This document shows positions 1-64,000 of a stretch of 64,000 bases of DNA, piece by piece (position 1 is the stretch's first letter; each line of letters begins with the position of its first letter). Position numbers and translations under genes: made by a program. The notes beneath the pieces were generated by a model. It saw nothing but the letters and a program-made list of their open reading frames with translations. It made no database searches and was not told the origin of the DNA. Source of the DNA: Octopus vulgaris (taxonomy: Eukaryota); assembly GCA_951406725.2 (NCBI GenBank), contig OX597823.1:99696001-99760000 (forward strand). Direction: 5' to 3'.

Positions 1-200
1 CCTTTGAATTACAGGCACAACAGAAACAGGAATTAAGAGTGAGAGAAAGTTGTGGTGAAAGAGTACAGCAGGGTTTGCCACCACCCCCTGCCGGAGCCTC
101 ATGGAGCTTTAGGTGTTTTCTTTCAATAAACACTCATAATGCCTGGCCTGAGAATGGAAACCATGAGTCCGCTGTCTTAAACACTGGGCCATAGCGCCTC
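1..200 (-). mobile_element. tRNA-derived SINE, family C (5' part; continues beyond window start)
   Basis: Reverse complement starts GGAGGCGCTATGGCCCAGTG (A-box-like). Body GTGTTTATTG..AAAACACCTAAAGCTCCA.GAGGCTCCGGCAGGGGGTGGTGGC matches the copy at 24690-24940. Confidence 0.8.
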
Positions 201-213
201 CACACACACACCA

Positions 214-281
<68 letters not shown>
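201..281. repeat. (CA)n microsatellite
   Basis: Seen directly. Confidence 0.98.
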
Positions 282-284
<3 letters not shown>

Positions 285-721
285 TACCACTTTGTCCAAC
301 ACACTAATGATTCTGCCAATACATTTTTACCAGAATTTATTGTAAAATTGCAGTGTATTTCAGAAAAAATTTAGTAATCAAAGAGTTTGTGTGGTGTGAC
401 ATTGTAGGAATGAGATTTATTGGTAAATTGCTGGGACTAAAAATTTCCTTCTTTCTATAAACCTTCATATCTTTAACCAATATGGTCAACTGGATTTAAT
501 TTTGATTATATTTAAATTTAGAACTGTGAGCTAACACACTAGTTGCTGTGATAGGGGTTATATCAATAAACCATTGCTTCTCTCGGTCCCTAATTATTAA
601 TAATTGGAACACATAGCAGAGGCAAATTCTCTGGAGACGTGGAAGCAACTGGATTGGATGTAGTATTTTTTACACAACACCAATAATTGTACACATCATT
701 GATAAAGTGAGTGTGTAATAG

Positions 722-722
<1 letters not shown>

Positions 723-762
<40 letters not shown>
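723..762. repeat. (TA)n microsatellite (similar tracts near 7220, 24642, 25194, 28428, 52481, 62632)
   Basis: Seen directly. Confidence 0.98.
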
Positions 763-765
<3 letters not shown>

Positions 766-1952
766 ACATTGTGCTATATATAATATGACCCTTTATAATG
801 TCAGTATATGATGTACCTTCATTAAAAAAAAGAAAAAAAGCAACAAAAAAGCATAAAATACTCATCAGCTTCAAGGAGACCACAATGCATGCTGTATGGA
901 TGTCACACCTCGAAGAACATTCGTGGGATCCTGAAATTTGAATTGTAACATTTTATTCACTGAATTCATTTTATTATTGAGTTTTCAAATCAATTATCTG
1001 GCTCATGTTTTGCCTTGGGCTGAAATGTGTTTCATATTGCTAAACAGATGACTAATGTGTACCTCGCATAATCAAACTGACAAACCTCAACAGTTGTGGG
1101 TACTTTGCATCTGGACAGATAAACATTAAATGTGAATTCTCATTTGGAGAAAATCTCTCATGACTACAATGTTATGAAGACAACCATCAGGGAAGTGGAA
1201 GACCGTATTTTGCATCATGAGGTCTACTAGTTCTTAGCTCCCAAAGGGCAGCTAGGCTTCTAATTCCTTGCAAAAAGGGCCTCCACTATTTTTGTAGAAT
1301 CAACACCAATCTTACCACATTTGAATGGCCTCTAAAGGTTATTGATTTCTGTATGAAGTGTTATTGTTGTAAAACATTTTGAAAGTCACTTAATTTCTCT
1401 ATGATGTCTTTTCTCTCTACCTTTTCTATTGCGTTTGGTCCTTTTGGAACTTTGCTGGTTTCCTCACATCTACTCAGCTTCTTCTGATTCACTTATGCCG
1501 TTTCCTTCTGCTACTCATGTTGTATCCACAATCCTTCATACCAACAACCCTCTGGAATTCCCTCCAAGAGGAACATTAACCATGTTGATCTTCCATTCTC
1601 AGAGAGCCTATGATGGCAATGGCCACAACCTGAACAATCCAATACAGTAACCAAACAACTACTTTAGCCATCATTCGCAAGTCAGTATAACCTGGTTGCA
1701 CTAATTAGGTACCAATGTAGTCAGAGTCCAGCATCAAGGATCAATGACATCTGGAGGGAAGGTTGTATCATTATTTAGAGTGATCCCCATTTTTCTTATC
1801 TTGGTAGACTGGAGTAGCATGAAAGGAAGTGCCTTGCTGAAAGTGACAATGTATCATTTGGTCTAGGAGTCCTGAGATTATGACTGTGAGTCCTGACCAC
1901 TGGGCTACATGCCTTCCTTACCCTTCTCTCAATCTGAAAGTCAACTAAAATC

Positions 1953-2160
1953 TTGACCCTTTCGTTACCATATTTCTGCTTTGTGTCAATTAATTTTGAA
2001 AATAAAGTATTTAGTAAAACAAATTTGTCATTCTTATTCTGGTGTTTGGAATATAAATTAACGATAAGGTTTGATGGAAGGCTTTAATTTAGGCCACTTT
2101 AAAACAAGTTTGTACGATAGAGCCAGGGGTCAGCCTCAGGTAAATTGATGCCAAAAGGGC
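1953..2160 (+). mobile_element. TTAA-type (piggyBac-like) MITE, family P1
   Basis: Ends TTGACCCTTTCGTTACCA...TGATGCCAAAAGGG. Internal sequence is shared with about 8 other copies in the window (e.g. 63471-63700). Confidence 0.7.
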
Positions 2161-2210
2161 CGAAGCTGGTCCCATTGTCTTTTTTATTGCTTTTTAATAG
2201 TTTCTTTTAG

Positions 2211-2308
2211 ATATTCTGCTTTTGTCAAGTACATGGCTTCGAAACAAACTAAATTTTCCTCTGTTGATATAATTAGACCAACTGAAAACTTCATTGAATT
2301 TACTGCAG
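2211..2308 (+). CDS. Candidate coding exon (98 nt) of an unidentified + strand gene: (R)YSAFVKYMASKQTKFSSVDIIRPTENFIEFTA, phase-1 donor
   Basis: Polypyrimidine acceptor tttcttttag|, donor CAG|gtaaaa, open frame, non-repetitive sequence, ATG at 2233. Protein not recognised. Confidence 0.55.
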
Positions 2309-3179
2309 GTAAAATTCCGTGTTTATGCTTCAGTATTTGCTTGTTTATTTACTTTGATGCATTTTGTAAATGCAGTTCACTGCATCAACTTGCATTCGGA
2401 GCTAGTTGCAAATTCATTATTAATGATAGTGCAACGTTACAGATTTTAGTATCACTCTCAAAATATAAATCAATTTTCTATAATTGGTTTGTTCAGGAAT
2501 ATTGAAACAGCTCTAAAAACAAAACCACAACAATTGTTCACGATATTTTTATCACCAAGCTGAATCTGAAAATAGATTTTCTCACACATACTAGAAATAT
2601 TTCTATTTCAGACTATTGGGAATTTTAACCAATGAAGAAGTCAAATATTTCTGGAATGATTCTTTTTTATTTTTGCTGATATTTTTGCATCTGATTTTAC
2701 TGCTTTTGGTTTTTTTTTCTCTCTCTTTTTTTTTTTTTTTTTTCCCCACAATTTGGATTGTTCAGTGTATTCAGATGTTTTCATAATTCCTTAGGAACAG
2801 ATCTTGCACTTTCTCACTCTGTTCAATTATTTACTATAAGAATGTGAAATCTTTTACTTTTTGTTCCTATCCAACTGTACCAAGTCATAGACTTTTCTTA
2901 GGTCGAATTTCACCCTTTTTCACAAATGATCTTTTAAATCAGTTGACCAAAACTTTGCTCACAACCCTTTTTAGGAAGCCAAAACTAGTGGAAGGGAGGA
3001 ATTTGAACCATGGACCCAAAAACTGGCTTCCAAAAGAATAAATTCCAAAAGGCACCTGAATACCAGGTGGGATGTTAAACTGGGCAATGAGTTGAGTCTG
3101 CCATCCAAATAAGTCATGGTGGGATTGCAAATTAAGAATGCAACAAGCTGGAACAAATACTGAAAGGCATTGTCTGCGA

Positions 3180-3325
3180 ATTACCTGCTTTAGCTTGGTA
3201 CTTTTTTATCAACCCTGGACAGGATGAAAGGCAAAATTGACTTTGGCAAGATTTGAACTCAGAGCACAGAGAATCAGAACAAATACCATGTAGCATTCTG
3301 TTTGACATGTTAATAACTCTGCCAA
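3180..3325 (-). mobile_element. tRNA-derived SINE, family B, decayed
   Basis: Reverse complement of GAGTTCAAAT (B-box) and the GACTTTGCCTTTCATCC..GGGTTGATAAAA..GTACC core. Confidence 0.7.
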
Positions 3326-3859
3326 TTCAGTGTACAAAATATTAAAAACTTGTCATTGTCAACACACTCACTTAGCCATATAACATACAAATACATACAC
3401 ATACATCCATGTATGTTGTATAAGCATACTTCTATAACATACAAACACTCACCCATTCCTATCCCTGTATGTCCTACATTCCCATATGTTGTACTAATAA
3501 CCTATCTATATACACCTGTATATAAATGAGCTTTACTATCATTATAATAGATTTTAGAAAAAGAAACTCTATTCAATTTTAAATTAAATGGCCAAAAATA
3601 AATACTTTACTGTGCATTCACTTGGTTCCTATGAAAAGAATTATTGAATTGTTCCATTTTGTTGTTGTTGCTGCTGCTGTTGCTGATGATGATGATGTTA
3701 CATTGGCTGCTCGAAAGCTTTTCGAAGGTTTGAGTTCAGTTTTGCAAAAATGCTTATTTCATTCTTGACTGATATTTGCTTTTAAGGTTGTTGTTAAGCT
3801 CTGATCAAGCATGGCCTGTGATCAAAATGTATTCCATATAATGTGCGTATGTTGAATGT

Positions 3860-4160
3860 GAGGACACATGGTCTAGTGGTTAGGGTGTTGCACTCAAGAC
3901 TGTGAGATCGTGGTTTCAGTTCCTAGACTGGGTGGTGCTTTGTGTTCTTGAATAAACATACTTCATCTTGTGTTGCCCTTTGATCACTTCTCTACCTGTG
4001 TGGCACACATCATGCCCCAATTAAGACAATATCGATTTGATGGAGGGAGTGAGCTAATGTGTTGCACAAACATTTGATCACAATAAGCAAATCATTTGTG
4101 CTGGTTGTTCGGCAAAAGCTGAATGCTCACGTGTTGCCTTGGACGCAAGAGTCCATCTTA
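3860..4160 (+). mobile_element. tRNA-derived SINE, family C-related, decayed
   Basis: TGGTCTAGTGG A-box, GGTTTCAGTTCC B-box-like, followed by TGTGTTCTTGAATAA. Confidence 0.6.
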
Positions 4161-4429
4161 TATAATCAGAGACTATATCATTCAGTGTGTTCTTTCTTTT
4201 TTGAGTATGGTATAACTTGAAAGAGATTGGCTGCTATTTCTCTTAGGTGTAGTGGCAATGTCCATGCACCCGCATTGACTCAGTTTCTTCTCAGTGGATA
4301 ACCCTAAAAAAAAAAAGAGGAAAAAAAAAATGACATATCAACCTCATTATATTTCATTTACTGTGGGCGAACTTCATTGGTTTATTAAACCTTATTAACC
4401 CTTGAACTGTATAATCAAATTTTATGGTC

Positions 4430-4770
4430 AACTGCATGGTACCTTGCGCAAGTGTCTTCTGCTGTAGCCGTAGGCCAACTAAGGCCTTCTCAGTCGGTTT
4501 GGAAGACAGAAACTGAAAAAATTCCGTGTGTGTTTGTGTCTCCTTGTCTTGATATCATATGAGAGTTGTAATCATTATTGCAGTGGTGCCCTCCATTTCT
4601 GATCTTCTGTGTAAACATGTCCAGTCATGGGGGGAAATATTACTTTGCCTGGAAACAAATGACAGTTGGTGACTGAAAGGGCATCTGGTTATAGAAAAGC
4701 TGCTTCAATGAACTTCATCTAACCCATGCAAGCATGAAATATTGGATGTAAAAATGAGGAGGAGGCGGAT
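4430..4770 (+). mobile_element. SINE family A, decayed, with AGGGCATC..GATGTAAAA tail
   Basis: ACCTTGCGCAAGTGTCTTCTGCTGTAGCC..GACAGAAACTGAAA matches 7062-7468. Confidence 0.7.
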
Positions 4771-7061
4771 GATTGATATTGATTGTCTACCAAAAAATAG
4801 AATTTCTATTTTCTCTGAGTCTCATTGCCTCATAATAAATTTGACAGACCTTAGCAAAAACTAATTTGAAATCTGGCATACCTCTACAAAAGATAGACTG
4901 ATTTATAAAATTGCTCTCCATAGTTAACAGTAATAAAATTTTGAGTAGATTTCTTCTTTAAAAGGGTAAAGTAAGCTTAATGCCATTTTCAGATGAACTC
5001 TCTGTAAAGCCAATCATTCCGTCATTTAAATAATCAATGATATTGATACTTATCTGACATGGAAACGTATGTCTCAAAACAAATCTGGTCTATTGCCCCG
5101 CTTTTGTTGAATTTACTTTTAGAAATGTGTTATAGTCTTTAAAAAAAAAAATCCTTCTTTTCCATTTTAATTGGTAGTTATGTGATCAGTTTCTATGAGC
5201 TTCCAACAAATGGAATCAGCTTTTTTTTGATTCCCAGTTGATTAGCTTTGAGAAAATAAAGTGTATGAAGGTTGCAAATTTTCATCTCTATGAATATTTA
5301 ACATCAAAACTTTGTGTTTATTTTAAAGAGAAATAATTTCATCAAAAATGAGAATTTGTTTTTTGAAACCTAATTTCCCTGTTTAATCCTTGATAGATAT
5401 CTACACATGTTTTAATTTATGTTGTTATCAGTAACAATAATAATAATTACATGAAATAGAATGCAACAAATCTCTTCACTGCAGCAGTCTGCTGTGTTGT
5501 GTACTTTAATTTTTTTTACTCAAATTTATTTTGCAAACAAAAAAGGGAAAAATAGAAAAGAAAATACTATCAGTATATTTAAAAAAAAAAATTTTTGCTA
5601 TGCAATTTATATTTGTAAATATAAGTTCTCTAAAATGGTAAAAAAAAAAACCCAATTTTTAATTATCTTTGTATCTCAATGTCTTTTAAAAAATTTTTTT
5701 GGACCCTCCTATCTTGATGATTAACATTTAATTTTCGTTCCATGTTACTACAAAATGGTTGGCACCCAAAAGTAGGGAGTGATTCTGATAGTTTCACCAA
5801 AAGAAATCTCATAAGCTGTAGACAGACTAGTTTCGACCTGTAGTTTTGGGAATCTAATATTTCTTCATTTTAAGAATTTTATTTGTAAGGTTTCAAAATG
5901 CATTTTCTGTTTGTAACTACGTAGATGCTTCCATGGCTGGTACTTTAAAAAATGTTCTGCTAGTTCTTTTTAGATATTTTGGCAAAATATTTGGCACACT
6001 GTCAATTCCAAAAGCCTTCATGATTTTGGTGTTTTATAATACCTGTTAATTCCTCATTTGTCTCTTCCCTATTTTATTCTGATATTATTAAAAAAACTCT
6101 TTTGTTAATTTTTTTGGTTTTGTCTATGATGCATCCATGTATCTCACTATAAAAGACAAATGGAAATGAACCCAGATATTTTACAACAAAACACACATTC
6201 TGAAATCGAAAAAATAAAATAAATAAAAAAAGGAACAAAAACAACATTGTGACATTTTGTGAGAACATTGTGAGTTGTAGTTTTGGCTATGATACACACG
6301 CACGCACTTTACAGTTTTGTCAAAACTAGGTAATTCTGTGGGGTTTAAATGAAATCCAGTCAGGGGAAGAAGAACAATGTCACAAAAGAGTGTAGAGAAA
6401 AAATGTTCATACTTGCACCTCTTGAAAAATGAAGGGGCTTTCAGTGTATCCCCAACAAAGCAAGTCAAAGAATATTTGATGGCCATGTGAGATACTGTAC
6501 TTGCCATTGGCTGTAACTGAACATGTGGAAGTGTCTGCTTGGTCTGCAAGACCAAGGGTAAGTCAAAAGCACAGGCTGAGTTTTAGTGCCATAGACTGAA
6601 CCAGTGTGATGCAGAGGCCACAGCCAGGGACATTGCTATTGACATATAACTCTGGCTTGCTTCTTTTATAGCTCAGTATAGGCAGATGGTCACTGCATGG
6701 GGGACCAAAATTGTGTGGTTAGTAGGGATCAAAACCCTCCCAGAAACCCACCTTTTTTTTAGAATTGTTCAATCTCATTCATATTTTCTTATATTTCTAG
6801 TTATGCTCTGGTTCGGCTCTCATTGATCAGCAGTCTGTAGGTGTCCTAAAAATCTAGTTTATTTACTTCATTTGTTTCATACATTTTAGTTCTATTTTTA
6901 TGGCTTGTGTTTTCAAGGTTTTTATTTTCGTCGGCCATTTTGTGTTTGATATTTGTGTTAACATGGTGTATTCTTCTTTTATACATGTTCTGTTGCAATT
7001 TCTACTGTTTTCACTTTGGAAATATATCTTCTTAAATTAGCCAATTGGTTTGAATCCAGTG

Positions 7062-7215
7062 ATCTATGTGCTAAGTAGATTGCTTACAAACCACATGGTT
7101 TTAGGTTCAGTCCCACTGCGTGACACCTTTGGCAAGTGTCTTCTACTATAGCCTTGGACCAACCAAAGCCTTGTGAGTGGATTTGGTAGACAGAAACTGA
7201 AAGAAGCCCGCCGTG

Positions 7216-7274
<59 letters not shown>

Positions 7275-7468
7275 CTGTGTTTATCTCACCAACATCGCTT
7301 GACAACCAATGCTGGTGTGTTTATGTCCCCGTAACTTAGCAGTTCGGCAAAAGAGACTGATAGAATAAGTACTTGGCTCACAAAGAATAAGTCCTGGGAT
7401 CGATGTATTCGACTAAAGGCAGTGCTCCAGCATGGCCACAGTCAAATGACTGAAACAAGTAAAAGAGT
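7062..7468 (+). mobile_element. tRNA-derived SINE family A (CORE-like), near full length, internal (TA)n/(TG)n
   Basis: GGTTCAGTCCC B-box, TTGGCAAGTGTCTT core, 3' GTGCTCCAGCATGGCCACAGTCAAATGACTGAAAC. Highly similar to the inverted copy at 8945-9340. Confidence 0.9.
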
Positions 7469-8284
7469 ATATGGTCAGAGTTTCATTTTATGGCTAGTGT
7501 GTTGCTGCAATGCATGTGGAATAGAAACATATTGTGTCCCTGTTATGTTTTTACGTTTTATTTGCAAGCCTGGCTCTTCGTTTAGATGGTTATCATTTTT
7601 GTCAAGTACTGGTTCACCACTTTCTGACAACATTGAGTTTTGCCATTTTTCAAACACTTTACACATCAGATGTAGAATATGCATTCCTTTTTGCTTTCTG
7701 GGAGGAATGGCACTGGTTTATATTTTTGTGTGTGATGGTGTCAGGATTGAATTGGTTCAGTGCTCATATCCACAGTGCTGCAACAGTTTGTTTACATGTG
7801 ATATCAGATTGCCAAATACTGTGAACTTTGGTAATACATCAATGGCAATTTTTTTGCATTCTAAATTCAAATCTGTTTTTGGTGGGTTTTTTTTTCTTCT
7901 TCTTTTCATATCACGACTGTTGGTAAAACACATACCAGTAATGTACTATTGCTGAGTCATTCCACTATATTTATTCCCTGCAAAGATTTGGCTTTGTGCC
8001 ACTGCCAAAAAAATTTTGTATTGTTGGCTTTTCAGAAAATTTCCTGCAAATTTTTTATCACACCACTAGGTCCACTTCTGTAGACAGACAAATTCTTATA
8101 GTTTTATTGGTCATTTGTGGTGCTGTTTTTAGCATTGCACTTGAGCATTAAGGGCTGACTGTTTATGGGCAGTGCAGATCATCTTATAGTATTGGGAAAA
8201 TCATTTATGGGATGTCTGTCCTAGATCATATGTAGGATGTGTTCCGGTATTGAGAGAATTTTGTGTAGAAGGTGTCTGAGGTAA

Positions 8285-8510
8285 TAATCATTATCAACAT
8301 TGAACGTCTGTCTTCCATACTGGAATAGTTTGGATGGCTTGACGGGAACTGGCAAGACCAGGGCCCTGCACCAGATTCCATAGCCTGTTTTGCATGGTTT
8401 CTTCGGTTGAATGCCCTTCCTAGCACCAACCACTTTACAGATTGTGCAGGGTGCTTGTTCTGTGGCACCAGCACCCACACCAATGCTTTTTACGTGGTAA
8501 CTTGGTTTTA
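8285..8510 (-). mobile_element. Family D repeat (RTE-like tail), decayed
   Basis: ATGCCCTTCCTAGCACCAACCAC motif and (ATC)n end, as in 21895-22160. Confidence 0.65.
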
Positions 8511-8944
8511 TGATCTCAGTTCTGCTGTGGTGGGCAGGTTATCTTGAGTACAGCAATGCACCACATGTCTTGGTCTTCTGTTGTCTACTTCATAAGGCTC
8601 AGCATTTTGAGATCAGTTTTCATTACTTTGTCCCATGTCTTCCAGGGTTTCCCTCTTCCACAACTTCCCTCCACTTTAAGGGATCAGCACTTTTTTATGC
8701 AACTGTCCTCATCCATCCTCATCAATTGATCAAACTTTCTTCATCTCATTCTTATTCCAGCAATACCACTTTCAGTGCAACCTCCTCCACTGCTTTTTAG
8801 GTTACCTTGGTGGCAAAAATCTTCTACAAATTCCAGAGAGCCACTGGGACATTTAAAAATTTCAGTTTTCACCCTGACACAACCCCCAACTGCTCTTTCC
8901 TATGCACATTTCCTCATTTCCTCTTCTCATGTGTTTTGTTGCAT

Positions 8945-9144
8945 ATTTCACTTAGTTTCAGTCATTTGGCTGTGGCCATGCTGGAGCACCGCCTTTAGTC
9001 GAACAATTCGACCCCGGGACTTATTCTTTGTAAGCCCAGTACTCATTCTATCAGTCTCTTTTGCCGAACCGCTAAGTGACGGGGACGTAAACACACCAGC
9101 ATCGGTTGTCAAGCAATGCTAGGGGGACAAACACAGACACACAA

Positions 9145-9191
<47 letters not shown>

Positions 9192-9340
9192 CGACAGGCT
9201 TCTTTCAGTTTCCGTCTACCAAATCCACTCACAAGGCATTGGTCGGCCCGGGGCTATAGCAGAAGACACTTGCCCAAGATGCCACGCAGTGGGACTGAAC
9301 CCGGAACCATGTGGTTGGTTAGCAAGCTACTTACCACACG
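8945..9340 (-). mobile_element. tRNA-derived SINE family A, young near full-length copy
   Basis: Reverse complement of 7062-7468; many CpGs retained. Confidence 0.9.
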
Positions 9341-9669
9341 TGCATGGCTTTTACTTTTGCAAGAACTGAATAACCAGAGATTCCATTATTGCTACATGTT
9401 GACTACATGGTCTGTGGCTGGCTGACATTAAGCTTCTCTTTAATTTCTGTGTTTTGCTACTCCTCTGTTGTTAGGAATTGATCCTCCTCTGCTCATCTCC
9501 TGTTTTTTGGCTTTTAATCTACAGCTCTTGGACCATTGTTTGCCTTTGTATTCATACTGGCTCATTTCTCCCTCCAGCATTGTTAGATACTAACTATAGA
9601 TAGTCCCCCACCCTCTCTATTTCTATTAGTATGCTTTGGATTTCCTGTTTGCTTTTTCTCTTTTTCTTT

Positions 9670-9681
9670 ATTATTATTATT

Positions 9682-9780
<99 letters not shown>

Positions 9781-9800
9781 TCCTCCTCCTCCTCCTCCTC
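9670..9800. repeat. Compound trinucleotide microsatellite (ATT)5(GTT)15(GTC)10(GCC)7(TCC)6
   Basis: Seen directly; unit counts agree with the poly-I/V/A/S translation in the ORF track. Confidence 0.97.
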
Positions 9801-10188
9801 TGTGTGCGTGAGTATTCCAGCATGGAACATAGACATTAAATGATGATGGTGATGTTTTATTCTTTTATGCTCTCTTATTACATTTAGCCAACTTTTATTC
9901 ACTTTTGAGTATTTTTCTAACCTCGCAGTGCTTGCTTTATGATAATTTATCTATTTATAGCCAACTGTTTCCTTTCTATGTGATTGATAGTCAAATTATG
10001 TCTATAACCTTTTAGACTTGATGAACTAAGGCAGCAGACTAGTTTTCTGATTTCTCTCTCTCTAAGCTCCTCAATTTATTTCTCTTCAAATTCATTATAC
10101 TGCTGCTGCTGCCATAGTTTTACGGCCAGGTCAGCTTCTCTATTTAAACCTTTTGTTTTATTTATGACAGTTTTGCTTTATAATATTA

Positions 10189-10589
10189 CTAGCAGTATCG
10201 CCCGGCGTTGCTCGGGTTTGTAAGGGAAATAACTATATAAGCATTTTTAGAGAGTTATAGCCAAAAAATAGCAAAAAAAAAATGCATTAAAAATGGGAAA
10301 AAAAGGATGGTAAATTTTTTTTTAAATCGTTGACTCATCGTAGACATTTTTAGAGAGTTACTTCCCTTATATAATAGCGAAAAAATGCATTAAAATGGAA
10401 AAAAATTATGGTAAATTTTTTTTTAAATCGTAGACTCATCATAGACGCGCGCTAATACCCAGAAGGGCTCGATATGAATCACGACTATAAGATACCCGGT
10501 TTTGGTTAAACTGCACCACAAAATGTGGGAGTAGTTAGGAATCTAAATCGTAGGAGACAGACACACAACCTTACTTTTATATATAAAGA
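10189..10589 (-). mobile_element. Non-autonomous Helitron (about 400 bp)
   Basis: Minus strand begins TC and ends CTAG, inserted between A and T with no TSD. Subterminal hairpin CCCGAGCAACGCCGGG lies about 9 nt before CTAG. Internal ~100-bp direct repeat. Near-identical copy at 42215-42608 has different flanks. Confidence 0.88.
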
Positions 10590-10962
10590 TTAGTCTGACT
10601 CTTGTAATTTTCTGTTCATCACTTGGTTATAGCTTTCTCCAATATTCTGTGTTGTGTTCTCTTATTCTAATTAAATGTCTGACTAAATCTCAGTGTCGAA
10701 TTAAATATTTAAAGCCATTAATTTATCCCTTTGGGTGGGCTTTGTACATTTGTTTAATCTCAAACTCATTTAACACCCTCACTGAGTCCATGTAAAGTTT
10801 TAGTGAGACTGACCACTATGGATGGGTGTGAATCATTTCTGTGCAGGTGACAGCTTATGACTCATTCATACCTCAGGCAGTTTGATTTCACAGATTTATT
10901 AGGGGTGCCACAATCAGACAGAAGAGTCTATCATTGTCACCACCTCCATTATGGTGGTGATT

Positions 10963-10964
10963 AC

Positions 10965-11007
<43 letters not shown>

Positions 11008-11232
11008 AAGCTATTATATGCCAATTTAATTTACAGAGCTGTTATCCCAAGGTCTGGTGACAAAAGAAATCCCCTCAGAACTCAAATTTTTTTCTTTTAA
11101 GGATTCTCCCGATTACAGGAGTGTACTTGACTCCAGGTCTACAATATGTGTATCAATTACAGTACCTTTCAACCTATTGGGTACCAGTTTGGGTATTGTG
11201 CTGCATACTTCAATTACCATAGGAACAAATTA
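10963..11232 (-). mobile_element. 3' end of an R4/Dong-type (restriction-like endonuclease) LINE with (TAA)n tail, decayed
   Basis: Minus-strand translation FVPMVIEVCSTIPKLVPNRLKGTVIDTHIVDLESSTLL resembles the VP.VIGALGTIPK..L...L....LQKS.LL C-terminus. Followed by a short UTR and (TAA)n. Confidence 0.6.
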
Positions 11233-11241
11233 TTCTATAAT

Positions 11242-11456
11242 AAGGCAGTGAGCTAGCAGAATCGTTAGCATGCTGGGCAAAATGCTAAGCGGTATTTTGC
11301 CTGTCACTACTTCTTGAGTTTAAATTCCACCAAGGTCGACTTTGCCTTTCATCCTTTCAGGGGTCGATAAATTAAGTACCAGTGAAACACTGGGGTCAAT
11401 GTAATCAACTAGTCCCCTCCCTTCAAATTTGAGGCCTTGTGCCTTCAGTAGACAGG

Positions 11457-11500
<44 letters not shown>
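11242..11500 (+). mobile_element. tRNA-derived SINE family B, full length with (ATT)n tail; decayed tandem copies follow to about 11830
   Basis: AGGCAGTGAGCTAGCAGAATCGTTAGCA head, GAGTTTAAATTCC B-box, GACTTTGCCTTTCATCCTTTCAGGGGTCGATAAATTAAGTACCAG core (resembles the MetaSINE domain; not verified). Confidence 0.88.
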
Positions 11501-12227
11501 GGTATCAAGCTGTCAGAATCATTGGTGCATCAGCCAAAATTTCTTCTGTTTTGAGTTGAAATCCCTCTGGAGTCAACTTTGCCTTTCATCCTGAGGTCTA
11601 TGTAATGTGACTGTCCCCTTCTTCATAAAACTGCTGGTCGTGTGAAAAGATTTCTTTAAGAGCATAGTAGCTACCAGAATTAGTATAATATTTGATAAGT
11701 ATTTTGTAGTGTTTAGTTACATCTCTTTACATTCCAAGTTCAAATCCATTTTAGGGTTGATAACCTAAGAACCAGTTATTAAATCAACGACAGATCTTCT
11801 GCAAAACAAGTGCCTTATACCTCTGTTAGAAATCAGGGATATTGTTGTTACGAAAGTAAAGTGCAAGTCTAAATGCTTTGGGATGTTCAGTTTCTCAGCC
11901 CTTTATAACCCAGTCCAGGTTCAGTTCCATTGATGTTGACTGTTTTTCATTCTTCTAGGTCTTTTTTCGATTTGCTTTTCTCTTGCAGTGAGATACAAGT
12001 CGTTTTTCTATGAATGTTTGTGGAAAGGGCTCCATAGAATTCGTGCTTGGTCTCTGTTTTAACTATTCGTATAGATCATTGTTCTCGTACAAAGACAGTT
12101 TCTACACTTTACATATATTGGTCCTTTCATCCAAATGGTCCTCTCTAACACTTTTATTTCTCTGATAAGATCTTATATTTCTCCTTATGTGCATAAACTT
12201 AATCTTACAGGATGGATCTCAGAATTT

Positions 12228-12458
12228 TTAATCCTTTCACTGCTGGATTTCTGTTAAGACATATTGCTTTTGTTTTTAATTACTTTTTGGAAATAACAAA
12301 GAATTTAGTTGAATGCCTGTCATATTAAGCTGGCATTTAGAACATAAATTAATATGGAATTTTTGATAGAAGGTTTTAAATCTAGATCATTCTAAAACAG
12401 GAATGTTTTATTCTAGAACCAAGGGTGGTCTCAGGTGGGGTGTTATTAAATGGGTTAT
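12228..12458 (+). mobile_element. TTAA MITE family P1
   Basis: TTAATCCTTT...AAATGGGTTAT ends; body shared with other P1 copies. Confidence 0.7.
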
Positions 12459-12532
12459 TGTTGTTCAGGTGATAGATTTACAGTTCTTTGGATTAGTGGT
12501 GCCAGAGATTTTAGGGATGAGATTTTCTATCT

Positions 12533-12758
12533 TTATGGTAAATTTTTTTTAAAATCGTAGACTCATCATAGACGCGCGCTAATACCCAGAAGGGCTCGAT
12601 ATGAATCACGACTATAAGATACCTGGTTTTGGTTAAACTGCACCGCAAAATGTGGGAGTAGTTAGGAATCTAAATCGTAGGAGACAGACACACAACCTTA
12701 CTTTTATATATAAAGATTAGTCTGACTCTTGTAATTTTCTGTTCATCACTTGGTTATA
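12533..12758 (+). repeat. Local duplicate of 10406-10631 (5' half of the Helitron plus about 42 bp of its host flank)
   Basis: Match continues past the Helitron terminus through TAGTCTGACTCTTGTAATTTTCTGTTCATCACTTGGTTATA; only a few substitutions. Confidence 0.93.
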
Positions 12759-15114
12759 CTTGTTAACACCACTTAACATCACTTGTTAACACCAGTTTAA
12801 TGTTATTTCTGATTGTTCTGGCTGGTTGTTAAATATATTTCAAAGTGTGTCTTTGAGAGGAGATAATTCTCGAGGTTTGTCCCTCCATTGATTCCGTGGG
12901 GTTGTTTTAATTTCTAGTTTTTGTTCTAAAGTTTATTGTTGTTGTTGTTGTCATACTTGTAATGTTGATACCCTCGAATCTTTAGTTTGGTGGTTTATAG
13001 TTTTGAGGCTCATCTGCCAGAACCATTAACATGTCTGACAAATAATCGACTTTCTCTTTCCATCCTTTTGGAGTCAGTCAGATTAAGTATCAGTTAAAAA
13101 ATGGAGTCAAAATTGCTGGACTTGTGCCAAAATTAGAATTGTTTAGTTTCTTTCTTCTGGATTCAATAATCAGAGTACCAGTAATATTTTTGGAGGCTTT
13201 TCATTCAGCCTTCTCTACTTTCTTGAATATTCTTCTGCCTTACACTGAAATACATTATCATCATCTTCATCATCATTAATTTTATCTCATTTACATTATT
13301 AATGGTGTTGTGAAAATACAAACCCTGCACATTTCCATTTTCTACTTCTAATACGATTCGGCTTCGTATTTTCATAAGAGACTTATCATCTAAGATTCAT
13401 AATCCATCAATTTGATTTGTTAGTATGGGGTCTTCCTCCTCACCGGTGTGTTAGGGTTTGTTTTTTTCTTCTTCTTCTTCTTTCAGTGTATCTGATAACT
13501 ATTCTCTCCCTATTACCGGCTCCTTACATTATTGAAATAGTTTCATAACTAGATAGGGGAGGTAACCCTTTTATCCCCTGCCTCTGAGAGAGCCAGTACA
13601 GACATTTACAGCAAACAGAGTCACCCAAGTTGGTAGTAACTCTTAAATAAGGGTGTCCATCCACTGTAAAACTATCCCCAAAATAGAAATGTGAATTCCA
13701 TATAATGCAATACAAACAATCCCTTGAGAAAGGCAGTAGCTCTGAATAAGATCTCTGAATGATATAGAGGGGACTTTAGACCTGCCACAAGATAGCTTCT
13801 CTAGAGCTGGTGGATGAGTAAAATGCATCCATTATCCATTCTATACTGTAAAGTGGGAGATAATAGGAAGAACAGTCAACAGTAAAAAATTTTGGTAAAA
13901 ATATGGAATGTTTAATTGAAATAAGAACTCTATAATTCACATTGCAAACTTCTTGTCGAAGAGGACAGTAGTTTAAAAGAAAAACTGAAACAGAGTAAAA
14001 GATGGGGTTGTTTGTTACTATAAAATGTACCAAGTCCAAACAAACAATCATTTAGAGGTGTAAAATATTGTCACATTTTCTGTTTGAACCTAAGAAGAAA
14101 TTTCTCATTAAGCAGTGTAGCCTATCACTTAATTACTTGGTAATTTGCAAAATTTCAGATACAAAGGTGCAGGTTTATGGCCCACAACTTTGAAAAGAAC
14201 AAATGTGTGCAAAAATGCACACACGCATGCACACATACACACACTTTCTTAAAATTAAATAGAATACTAGACTATGTTGTTTCTTTCTTTGCAATAATTT
14301 TTATTTTCAATAAAGTTAAAATTAGATTTTCAATTAAATTTTTTTAAATCCTACAAATAATTCTTTTTTTTAAAAAAATAATTAATAATAAAATGCAAGA
14401 ATTTGGTGTGAAATGAAAAGTAAAAGTTAGTGGATAATTATTATGCTGGTTAGAAATACTCTGTGATGGTTTTGGGAATATATAGTCATTCTAAGAGCAA
14501 GTTTTGGAAATAGAGAATAAATTGCAGCATCTTTTTAACTTGACAGTCTTAGAGGTTTGTTTGTCTTTGTGATCAATGCTATGTCAGCATTCTTCGTATT
14601 ACAGAATGAGAATAGTCTGCATTCTATATTGCTTTGCATGAATCAATAACTGCAAGTCAAAACAATATTGACTCATAATGAGAACATATTTAGAAAGTTA
14701 TTTGTACAAAAAAAAATGGCTCTGCTAAATCTAGTGAGCCAGACATATTTATTTTGAAGGCATGTCTTGGTGTTTTAATAATAATTTAAGATTACTGAGC
14801 ACCAACAGCAAACTGTTGTAATACCCTTCTAGAAAAGTGGAGATACTAACAGACCATTTTATTGAGAAATCGGCATGAAGCAGTAGGCTCTTTAGAGTTT
14901 GCTACATCAGTAAATCTAATAAAAACCATTTGAGTATTAATCAAAAATTAAAATATGGAAATTGTTCTGTGTTATATATCTAAATTTTTAAAATTAATAT
15001 TTCTATCCATGATAAATTTTTCTGGTCTGTTAACCTCCATCTATTTTGTTGTTTTATAATAAAAGTAAAAAATGCTTCTATCCATTTAATCTTCATTTGT
15101 TATTAACGGCTCTA

Positions 15115-15330
15115 AAGCAGCAAGCTGGTAGAATAATTGTTAGCGTTGGAAACATTGCCTTGTAGCATTTATTCCATCCACTATGCATCCTGAGTCCAAA
15201 TCCCTTCTGAGATCAAATCTGACTTTAAAATAAAGAACCAGTCAAGTACTGGGGTCAATGTCATCAACTTACCCCCTCCCCTCAAAATTGGTGGTGGTGG
15301 CCTTGTGCCAAAATCAGAAAGCATTATTAG
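15115..15330 (+). mobile_element. SINE family B, decayed
   Basis: AGCTGGTAGAA..GTTAGC head; CTGGGGTCAATG..CCCCTCCC..GGCCTTGTGCCAAAA tail. Confidence 0.65.
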
Positions 15331-16759
15331 CCACTATGTATGTAGAGTCATCTGCTCAAGCTGGGATGGCATTCATGGTCCAACTTCCCACTGGTGGTTG
15401 TAAATGAATTTGACATGCTGGGAGAATTTACAAATTTTGCATTTTGCTATGTTTGAACAGATTTAAAATAAACCATTGTGAAAGGATTATCAAGTCCAGT
15501 TGTGGATTCTGAATGAAGATTTATGAACCTTCCCTCTGAAAAATTCTTTTCAATAAACCCCCATAGGGGCAGGTTTTATATTATTTCGGATCCACATGAA
15601 GCTGATATTGTAGCAAGTTCTTGGCATCAATATGCATGGACGTGTAGTATGCCTTATACAATTCTTTTTATTCTTCTTTTTTTTTTCATGACGGTGAAAC
15701 CAGATGTTGTTTAACAATAAAAATATCTCCTGCCTGTTGTTTGTTGAGATAACATTGTTGTTCATTAAAAAAAAGAAAGAAACAGTGTAAAAGGGAGCCA
15801 CAATTGCAACTGCAGAGTTCAAATGCAAGTAATATCATGGCACCATATAAGATTAAACACTGATATAAAAAGCTGATGTAAATAGAAACAAACTAGTGTG
15901 ATAAACAAAAGAAGAAATACGCTAATTAATTGATTGATTTTCAGTTTATCAGCTAGTGTTGTACTGTAATTATCAAAGAAGTCTAATTAATAGTAATCAA
16001 GTGAGATTGTGTTATTGATTATTGCAATGAAATGCACATTTATATATATGTGTGTGTGCATGCATATACAAGCATGTATGCATGTGCACACACATACACA
16101 CATCTTAAAATCTATATTTTTGTGGTTGTGTATTTTATGATGATTTGATGTTTGTTTATTATATAATATTGGCAAAAAGAGAGAGGTAAGAGATGGGACA
16201 TGATGAAGATTCTGATATACAGAAGCCAAAATTAACATGGAAATAGCTGGAAAGCTGTATAATCACAGGCCCTTTGCAACATATTGTTCTTTGTAATTTT
16301 TTACATACTTAATTTTTATTCTTTTCCTGGTGATATTGCATTATTTTTTTATGCATAATTCTAATATATACTCCCAGATGGTTTTTTTTCCAAATAGACA
16401 CTGCCCTTTCATAACTACATTTAAAATAATTCAATAAAATGAAAGTTTAATCAGTGGTGGTCACAATATGATTTGATTCTCATTTCATTCCTACCTTAAC
16501 GATACACAGCATCAATTGCAATGCTTAGAGTTCATCATTGAATTTAAAAGGAATGTTGAAATGGTATTGTACTAATTGGGCTATTTAATTTGCAAGTAGT
16601 TCATATCAGCTGAAATAACCTTGTTCTAATCTTGTTGAGGATAACCTAGTTTTATTTCTGCTCCACTGAATTAATTATAGAAAGGTTATAGCTGAGAAAA
16701 TTTTTAGTCAAAAGGTAAAAGTATAGCGCTGGATCTCATATACACTCACATAAAAGAAA

Positions 16760-17600
16760 CAGTTGTTGTGCACCTGAACACTGTGTACAAGAAAGAAAAA
16801 AAAAAGCCATCAGGTGTACTGTTGGCAGATTTCAGGAAGCATGGAAGTTTAGAAGCATGTAGTGTCTTGACAGCTAATGACATATACAGATGGCTTATTC
16901 TGTGCTTCAACAAGTCTGAGTGTGAAAAAATGTTTTTTTTTGATTTTGTGAGCATGTCCACAAGTGTTTGACATATGGAATTCAAAAAGGTGTCCAAGGT
17001 TGTTGTTGGAAAGATGGTGGATAACCTTGTGGGTGTCTACCAAGTCAATTGCCAGACGTCTGAATGTCTTACTTCCCTGGGTATGGACACATTAAAGCTC
17101 AGGGAAGATGTCCGATGGTGGGTATTTGTTTTGTTGCACATACCTGAACAGTTTCCCAGAATTTTATTTGCTGAGCAAGATAGGGGTTCCTGAGTGTTGA
17201 TGCAAATTCTAAGTGTAGATGTACCATTGTCATAAACAGTTTTAAATAAATAGCTGGAGAGCGGCTGACAAAGGTTTTACTGAGTGACACCAGGACACCC
17301 ATCAGCCTTCTTGACAATCTTAGAGATGTGGTTTGTCCAACGCAGATCGCTGTTTACAGATCACGCTTGCTAGAAAACTTCTTGAGATTGGTGCTGCTGA
17401 GGGAGTATGAAAAGGCTGGGTTTTCCCTCCCAAAGTGCATGCTGATGCATTTGTCCACAGCTAGTTTGAGTTGCCAGTCAGAGATCCATTGCTGCATTGT
17501 GTGCAGGTCTGATTGCAGGAAATATCTATTGCACATAGGATCTGCTCTTTTTATTTCAAAGTACAGCTTGATGTAATCTGCACATTTCAACACTGTACCA
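16760..17600 (-). mobile_element. 5'-truncated CR1-group LINE: decayed RT C-terminal region and 3' end
   Basis: Frameshifted translations ADYIKLY..LQSDL..MQQWISDWQLKLAVDKCISMHFG..YSL..RDL and LSKTFVSRSPAIYLKLF..HLEFAST..NPY..ETVQ..AT..FFTLR are typical of CR1/L2-group ORF2. Confidence 0.88.
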
Positions 17601-18253
17601 TTCCTCTAGTTGGCATCTATGCCATCAGTAATTGAAATAACTTGACCGACAGACACAGAACAAACCTATCAAAATACTTAGTGTAGAACCTTTTATATCA
17701 ATGTATCATCAGTGCTTTATCAGACTGAATAAAAACAGGAAAACCAGATTGACCAAAGTGGATTTTAATCTTTGAACAAGTAAACTAGCAAGCATTTTTG
17801 TCACTTGATTCAGCTGAGATGTTTTACAAGTGTAGACATGCCTTAAACAGCTTTTGTTTCATGAACTTTTTTGCCATGACCTCTTCCCTTGGTATTGGGT
17901 TTACTGTCCTAATGACAAGCAATTTGATTAGTAATGATGTACTTTAACAAGTTGGTGTGGTTAAATAAAGGCTATCATGTGTAGTTTGTGTTGTCCAAGC
18001 TACTCTTTTTGTATATTAAAACCTTTTTTTGCCTCTTCACTGTTTAACCCCTTTTATACTTCTAGAATACAAAGCCTTCCAGATTAGTTAAGCTTTGTAT
18101 TCTAGAATGAAAGGAAAAACACACGACAGCATTATGGTCATTAAATATTTCACTACTATTAGAGGCTCTTGTCTTTCTTTACAAAATTTTAAAATGGGCA
18201 AAGAGTAAATGCTGAAGTTTCTTTATTCTACAGTAAAGGATGTCTTAATCTAA

Positions 18254-18324
<71 letters not shown>

Positions 18325-18959
18325 GCATAAGAGTAACTTGTTCCATAATTACAATGTGAATGTGTTTCCCATATTGATTCTTGGAATTAGATTCCAACTG
18401 GAAATTACCAGAAAGGGACAGCAAATCAGCAAACAGTAAGATATCATCTACAAGCATTTGGGGGATGGTCTACAGAGTAGTTGGTTTGTTCATTCATTTA
18501 AAATTCGTCTTTTAGATGGGGACATATTTGTGAGAAGATTTTATGGTTGAATATTCTGTGTTGCTCTCCCCCACCCCCATGAATTTCCTAAGTATGCAGC
18601 AGCCATGCTCACACCTCTGTGCTCAGCCATGCTTGCACCCTCACATGGTCATGCTTGGACCTAATACCATCAAAGAAAGACAAGAATATTACATTACATT
18701 ATTTTTACAAATTATTATTATTATTAAGACATGAGGCCATTGCTAGGATAAAATTTCTTTTTCTTTTTTTATCTTTTAGTCAGGAGGGAAGGAAGTGCCC
18801 ATGATTGCTTGCAGAATTTCTGAGGCTAGTGGTAGGAATGGCAGAGACTTGCTTAAGCTGGAAACCTTGACTCAAATATTTGCAACAGACTGGATTGTTC
18901 TACTGGTACTCATGGCACCAGGTGATGGTATTAAAGTGAGCAATGGGTTAAGTCTACCA

Positions 18960-19210
18960 CCCAAATAGTTCATGGCTAGATTTGAACTTAAAATGCAAAA
19001 GAGTTGGAACAAATACTGCAAGCCATCTGGTCTGCTATTCTACAGTTACACCAATCTACCACCATAGATTGGCATTTTTTTTTTATTGATTCCCCAAAAG
19101 GTGGAATAATCAAGTTAACTTCAGTGAGGTTTGAACTCAGGGTACAGTGTGTCAGAACAAACACTGCTGAGTATTCTGTGCAATGCTGTAACAGCTCAGT
19201 TTATTCACTG
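18960..19210 (-). mobile_element. Two decayed SINE family B heads in tandem
   Basis: Repeated ATTTGAACT(C/T)A..GAACAAA(T/C)ACTGC motifs. Confidence 0.5.
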
Positions 19211-20304
19211 CTTTCTATGGAGAGAGAAAATTTTTTGATTCTCATTGTGAAGTTATTATGATTTCGTATTACTTGTGTTCTTTGCTATTTACTTTGAAAA
19301 TTATGGACTCGTTATTGTTACCTATTGTTTCTTTAAACACTAATTTCAACTGTTTTTAATCGTGGTCTAACCATTGAAAGATACTTGCTATTGATTTATC
19401 TGGAAACACTAATTCCAATCATATTTCAATAATTTACACATTTCCAATTTACTTCCATGTTCTTTAAACATCATAATTTCCAATTTTCTACTGACATACT
19501 ACTTTTGAATTTCATTTGGTATTTCATGGCATTTCTTAGAATAAAATATTAATGTTGTCGGAGGAAAATATACAATTTCATTTTATTTATGAAACAGTTT
19601 ATTTTACAACTGAAAATTATTTTAGATTTGCCGTCCATGATGTTTGTAGTTTTCTGTAAATAGTCTTGTCTATCAATTGTAACAAAAATGCTTTACTTTG
19701 GGTATTACATTCACTAATTCACAGAAGTTTCTGCTTATTTCGGTCGTTTTTTTAAATAACTCATTTTTTTTCTGAATTTCTTAAATTAGAATACATTTTT
19801 CCTACTTTCTTTATAGATCCACTCAACTGAATTATTTAAAAATAGCTATTGACTTTCCTATTATGTTCAATTTTCTCTTCTTCTCTCTTTTGTCAATGAT
19901 AAAGGAAAAACATGTAAAGACATTTTTTCCTTTTTACTTTCTTTGTGCACACAGTATTAGCATTTATATTTGGATTGGTAAATAGTTTGTTGGCTTTTTT
20001 TTTCTTTCTTTCTGTTGGTGTATGTTTTTGTTTTTCATTACATACAACCATTATTACCGAACGTGTTTTTTTTAAAAAGGAAAGAAAACCTTGAAAAGTT
20101 ATTAGTTTTCTGGTCTAGAAACTGTTGGTATTAGGGACAGAGCAAGCAGTAAATTTGGCACAGAGGGTAGACAGATGAGATATTTTACCAATAATTTATT
20201 CCAGTTCCTTGTGTTTCTTGCATTCTGATACTGTTAAGGTTAGCTAAGTCATACTTTACTTGTTAATGTAGGAAAATGGATTTAATATAAAATGTCAAAA
20301 GATT

Positions 20305-20560
20305 ACTGCGTCATCATCACCATCACTACTTTAATGTTCACTTCTCATGCTTGCATGAGTCAGATGGAATATGTTGAGGCTTATTTTCGTTTGGGTGGGA
20401 TGCCTTTCATATCCGCCCCCACCTGCTCAAACTTCTTTTCAAGCAAGGTGATAATTTCCTTATGATTGGATATGTTTTCATGGAAGATTGAAAATAAGAG
20501 ACACCGTTTGTATGCAGGTGACACTTGTTTTCAACTTCAAGTCAAGGACACACACACATC
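20305..20560 (-). mobile_element. 3' half of SINE family A, decayed
   Basis: (CAT)n TTTAATGTTCACTTCTCATGCTTGCATG..GATGCCTTTC..CAAGCAAGGTGATAATTTCC. Confidence 0.65.
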
Positions 20561-21289
20561 TTCATATATTACATATAAAGAAGTTGCTAAGACAATTTTT
20601 CAAGCTGTTAATTACATTGTGTACTTGTACGCTTCATAGCAATTGCTTTTACTCAGAGTTTTAACATGCTTAACCACTGTCCTGGAGTTATTCAAGAAAT
20701 TTGGAGATATTTAACTCTATTCCTGTGTTTAAATAACAAAAGTCTTTGGAAATGTCTTAAAAGTGTCAGATTACTTAACAATTTTAGCTTTCGTCATTCA
20801 TATTCTTTATTCTGTGGCAAACAAGATGACTTGTTGATTCTGGTGATAAAGAATTAGTTCCATTTCAATATTTTACTGTTTAGTTTTCAGTTAAAAGATT
20901 ATGATTTCTGGCTGAACCATTTCCATTTTATATGGGTCACATTGTTTAAGGCAAAATAGCAATACCCAGACTGAAGAGGTCACCAGAATTAATGTCTTGA
21001 GGACATGACAATGTCTTTGTTTTTAGTGCCACAATAAAATACATCCAATACTCTCTGTAAAAGAGGCTGGTGATCAAAAGGGCATCCAACCATAGAAACC
21101 AAATCACAAATGAAACATACAAGCAAAATATGCTCCATCGACCCGTCTATGAAGGCAGTGGCATCCAATAAGGACTAACTGGGACTGACCAACTTCTGGC
21201 CACATGGAAGGTGGATGTAAAAGGATATGTCAGTACCCTTATCAATGTTCATTATATCTAAAGATCATCGTTATTATTTGAACTTGGAA

Positions 21290-21495
21290 TAAGGCAGTGA
21301 GCTGGCAGAATCCTTAGCACACCAGGGGAAATGCTTAGTGGTATTTTGTCTGCTGCTACATTCTGAGTTCAAATTCCACCAAGGTCAACTTTGCTTTTCA
21401 TCCTTTTGGGGTCGATAAATTAAGTACCAGTTGTGTACTGTAATCAACTAGACCCCTCCCCCAAAATTTCAGGCCTTGTACCTTTAGTAGAAAGA
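21290..21495 (+). mobile_element. SINE family B, full length, 17-bp TSD; decayed copies follow to about 21840
   Basis: TSD ATTATTTGAACTTGGAA at 21273-21289 and 21496-21512; GAGTTCAAATTCC B-box. Confidence 0.92.
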
Positions 21496-21894
21496 ATTAT
21501 TTGAACTTGGAACTTAGAACCTTATTGATGAGGGATTGGCAGATTTGGACAAAATAGCTGGCAATGCTTCTTCTGGCAGAATCGTTACCACTCTGGGCAA
21601 AATGCTTAGCAGCATTTCCTCTGACTTTATGTTCTGAATTGGCCCCTCCCCTCCCATAATTGCTGGCCTTGTTCCAAAATTTGAAACCAGTATTTCTTCT
21701 TGTTCTTTATATTCCAAAGTCAACTTCACCCTTTGTCTTTCTAGGATTATCAAAATAAAGTACAAGTCATGTACCGGGGACCAATGTTATCAATGAATCA
21801 CTTCCCTGAAATTTAGGCCTTGTGCCTATGCTAGAATCAATTGTTTGGGCAAAATCCAGTGTCTCCTGCTTGTTGAGAATGTTGAAGGGAGAAT

Positions 21895-22162
21895 CATCAT
21901 TGTCATCGTTTAACGTCCGTTTTCCATGCTGGCATGGGTTGGACGGTTCGACTGGGGGTCTGGGAAGTCAGGAGGCTGCACCAGGCCCCAATCTGATCTG
22001 GCAGTGTTTCTACAGCTGGATGCCCTTCCACTCAGAGAGTGTAGTGGGTGCTTTTTACGTGCCACCAGCACAAGGAGCCAGAGGAGCTGGAATCGCCCGC
22101 GATCGGTTGGTGCTTTTTACGTGCCACCAGCACAAGAGCTAGCCAAAGCGGCACTGGCGTTG
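21895..22162 (-). mobile_element. Family D repeat (RTE-like tail, internal tandem units), young
   Basis: CATCGTTTAACGTCCGTTTTCCATGCTGGCATGGGTTGGACGG; two GGTGCTTTTTACGTGCCACCAGCACAAG units; matches 59010-59411 inverted. Confidence 0.85.
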
Positions 22163-24637
22163 CTTTAGTTGCTTCCTTTGAATTTAATTTTACGAATATT
22201 TGTTTTAAATCTATTCCCAATCACCTCAGACAGGTTGAACCAATCGTGGTGTTGAGCTAAGTGTTTTAGGATCTACGAGAACGTGTTTAAAAAGAAAAAG
22301 AAAAATGGTAGAAAATTGCTCGTTTATTTATGTACAAAGAGGTGTGTGTTTGTTCATTTGCTCTTTTATGTCAGTAAGCTTAAGGGAAAGGCTAAGTTGG
22401 CTGAGTGCTATTTTCGTTGATGAATGAATGATTTGAGAAATGTAAACAATTCTACTGTTCTCTATCTCTCTCTCATCCGACCGCCTTGCCGCACTAACCC
22501 CCCTCTTTCTGTGAGGCTTGTAATTGGAATTACGTAACTGGTAGACGACGTAGAAGAAAATGATAATGTTTAACAAAATAATCCCACTACTACCATTAAT
22601 GTTTTAAAATAGGTTACATGTGCAAATGTGTGTGTGTATGTATGTATATATATGTAATATGTATATATATATATATATATATACATGAGCTGAGTAAACA
22701 CGTATACAGTCCAAAATTCTGATTTAGGTCAAGATTGTTAATTAACTCATGATAATTTCTGTTTTTGTTTGATTAATATAATATATATGTATATATATAT
22801 ATTTGCTATCTGGTAGCTATCGAGTGTAGAGAATGTGAAGTGTTGTTTCCTGGGATTGTTTTCGTCGTTTGTTCGTCATTTCTGCTCTTATCTCGTTGTT
22901 CTTATCCTCTGCAAAGTTTCTAATCGTTCATGAATGAATTTCAATCGCATCAAAAACTTTTCTCTATTTTGCACTTAGAAGAATAACTACTTTGTAAAGT
23001 ACCGATGTACGCCTGTGGATTTGGTCTGTTACTGTGGTACGGCGCACAATATGCTCTCAGTACAAAAACACAATGATAGGACACGTTTGTATATTTATAA
23101 CTTTACCTATATATAAATTATAAATGCTTGCCGTGTTGATGGTGGGGGTGGAGAGGACAGGCTGTGGTTTAGTGATTATGCTGAATGTTGAGATGGCAGC
23201 AGTTCTCTACTGGAAGGAACCTAAATCACCTGCAAGCACACCGTGTTTGCAACATACCATTATAGCTGTGTACATATGCTACCACTGTGTTCAGGTTGGC
23301 GGCGGCGGTAGAGTTAGGGGGGGGGAGGTAGTGACAAATGGTGGGGGGGAGCTGATATCTAGGTTAGGTCACTCGTCTATTTATAGCATTACACACAAGT
23401 CTCTTTCTCCTTCTACCACTTTTCTATCTTTTCCTTTTTCCTTCTCTTCTCTTTCCCTCTGTCTATTTGCTTGTTTATGTGTCCCACTCCTTTTCTATCT
23501 CCCCTCCCACTCCTTTTCTACATCCCCTCCCACTCCTTTTCTGACTTATTTTCTCTTATTCTTTTCTTCTGTTTTTTCCCCCTCTCCCCCAATCTCCCCC
23601 CCCCCCTTTCGCTCGCACCCACTCATTCCCTCTTTATATTCTGATACGTAAGTTATCTTGCTTTCAAAAAGTTTTCGTTATCCACTCGGTGGATGATCCA
23701 ATGTGTTTCTTAATTTTAGTGACATGGTAAGTTGTGACATTCATGCTTTGCTTTTCCCAAGGACATTGTGGACATTCGATGTGGATCCAAGCAAGACTGG
23801 AGGTGGAAAAATAGCCGCTGCGCATCTTTAATTTAAAACTAAGACCACTCTATTATTATATGTATAAACAAACATGGTGTAGGCATTAAATCAAACCTCA
23901 GAATTAGAGGAGGGCAGGTCTGAAAGTGGAAGATGTGATCGGATCTTGTGCAAGGACATTAATGTTTTAAGTACATCTTAAAGTACATCCCCTACTGTCT
24001 TTCTATAACACAATGGAGCATCGCCGCAGTTTTTGAGGTTCTCGTCCTTTCCTCTTTATAAACGATTATGACAATCAGTGAATATTAAACAGAAAAAGTC
24101 CGACTATTTTACTCTCTTGGTCAGTTGTATTAACAAATAAACATTTTTAATTCAGGGATGAACGGGTGTATGTTGTGGAATTTGCGCCAACTTTGTGAAA
24201 GATGTTTGAGACTTTACTGCATAAATATTTTCTTTATTATTGAGTAAAGATCATTAAGGATTTCTGTGCTTCTACTTGTATAATTAGCAATGCAATTAAT
24301 GTCATTTCGCTTAAAATATCAACATCTAAGCAATAACAAACTATGATTTTTATTTATTTATTAGTCTCAACAATCCAGTTTCGTTTAACCCAATATATGT
24401 CTATCAATATTGCCGAATGCCCCTAAACACCTCATTTTGTTTCCGCTCAAACATCCAGTCGTTCGTGTCTAAACTCTTTTAAATTCTGCATACATGTCTG
24501 CCCCAAAGCCTTCTTTCTTCTGCTGGCAATCACTTCAATACTTCAACTTTTCTTTCGCATTCAATTTAGTATAGTTTTATTGTGAACTTGAGTTTATCGA
24601 ACCTGAAAGTCAGAGAGAATCCCAGTGAGTTTTGAAC

Positions 24638-24694
<57 letters not shown>

Positions 24695-25191
24695 GGCAGC
24701 GGACTCGCGGTCATAGGATCGCGGTTTCGATTCCCAGACTGGGCATTGTGAGTGTTTATTGAGCGAAAACACCTAAAGCTCCACGAGGCTCCGGCAGGGG
24801 GTGGTGGCGATCCCTGCTGTACTCCTTCGCCACAACTTTCTCTCACTCTTTCTTCTGTCGGCTTGCTCGCTAAAACAATGCGAAGTGTATTGTGACCAGC
24901 GATGTGTAACAACATCTGATAGCCTGGTCGGTCACGGTGATATATATATATATGTGTGTATTTGTGTATGTGTATTTATGTACTAAACAAAAAACAAGAA
25001 TACAAGGAAACTGCTGACTGCGTCGCAAAAACTAAAACAAAGAATTCGCTTTATGCCTCGCAGCATATATATATATATATATATATATATATCTGGCGAC
25101 GTTGATGTTCGCCTGGGGCTAAATGCAACAGTAACACCCCCACCACCCTGCCCTGTCCCTAGCCATATTCAGATGGCTTTAGTCCCTTATG

Positions 25192-25249
<58 letters not shown>

Positions 25250-25750
25250 TCGCACATGGCATCGAATTAGCAGCTGTTTTCTCATGTTCGCTCACATAAA
25301 CGCTCACATAAATCAGTGATGTGTATGTGAACATACATTTCAACTTAAAGGTCTGTTGGGATTACTTTTCGGAGCGAAAAAATTGCCTGCTATTGATCCC
25401 TCGCTCCCTAATAATTTAATGTATTTAACCTTTTATTGTGTGTGATAAAGACAGTTACTTGAATGACGGTATTGTTTGATGTTAGACGTAAACAGAAATT
25501 AGCAATAAATGTGTGTACATTTATGTGATATTGTCAAGCTTATGTTTTTTTTTTTATGAGCTACATATCTACATTCTGTTTATTAAAGACTATATAAAAT
25601 AGGTTGAGGCATGGCTGCGTGGTTGACATTCGTTTCGTAAACCCGTTTTCGAAATGCGTCCGTTGAATAGCTCCTTGGACGAATGTCTTCTTCTCCTACA
25701 ACCCCAGGCCGACCCAATGTGTTGTGAGTGAATTTGGTAGACGGAAGCAA
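22160..25750. promoter_or_regulatory. CpG-retaining (putatively unmethylated) island; candidate internal or alternative promoter
   Basis: CG is visibly more frequent than in the flanks, including inside diverged SINEs. CCAAT motifs near 22217 and 22241, G-rich tract 23296-23350, TATA/MEF2-like CTATTTATAG 23377-23386, GTAAGT donors at 23648 and 23727. Judged by eye. Confidence 0.55.
24690..24940 (+). mobile_element. tRNA-derived SINE family C
   Basis: GTTAGGGCAGCGGACTCGCGGTCATAGGATCGCGGTTTCGATTCCC tRNA-like head; matches 1-200. Confidence 0.88.
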
Positions 25751-25935
25751 TAGAAGCCCGCCTTACGGTTTTCTTTTTGTCCTCCCATCACTTGAGAACC
25801 GGTTCAGCAAAAAGAGACCAATATAACAATTACCAGGTTTAAAAATAAGTGCTGTGGTTGATTTGCTCAACTAAACCTTTGATGAAAGTACCCCCAGAAT
25901 GGTTGCAGTGGAATGAATAGAAACAGGAAACAGAT
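25606..25935 (+). mobile_element. SINE family A, diverged but CpG-retaining
   Basis: GGCATGGCTGCGTGGTT..TGTCTTCT..GGCCGACC..TTTGGTAGACGGAAGC. Confidence 0.7.
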
Positions 25936-25944
25936 TACAATTAC

Positions 25945-26633
25945 AAGAGGCCAGCAACAGCTTTTTCATGGGATCAGCTGAGTTATGAACCAGTCAGCAT
26001 TAAGACATCACTTGAGGCATCTTTCTAGAAGTCGTTAGAATGAGCCCTTATAGACAGGCGTGTTTTGAGTGCCAAACTTTGGTTTGTGACCACCTGCACA
26101 GTTGTCACCAACGTTAACTTATCATAATGGACATAAAATGAAGGAATTGAAATGCTGGTAGTTGAGCTGGGATCAGGCTACACAGAATGAAGGCACAACA
26201 CTCGTGGACGGTTAGCAGACAGTCTTATTTCATTGCACAAATATTTTCCAGGCTGGTCTTGAATTAAAAACACAACAAAGTTTACTCACCAGAAGGATAA
26301 TTCTGTAGCTTCTACAAATTGTTGATCAAGATGGCTATGTAATTATGTTACCAAGACAGGAGAAAATATACACAATTAGGTTCATGTCAGTGAACTGTAG
26401 CTGCTTTCTTGATTGAGTAAAGAGTCATAAGAACAACTGGAAATGCAGCAAAATGAAAATATGGTTGGCTGAGCTGCAGGTGGTCACAGACTGAACTTAG
26501 GTGCTCAAAATGTGCCTTTTTATAAGCTTTGTAAAAGGATGCTCTAGTGGCTGCCAGAAAGATGCATAATGTGATTGTCAGGTGCTGATTGGTTCATAAC
26601 TCAACCAATTACATGATAAATCTGTTGCTAAGC
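25945..26633. mobile_element. Old non-autonomous DNA transposon or foldback with about 165-bp degenerate terminal inverted repeats
   Basis: AGCAACAG / CTGTTGCT, TGAGTTATGAACCAGTCAGCA / TGCTGATTGGTTCATAACTCA and TGTGACCACCTGCA / TGCAGGTGGTCACA are colinear inverted matches. Confidence 0.75.
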
Positions 26634-27235
26634 GATGATTTTTAACTTGGCAATTTGTCGATTTGGTTTCAAATCTTGCTACAGTATATGTTTATATTCC
26701 AATATCTTATTGCAGACTACTTGATTCTTCATTTGTATTGTGAGAAATCAGATCTTGTTAACTCTACTGATCTTCTCTTATCTACTGTCTACATTTAGTA
26801 TTCTAAAACATACTGTCACAATTTTGACTGTTACCAGTGTTTTTCAGTATAAATTTTGGTTAGTTTTTCCTATTACATTTTCTGTAATGAAACATCTAAG
26901 GTGATGTGACCCCACAAATCATTGAACTCCTATGAAGAATTCCTAACACTTTTATTGATTTCAGTCTTCAGGCAGTGGCCATGCTGAGGACACTGTCTTC
27001 AATCATTTAGTTAATTACATTAATCCCAAGATTTTGTCTGTTGCTCTTTTTATCAACTTTGAATGTAGGAATGGCAAATGTGATTTGTAAAGGGTATTTT
27101 GTCCAATGCTGTACCATTTCGATTATCCTCCTTTTCATACACACACACTCATTTGATGGACTTTTACTCACCAAATTTTAACAAGACTTAGGTTGAGCCA
27201 TGGCTGTGATAGAAGAAAGACACTTGCCCAGGGTG

Positions 27236-28355
27236 TGTGAGGACATATTTGGTAATTTGATAAAATAATTCTAATCTAACAAAAACCAAACCTATTTTAA
27301 TAAAAATTTGTTTTTGTTATTAAGTGTTTTTTTATAAGATTATTCTGTGAATCTACCCCAAGCTTTGATGACTGCTTCAGTGTAGGACTGAAATCATTGA
27401 CATGCCCTGCATTGAATGGTCTTGGCTCATTTTGGACACCACCTTAGATAATGGCAGCAGCATTCAGGATGTTGATTAGTTTCCTTTCCAACAACATTCC
27501 AAATGTAATGATCCATGTGATTTCAAACCTGGCATGTTTGGATGTCACTAATTTGGTGCTACATGAGCGTCAAGATTGTCTGACACCTATTTTTGAGCTA
27601 CATGGTCTTTGTGAGAAGGTGCTGTGGGCTTCCTTGGTGTGCTTTACACATCCATGCAGAGCTTAGCAATTATCTCCATCATCTAAGTGTACTCAGCAGC
27701 CTTAAATTCTGTGGAAAGGTGGTGTGAGGTGGCTTGATATGACCTTCATTCTCTTCATTACTAAATCCACCACGGTTGCTGGAAACTTGGTGTGTGCCTC
27801 ATTGCAGGTATCAGAAAGATCTGCACATAACCACCTGTCATTTTTCCTGTAGACTTTTCATCAGAGAAGAACCAAATCACACCATGTTTGTGAAGGTTAT
27901 TAACCAGAAGTAACCATTTGGCATGCATCAAACAGTCTCCCAGTGTCATTGCAGACATGACTTGGCCTCTCCTCCGTACATACATTTCCTCTGGAATTTC
28001 TTTTGGGATGTCCCACATTGGTTTTCCTGGATCATCATTGATAATGGTTTGAACCTGTTAGATGAAATGTGATATCCTTTTAGTGTCTTTTTTTTTCTTT
28101 TCAATAGAGTTGTTTCATTCCTGCCAGAGGCTTCCAATTCCATCCAAAGTTTAAGATCTTGTAACATTTGGAAAGTCATTGAATTTCTAAATCACTGTGT
28201 TCTGTACATCTGGCAACTGTGACTGCTTATCTTTCCATTTCTTGTGTCAACTTTTTTATCTGTCATAGATGACCTGAAAGAAATATAAGTCTTTTAATTA
28301 ATCGGTTTGGAGAGATTGATACACTGGTAATCAAGTTTCCTCAATTACCCCTCAC
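27236..28355 (-). mobile_element. Decayed Tc1/mariner-superfamily transposon, maT/DD37D-like
   Basis: Minus-strand peptide VIWFFSDEK and downstream HTKFPATVV; loosely matching TIRs (TGAGG..A.TTGAT) at both ends; many stops and frameshifts. Confidence 0.72.
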
Positions 28356-28426
28356 TATATATATGTGTGTGTATGTGTGCGTGTGTATCATCATCATCAT
28401 CGTTTAACATCCGCTTTCCATGCTGG

Positions 28427-28479
<53 letters not shown>

Positions 28480-28486
28480 CATCCAA

Positions 28487-28855
28487 GTGTTCATGGCTGT
28501 GTGGTTAAGAAGTTTGCTTCTCAATCACCTGGCTTCCGGTTCATTTCAACTGATTGCTACCTTGGGCAAGTGTCTTCTACTATAGCCTCGAGCCAATGAA
28601 AGCCTTGTGAGTGACTTTAATAGATGGAAACTGAAAGAATCCTATCATGTGTGTATGCTTGTGAACTAGTGTCACTGCCAGACAAGCATTGTCATTCATT
28701 TCCAATATTCAGCAAGAACATGTCTAGCCCTGGTGGGTGAGGGGGAATATTACCTTGCTTGGAAGTAAATGAGGGTTGGTGACAGGAAGGGCATCTAGCC
28801 ATAGAAAATCCACTTCAGTAAACTCAATGCAAGCTTGGCAAAATGAATATTCTAA
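28487..28855 (+). mobile_element. SINE family A
   Basis: ATGGCTGTGTGGTTAAGAAG head, ACCTTGGGCAAGTGTCTTCTACTATAGCC core, AGGAAGGGCATCTAGCC tail. Confidence 0.85.
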
Positions 28856-29334
28856 CAATAACACCACCCCACACACATATATACACTCTCTCTTTTAATC
28901 AAGTTTGAAAAATGTGTCCATAACAGGATCTGCCAAGTATGAGATATTTTAAGAAGATTAGAAATTAACTGAGAGGATTAAACCAATTGATAGAATTCAT
29001 TTATTTAGGGTTTTATTTTTACTCTAACCTAATGTATTGAGAAATTTAGAAGCTCTTCATTAAATGCTTCCATGTGTATTGCTAATGTAGTCCATATTTG
29101 GTTATGTTTGGAAGTGATAGAAAATATGTGAAATTTTTTTTTTTTTTTTTTTTTTGCTTTGATCAAATGGTTAAATAAAAACTGCATCCATAACAATTGT
29201 CGGGGTGGGGTCAGAGACAGTTGGGAGGAAAAGAGGAGGTTATTCATAAAGTGGTGACTCGATTTGAATGCTTGCAACAGAGTGAATTAATTCTACTAAA
29301 GGTATTCAAAGACCAAGGGTGTGGTGTTAAAATG

Positions 29335-29540
29335 TTAATCCAGGGGAGAGGTTAAGTCTGACATCCAAGAACTCAAAACCTGCCGCTTCCAACATTTTAA
29401 CAACAATCCTACCAATCCATTGCCTTGGACACCCAAGAATTGAAAATCAAAGTTAGGAATTGAACTCTGAGCACAGAAGTCCAAAACAAACATGACAAGT
29501 TTGTTTGTTCTCTGTTCTAACAACTCTGTCTGTCTGCTGC
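29335..29540 (-). mobile_element. SINE family B, decayed
   Basis: GAATTGAACTCTGAG motif and GGGGAGAGG end. Confidence 0.45.
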
Positions 29541-30544
29541 CTGAAAGTTATAAGCAAACGGATCTGAATATGTTTGTAATTCATTCTTCTACTCTTTTAG
29601 ATTAAAGAAGACTTCCTTGGCTTTTAAGCAAAGCAGTATATCATTGGACACTATCTCTTAGGGTGGAAGGAATTGACATTAATTTTGTAGGCCTTCATTC
29701 ATAGATTGGCGAGAATGGGGAGACCAGTGCCATGCTTAAGTATTTGCATGGGAAAAGTGGGGGAAGGAATGAAGCAGTTTGGTGCTATTTACAACAGAGT
29801 AAATTCTGCTAAAGGCAGAATGATAGGAAGAAAACAGGCAGTGGCTAGTGGTTAAGGATCTGCCTGTTAATATGATCACAGAAGCATTTATATCAGTTTT
29901 CAGAATTACTTGTAATTTTTTCCTTTTTTTTTTTTTTAAATGTCTACATATTTTATGTAATTCCTTTTGATGAGTTGCCATTTTCATTATTGTCTGAAAT
30001 AACCAAGTCATTAAATCGGATGAGGAATTCATTTCAGCCATAACTGTGCTATTTAGTAACATTACATTATTTTATCTCTTCCCCAAACACAAGTAGTATT
30101 TTAGCTTAATCCATTCACATAGTGTTTTCACTCCATCTATAGCTTTTAGTTGTTCTTATTGAGAAAGCCTACTCAACCCTGCTTGAGCAGAGGATCAATG
30201 CAAAAAACTTATCTCTGGTGCAATCTGCAATTCCAGAATACCAAATGTGCTTCTTTCTAATTTAATTTGCAAACATTGCCATGTATTATTCAGTCTTTGC
30301 TCGTGTAGCAGATGGTGACTTAATCAGTGTGTATTGGGTTTAATTTGTTGTCACCCAGTGTTTAACAATAACAATAATAATAATAATAATAATAGTAGTA
30401 GTACTAAGCTTGTGAGAAGCAAATCCTCTCTGATCTTGCTGTAAGTGTCTGGAGTCTGGGAGAATGATATGGTTTTTGTCTATAAAGCAGAAATATTCAC
30501 TTTCTAAGAGAATGAAATAGACTTAGTTTTATTAAAGAATGTAT

Positions 30545-30900
30545 GCAAGCATGGCTGTGTGGTTCAGAAGTTTGTTACCTGCTACATGTTTTCAGGTTCA
30601 GTCCCAATGCACGACACCTTGAGCAAATGGATTTGGTTGACAGAACCTAAAAGAAGCCAGTCATCCTGTTTTGTGTGTGTGTACAGAGAGAGAGAGGTAT
30701 CATAAATAAGCATCAACATCATACAAGCAGCATCATTCATCTCCAATCTTTTGTGAAAACATGTCTAGTCATGGGGAAATATTTTGCATGAAAACATTTG
30801 GTGGGATGGTTTACAGGAAGGGTATGTGACCATAGAAAAACACTGCCTCAATGAATTTCATCTGATTCATACAAGCAAAGCAAATTGGGTACGAAAATGA
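30545..30900 (+). mobile_element. SINE family A
   Basis: GCATGGCTGTGTGGTT..GGTTCAGTCCC..ACCTTGAGCAA; AGGAAGGGTATG tail. Confidence 0.8.
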
Positions 30901-31910
30901 TACAGTGACTGAATATTACTGACAATTAAACTTTGACCAGGACACTTGCAATTAGCCATCCAATGGCCAGTAATAACCCTCAGTACCCATTGGTGTCTCT
31001 TCTTTAGTGGACTTCTTCATTCATGCATGTCTGATTGCAGCATTTGTATTAATGAGCGAGATATTTGTGTAAAAAAAGAAAAGAAAAAAAGAGCTACCTA
31101 TTTATTACCTGTTCTTTGATCTTGGCCATGGCATAACCTGTAAGAAAAGAATCTAAATTATTTACTGGTCTGTGGGTAAGTTATGAAAATATAGAATTTA
31201 ACTTGGCTGATGGTATTCTTTGAATATGTTTTTCTCTTGAAATAAAAAGAAACAGAACTCAATGTGGAATAATGGTTTTACTTGAGATTTGGTATGGAGT
31301 AGTCTATACTCAATATATCGTATGTAAATCCACAGTTGCTGGTTTCAAGAACATACCTTCTCTTTCTTGCACATTTAACTCTTTCATACTTTGCTTTCTT
31401 CTTCCTTTTCTCTGCTTTCTTTTTCTGTTTCCTATTCATGTCCTTCCTCTTATTCTCTCTCACTATCCTTTCTTTTTTCCTTTTTCTTTTTTTATTGTTA
31501 GTTCTTCTAGTCTTGGGGCATTGGATATTGTTCAAAAACAACAAAACAACTTTTTCTTCATTATCCATTCCCTACTTGTTTCATACCAATGATCTCTGTT
31601 GTCTTTGATGTCCAGATGGATTTTTGGCTTAGTAGAAGAATGTCACTGTTCAATGATCCTTTTATTACAAATGCTGCATGTTTATTCTTTCCTGTTGTCA
31701 ACAGCTTTTAGAAACTGGTCTCTCTCATCTACTGACAGACAAGTTGTAAAAGTGTGCTTTCTGCAGAGTCATCATCCATTTTCTATGCATTCATTGTTTT
31801 GACAAGTTTGTAGAATCCCATTCTCTCTCTCTCATATAATTTATAAAATTTGTATATAAAAAAAACTTCATTAGTTAATGAATGTCTTTAATTCCAGATA
31901 TGTAAGTATA

Positions 31911-32113
31911 TTAACACTTTTAATACCAATTTACATGAGACCATCCTAGTTCTGTCAAAACTTCCTGTTTCAAAGTAATCTAATCAAAATCTTCCTTTAA
32001 AATTTCATGTTTTGTACCAAACACCACCTCCTCAAAAAAATGACACGATCATTAAATTCTTTGTTATTTTCAAAGTTAATTGAAACAGAAGCACTGTATT
32101 TCAACAGGGTTAA
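31911..32113 (-). mobile_element. TTAA MITE family P1
   Basis: TTAACACTTT...CAGGGTTAA ends; reverse complement of the P1 body. Confidence 0.72.
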
Positions 32114-32144
32114 TAATTCATATTCCTTTCTTTTTCTTCTTCAG

Positions 32145-32207
32145 ATTCCAGGAGCCATGAAATTGCCATGGAGGAAAATAAGCATTGTTCACAAAAAACA
32201 AATATAG
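32145..32207 (+). CDS. Candidate symmetric phase 1-1 coding exon (63 nt): (D)SRSHEIAMEENKHCSQKTNI; internal gccATGg at 32168
   Basis: Strong acceptor ttcctttctttttcttcttcag|, donor TAG|gtaatt, length a multiple of 3, frame compatible with the 2308 donor. Confidence 0.6.
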   Translation: MPGAMKLPWRKISIVHKKQI

Positions 32208-32626
32208 GTAATTCAGGAATTTTATTGTTTTAGAATTAACCTTCTGTGTATTGCTTACACAATATTTTTCTCTGATAGCTTTAAATTTAATTTTACATCT
32301 CACAAGATTTTTGGAAAATAGTGATTTAAAACTCATCAGTTTTTTTCCATAACTGGCAAACATTCTTTATGTTATGGCATTTTTACTTCTATTTCAAAAG
32401 TTAGGAGATGTGTTAGAGTTTCTTTAAAAGAAACAATGGTTTGTAGATGTCAAAATACCAATTATAACAATTTTCTTGAAACTATATCCATGTTTTCGAA
32501 TTATTCCAATTCCAGTTTGCATGGTAAGGTGAATATTACATTTTTTCATTTTACTTTTTACATGAAATTTTCCTTGCTATCAGGGTTTGACAAAATGTGA
32601 TAAATTTGTATAAGTGGTAAATTAGA

Positions 32627-33375
32627 TGGCTGTGTGATTAAGAAGTGCAATTTACATCCACATGGCTTTAAGTTCAGTCCCACTGAGTAACGCTGGGTAA
32701 GGGTTTTCTACTTTAGCCCTGAGCTAACCGAAGTCTTGTAAGTGGATTTGGTGGGCAGAAACTGAAAGAAGCGTGTCCTGCATATGATATACACATATAA
32801 AATTTGTAATAATAAGGTCAAAACAAATGATATTTTCAAAGCATTTAACACTACATTTCAGCACTTGCATAACACACAATAGGAACTACATCCCCTTGAA
32901 ATGAACCTATTAAATGCTTTTAAAATATAACAAATAGTATGGCTTGATGCCAGTGCAAACTAGGCTGTCCTCACTCCATTTACATGGATACTCTTACAAG
33001 GATTTGAAGTGGCTTGTTGTGTTTGGTTCAAGCTAAAAATTCTGTTACTGTGCATTGCTCCTAAGCAAAACACAAAATATATATTTGTGTATGTGTGTGT
33101 GTCCTTTCCGTGGCCTAGCAGGATACTTGGCAGGGAGTGTCACCATCGTGCAAGCATTTCTAACCTTCTGTAGAAACATGCCCAGCCAAGAGGAAATGTT
33201 AACTTAGAAACTGGTGAGGGTTGCCCAGCCAAGAGGAAATGTTAACTTAGAAACTGGTGAGGGTTGATGTGAAGAAGGGCACCTCACTGTAGAAAATTGC
33301 CCTTAACAAATTCCATTTGACCCATGCAAGTATGGAAAAGCAGATGTTAAAATTTGATAATGCTGCTACTGATGA
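32627..33375 (+). mobile_element. SINE family A split by inserted sequence (5' part 32627-32775, 3' part about 33100-33375, with a 43-bp tandem duplication at 33179-33264)
   Basis: ATGGCTGTGTGATTAAGAAG..AGTTCAGTCCC..GAAACTGAAAGAAGC; tail GAAGGGCACC..CCCATGCAAGTATGGAAAAGCAGATGTTAAA. Confidence 0.7.
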
Positions 33376-34279
33376 AGATAGAGCCTTAAAACACAAGCAG
33401 ACATTTGAAAGCAAGAAATGGGAATCAGAAGAGATCCCATTTACCTCTGAAAGCGTGCAGCTGATAGTGCAATACTTTAATCACACAAACATCTGAGATA
33501 AAATACAAAGGATCAAAGCATTATCTGCTGTCAGAATTAAGCTATTATTAACGAGAAACCATAACACCTGTAGTCTTTTGTCACCTTATGCAAAATATAA
33601 ATACTTTGAGTGTGTGTAGATGAAACAAATTGGGTACCATTTCTGCTTCATAATTGAATTGTTAGTGATAAAGAAGATCATTATGAAATCAGCCACACCA
33701 ATTTTACAAATATTGCACCATCATCATCATCTATCAACTATGACCTGTGCTTGCAATGATGGATAATCTACATATTCTACTCTATCTCAGTGCTCTAAGT
33801 TTATCAGCAGTCATAGTATTACTGTTCACATTCAGAGGCTTGATCATGTTTTGGGAAGAACTCCCACATTCTCCTGTATATTTTTTAAAATCTTTCAGTC
33901 AGGAGAGAAGGCAGTAGTTACTTGTCTTTACTGGCCCTCTGAAATTGGTTGGCTGGAAATAAAGTTGGTATTTTTAGGCTGGAACCTGGCTCAAATGCTT
34001 TCCAGGGTGAGTTCTGCTAAAGGCATCCCCAGTGCCAGGTAGTGGCGTTATACTAAGTGACAGATGAAATCTACCATCTAAATAAGCCATGGTGGGATTT
34101 GAACAAACACAAATACTGGATCAAATACTGAAAAGGCATCTAGTCCAATGTACCCACAATTCATGAAGGGACATCAACATCACTGCCATGGAAGGGCCAG
34201 CAAATGTCCTGGGTAGTACTCCATTTCTCACTAAATTAAGACAAACAAAATTCTAGTGCAATTTTGGCAGGCATGACCT

Positions 34280-34500
34280 CATCATCATCACAGTTTAGCA
34301 TCTGTGTTCCTTGCTGGTATGGGCTGGATGGCTTGACAGAATCCGGAAAGTCTGAGGACTACATAATGCTTCAGTGTCTGCTTTAGCATCATTTCAATGG
34401 GTAGCTGGCATTAAGAATGACATCCATTTTACAGAATGTCTTGGCCACTTTTTGTGGCACCAGCAGTAGTGAGGCTGCCATGCGACTTGCAAATCTAAAA
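34280..34500 (-). mobile_element. Family D-like repeat, decayed
   Basis: (CAT)n..GTTTAGCATCTGTGTTCCTTGCTGGTATGGGCTGGATGG. Confidence 0.55.
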
Positions 34501-34741
34501 TCCCCTTTGACTAATGGAGAGACTGCAGTGGAGAGGAAGGTAGCTTTATGCTTGGAGATAAAATATAGGAAAAGAGGCCAGAACAGAAACAGAAGTGGTG
34601 GCTGCATCAGGTGAGACATGGGATTAAGGAGTGAGAAAGACTGAGGATAAAAGAAGAATGGCTGAGGCCATGGAATTTGGGTTTTTTTTCTTCACTATGA
34701 AATATTTATTGAAGATAGCTCTTTGGAGAAAGAAAAGAGTG

Positions 34742-34968
34742 TTTAAAGCTCCAGTATTTAAACCAACCCTATCTCACACCAAATATTGTACCTATCTTAT
34801 GTTCAAACTGACAATATCTATAGCCTGTCTCACTTACCCTATATTTTAATTGTAAACAATCCCATCGTTGAAATCTTGAAGCTACAAGATAATGAATGAT
34901 TAATTAAAATAATGTGATTAAATAAGCATTGTATTTGACAGAATAATAATCTATGCTAACAGGTTAAA
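34742..34968 (+). mobile_element. Second TTAA MITE family, decayed
   Basis: Ends ATGCTAACAGGTTAA; left end TTAAAGCTCCAGTATTTAAACC is degenerate. Confidence 0.45.
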
Positions 34969-35096
34969 TTTGTTATTAGCAGGTATCCTCTGGTGCTCCC
35001 TGTGCATTGTTGGCATAGTATATTCAACCATATTGTTTCTTAACTATGGCTAATATTAAAAAAAGAAAAAGATTAGGTTTATTTTTGTAAGCTTCA

Positions 35097-35354
35097 ATGA
35101 ACGATTTTGTTACCATATTTCTAATGACATATACTCTCCAACTGTTTTAAATAATTTTTCATACACAATCAAGAATTTGGAGGGGTTTAGTATTATTATT
35201 ATTATTATCAATGTAGTGTTAGGAACCTAAAAAAAAAAGGTTCTGGATGAAACTTTTGGTGGAAGCTTTAAATTTAATCGTGAACACTTCAAAGTGTATA
35301 TTTTTTGTATCATTAGACAAGGGTGGTCACATGGGTTGGAATCAAAAGGTTTAA
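35097..35354 (+). mobile_element. TTAA MITE family P1, decayed
   Basis: TTTGTTACCATATTTCT...GGGTTGGAATCAAAAGGTTTAA. Confidence 0.6.
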
Positions 35355-35455
35355 ATTCCTTTGTTCTTTGTTTCTCAAGAAAATATTATGTAATGGAAAA
35401 TAATCAATAAAGAATTGTGAACTGTTTAAAAATTTGGATTTACTTTTTTGGTAAG

Positions 35456-36022
35456 TGCAGGCATAGCTGTGTAGTGAAGAAGCTCTCTTTATGTGTGCAT
35501 GGTTCCAGGTTCAATCTCCACTGTGTGACACCCTGGACAAGTGTTTTCAACTATAGCCCTGGGCTGACCAATGTTTTGTGAGTGAAATTGGTAGCTGGAA
35601 ACTGGGGAAGCCCATCGTGTGTATGTGTTTACACACACACACACAATGTCCATAATGTTTTTACAATTGAAAACTTCAGAAAAATCAAGTTGTACTTAGC
35701 TTTATTAAAAACAACAGAATATTTCCACGTGAACTTCATTGGTTGCACCCAACACACCCAGATAGTACAATAAATTGTGGAAGTGGTTCTGATAATTTAT
35801 GAACACCCTATATATATATCTGTGTGTGTTTGTTTCTCCCCCTCCATGCACACACACACACCACTTGACAACTGGTATTGGTTTGTTTACATCCCTCCAA
35901 CTTAGTGAGTGGTTCAGTAAAAGAGCTTATAGAATAGTACCGGACTTAAAAATAAGTACTGGATTCAATTTGCTTGACTAAACCATTCAAGACGGTGCTG
36001 CAGCATGGCCATAGTCCATTGT
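35456..36022 (+). mobile_element. SINE family A with interrupted middle
   Basis: 5' GCAGGCATAGCTGTGT..GGTTCAATC..ACCCTGGACAAGTG; 3' GACGGTGCTGCAGCATGGCCATAGTC. Confidence 0.72.
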
Positions 36023-37247
36023 CTGCCCAGAAGGTATGTTTTAGCTGGATACTTTTCGTAATGATAATCTGGATCCCCTGTTGAGAATCTCCCAGTTAAT
36101 TTGAAGCAGCTTCTCCTGTTGAGAGTTTTCAAATCAAAAGTTTAAGGCAGAAAATTCCTGTAAATAGAGAGCGAAAGCAAAATAGGATTTTAAATAGGAT
36201 ATGTTGATGAAATTAATTAGTGATTTTGTTTTGTTTTTAATTGACAAGTTAATCAATTTAAGCTTAATGAAGCTAGAGAAATTGAGACAGTTACTTAAGG
36301 GTTGTAAATTTGTCATTTTATTGAACAAAGTAAACAAAAGTTTTCTTAATCTAACTGGTTTGAGTCCTGTCATCATAATCTTATATATTTGCAGAATATT
36401 GGAAATGAATGACACTGCTTGTATGACACTGACACTCATTTATGACTTTCACATTATGTCAGGGCACTCCTACAAACACACACACACACACATATATAAA
36501 TCCCTTCCCAGCTAAGCTTCTAGTTCTTCTGTCCCTACACACTTCTACTCGCCTTCTAGCTTGAAGGAGCCACCCAGACCACTTCTGTTTATCTCTTTGC
36601 AGCACTAACATCTTTGTCATCTTCCCAGTTACAGTTAGCCACCCTTATATAATGTAGGGTAGTCATATATCTCTTCCACAGCAGGATACCTGCCTCTCTA
36701 TCATACTTTGTCTCTCAACATCTAGTATAAAGTCACCTCTTTCTTTACTGCAGCTTCACTTAGTTGAGGTGGGGAGGGTCCTCTTTCTGCTTTGTCTTGC
36801 CAGTTACTTGATGAGATCCTGAATAGTGCACTCAGTAAAGTGGTTGGCATTAGAAAGAGCAGCCAACTGTAGAAACCAGGCCAAAGCTGACAATGGCAGT
36901 AAGCGCAGACCTCCAACTTGGTGGATCCTCTTTAAATATCCAACCCAGACCAGTATGGAAGGTGAACATTATAGGATGATATTCATGTATTTGTATCTAT
37001 CTGCAAATATCAAGGTTTTGCCTACTTAGATTATAACTTGAAATATAAATTATTAAAAATAAAAGTAAATTGTTTCTAATTCAGTTCAAAGATGTTAATT
37101 AAGGAATCCAAAGAGTTTAGTCACAATTTCCAGTGCCTTTCAATTTGAATGTTAAATCACAATGCTATCAATTCCACCGCCTGTGATGTCAGCTTCTCAA
37201 CTGTGATACAAAAATTTTACTTTCATTCATTGTTATTACAGAGTGAG

Positions 37248-37278
<31 letters not shown>

Positions 37279-37280
37279 TG

Positions 37281-38155
37281 TATGACAGGCATTCAAAAAG
37301 TAATCAATTTTATATTTTCCCATCAAATCTAATGCTGTGTGAGCAAAATCCTTTGGGGGTGGGGGGAGGTGACACCACCATTCCTGTGCATGCATGAAAA
37401 TTTTTGTGCTGGTAGGCCATGTCTGTTCCTGGCTGTTACACCTACAGTACAAAAGTGTAGTGCACACTCACTTGGGTTTTGTTCCCACCAAACGAATCGA
37501 ACAGAGATATTGCATCAAGTTTTGCCAAAAGCTTGATGATATTCCAACTCAAACACCATCAAGAAGATTCAACAGATCTTTGGCGATGATGCCATGGGCA
37601 AAACTTAGATCAAGGTGTAACTGCACCTCAGAGGAAAGCTAGGCACATTAAGGCAGGCCATCCAGAAGCTGAAATGAGGAACCGATTAAGAAGTTTTGGT
37701 GGATAGTCATGGAAGACTGCCATGTAACAATCCAGGAAATTGCTCACAAAGTGAGAATAAGCACAGGGTTAGTGCATTCTATTTTAATGGAGGATTTGTG
37801 CTTGTGGAGGGTGTTGGCAAAATTCATCTCCATGGTACTGGCAGAACAGCAGAAGCAACTTTGCATGGAAATTGTCCAAGATATGCAGAATTGTACAAAC
37901 CACGACCAAAACTTCATGAAGACCATCATCACTGGTGATAAGACATGAGTTCATGGCCTCTGCTCTGACGGGCACACACTACATGTCTGTACTCTAGGCA
38001 TAACAGCCAGGAATTGACACAGCCTACCAGCATGAAAATTCTCACATATGTGCAGGAAGGATGGCATCACCACCCACCCAAAGGATTTTGCATATTTAAC
38101 ATTAGTTTTGGCAGGAATAAAAAAATCAAGTCAGATGCCTTTTGAACGCACCATA
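37281..38155 (+). mobile_element. Internally deleted mariner element with about 180-190-bp inverted arms and a transposase N-terminal pseudogene
   Basis: EQRYCIKFCQKL, TIQEIAHKVRISTGLVHSILMEDL and FMKTIITGDKT (mariner TGDETW motif); TA flanks; arms 37281-37470 and 37975-38155 are inverted copies. Confidence 0.9.
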
Positions 38156-38935
38156 TATATATATATATATATATATAAATTATAATTGAGGGTATTTAAA
38201 AGATACCACCATGCTAGAGACAGCAGTCAAAACTTGACTCTAAAACCACATCAAATATTCATACAACACCAGGATAGATAAAGAGACTAAACTAGCAAAA
38301 AATTATTGGATAATATATAAATTTGTGTGTGTGTGTGTGTGTAAAAGAGAGAGAGAGCTACTTGTCCATATATTTGCTTTGCAGCTGTGGTTTCAAATGA
38401 AAACATTCAGATTGCTGTGAGTATGTTTTGAAGAAGAGTTGTTTGAAAAATGATACGTTTGTATTATATCTGAATTGATAGTTACTGCAACATGGTTCAG
38501 AATTTGAAATTTCGCTTTAATGGGGTGAATATGTTAGGAATCCAGTAATTTTGTTAACCGTGCAGTTTGTATTTTGTGTGTGTTTGAATGATGTCACTTA
38601 AAATATGATGGAAAGTTTCACTATTTATAATTTTTTGTACATAACTTAAAGTGGTGTTGTTTTCCTTAGAATTTTGGGAATCATAATTTTTGCAATGGTA
38701 TTTTAGATCTTGTTTCTGTGGTTGATTAGCTTCAGGTCAACTCTGATTAAAGTGATTTGGCCACAAGTATTCCATCTTTAATTTTTTCAGACCTGTGTAT
38801 CTTGAGCTACATTTTCCAATGTGTCCAGGATGTGATTTATGTGAGAATTGGTTGATATTTCTAACAGATTTTGTGATTATTTCTGATAGCAGAAACTATT
38901 TTCAAACTAGATTCTAAAGTAATGCCTTCTTGCTG

Positions 38936-39740
38936 GCTGGACCACATACCCTGGTTAGCTTTGAAAGCTGGACCACATACCCTGGTTAGCTTTGCTGGCT
39001 GGACCACATACCCTGGTTAGCTTTGAAGGCTGGACCACATACCCTGGTTAGCTTTGAAGGCTGGACCACATAACCTGGTTAGCTTTGAAGGCTGGACCAC
39101 ATACCCTGGTTAGCTTTGAAGGCTGGACCACATACCCTGGTTAGCTTTGAAGGCTGGACCACCTACCCTGGTTAGCTTTGCTGGCTGGACCACATACCCT
39201 GGTTAGCTTTGAAGGCTGGACCACATACCCTGGTTAGCTTTGAAGGCTGGACCACATACCCTGGTTAGCTTTGAAGGCTGGACCACATACCCTAGTTAGC
39301 TTTGAAGGCTGGACCACATACCCTGGTTAGCTTTGAAGGCTGGACCACATAACCTGGTTAGCTTTGAAGGCTGGACCACATACCCTGGTTAGCTTTGGAG
39401 GCTGGACCACATACCCTGGTTAGCTTTGAAGGCTGGACCACATACCCTGGTTAGCTTTGCTGGCTGGACCACATACCCTGGTTAGCTTTGAAGGCTGGAC
39501 CACATACCCTGGTTAGCTTTGAAGGCTGGACCACATACCCTGGTTAGCTTTGAAGGCTGGACCACATACCCTGGTTAGCTTTGAAGGCTGGACCACATAC
39601 CCTGGTTAGCTTTGAAGGCTGGACCACATACCCTGGTTAGCTTTGAAGGCTGGATCACATACCCTGGTTAGCTTTGCTGTCTGGACCACATACCCTGGTT
39701 AGCTTTGAAGGCTGGACCACATACCCTGGCTAGCTTTGAA
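38936..39740. repeat. Minisatellite, 26 x 31 bp (GCTGGACCACATACCCTGGTTAGCTTTGAAG)
   Basis: Exact 31-bp period (e.g. ACCAC at 38941 and 38972), head-to-tail, no spacers, no indels. Confidence 0.98.
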
Positions 39741-40276
39741 CATGTAGTCTTAAGGATTTTTACTTCTTTCTTTTTCTTTTCTACTTATTGCTATCATCTT
39801 CTTCCTCTGTTTCTGTTGGTCACTGTTTTTTTTTTCTTAAATATGTCTATGAAAATATTTCTATGCAATATTAACAAAGAACTGGTGTAGAATGCAGAAA
39901 TGGTAGAAATTCCCATTATTGTCAAAGAATAATCAGTAACTGATGTTTATGATGATGGTGCTGCAGCCTGTGTTGTGCAGATGGTAGCACTTGTACACTA
40001 GTAGTGTCCTAGCAACAAATGTTGCAGATATGAAGTTCCCATAAAACTATTTGCCTGTTTAGTAGAACTGTTGGAATAGATGTCATTTGCTGTCTTTATG
40101 AGGAAATATATTTTCATGAAATGTTAACAAAATGTCACATTCAACTAAATTCTTATATCTTTGCTTATAATTTGTGTCTGTGTTTGAGTCTGACTGGAGT
40201 ATTTCCTGTATTTGTGTCTGTATATATTTCTTTATGAACATTCTTGTGCATCATAAATGGATGCATGTATGATGTG

Positions 40277-40338
<62 letters not shown>

Positions 40339-41712
40339 TTATGTGTGTGTGTTTGAGTAGACTTGTGAGATTTACTCATTGCTTAATTTGCTTCCCGGTG
40401 GCGTTAGCAATGGTCTGCTTGACATTGCAGTGTGACTTACTATCAGTAGTAAATTGTTTCATATTCGTCTGCCTGTTTTCAACTAATCTCTCTTGGCTCG
40501 CTTCCCAGCTGTCATTCACAGCAATCTAAAAGTATCATTTGATGTCAAACAAAACATTTCTTTCGGTCGGTTGCTCACATTAGTTCAGATTGTCAAATCA
40601 GACACTGAGGCAAGCTGTACTTCAACCACTCAATATTTGCATTGTTCTTGCTATGCACTTACCTGCTTTATTCTTCATTTTTACTATTTTTATTTGCAAA
40701 TGAGATTTCAGAGATAGAGAGAAAGAGTTGTGTGAAAGTAAAATTGATTAAAGCACACTTGACATGTGTTCAAACTTTGTTCTTGTGCAAGAAAGTTTAC
40801 TTTGCTTAAAACAAAATCTAAGAACTTCAATACTACTACTCACATGACATGATTGAATAGTTAGCTGTAAGAAGTGCATCCTGCTATCAAACATGTACCC
40901 AAAGAATTTACATATTTACGCTTGGAAGTGTGTAACAATAACTCATAAAAGAAGAAAACTAACAGAGACATTATTAGCAAAGAGACATTAGCACTGAACA
41001 AAGAAACTTTAAGAGAAGAATTTACAGCGGTTGATTCATCTTGTGAAGGAACAGAACATCTAGTGAATAGCAAATTAGTGACTGATGTAAAAGTTTGTGG
41101 CCTTATAAATGAAAAGACAGGTGTGTGTGTGTGTATGCTTATGTACATATTCAGTGACTATGTTTACATGATTCATTGTAGTTTTTGTGTGTGTGTTGAT
41201 GGTGAAGCAATTTTGATTTGGGTTCCAATCAACAAATTCAATAATTATGTAACTAGAAACTTTACCGTGGAATGTTACATTTCAGAGCATACAAGTTGAA
41301 GACAAGATCTGAAGTTAAATTGACTGACTGCGATTTTCATTCAATTGCTTAAAAGAAATGTGATAGATTTGGTTTTTCAAGTTTTGCAATGTCTGTGTTG
41401 ACTGACAGAATGTTATTGAAATATGAAAGGCACTTAACTTTTGTTGAAATTTACTACAAATATTTGAATTTACAGAACATCCCAAACACATTCAATATTT
41501 TCTTCTATCTGAAGTTTTTCTTTCACTTAAAGAACTTTCATTTTCATCCTGCATCTCTTACATCTCTGACGCCTTCTTTAACCCGTTTCATATCAACCAG
41601 TCTGAAACCAATGGTGGCTTTATCATAAAAATTTCCAGTTTTAAAATGATGTAAAACCATCCTTCAAACGTTTGTCACTATTCAAACATAAATTAACAAA
41701 GTTATTTCATTA

Positions 41713-42027
41713 TTCCAGTTCTATATTTAAGAGATGAGGAATTATGTACATTATTTACATTTGATGGATATTTGTCCTCATCTTGTTTGTTGCTAACACA
41801 ACGTTTCAGCTGATATACTCTCCAGCCTTCATCAGGTGTCATGGGGAAATTTCAAACCTGGGTTCTCATTCCTAAGGTATTTTTCGATGTTGTTGTTATT
41901 ATTATCATTGTTCATTCAGGTCACTGCCTACGCCATATGCCTGTGGGTATGAGCATGGGTATATCAGCTGGAAAGTTGTGTTAACAACAAACAAGATGAG
42001 GACAAATATCCATCAAATGTAAATAAT
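41713..42027 (-). mobile_element. Short non-autonomous Penelope-like retroelement with hammerhead ribozyme and inverted partial terminal repeat
   Basis: 12-bp TSD GTTATTTCATTA (41701-41712, 42028-42039); 71-bp inverted repeat (41748-41818 / 41959-42029, 3 mismatches); hammerhead core on minus strand. Confidence 0.8.
41795..41840 (-). ncRNA. Minimal type I hammerhead ribozyme (Penelope-type)
   Basis: Minus strand: GACAC-CUGAUGA-A-GGCUG-gagaguauau-CAGCU-GAAA-CG-UU^GUGUU. Stem I GACAC/GUGUU, stem II GGCUG/CAGCU, loopless palindromic stem III (AACGUU), predicted cleavage after GUU (41800^41799). Confidence 0.78.
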
Positions 42028-42214
42028 GTTATTTCATTAAATTCTTTATTTTCAAAATTAATTGAAACAAATGTAGTGTATTTCTAATGAAATATGGTAA
42101 CAAATGGGTTAATGAGGCAATGGGCTGTCAATGGTTTTGAATTCACGTTCAACATATCAGATATGATCTACTGTTAAGGCAAATGTCAATTCTTTTTTTT
42201 TTTTTTTGTCATTA

Positions 42215-42608
42215 CTAGCAGTATCGCCTGGCGTTGCTCGGGTTTGTAAGGGAAATAACTATATAAGCATTTTTAGAGAGTTATAGCCAAAAGATAGCAA
42301 AAAAATGCATTAAAAATGGGAAAAAAATGGTTAAATTTTTTTTAAATCGTTGACTCATCGTAGACATTTTTAGAGAGTTACTTCCCTTATATAATAGCGA
42401 AAAAATGCATTAAAATGGGAAAAAATTATGGTAAATTTTTTCTAAATCGTAGACTCATCGTAGATGTGTGCTTATACCCAGAAGGGATCGATATGAATCA
42501 CAACTATAAGATACCCGGCTTTGGTTAAACTGCACCGCAAAATGTGGGAGTAGTTAGGAATCTAAATCGTAGGAGACAGACACACAACTTGACTTTTATA
42601 TATAAAGA
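42215..42608 (-). mobile_element. Non-autonomous Helitron, second full copy
   Basis: Same TC...CTAG termini, A|T target and hairpin as 10189-10589; unrelated flanks. Confidence 0.88.
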
Positions 42609-43317
42609 TTTCTAAATTAGAATGTTGTGAATCTTCTTTTCCTCTTTCTTATCATCACTGGTTATATGTACATTTTAAAATCTCGGCACAAATTAATCTC
42701 TGTATTGCTAAATCCAATATCATTCCTTTCATAAAAATTTTCTGATATCTGTTGCCACTAGCCTTTCCCAGATTTTAGTTTTAATTACTTTTGCCAGGCC
42801 TTTAAGACTAGCAACATTATTATGGTTGTTGATCCATTTGAATTTTGGGAAGTTGATGTCTGTGAGAAAGACAAAAGCAGGGAAAGAAATCCAAACATTT
42901 GCAATTGTGGGTGGAAAGATTGAGAAAAGTCTGAAAATTTGCATTTATTTTTAAGGTGGGACATAAAAGGGACAATGAATGGGAAAAGGAAAAATGGGTG
43001 CATCAGGGGGTTCATATGACTGAGAAGGGAGGCACATTCAGAAGAATAACAAAAGGTGGGGGTTGATTATAATCAGTTCTCTTAGCTTTAAAATGTTGGA
43101 AGTGAAAATAATGATGATGATGACATCAGTCTTTCTCTCTCACTTGATCTAAAACAGTTCTGAATCATTTTAATATTTTGTTTGAGTTTAGCAATTAACA
43201 CATTCACTCTTTATTTTATTCTTTCTTTTAAGAACTTTAAAAATAAAGGCCAAAAGAAATAGTTAATAGCATGTATATGTATATGTTAAAAAATTTGCAA
43301 ATGTAAATTATCTGTCA

Positions 43318-43321
<4 letters not shown>

Positions 43322-43351
<30 letters not shown>

Positions 43352-43367
43352 TGCTCTTTCTCTCTCT
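43322..43367. repeat. (CT)n microsatellite (another at 18254-18313)
   Basis: Seen directly. Confidence 0.95.
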
Positions 43368-44913
43368 GAAAGGTTCTGTTGTCTATCAAACCATAAAACT
43401 TCAATTTGCAAACTAATAATGGGTTTTCTTATGATGATAAAATTCAAATTAGAAATGACATGTTTTGCTGCAGGATCCTAGTGGAGTGCCTCCTCAAATG
43501 TTCAAATATTTGTCACTTTTGAGTGTCTTGTCATTCACAAGTCACCCTACTCAATGTCAACACAACTGTCTCTCCAAATACTAACAGTTCCAGAAAGAAG
43601 GTTACATGAGTGTTTATGGACATAACACAAATACATGCATGTAGACACATGGTGCACATGGACCAAAAGAAAGCAATTTATTCTGTAACTTAGTATATTT
43701 ATTTGTATGTCAGAAATTTAGATTATTGATTGTGTGATGATAGTCAAAGTTGCAGTTTATTATTGAAGAAGACAAATGTTGTTTTTGTTTGTGAATTAAT
43801 ATTCACCCTTGATTTGTTTGTTTTTGGAGAAGAAAAATCTTTAAAAATATTAATGAATATAAACTAAACATAATTGTTTATTTTATACCTGAAATATGTT
43901 TAGAAACAAAAAAAAAAAAAGCAAGAGTTTTAAAATTTTGTTGGTTTAGTTTGGTCTTAAAAGAAAAAGATTTGGGGAAAAAAATACTAACTAAAAGAGC
44001 TGTATGTAGAACTCAAATAGAAAAGTATTGTTTGGTTCATTAAAGTTGTTTTCGTTTCTGTTTTAATTGGAAAACAGAAAACAAACAAGAAAGAGTATTT
44101 TAAATTGTATTTTATTAATTTTTGTTCAGTTTATTTTTATTTGTATTTTTCCTGAGTGATAAAATCAAGGCTTTGGCACCAACAGTGTGTAATGCAACTT
44201 TCTACATTTTGACTTCCATGTGGTTTGTTGCGTCAATTAATTAACTATATATAGTCGTTCTCCTAACAGTTCTTTTGAGGTCTCTTATATTTTCTTTTCA
44301 AGAAAGATTCTATTTCAAGTATGTGTATGTTTGTGTATGAGGGTCGGATGGGGGCATATGTCTATTTGTTATGTTGTCTCTTTATTTATTTAAACTGTTT
44401 AACTTCTAAAACCAAAATTGAAAGAAGAAAATCTTTCTTTTTCTGGTGGTAGTTGGTATGTTAAAATCTCTTCCACCACAATCCTTCAAAATACTATTTA
44501 TATATTTAAGCAAATGTTGTAGAACTATTATGTCAACAATTTTTATAGCTGAATTGAGTGTTTTTAGTTGGGTTTGGGGGTCATAAGGAGAGAAGAGTGT
44601 CATCTTTTATGTGCTTTTTATTGGCTTTTGCCTTTTCCCTTTCCATAAATCATTAACAAGGAAGATTGAGATTTAGGAAAGAATCTCATTTTGGAAGATA
44701 ATGTAGTCGTCACCAGTATCATCTAAGACTAAGACTACATATTAATGTCAGTGGTGGTGGTGGTGGTTTTGATAATGTTTACACTTGTGATGCCAGGGTG
44801 CAGCAGAGTGCAAGGTATTGCACTCAACAGAAATGAAAATTTCAGGTTAATTGTTGTTGCTCATAGTTTTCGTTAAACTTTTTAATATATTACATAATAG
44901 TTACTGTTGTTGC

Positions 44914-45125
44914 CATCATCATCATCATCATCATCTTTTATGCCTGACATAGGTTGAATGGTTTGATAGGATCCAATTTAATTTGAGGACTGTGTTATGC
45001 TCCAACATCTTTGGAATGGTTTCTATGGCTGGATGCCCTTCCTAATACCAACCACTTTACTGCATGGACTGAGTGCTTTTGTCTTGGCACCAATCCCAGT
45101 GAGGCCACCATGTGAATGGCAAGAC
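44914..45125 (-). mobile_element. Family D-like repeat, decayed
   Basis: (CAT)n end; GGTTTCTATGGCTGGATGCCCTTCCTAATACCAACCAC. Confidence 0.65.
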
Positions 45126-46207
45126 TCTTTGACTGAGTGGGAGCGTTACAGAGACGGTGGGGGAGGGCAGCTTTATGTTAGGTGTTGAAGGGTTAAAGTA
45201 TGAAAGAAGGGCTGGGAACAGGTGTTTTGCTGTAGAGAAACTACATGCCTACTTTCCATGATATAAGATTTTTTGGGATTAATCAGGGTGGAACTGGAAA
45301 GAGAGATAAAGTTGCTTACCTGTTTACAGTCATTGAACTGAGGGAATGGGGAATGCCTTGAAAGTTTTTTTGTAGTTGATCACATCATTCCTGGTGCTTA
45401 TTGTAATGGTTTCTGTTTCTTTGTGCCTCTAAGATTCTAGACATAAACAAAAACATAGCTTTTTTTGTTCAGGTGCTATCAATGTAAAAACAGAGGCACA
45501 CACACACACAACAAGCTTCTACTGAAGATGTTATGCAGCAGGATCAAACCCATGACCACATGGTTGCCTATCAAACTTCTCATCTACACAGCCACACCTT
45601 TGCCTATATTTGTGTATGTTCACACACGCAGGCACATGTACATACACACTCACGTTTTTCTGTATGTTAGTATGTTTGTGCATAGAGACAAATGTGTTCT
45701 GTTTGTATGTGTTGGTCTATGTACACTTTATAATATGCATGCAAATACTTGAATGTTTATTCGTGTTTCTGAGTCCACACACACACAGCAACAGTATGTA
45801 ATCGGTGTATTGCAGCATTACACACACGCACACATGCAAGCACACACACGTGTACTATTTGTTTCTATCTGACAAATATTTAGCATCACAGAAGGCCTTG
45901 GCATAGCTCTTTGTAGTTTCCACAGTATTGTTTGTTTTATGGGTGAAGGTCTGCTCGTCCAACAACAAACCTTTCTTTTTTCCTCTGTGATCTAAGAAAA
46001 CACTTGTGAATTATACACAAGCAACATGTCGTCGTACCACTTTCAGGCTAGATGAACTTGTCTGATGGGTGTTTAATGCCCTGGCTGTGAACATAAGACA
46101 ATGCAAGTGACGAGATATTAACAGCTGACCTCTGGATTGGTTGTTGAACATTAACTCTGCCGTTGATTCATTCCCTATTTGAACAGAAATAATGGGTGGT
46201 AGCGATG

Positions 46208-46505
46208 GATAATAACAATAATCCCCTCCATCATAGGTTCATGGCCTGACATATTTTTTGCGGGGGAGGGGGGGTCAAGTGAATTATATCAACCTCAGTA
46301 TTTGACTGGTATTTATTTCTTCAAATTTGCTTTGGCAGCATTTGAACTCAGAATGTAAAGTTGGATGAAATACCACTAAGCATTTTGTCCGGCATGCTAA
46401 CAATTCTGCCAGCTCATCACCTTAATAATAATAATAATAATAATCTTCTAAAGGCACAAGTCCTGAAATTAGTGGTCAAGGGACTAGTTGATTACATTGA
46501 CCAAA
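46208..46505 (-). mobile_element. SINE family B plus the tail of a second copy
   Basis: ATTTGAACTCAGAATGTAAAG..AAATACCACTAAGCATTTTGTCCGGCATGCTAACAATTCTGCCAGCTC. Confidence 0.75.
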
Positions 46506-48548
46506 TAAAGGAAGACAGCAATGAAAGCTACAAGTACATGCAGAGTTCACGGAATAAAACACAAAATGACAGAAGAGGGAAGAGTAAAAAAGGGTGCTTA
46601 GGCAGGTCAGAAGTTTCAGTAAATTTTGGGAAGCATGGAATTGTTGAAGGGTGCAATATCTTGACAGCTAACAACTGATGTTGGTAATCTTTTCCATGTC
46701 TTGGCAATTCTTTATATGGAAAAACGTTTTTGGAATTTATGAGCAAATTGTAATATGTGTGTTTACAAAAGACGTCTTTTTTTTTTTTCCTCATTTTCTT
46801 TGTAAGACTTTCACTTATATATTGTATGGTGAAAAGATAGTTGATTCCTTTTTCATTGAAGAACATTTTGCTTCCATTGTTTGTTCTTCTGTTTGGTGAT
46901 ATAAGAACATTGTTGGTAGGACTAATGGAAAGGTGACATGTGACAGGGTGCACTGTTGATAATAAGTGTGTTGTGGTTTGATGTTCATCAGGATTATTCT
47001 TGCTTTTACTGTTGCCATGCTGGGGAACCACCTTCAAGGATTCTATTTGTTCATATAGATCCCTCCCCGCAGTACTTATTCCAGTCTGGTATTTATGTTA
47101 TTGATTGAATTAAGTCAATAAATCAATCAATATGGTTCAATCATATCAAATTCCAGTACTGGTTATTGATTTTATTGAGGTCGAACCACTAATTCACAGG
47201 TCACCATGTAAATCCAGCATGAGTTGACTGGAGGCAAATGTCTCCATGCAGGCAACAGGCTTTCACATGCTTTCCATCTCCCAAATTCTTCTCCCAGACC
47301 AGTGGTCAACAAGGGGCTACAAGTCAGCCACAGTACCATACTGAGAGACTGAACTGACAACCACAGGCTTGTGAAACTACCATCTTTTTAATTTGTCAAT
47401 TTAATTTTTAGTAAAACTTCTTCCACTTCTGTTTAAAATTCTTTCAACAAACCTGCATGCAACTGGATTTTAAAAAACGAAACTTAGATTATTCTCCAAA
47501 TTTCAATGATTATTTTTTTGTGTTGATGAGTTTCAAACTTCAGTTTTTGTATTACTTGATTGATGTCGTCATTCAAGGTTGGTTTCTTTTCTTTTACATT
47601 TGTTTCATTTTACATAGCTGATGCATGTATTGGTCCATTGTTCCAATTCGTTTAGTAATTCTTTTCTTTTTATTGACGAAATTATCTACACTTTCTTCTT
47701 TTTAAATTGTTTTTTTTTTTTATATACCTCCATATATTTTTATCCTTACCATTTATATCTTGAGCGCATGCACTCACACACATCACGCATGCACTCACAC
47801 ACCCACACACATATACAAATATTGCTGAATATATTTGTATAGATGTGTGTGTGTGTGTGTGTTTAAGCAATAAAAATACGCTTTATGAAGGCAGCAAGCA
47901 ACCCCACCACCCACCCTGCAGAAGTCTTTGTTTATATCTCTGCAGTTTTACAACTAATTTGCTTAGTTATTTCATAATTGTAATCTATTTGTATGTTTGG
48001 AGATAAGACTTAAGTAATTAAGCTATCTTGTGGAATATATTTTCAGTGATAAACAAGAACCATTCGTAATCCCAAATGGCATTTATACAGGATAATTGAA
48101 CATGGAAAATGAACTGCAGACATGCGTGCATGACTGCGCACATATCCCCTCTACCCATTCTTACTGATTTTTATTCTGCTTTAGTCAACCATTAATAAAA
48201 AAATGAAGCTTGTTGCTTTACTTCTTCGTAACGATGAATTTGTCTATCAATGCTGTTTTTCTATGACGGAATATTTTGTGTTGAAATTTCATTATAGTTA
48301 TGTCACTATCTTATTCCTCTATGGTTGATATAGTTTTACCAGTTAAATTCTCACAATCAGTTGATTGCTTACACATGGTTCTGTTAAAGAAAGGACTTTT
48401 TTTTTTATATAAGAAATATTACTTTTATTGTATATTAAACCAGATACATTATCAAGATTGAATTTTTGTTATGGCTATCAGCTGCCCCTGGACATGTTTA
48501 TCACTTTAGTCATGGCCTTTTGCCCAAAGTCGCATTTGTTGATATTAC

Positions 48549-48780
48549 TTAACCCATTAAGTCCCACTGCCCTATAAATAGGGCACTAAATGAGAACATT
48601 AAATAAGCTATATCACATTGTCTCAGTGTCCTATTTATAGGACACCGAGTATTTCCATTTCTACTTGAAATAAAGGAATTTTAATAATCATTTTTTTCAT
48701 TTTAATCTATTTTCAATCATCTGTCAAAATTTAAAAGTAATCTACAGAAATTTAAGTACTCTGGGACCTTATTAGGTTAA
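48549..48780. mobile_element. Third TTAA-flanked MITE with two internal palindromes
   Basis: TTAACCCATTAAGTCCCA...TGGGACCTTATTAGGTTAA; palindromes TGCCCTATAAATAGGGCA (48568-48585) and GTGTCCTATTTATAGGACAC (48626-48645). Confidence 0.7.
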
Positions 48781-50084
48781 GATAACAAACGTTATTTATT
48801 TTTGAAAGGATCCATATATGTAGATTATATATTTTATATATAATAAACATTGATAGCTGTGTAACCGTTAGCAGCACATTAAGTTAGCAGCAGCAGGAGC
48901 CAACACACAGTTACACCCGGCTTCTTCCCCTACACCCCCTGCATTTTAAGTCAGTTGACTTGTTAAACTTCTAGTTATATGCTAATTATCCCTGGTAGCA
49001 CATGTTCTTCAACCCTGACTTATTAGAAACTGTTAGGCATCTGAGTGAAACCAGCCTCTTAGAGGTGTGTTCCTCTGCGTCCCACGCACAATAAAAAAAA
49101 AACTCAGTGACCTAAGACCACAACACTCATTGTTGTGCTGCATCAGTTCAAGTATATAAAAAAAAGCTTTTCAATGCCCCCCCCCCACTATGGACTGTAC
49201 AGCATTTACTCACCACAACAACTCTTACAAAACAACCATCCAAACCACAGTAGACATCTTCAAGCATCACACAGCCCTAAAATTCTCCGCACTTCCCAAA
49301 CTGCAGCTAATCCTTTTGGTTTCTTGCCAGAACAATCCCTGGCAATTTTATGGAATCCTCTACTCCTTCATTTCTCAGTCACCTTTTACCCTCTGTCCAT
49401 CCACATTCTTCAGAAGGACTTGGCACCACAGAGTTCGCATGCAGGTAGCACTTCCAGATAGCTGGCTTATTGAACAGGTATGAAGAGACAGTCTTTAAAT
49501 AGTGTCAGCAAATAGGATTCAGCCTCTTCTATTTTGATGCCAAAGAATTAGTAGTGCCTTTCATTCATCTCAACAGTGCTGCTCTTAGAAGTCTACAATT
49601 GTCTGGTGAACTAACCAATTTTTTCTGACAGGTCATTACTCACTTCCTCTGTGACTGCTCTGGTCAAGTAACATGAAGTCTTTTTTTTCTCACCATCCTC
49701 AGTGCACTCCACTTGCCTTGACTGATGAATACTCTGAGAGGCTTACCACCTGACAAGGTGTGTAAGCCAGGCAACTTGCTGCCAGTTTGCTGATGTCTAC
49801 AAATTGTGTATATTTTTGTGTCCTACATTTTTGCTTGATAGAAGAGGTAGCGTCCTGGAAGCTATGACATGGGTTGATGTGTTTGCCATCTTGAGTAATA
49901 CTGGTATTTGGTCCAAAGATGATTTTTTGCACTCTCTGCCTCTCTTGTAAATCCTCATTATCATTGTTATTTAGAGTTCAGTTGTGACGACTGGCAATGT
50001 AGCTCGGCTAACTTTGCTTCATCATTAATACTTAGCTTTTACTCTTGTTTTGCCTTTCATATTTCATCAGATTGATTTATATAT

Positions 50085-50290
50085 GAAACCTTTCGATACC
50101 AATCTGTCTGAGATCCCCCCCTCATCCCTCCGTTCTATAATTCCAACTCCCTGTTTTAAAACTTTCCATCAAAATTTTAGGTTTCAACCACTCGCTTAAT
50201 AATGAGTTATTTTACTAAATTCTTTATTTTAAAAATTAATCGAAATGAAGGCAGTATTTTTCAGCAGAAATATTGTAACAAATGGGTTCA
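50085..50290 (-). mobile_element. TTAA MITE family P1
   Basis: ACCTTTCGATACCAA...ATTGTAACAAATGGGTTCA. Confidence 0.7.
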
Positions 50291-50788
50291 CACCTTGTGC
50301 TCAAGCCTACCAAATGAATGTTTGTCAGTGTGTGAAGATGTCATCATCATCATCATACTTTTGACTTATCCTCTTTCTTGCAAACACTTTTCCAATGCCC
50401 CTCCTCCCCCCGATAAAAATTTAAAGTAAAAAAAGAGGTGTTGGTAACCAACTTTGCATCATGGAAAAGAAACTTTAAATTTATAACTTTCAGAACAACT
50501 TCCTTCATTTAGAATCTTAGAATGAGATAACGGCAGATGTGTAGAGTTATATGGGTGAGAGAGAGAGAGAGAGGCTGATTTGAGGAGAGGAAGGAGTAGA
50601 TTTCAGCAATGTCAGTGTTGAGAGTTGCACAGTTGTTAATGGAATGCTGTTGGTGCCATTAAAATGCAGTTGACTCTTTATAAGTGATGATAAGGTGTAG
50701 ATCTTGTTATAAAGAGAGATTGTTTATAGATATATGAGGGATAGTTTTTACAGTGATTATAAAAAATTTGAAATAGGACAGACAACTA

Positions 50789-51002
50789 AGGTGGTGGAGC
50801 TGGCAGAAACGTTAGCATGCTGGGTGAAATGCTTAACGGTATGTCATCTGTCTTTTCGTTCTGAGTTCAAATTCCACTGCGGTTGACTTTGCATTTCATC
50901 CTTTCAGGGTCAGTAAATTAAGTTCCAGTTGTGTACTGGGGTCAATCTAATCAACTGGACCCCTCCCCAGAAAATTTTGGGCCTTGTACCTTGAGTAGAA
51001 AA
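50789..51002 (+). mobile_element. SINE family B, full length, about 19-bp TSD
   Basis: GAAATAGGACAGACA(A/G)CTA at 50770-50788 and 51003-51021; GAGTTCAAATTCC B-box. Confidence 0.9.
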
Positions 51003-51092
51003 GAAATAGGACAGACAGCTAGGTTGCTGAAAAAGTTCTTCCCAGCCTTAGTCAAAGCATAATGAAGGAGTAGTTTGTATATTGTGGCTATT

Positions 51093-51304
51093 TAAGCCAT
51101 TTGTTATCCTGTTCCTTTTGAAATACAATTTGTTTCAATTAATTTTTAAAATTAATGAAGAATTTAGTAAAAAAAAAATGTCATTATTAAGTTGGTGTTC
51201 AAACATAAATTAGTCTGAAATTTTGATGGAAAATTTCAATTTAATTCACTTCAAAACAAGAAATCCATGAGAGACAATTTCAAGTAGGTTGGTATTAAAA
51301 GGGT
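51093..51304 (+). mobile_element. TTAA MITE family P1
   Basis: GAAGAATTTAGTAAAA..TCATTATTAAGTTGGTGTT..GGTTGGTATTAAAAGGGT. Confidence 0.7.
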
Positions 51305-52478
51305 CGATAGTTGAGATGTTGGAGAATTATTTTTGTAAAGATCTCATTCTGTTGATACAGTTTGCTATTCTCTTTCATATAACATTTGAAAAAGTTTATC
51401 TTCTGTGTTATTTGAGATTTAAACAAACTGAATATTTTGTGTCTTTTTGGCTAAAAGAAGAGTTTTTTCAAAAATTGGCCAAATATTATCTGTAATTCTT
51501 TGAAAGCAAGTGTCAGTGATAGGAAGTAGAAAAATGTTCTGTTTTTGTTAAGTTGAAAACCATCTTTAGAAAAAAAAATAAAGCAGAAGTGGAAAATTAG
51601 TTGTGAGGTGGTGGTGGTGGTGGTGGGGGAGGGTTGCTTTGCCATGCTTATAGTTGGTTGGTTGATTAGAGAAAGTTTGGCATTAGCTATTTATTTCTCT
51701 TTTTGCATTGAGGCAATCTTATCTTTCTCTCATCCACTCTGTCTTTTGGTCTTAAACCCCTTAACATTAGTATATCTGGTTTAGTGGATCTCTCTCTCTT
51801 TTTCTTTCTCCCTATCTCTCCCCCTCCTCTGGCAGCACTATGATAAAATATAACACTAAAAATAGACTCTGGACTATTTACCAAGAGTGATTTTAGAGTC
51901 TGAGATGCAAGAAAGGCCCTGACTGATAAATTAGAACACTTCCTTCCATTTCCAAATATAGCAGGGAAATAATATTTTTGTTTTGAGTAAAAAGAAAAAG
52001 AAAAGAAAACAGACAAGCAGCTTTATAAAATCTAATGATCGTCTGCTTCCATATTTGTAACTTGTTTTACATTTCATAATAGAAGTTTCTATGTTTTTTT
52101 TATTTAATGTAAGCTTTCAAGTTTCATATTAACTATTTCACTTTTTCTATTAAGGCTGCCTCATACTGTATATCTATTCTATATACATCCGCTGTGATAT
52201 TCAAAAGTGCTACGAGAATGTAGAAATATTTGTATTTATCAACTGTTCTAATTTGTCTTGGTGCATCCGGTAATGTTTATTTATTGACCCAGAGTATAAA
52301 CTAACTATAAAACTCATTCTAAACAATGGCTTTTGCTGTCATAACACTTGATCTATTTATTCATCAGGATTTAAGTGTAATCTTTTAATCTCTCTGTTCT
52401 CTTTACAAGTTATTTTGTTGTTGCTTTCGCCTCTAAGTCTTTCATGTTTGCACACCAAAGTATTTGCAATTATTAATA

Positions 52479-52520
<42 letters not shown>

Positions 52521-52644
52521 CATGTGTGTGTGTGCATGCACACAACTCTAATAATTAACTGGTTTAAACAACAAAGCTGAGTGAGATGTGTTGGGTTGCC
52601 ATAATTTAGGACTGAGATTTTATAAATGTGTATGTGTAGACTAG

Positions 52645-53045
52645 GGCATCCCTGTGTGGTTAAGGTGTTTTGGGTTCAATTCCATTGTGTGACAACTTGG
52701 ACAAGTGTTTTTGACTGTAGCCCAGGCCAAAAAATGCCTTGAGAAAGAATTTGGTAGTTGGAAACTGTAAGAAGCCTGTTGCGTGTGTGTGTGTGCGTGC
52801 ATCTCTGTTGGTCTTGACATCACAACACGAATTGTAAATGAGCATCGTCTTCATACAAGTGATATCATTTGTTTGCAATCTTCCATGAAAACATATCTGG
52901 CCATTGTCCTGTTCATGTTGACAGGATTAATAGAAATATTACATTGCTTAGAAGCAGGCAAGAGTTGATGAAAGGAAAAGCATCCAGTCTCAGAAAATGT
53001 ATCTCAATGAAGTTCATCTGTCTTTGCAAGCATGGACATAAGATG
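52645..53045 (+). mobile_element. SINE family A, decayed
   Basis: CTGTGTGGTTAAGG..GGGTTCAATTCC..TTGGACAAGTG; GCATCCAGTC..GCAAGCATGGA tail. Confidence 0.75.
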
Positions 53046-53051
53046 GCATTA

Positions 53052-53084
<33 letters not shown>

Positions 53085-53262
53085 GGTGGCACGTAAAAAG
53101 CACCCACTACACTCACGGAGTGGTTGGCGTTAGGAAGGGCATCCAGCCGTAGAAACACTGCCAGTTTTGACTGGGCCTGATGAAGCCTTCTGGCTTCACA
53201 GGCCCCAGTAGAACCGTCCAACCCATGCTAGCATGGAAAACGGACACTAAACGATGATGATG
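53085..53262 (+). mobile_element. Family D repeat (3' tail portion) between (ATT)n tracts
   Basis: GGTGGCACGTAAAAAGCACCCACTACACTCACGGAGTGGTTGGCGTTAGGAAGGGCATCCAGCCGTAGAAAC..AAACGATGATGATG. Confidence 0.85.
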
Positions 53263-53263
53263 A

Positions 53264-53300
<37 letters not shown>

Positions 53301-53765
53301 TGATGAAAACTCACAGCTTATTTTGCTGGGTCTAATGGAAAGTGTCAGCTGTCCACAGCCAGCAGACTAAGGTGACACTTGTTTATTGATCATACTTCAA
53401 GAACCCTGCAGAGAACTCTTGCAATTCCAAGCAATGCTGTGATGTTCTGTCTTTACGTTTCAGCCATGTTGGTAGTTGAGTGCTGATGCTTCCAAATGCA
53501 CCAATCCCTCTTGGTATCACTTCCACCCTCTTCATTGCCCCCACAACCTGTGTAGTTTCCGCTTCATCATTATTATTTACTTTTTCTTCCTCTTTGTCTT
53601 CGAGTTCGTTGGCACCAGGACATGCTATGTTGATTATCATGCAGGGTTTTTCTTTTTCTGTTCGTCACAGCAATGTCAGGTTTCCAATATCTAATCTGAA
53701 GAATCATTGCATCCCACAGGATTTTGCAATCTTCATTCTGGCTATTTGGTCATACATTATCCTTA
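53263..53765 (-). mobile_element. 3' end of an R4/Dong-type LINE (restriction-like endonuclease domain) with (TAA)n tail
   Basis: Minus-strand KILWDAMI..PDIAV..MIINIACPG..EDKEEEK..KRVEVIPRGIGAFGSI matches the PD..IIDIA.P..KE.EK..V.VIP.VIGALG RLE pattern. Confidence 0.82.
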
Positions 53766-53772
53766 TTAATTA

Positions 53773-53995
53773 AGGTGGGCAGCTGGTAGAATCGTTAGTG
53801 CACTGGATGAAATGCTTAGTGGTATTTTACCTGTCGCTACATTCTGAGTTCAAATTCAGCTGAGGTCAACTTTGCCTTTTATCCTTTTGGGGGTCGATAA
53901 ATTAAGTACCAGTGAAGCACTGGGGTGAATGTAATTAACACATCCCCTCCCCCAAAATGGCTGCCCTTGTGGCAAAATTTGAAACCATTGTTATT
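53773..53995 (+). mobile_element. SINE family B, full length
   Basis: Same head, B-box and core as 21290-21495. Confidence 0.88.
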
Positions 53996-54794
53996 ATTAT
54001 TTTATCATTTATAAACTTTGCTTTTAATTATAACTTTATTTTTGGAGTTGTTTTTCATGAACAGAAAATCTGAGTTGATAATCCTCTCCTTTCTTGAGAT
54101 GGATTAGAATAAGCTGAACTAGTTTCTGCTTTTTGTTTTCAGTTAATTAGAAAATATATGAAATGCAAATGGTTAGTAGGAAAGCTATGGGTTTGCCTGT
54201 CTTTTCAAAGCTTGTTAATTATACTCCCGAAATTAATTATTCCCATTTTCTTTGCTTGGTTCCAATTTAGCACTTTCTTTATTAGATGTATTTAGTGTAT
54301 AAGATTCTCTTTCTTTGAAAAATAGTGAATCATTTCTTTTCTTTACTTCATATTCCTACCACAGTATTTATGTTAACAATAGCATTATTGTCTGTTGTTC
54401 ATAGGTTGAAGATTGTAATACTCTTGTGTGTTTACCAATTGGAGAAAATACTAAAAATTTAAAAAATACTAGGGTTTATTCATACAAAATAGCATCTTCT
54501 TAACAAAAATACTGTTGTTCCAAGTGTTGGAGTTCTAATAGAAACTCTTGAATGCCAAAGACTGAATATTAACAAAAGATTCTATCAGCTGATTTATGTA
54601 CATTTGAAAACTACTTAGTTAATATATGGCATGCTAGCACAATGCTTAGATTTTCCAATCCTAATTCTTATGTTGTTGTCATATTTTCTAAATTTCTGCT
54701 TCTATGAGGGGAGATGGCAATTATAATCAAGATCAATAGAAATTCGAACATTGTTATTTTGTGTGTGTGTGTGTCAAAGAATTGAAGGATCAAA

Positions 54795-55025
54795 GGTCCT
54801 TCCCAAGCCTGAGGCTCATAAGGCTGGTTTCTCAGCTTCTCTGCTGTATATATTCTTCCATGGACCAAATGCCGGTCCATGGTAGGATTATTTTTTGCTG
54901 GCTGAGTGAAGTGGAGCAACATGAAATAAAGTGTCTTGCCCAAGAGCACAGTGCTTCACCTGCTCTAGGAATTGAAGCCATAATTTCATGACAATGAGTG
55001 CAACACCCTAAACACTAGCCATACA
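54795..55025 (-). mobile_element. SINE family C-related
   Basis: ATGAAATAAAGTGTCTTGCCCAAGAGCACA..GGAATTGAAGCC..CACCCTAAACACTAGCCA is the reverse complement of a tRNA-like head. Confidence 0.7.
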
Positions 55026-55029
55026 CTTT

Positions 55030-55282
55030 CATGTGTGTGTGTGTGGATAGCTTTGTTTTGACATGATGATTGTAAACAAGTATCAGTGTCATACAAATGA
55101 TGTTGTTTGTTTTTAGTCTTTCATGTAAAACCTGCCTGGGCTTGAGAGAATATTTTCTAGCTTGGAACCATGTAAGAGTCAGTGACTGGAAGGGCATCTA
55201 CCTGTAGAAACTTTACCTTTTAAAACTCCCTCTGACTCAGGCAAGCATGCAAAAGTAGATGTTAAATGATTATGATGATGAT
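55030..55282 (+). mobile_element. 3' half of SINE family A
   Basis: GACTGGAAGGGCATCTACCTGTAGAAA..GCAAGCATGC..GATGTTAAATGAT. Confidence 0.65.
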
Positions 55283-56269
55283 AGTCATCATCAAATTTTG
55301 TTTTTTCTTCCCCCTTTCTCACCCCAAATTTTATTAGCTTTTTTATACTTCATGTATTATTGTGACACCCACTTATGTAATGCTCTTTAACTGTGTCCCT
55401 TTCTACTTGTTGGTCATCATGTTCTTTCAAAATGGTCAGAGCACATTTATTTTTCATATAACGCTATTTGTAAAATGTGGTGAAAGGTTTGATAGCTTTG
55501 CTATATTCAGAATGATTGTACTGTGTATGACATAGAGAGGATAAGATATTGTGAAGTACAGAGCCTAAATGTCAGTCGTTTGCACACTGCCACCAGCATT
55601 AAGTTGTACCACTAAATAACACTCATTATTCTACTTGTCTTAGAGTCTAAGGCTTAGACAACATGAAAAATAAGTAGCACTTAATAGTTACCAGGTTAAC
55701 ATTAAAAAAGAAATCAAAGCTGGGAAAAAATGAATGCTTCAACAATCTTAGCAAGCAACACAATTACCCAGCTTTTCTTCATACAGAGAAAGTAATGTGT
55801 TTTAAAGGAATAATATTTCTTTATTTTGTTTTCAAAGACCCACTCTCCAGCATTTCACTGATGGAAACATTTGCAGTGTTTGTAGCTAACAACAACTTGT
55901 ATTTTTGGTAAAACTGTCTTTGCTAAATATTAATTAAAATGTTTGCACCAATTTTTATTATTCTTTAATTATCTTCTTTGGAGTATTATACTTCCTATTC
56001 ATATCACTTGTTCTGTAATATATATTTTGGGTCAGTGCTTATATTCTAAGCACACTTAGTTACTTATTCACTCATTTATATTTCCATTACTGTGTGTTTC
56101 TGGTTATATTTTTCAATTTCTCACCAATAAAGAGCTGGCTTCTAACAAACTTCTTGTATTAGAATTTGGACCACATCAATTTGTAGTCTTGTGGCACTCC
56201 TAGGTTCCATTGCATGTATGTTTGGACTTATGCATGTGTTCATATAGACATGTTTGCATGTCTTCACTT

Positions 56270-56420
56270 GCATCATTATCATTGTCGTTTAACATCTGCT
56301 TTCCATGCTGGCATGGGTTTGACTGAAGACTGGCGAGCCAGAAGGCTGCACCAGGCTCCAATCTGATCTGGCAAAGTTTCTACAGTTGGATGCCCTTCCT
56401 AACGCCAACTACTCTGAGAA
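56270..56420 (-). mobile_element. Family D repeat, 3' tail portion
   Basis: GTTTAACATCTGCTTTCCATGCTGGCATGGG..GGATGCCCTTCCTAACGCCAAC. Confidence 0.8.
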
Positions 56421-56423
56421 TGC

Positions 56424-56461
<38 letters not shown>

Positions 56462-57757
56462 GCATGCTGAACTTTTGAAATGTTTTACATATTTTAACAG
56501 TTCCGTTAATGGTTTCTAACTATAATTTCCTAATTAATTATGTTCTTTTTGCTTTTGTGAAACCTAGTTTCTCAAGATTGGTGCTGAAGCATCCAAGCCC
56601 ACCAACAATTACAAGTATAAATCTAATGCTGTAGTCCAAGCAGAGACTATGTAGATTCCCCATTAGTTTGATATGGATACTTTAATTCTCACTAACCTCT
56701 GACATAATATTAACACGTGAGGGTCAGCTGAGCGGTGGATATTTGGTAAAAATTCTTTCTTTCTAAATTGCTCAAATAGATGTACACGTTTAAAATAGAA
56801 AGAAAGCCTGAACAAACAAAAGAAATTAAGTCAAAGACTTGATCCAAAGTCATTTTATAACAATTTGAGTTTTTGTGTTTTGAGTTTTACACTTTTTCAG
56901 GAAAAGAAAAATTTTGAAAGTGAATTTCAGCAGAACCCCAAAGTCTGTCTGTTTTACTCCTAAATCTAAAAATAACATAATAAGCCTGTTACACCTCCTT
57001 GCTAAGAGTCTGAAGTGATGAAACTTCAATGAAGATAGCCTCTTAACGATAGGTTATTCTTGTAATTACAGCCAAATGAGTATGCAAAAATGAGAGGAAA
57101 ACTCCATAAGTTTTGCCTGTTTTTTCAATGATTTCTCAGTGTGTGTATATGGATTCAACCCCCAAAATCTCATTCTGCCCTTCATGCATCATATACAAAC
57201 CATATATGTTACTTATATATACACAGCACATAGCTTCCTGCAGATTTCCATCACTTTCTTGCCTTTTTTAAAATAAAAAAAAAAAAAGCATGAGGTGTCA
57301 ATAATGTGTGTTTTGGTTCTCCATTTTCAGGATGATCCTAATCACACAAAACACATTCCATCTTGTTGCAAGTTCACATTCAACTATGTTGAAGGGCCAA
57401 ATATCTATCAAGTGCATGTGCATTACAACACAGCTGGAATTGGCTAGTTAAGAGAGTGCTTGCAGTGTAGTGCCAACAAAAGCCAAATGGACTCACTGGC
57501 CATCACAATATTTGTATTCTATTGTGTTGATTTGACTTGAAAGCTACATTAAGGGTACACATATCTGTGGAATACTCAGCCACTTAAATGTCAATGTGTA
57601 AGTAGGTGGTTTATTTCATTGAACAATTGAATGCTCACCATCAAACTCAATGGCGTATCCACTGTGTATGTGTGTGTGTGTGTATTAAATACGTACTTAC
57701 ACAGATTTGTATTTACTCAGATATGGCGAAGAATGGAGAAGCACGTACATACACACA

Positions 57758-57975
57758 TATGAAGGAGTGCTGAAAAGTTCCTGGCTTTCGGGGGTGAAAG
57801 GCCTGGTTGGAGGCCCAACCTTCTGAGTTCTTTTACAGGACTTAGAAAAGGTGAAGGGCCTTTGCGATAAGTATGTGAACCTGAGAGGAGAATATGTTGA
57901 ATAAAATCTTAATTAACTGAGTCTCCTGCATTTTCTCTTAACAAAAAGCCAGGAACTTTTCACTATCCACCCGTA
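57758..57975 (+). mobile_element. Mariner-derived MITE
   Basis: TIRs TGAAAAGTTCCTGGCTT / AAGCCAGGAACTTTTCA, TA flanks; interior encodes a transposase C-terminus-like KYVNLRGEYVE*. Confidence 0.82.
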
Positions 57976-59009
57976 TCCATGTTCTCACACACAATATGGG
58001 TATAATTTTATCTTTGCTATTTTATCCACATTTCTTTTCCTTATGAATTGTATGTTGTTGTTGTTGTAAGAACCCACACTAAACATCTCTTCTGATATTC
58101 ATAGGGTTTCTGCATACATATTATTATTTCCAAGCTTTCACTTCATCTTATAAATAGGTTCACATACTGATCAACGGTTTACATTTCTCGTTAGGTTTTG
58201 TATAAATAATTGTGAGACTATTTTTAAGTCGCAAAAAGAGCTCACTTCCTACAAAAATAGAAAATAAGCCCCTTCCCCCGAAACAACTAAGAGATAAATG
58301 AATAAAGTTGCTAGTATCTATGTGAATGGAGAATATAAATGAAAGCCAAAACTGAAAAAGAAATCTCCCCCGCCCTTTATTTTATCCCATTCTTTGAAAG
58401 TCCAGGTCTTGTGGGAAAATGATTCTATGAAGCTACAACAAGTATTTGTTCTCTGTTGCTTCAATGTTGTACATGGCTTGTTGTCAGGATATTATTACTT
58501 GTCCAAATATTGTTCTAATGAAACTTATTCTTAAAACATACACATACATGCACACATCTGTGAATACACAGTTTTGTTGTTTTTTAGACAGCTTTAGAGT
58601 CAAACGAGCAAGTAAAATATTGCTTATTTATTTGTAGAGAAATAAGAACTGAATTCCATAGTCATGACAATTGACACATGTGGTAGACTTCTGACACATG
58701 TAATCATAAGTTAGTCTTTCATTCCTGAGAGAGATTTTGTTTTTTTCAATCTCGTGCAGGAATCTTGAATTTTGGACATTAAAGTGTCATTTAATAAATA
58801 TCATGCTATAAATTTTGTAATTTGAACTAAACTTAACTGAGTCCCACAAACATTGACCACTGATTGCTATAAAAGCAATAAGGCTGGACATGTTTCTTGA
58901 GTATTCTAAAAAAAGAATTTGTGCCAAATTTTTGGAGATTGATCTTTGGATTAAACAATGGAACACAAAACTCTACTTGTGAAGACCTGTTGAGGCAAGT
59001 GAAAATCAA

Positions 59010-59411
59010 AATCAAAATCGATTAACATCAATGGAAATTGCAGCTGTGATACCAGTGCCGGTGATACGTAAGAAAATCATCTGAACGTGGCCGTTGCCAG
59101 CGCTGCCCCGACTGGCCTCGTGCCGGTGGCATGTAAAAAGCACCGTCCGATCATGGCTGTTGCCAGCCTCGCCTGGCCCTTGTGCCGGTGGCACGTAAAA
59201 AGCACCATTCGATCGTGGCCGTTTGCCAGCCTCGTTTGGCACGTAAAAGCACCCACTACACTCACGGAGTGATTGGTGTTAGGAAGGGCATCCAGCCGTA
59301 GAAACATTGCCAGATCAGACTGGAACTGGTGCAGCCTTCTGGCTTCCCAGACCCCAGTTGAACCGTCCAACCCATGCTAGCATGGAAAGCGAACGTTAAA
59401 CAATAATGATG
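59010..59411 (+). mobile_element. Family D repeat, longest and youngest copy, with three internal tandem units
   Basis: CGTGGCCGTTGCCAGC..GGCACGTAAAAAGCACC x3, then AGGAAGGGCATCCAGCCGTAGAAAC..CCCATGCTAGCATGGAAAGCGAACGTTAAAC. Confidence 0.88.
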
Positions 59412-59779
59412 CTTACAAGTGAATACCTTAGACACGTTTTATTCCTTGCTTTCATTTCCTTTATGTTTGTATCCATATTTTGTTTTTGCATATGGACATT
59501 AAGTTTCGAAAAATAAGTCGTTCATTATTCTTTTTTTTTAAACATTCATATTATCATTATTATTATTATTAAAATCAAAATTATCAATGTCCCCATTGCG
59601 ACTTCATAGCAAAATCCCAATTTGGACTCAAATTACATTCACATGCCTATCACAAATAGATGCAGCTCCTTAGTATTTTTTCTTTTCTATTACTCTTTTA
59701 AGTCCTCTCCTTCAAACACTCATATGTCAGAACCGATGGAAGCAACCATTATCATCATCATCATCATCATCATCATTAC

Positions 59780-60222
59780 TGTGGCAAGCTGGCAGAATGC
59801 TTTGTGGCATTTCATCAGTCTTTGTGTTCTGAGTTGAAATTCTGCCAAGGTTGGTTTTACTTTCCATCCTTTTGGGGTCAAAGGTCAATAAAATAAAGTA
59901 CCAATTGAGCACTGGGGTTGATGTAATTGACTTTCATCATTCCCCCCAAATTGCTGGCCTTGTGCTAAAATTTGAAATCATCTTTATTATTGTTACTATT
60001 ATTCAGGTGAGCTGGGAGAATCGTTTGCTGGTAAAATGCTTAGCGGCATTTCATCTGTTTTCACATCCTGAGTTCAGATGTCGCTGGGGTCAACTTTGCC
60101 TTTCCTCCTTTTGGGTCAATAAATTAAGTACCAGTGAAACACTGGGGTTGATATAATCAACTGGTCCTCTCCCCCAAATTTCGGGCCTTGTGCCTTTAAT
60201 AGAAAAGATTATTATTATTATT
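59780..60222 (+). mobile_element. Two tandem SINE family B copies
   Basis: Two AGCTGG(C/G)AGAAT heads with CTTT(G)CC(T)TTCATCC..GGGTCAAT..AAGTACCA cores; final (ATT)n tail. Confidence 0.82.
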
Positions 60223-60534
60223 AATTTTTCTCATTGTAAGATTTCTATTTCTGACCTTCCCCTTCATTGTTTCAAAGGCTACAGATGCTGCTGTTCCCAG
60301 TTATGATTCAAATGAAATAATAATTTAATAATATAATTATGATCTGAAAAAAGAATACATTTTAGGTGAATATGCTTTTCTCACGAGAAAGATTTCATTT
60401 TAATTTGTTTTTCCAGTGATTTATAATGGTTAAATGCTTTTTGTTTAGTTTTTAATAGTTGTGGAAGGAAAATAGCAGGAACAACATTGCTACTCTTCAT
60501 AAAACTAGCAAACTCGAAACAGTTGATATAGGAT

Positions 60535-60733
60535 TAAACCCTTTCGATACCAACATGCCTGAAATTCCCCCCTTGCTGCTTCTATCGTATAAAATTTCTA
60601 TTTTAAAGTGATATAAATTCAATCATTTCATCAAAAGTTCATGTTAATTTCTTTCAGACACCATCTTTGATGATAAAGATATTTTTGAAATAAAGACATT
60701 GTATGCTATAGAAATGTGATAAGAAGAGAGTTA
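60535..60733 (-). mobile_element. TTAA MITE family P1
   Basis: TTAAACCCTTTCGATACCAAC left end; reverse-complement P1 body. Confidence 0.65.
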
Positions 60734-61929
60734 TGGCCTGTAGGGTGGAGGATGAGATCATGGGGAGAATTTCTGAGGGTGGCACTTTTGAGGATTAATG
60801 ACAAGGTACAATTGGTTAGTATGGAAGATGGTGGAGTATGGATTAAGAACATGAAAAAACGAAGCAAAGTGTAAACTTAAGTAGATATGGCACACAGTTT
60901 GCTAGTTCAGAGAAATTATTGTAACTTTTTAACTGGAATTAAGAATTAGATGAATTTGAAATATTTCTGTTCTGCTTCTGCCCATCATCTCAGGAATCAA
61001 TGTTATTCAGTTTGACTGACCCCTACATTTTTTGCTTCTTCATGATTGAATATTTATTAATAACATGTGTAATTAGTTTAATATAAAAAAATAATCATCT
61101 AATTATATCTACTGTACTCATTTATCACGTGTTTTGAAGACCCTTAATTCATTTAGTAACATTACTACAAGAAGTTTCTGGTCATCTGGTAGTAGTGGTC
61201 ATGGATGAAACTCTTGGTCCTTAAGTCACTTTCTAATTATTAAAAATAAAGTGTGTGTGTGTACTTGGTGTTAGGAAGGGCAACCAGTTGTAAAAACTGC
61301 TTCTCAGTTACCTTCCCACTTCCTCGGAACCATTTCCATCTCTCATTGTGTTATCCTCTCTTCCCTTCATCATTGACCCCAATCACCCTTCCATGCTTCA
61401 TTGCATCTCTCCTTTGCCAGACTCCTCACATTTTCCTCTACCATTCTTAACACACTCTCATATCAGCCATCACACCCAACTTGCTTTAGCCAACTGTTAT
61501 GGGCCTCTGTATTTCCCTCTCGCCACTGTTCATACACCTTGCCCATCATCCTTCTTCTATCCTTCTTCATGAGTCACATCTAGTTCTTCCACCCACTTTG
61601 CATATTGGTATTTCCCATCAATCACATCTCCACCCATCTTCATCACTTTTGTAGTCATTCCTTTACCAATCTCCAACCACTTGTCTTCCCCCCCACTCTC
61701 TTATGAAACTACTTCTCTCCTTTCTGATCCACTGCCTGAATCTTCTCTTACACTCACCTTGCATCTTGAGATGCTCTGGTTTTTCATCACCATCATCAAA
61801 TTTCTTTCCACCCCCCCCCCCTATATAATGTGATGTAGTCATGTGTCTCCTCCTTGTGCTTGTCTATCAAACTTTAGCCTCTCAACACCTGCCAGAAAAC
61901 CTTTCCTCGCTTTTTCTTTTCCTTGTTAT

Positions 61930-62629
61930 TTTACAAGTTGCTTGGTGACTTTACCAGCACCCATGGCACAGAAAATGCAATCAGTACAATGAGTACTGTT
62001 GTTGGCCCCAGGAAGAGCATCCAGCTGTAGGAATTATGCCAAAGCTGACATTGGTGCTTGATGCAGCTTTGCAGCTCACCGAGTTCGGTCAAACTGTCCA
62101 GTCCATTCCAGCATGGAAAATGGATATTAAATGATGATTAGCTGTAGAAACCATGCCAAAATGGACAGTAGAGCCTGGCATGGCTGCTGGCCTTACCAGC
62201 TTCTGTCAAACCATCCAACCCATGGGAAACAGACATTAAATGATGATGGTTATACACACACACACACACACATCATATACACACACACATACACACATCA
62301 TATACACACACACATACATGATTGAGAAAGAAAGAGAGAGGTGAGGAGAGAGAGATAGAAAGTAGTTGGTGCAGATACAATGCAAAGCTGGAGACTTTCT
62401 AGTCTTACTGTGAGAAAGACAACCTCTGTAGTGCCGGTACCAGAAAAAAACAAAAAAGAAAAAATACACCCAGTCCACTAAGTAAGTGATTGACATCAGG
62501 AAAGGCATCCAGCTGTAAAATCCCTGCAAAATTGAGACATTAGGGAAATCAATTTTATTGTCTAAACCAGGGAATCTTGTCGAACCACCCAATCCATACC
62601 ACCATGGGAAATGGACTTAAAATGGTAAT

Positions 62630-62630
<1 letters not shown>
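61930..62630 (+). mobile_element. Cluster of decayed family D-like tails
   Basis: AGGAAGAGCATCCAGCTGTAG, CTGTAGAAACCATGCCAAA and AGGAAAGGCATCCAGCTGTAAAA, each ending ..TTAAA(TGA)n-like. Confidence 0.6.
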
Positions 62631-62669
<39 letters not shown>

Positions 62670-63470
62670 TGTGTTTTGATATCATATCTTCATATTATGG
62701 TGAAGCTGAGAGGAATGCGTTGCGATTTTTATTCAAATAATAAAATAACAGAAACTAGTCTTTGTAGCCATTTGCTGCGAATATGCTCTATGTCTCCTGT
62801 AGAGTGAGAATGTTTGCATATATCAGTTTTTAGCTCCACTTTAGTAATTGTTTAGTTATTGTCTTAAAGACTAAAAGTATTTTAACCTTTGGAATGTATT
62901 TATTAGAATGAAAAGAGTTTGACTCCAGTCTTTGGTTTCAACTAGAAGACAACACTAATGGACTGTTTTTAATTTTTCTTTTTCCTAATTAGTTAACTTT
63001 TCCTCACTATGTCTCACAGCAGAGAAAAATTGGGTGAAGTTGTTAGGTTTCTTTGATTGCAGATTCTGTGATATTTAGAGAATTTGTCCATAATTGTATT
63101 AGTGTCACATATATTGTATGTCACAGCACTTAACTGAATATGATCCACCAGAAAAGAATATAGCCTTGTTTTTCTAATAATTCCAAACAAGCTTTAATAT
63201 TGGTTGTTTAAGTGAGTTACCATTCTCAGAATGGGAGAGGTTCAGCTTGAAAGAAATAACATAGTCAGTCTGAGAGCATTAAATTACAAGACCTTTTAGT
63301 ATAGAATTCTTTGTCCGATTTTCTAGTTTTTCTTGCGCGTTATTTAGTATTCTGGCCACCCAGACAGCACTTTGTCAGACAATTGTTCTAGAATGTCAAA
63401 ATGCTGCACTATCAAGTTCATTATATTTTTGCAGTTTTTCTAAATATATTTTCTTGGGAAATTTAATTAT

Positions 63471-63700
63471 TTAACCATTATACAACCATGTTTCTGTTGA
63501 AATACACTATCCTTGTTTTAATTAATTTTGAAATTAATGAAGAATTTAGTAAAATAACTACCGTTATTAAGCTGGTGTTTGGAACAGAAATTAATTTGAA
63601 ATTTTGACAGAACGTTTTAACTTAGAATTTCTTCAAAACAAGAAGTCTATAGCCTAGAACCAGATGTGATTTCAGGTAGGTTGGTATCAAATAGGTTGAA
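63471..63700 (+). mobile_element. TTAA MITE family P1
   Basis: TTAACCATT..TTTCTGTTGAAATACAC..GAAGAATTTAGTAAAATAAC..GGTTGGTATCAAATAGGTTGAA. Confidence 0.78.
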
Positions 63701-64000
63701 GTTATTTTCATTCTCTCATCTCCTAATAAAAGACTATTGGTATGTAATTGCCAAGAATGTTCTTGTTCCATTTTGATATAGTCCCATATATGTTATTCTT
63801 GTTGAAGCAGGCATAAAAGAGATGTCTATGACACTATAGCAGTGCATTTAGTATTTTATCATATTCAGAGTTTCAGTACTTGAAGTCCTAGGTTCAAATC
63901 TAACTAAGGCTGACTTTACTTTTGGGCCTTGCATATTACCCTAATTTTAGGATTAAATATTGGATGAGACATTTGGTTGCTAATCTCATAAAAATATGGG

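Follow-up and report, generated by a model that had tools for sequence, protein, structure and literature searches.

The insert at positions 41713-42027 of the window (the whole 64,000-nucleotide stretch of Octopus vulgaris DNA that was analysed) appears to be a decayed head-to-head insertion of a Penelope pLTR, and we lean towards its tRNA-derived A/B-box head being a Pol III promoter that sets the RNA start. Very probably the locus itself is a disrupted solo-pLTR insertion left by a Penelope element, of a kind already known. What is new is a Poseidon-type unit that begins with a tRNA-derived promoter-like head, and it is at this head that most of the copies reaching it begin.

Structure of the insert

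The locus is made up of the following features.

41578..42112: host MITE with TTAA at both ends, ~208 bp when empty, split by the insert
41701..41712, plus strand: left TSD, 12 bp, GTTATTTCATTA, identical to the right copy
41713-42027: insert, 315 bp, between perfect 12-bp TSD copies
41714..41869, minus strand: N-terminal 52 codons of the Penelope ORF, with the ATG at 41869-41867 and a stop at codon 6
41716..41749, minus strand: 34-nt Penelope tail, the start of the element body, on one arm only
41716..41947, minus strand: direct arm, consisting of a solo pLTR and tail from a Poseidon-type Penelope and starting ~5 nt before the tRNA-like head
41795..41840, minus strand: minimal type I hammerhead, its core motifs and stems read from the sequence, matching the min-HHR features of PMC4209133
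about 41887..41916, minus strand: (AAT/AAC)n spacer, predicted to lie in the 5′ UTR, its length varying across copies
41917..41927, minus strand: head positions 64-74, by comparison with the family majority
41928..41942, minus strand: head positions 0-14, the start of the tRNA-like segment and a truncated A box
41948..41956: arm junction, which by eye looks like the head start in inverted, decayed form (compared with L002, L006 and L029)
41957..42027, plus strand: inverted arm, pLTR positions ~169-239, without the tail
42028..42039, plus strand: right TSD, 12 bp, GTTATTTCATTA, identical to the left copy

The preliminary description reported a 315-bp insert inside a MITE with a perfect 12-bp TSD, and this was borne out, the copies at 41701-41712 and 42028-42039 being identical. 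When the insert was excised in silico, 10 other copies of the MITE, which we take to be piggyBac-like, spanned the junction at 66-74% identity with a single TSD region. An empty allele of the insertion locus was not seen among the sequences examined. The window holds more partial copies of this TTAA-ended MITE, at 50198-50288, 63485-63558, 51092-51175, 32049-32102, 1980-2022, 35106-35158 and 60534-60617, and a further repeat with internal direct repeats of ~100 bp and a short inverted repeat lies downstream at 42215-42610.

All of the motifs quoted earlier for the minus strand are present on that strand, with the head remnant at 41942-41917, CTGATGA at 41835-41829 and GAAACGTT at 41807-41800. 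The proposed inverted 71-bp copy of the tail stood only in part: there are inverted arms of 71 nt that are 96% complementary (41748-41818 and 41959-42029), but what is copied is the 3′ half of the hammerhead plus ~50 nt, without the last 34 nt. The insert as a whole folds no better than chance (z −0.16), and the window copy is typical of the family's inverted-insertion class.

The hammerhead is composed of stem I (GACAC/GTGTT), CUGAUGA, an extra A, stem II, GAAA and a palindromic ACGU stem III, with a predicted cut between 41800 and 41799. The family pLTR shows the minimal type I features of core, extra base after A9, G10.1-C11.1 and palindromic stem III. The window copy had been called a complete minimal hammerhead; its core motifs and stems are indeed there, but a G-U pair replaces the G10.1-C11.1 pair conserved in the family and Rfam is silent. 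Rfam hammerhead models gave no match at the locus or in intact copies, nor in six loci of the family or when the search regions were narrowed; the feature is called a ribozyme from the core motifs and stems that can be read in the sequence. The minimum-energy structure was not the hammerhead fold, and arm starts did not pile up at the predicted cut site, a point on which the sampling is weak. Earlier work has already described pLTRs with minimal hammerheads, as well as solo copies and pairs on opposite strands (PMC4209133). A second hammerhead-like motif (CTGATGA...GAAAC) occurs in an unrelated repeat at L064:2580-2630, suggesting that another Penelope-like family is present in the genome.

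The autonomous element and its copies

Mobilisation of the insert by a Penelope RT/GIY-YIG protein, as proposed in the preliminary description, was judged right, and an autonomous partner exists. The 2.3-kb upstream ORF of this element carries an RT domain (PF00078, E 1e-10), and at its C-terminus it can be aligned to the GIY-YIG-type region found in relatives, though Pfam itself gave no name to the nuclease part; 372 longer homologs were found, and the close relatives P0001-P0016 have 54-68% identity. We provisionally assign the element to the Poseidon-type Penelopes from the order of its domains and because no zinc finger is apparent in the linker. The reading frame passes from the pLTR ATG through the hammerhead and the tail into the body, and in full-length copies the 34-nt tail continues directly into the element body. 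The N-terminal peptide of the window copy matches protein P0009 (E 7e-6), as does the N-terminus of copy L163 (46% over 111 aa, E 1e-27). This frame and match place the head at the 5′-most part of the coding unit, and what had been described as an ~80-nt tail after the hammerhead is in fact protein-coding, the start of the Penelope ORF. At the other end, 20 of the 20 loci that reach the ORF 3′ end, out of 30 chosen with a distant protein, run into the head 38 nt after the stop. The same layout was seen in another set of loci, the query for which included part of the head. The order of the unit is thus head, (AAT)n, ATG, hammerhead, ORF (RT, GIY-YIG), stop, 38 nt and head again. Three full-length copies (L238, L251 and L163) have a direct pLTR piece upstream, but in none of them does it reach the head, which counts against the Pol III reading. 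The linker that follows the stop codon, at −20..−3 before the head (e.g., in L050), looks like the head start in decayed reverse complement, as though fold-back had given rise to the master element. Another repeat has often inserted into the AAT tract (L039, L042, L045, L050, L056 and L098), and many solo copies start within AAT microsatellites.

The genome searched (2.8 Gb, 227 contigs) holds 2,205 candidate relatives of the insert. Exact matches numbered 1,690 for the 34-nt hammerhead core and 4,006 for the 21-nt head motif, with 0 for the reversed controls. As only 16/66 arms covering the head motif match it exactly, the 4,006 matches imply roughly 16,000 or more head-bearing arms, and the window locus is one broken copy among roughly tens of thousands. 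Copies are laid out mostly as single units or inverted pairs; partial tandems are only occasional and head-to-tail arrays are not the rule. No excess of A-to-G changes, as editing before reverse transcription would leave, was found (A>G 0.0136, T>C 0.0161).

The insert had been put forward as a SINE/retrozyme hybrid, transcribed by Pol III and self-cleaving. Taken as an independent unit, its short copies would be transcribed alone by Pol III and form a separate lineage using Penelope enzymes. Short copies do far outnumber ORF-linked ones, with 12 of 90 mapped insertions extending to the linker or ORF, and they carry an internal promoter-like head. Additionally, the paired arms of an insertion share derived bases above chance (36 in 77 pairs, a rate of 0.0055 vs 0.0024, with a maximum of 0.0041 in 1,000 shuffles), which allows some template variety or gene conversion. 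However, the whole unit is the pLTR plus ORF start of the autonomous element, and among 101 short and 40 ORF-linked arms 0/257 columns were diagnostic after correction, the smallest P (0.005) falling at a CpG site. Divergence from the majority is similar, at 5.4% and 6.2%, respectively. Retrozyme-type tandem arrays are not the rule, and the PAc protein of Anolis needs RNA downstream in the ORF that the solo copies are without. A separate hybrid is therefore quite improbable. Two other classifications fit poorly: a non-coding tRNA-derived SINE lineage sharing only the 3′ tail, because the whole unit is coding and common to the autonomous element, and a non-LTR retrozyme, because copies are mostly single or in inverted pairs rather than in non-coding head-to-tail tandem arrays.

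The tRNA-derived head and the 5′ ends of copies

In the window copy, head positions 15-63 (49 nt, B box included) are deleted with a 2-nt microhomology at the breakpoint, so that the B box is gone and the A box is broken; the ORF of this copy stops at codon 6. Other family members carry full heads with intact A and B boxes. The earlier view of the head as a tRNA-derived A/B-box segment with its middle deleted held up well, as 6/6 intact heads tested match a sequence model of 11 host tRNAs (E 8e-7 to 2e-3). A structure-aware tRNA model scores the intact heads lower on the whole than the sequence model, suggesting that the cloverleaf has decayed; the family majority retains intact A and B boxes all the same. 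Rfam gave no tRNA match at the locus or in intact copies, nor in the six family loci or the narrowed search regions, and ARAGORN found no tRNA in the window or in the head majority. The best host tRNA was Arg (43.6, against a shuffled best of 29.4 ± 1.7) from a comparison set of 30 host tRNAs covering Arg, Ala, Thr, Cys, Lys and Glu only, with Ile, Asn, Ser and others outside it. A different tRNA-derived repeat head at L030:871-930 (minus strand) has an E of 7e-10 and beats the Penelope head on the tRNA model; it probably belongs to a host SINE.

We mapped 5′ ends in 90 insertions, the first among the 1,690 exact matches to the hammerhead core; this sample favours little-decayed copies on one contig. 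Ten have their end past position 112, 14 have it inside the AAT tract or directly behind it, 13 within the head and 41 at −17..+10, while 12 continue farther upstream. Among insertions reaching the head, 41/53 therefore end at its start (40/51 by automatic chaining, before L098, L120 and L143 were reassigned by hand). The hazard is 0.053/nt at the head start and 0.0039/nt inside the head, a 13.5-fold difference (P 4e-30, or 8e-16 with a generous background). In a second sample, selected by the head motif (30 loci with three overlapping ones dropped and two borderline alignments judged by eye), 22/27 end at the head start, 2 stop a little way inside it and 3 extend upstream. Because of a palindrome at this point, the 5′ end is resolved only to between −7 and −2. 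The family pile-up lies 10-15 nt before the A box; in SINEs, according to the accessible part of PMC8969392, the A box is 10-15 nt from the 5′ end.

The 3′ ends are also discrete, with 72 arms at position 282 and most others at 236-258. An inverted arm is present in 58/90 mapped insertions. An exact TSD of 8-17 nt flanks 36/78 inverted insertions, each with one tailed and one untailed arm, and 1/38 non-inverted insertions, though some of the 8-9-nt TSDs may be chance. The two discrete 3′ ends and one-sided tails match those of PMC11167929.

The sense majority of 2,630 nt holds 0 runs of T≥4 and 31 runs of A≥4. Null models give the absence of T runs a P of 0.03-0.10, a weak signal taken alone. 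With T content equal, the median is 0 T4 runs per kb for copies (n = 27) and 2.5 per kb for relatives (n = 59); the 59 relatives were drawn from 78 metagenome loci, and the copies and relatives compared are not independent. Taken together, the 5′ pile-up before the A box and the lack of TTTT in the 2.6-kb sense strand suggest that the RNA start is fixed by a Pol III promoter of tRNA origin. We judge a Pol III origin of the template RNA to be somewhat favoured on these sequence features, and Pol III transcription of the whole coding RNA to be unlikely.

It is possible, if less probable, that the copies are ordinary solo pLTRs in which the tRNA segment is a passenger relic and the pile-up reflects a chance Pol II start, or an RT stop or fold-back at a hairpin. 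An imperfect hairpin of −9.6 kcal/mol does span −16..+10 at the head start, and many inverted arms are joined at its palindrome. However, the pile-up remains in insertions without an inverted arm (8/12 end at the head start), the ends fall mostly at the hairpin loop or its 5′ side rather than at its base at +10, and the long copies L160 and L176 read through it. Solo and opposite-strand min-HHR copies have been described as truncated PLEs (PMC4209133), and Penelope RNA itself starts within the pLTR from a LINE-type promoter. In D. virilis this is a TATA-less internal promoter of Inr/DPE type (PMC2377424, in the part available), so a discrete start alone does not mean Pol III. Against a mere relic are the A and B boxes, intact in the majority despite the decayed cloverleaf, and the absent T4 runs. 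The T-run argument has a counter-example in a Poseidon-type family (L283:4850-5300 and L317:5050-5550) with no ORF T4, a very T-rich pLTR and no tRNA head.

One distant relative bears on the Pol III reading. The initial metagenome scan and the viral scan gave no relatives; L267, a metagenome contig (38% aa, protein P0033), carries a distant tandem Poseidon-type element at 2760-3030 and 5550-5741. Its layout is like the family's, with a stop, an A/B-box-like segment, (AAT)n and an ATG overlapping the hammerhead. Of 11 distinct regions lying upstream of a hammerhead, it is the one with both A and B motifs (0/2,200 in shuffles). On the tRNA model its head is the best of 13 relatives but falls short of significance (E 0.34). 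There are two T4 runs per unit and no T5. The head sequence is unlike the family head and its A-B spacing is longer, which we take to be reminiscent of an intron-bearing or long-arm tRNA. In the 3′ regions of relatives, A and B motifs were found in only 1/40, by a test that detects 5/21 of the family's own decayed copies.

Proposed mechanism and comparison with known systems

In the mechanism we propose, RNA would start 2-7 nt upstream of the head and run through the pLTR into the body. The element protein would cut AT-rich DNA on both strands, as shown for Anolis PAc, and cDNA would be primed internally, either where the pLTR ends or where the tail ends. Copying as far as the RNA 5′ end would yield a SINE-like piece of 250-290 nt, and priming at the pLTR/body junction of pLTR-started RNA could give the solo copies that end at the RNA start. 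Two such cDNAs, or fold-back at the short palindrome before the head, would then leave inverted arms within a TSD of 8-15 bp. Cutting by the hammerhead is predicted for the dimer only, and these copies could be made without it. The sharp 5′ pile-up would let the RNA start be read from the genome, and it agrees with the internal-priming model. A bolder version, which we offer tentatively and consider rather unlikely, is that the element is transcribed end-to-end by Pol III from a captured tRNA promoter, with the ORF purged of TTTT and the uncapped RNA translated from the (AAT/AAC)n leader. L267 would then be the same capture with a different tRNA, and the strategy would be one that recurs and has the making of SINE-like copies built in.

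PAc, a Poseidon element of Anolis, cuts and extends both strands at AT-rich sites, reverse transcribes from two internal sites that define the tail, and requires the ORF's first 172 nt; insertion in vitro proceeds without its hammerhead, which is assisted by the protein (Frangieh et al., PMC11167929). The PLE tail and inverted copies have already been described (PMC8557442, accessible part). Like the EN+ Penelope/Poseidon elements in those two sources (PMC11167929 and the accessible part of PMC8557442), our family has a single ORF with RT plus GIY-YIG at its C-terminus, a minimal-hammerhead pLTR, an ORF start near the hammerhead, a one-sided tail of 30-40 nt, inverted truncated copies and AT-rich targets. 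Unlike them, its pLTR has a tRNA-derived A/B-box head with a 5′ pile-up, and its sense strand is without T4.

The SINE-like repeats SMalpha and Sjalpha of Schistosoma resemble the family in being short retroposons with a Pol III promoter followed by a hammerhead. They are non-coding tandem repeats with a canonical hammerhead, whereas the family has a minimal hammerhead and the coding start of an autonomous Penelope (PMC6765202, in the part available). Animal non-LTR retrozymes are likewise short hammerhead units related to PLE pLTRs, from which they are proposed to derive, and are thought to be moved by PLEs (PMC7229834; bioRxiv 10.64898/2026.07.22.740005; available portions of both). Retrozymes are tandem and form circular RNA, whereas family copies are mostly single or inverted pairs matching the autonomous pLTR. 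In its accessible text the bioRxiv report mentions neither tRNA, Pol III nor a promoter. If the proposed mechanism is true, it gives one route by which SINE-like hammerhead repeats such as SMalpha and retrozymes could arise directly from a Penelope end.

A Penelope with a tRNA-derived pLTR head did not appear in our full-text literature search, as far as the texts were accessible, and Repbase or Dfam may already catalogue the family. The available part of the octopus repeat annotation (PMC13282606) does not mention one, nor do those of PMC6962438, PMC8967140, PMC6155905, PMC8490949 and PMC4758252.

If the Pol III reading is true, the element is a natural case of a Pol III-type promoter starting a protein-coding retroelement RNA. 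Pol III output is normally non-coding RNA. Cassandra TRIMs, like the family, carry a Pol III promoter from a cellular RNA gene in a terminal repeat; unlike it, theirs is 5S-derived, and they are non-autonomous elements of the LTR class in plants. The octopus SINEs OK, OR1 and OR2, reportedly described by Ohshima and Okada in 1994, are said to have tRNA-derived heads, as the family does, and to depend on LINEs, and by that description are set apart from it. No CORE-type body is evident in the Penelope unit; OR2 is a CORE-SINE, according to the available part of PMC4758252.
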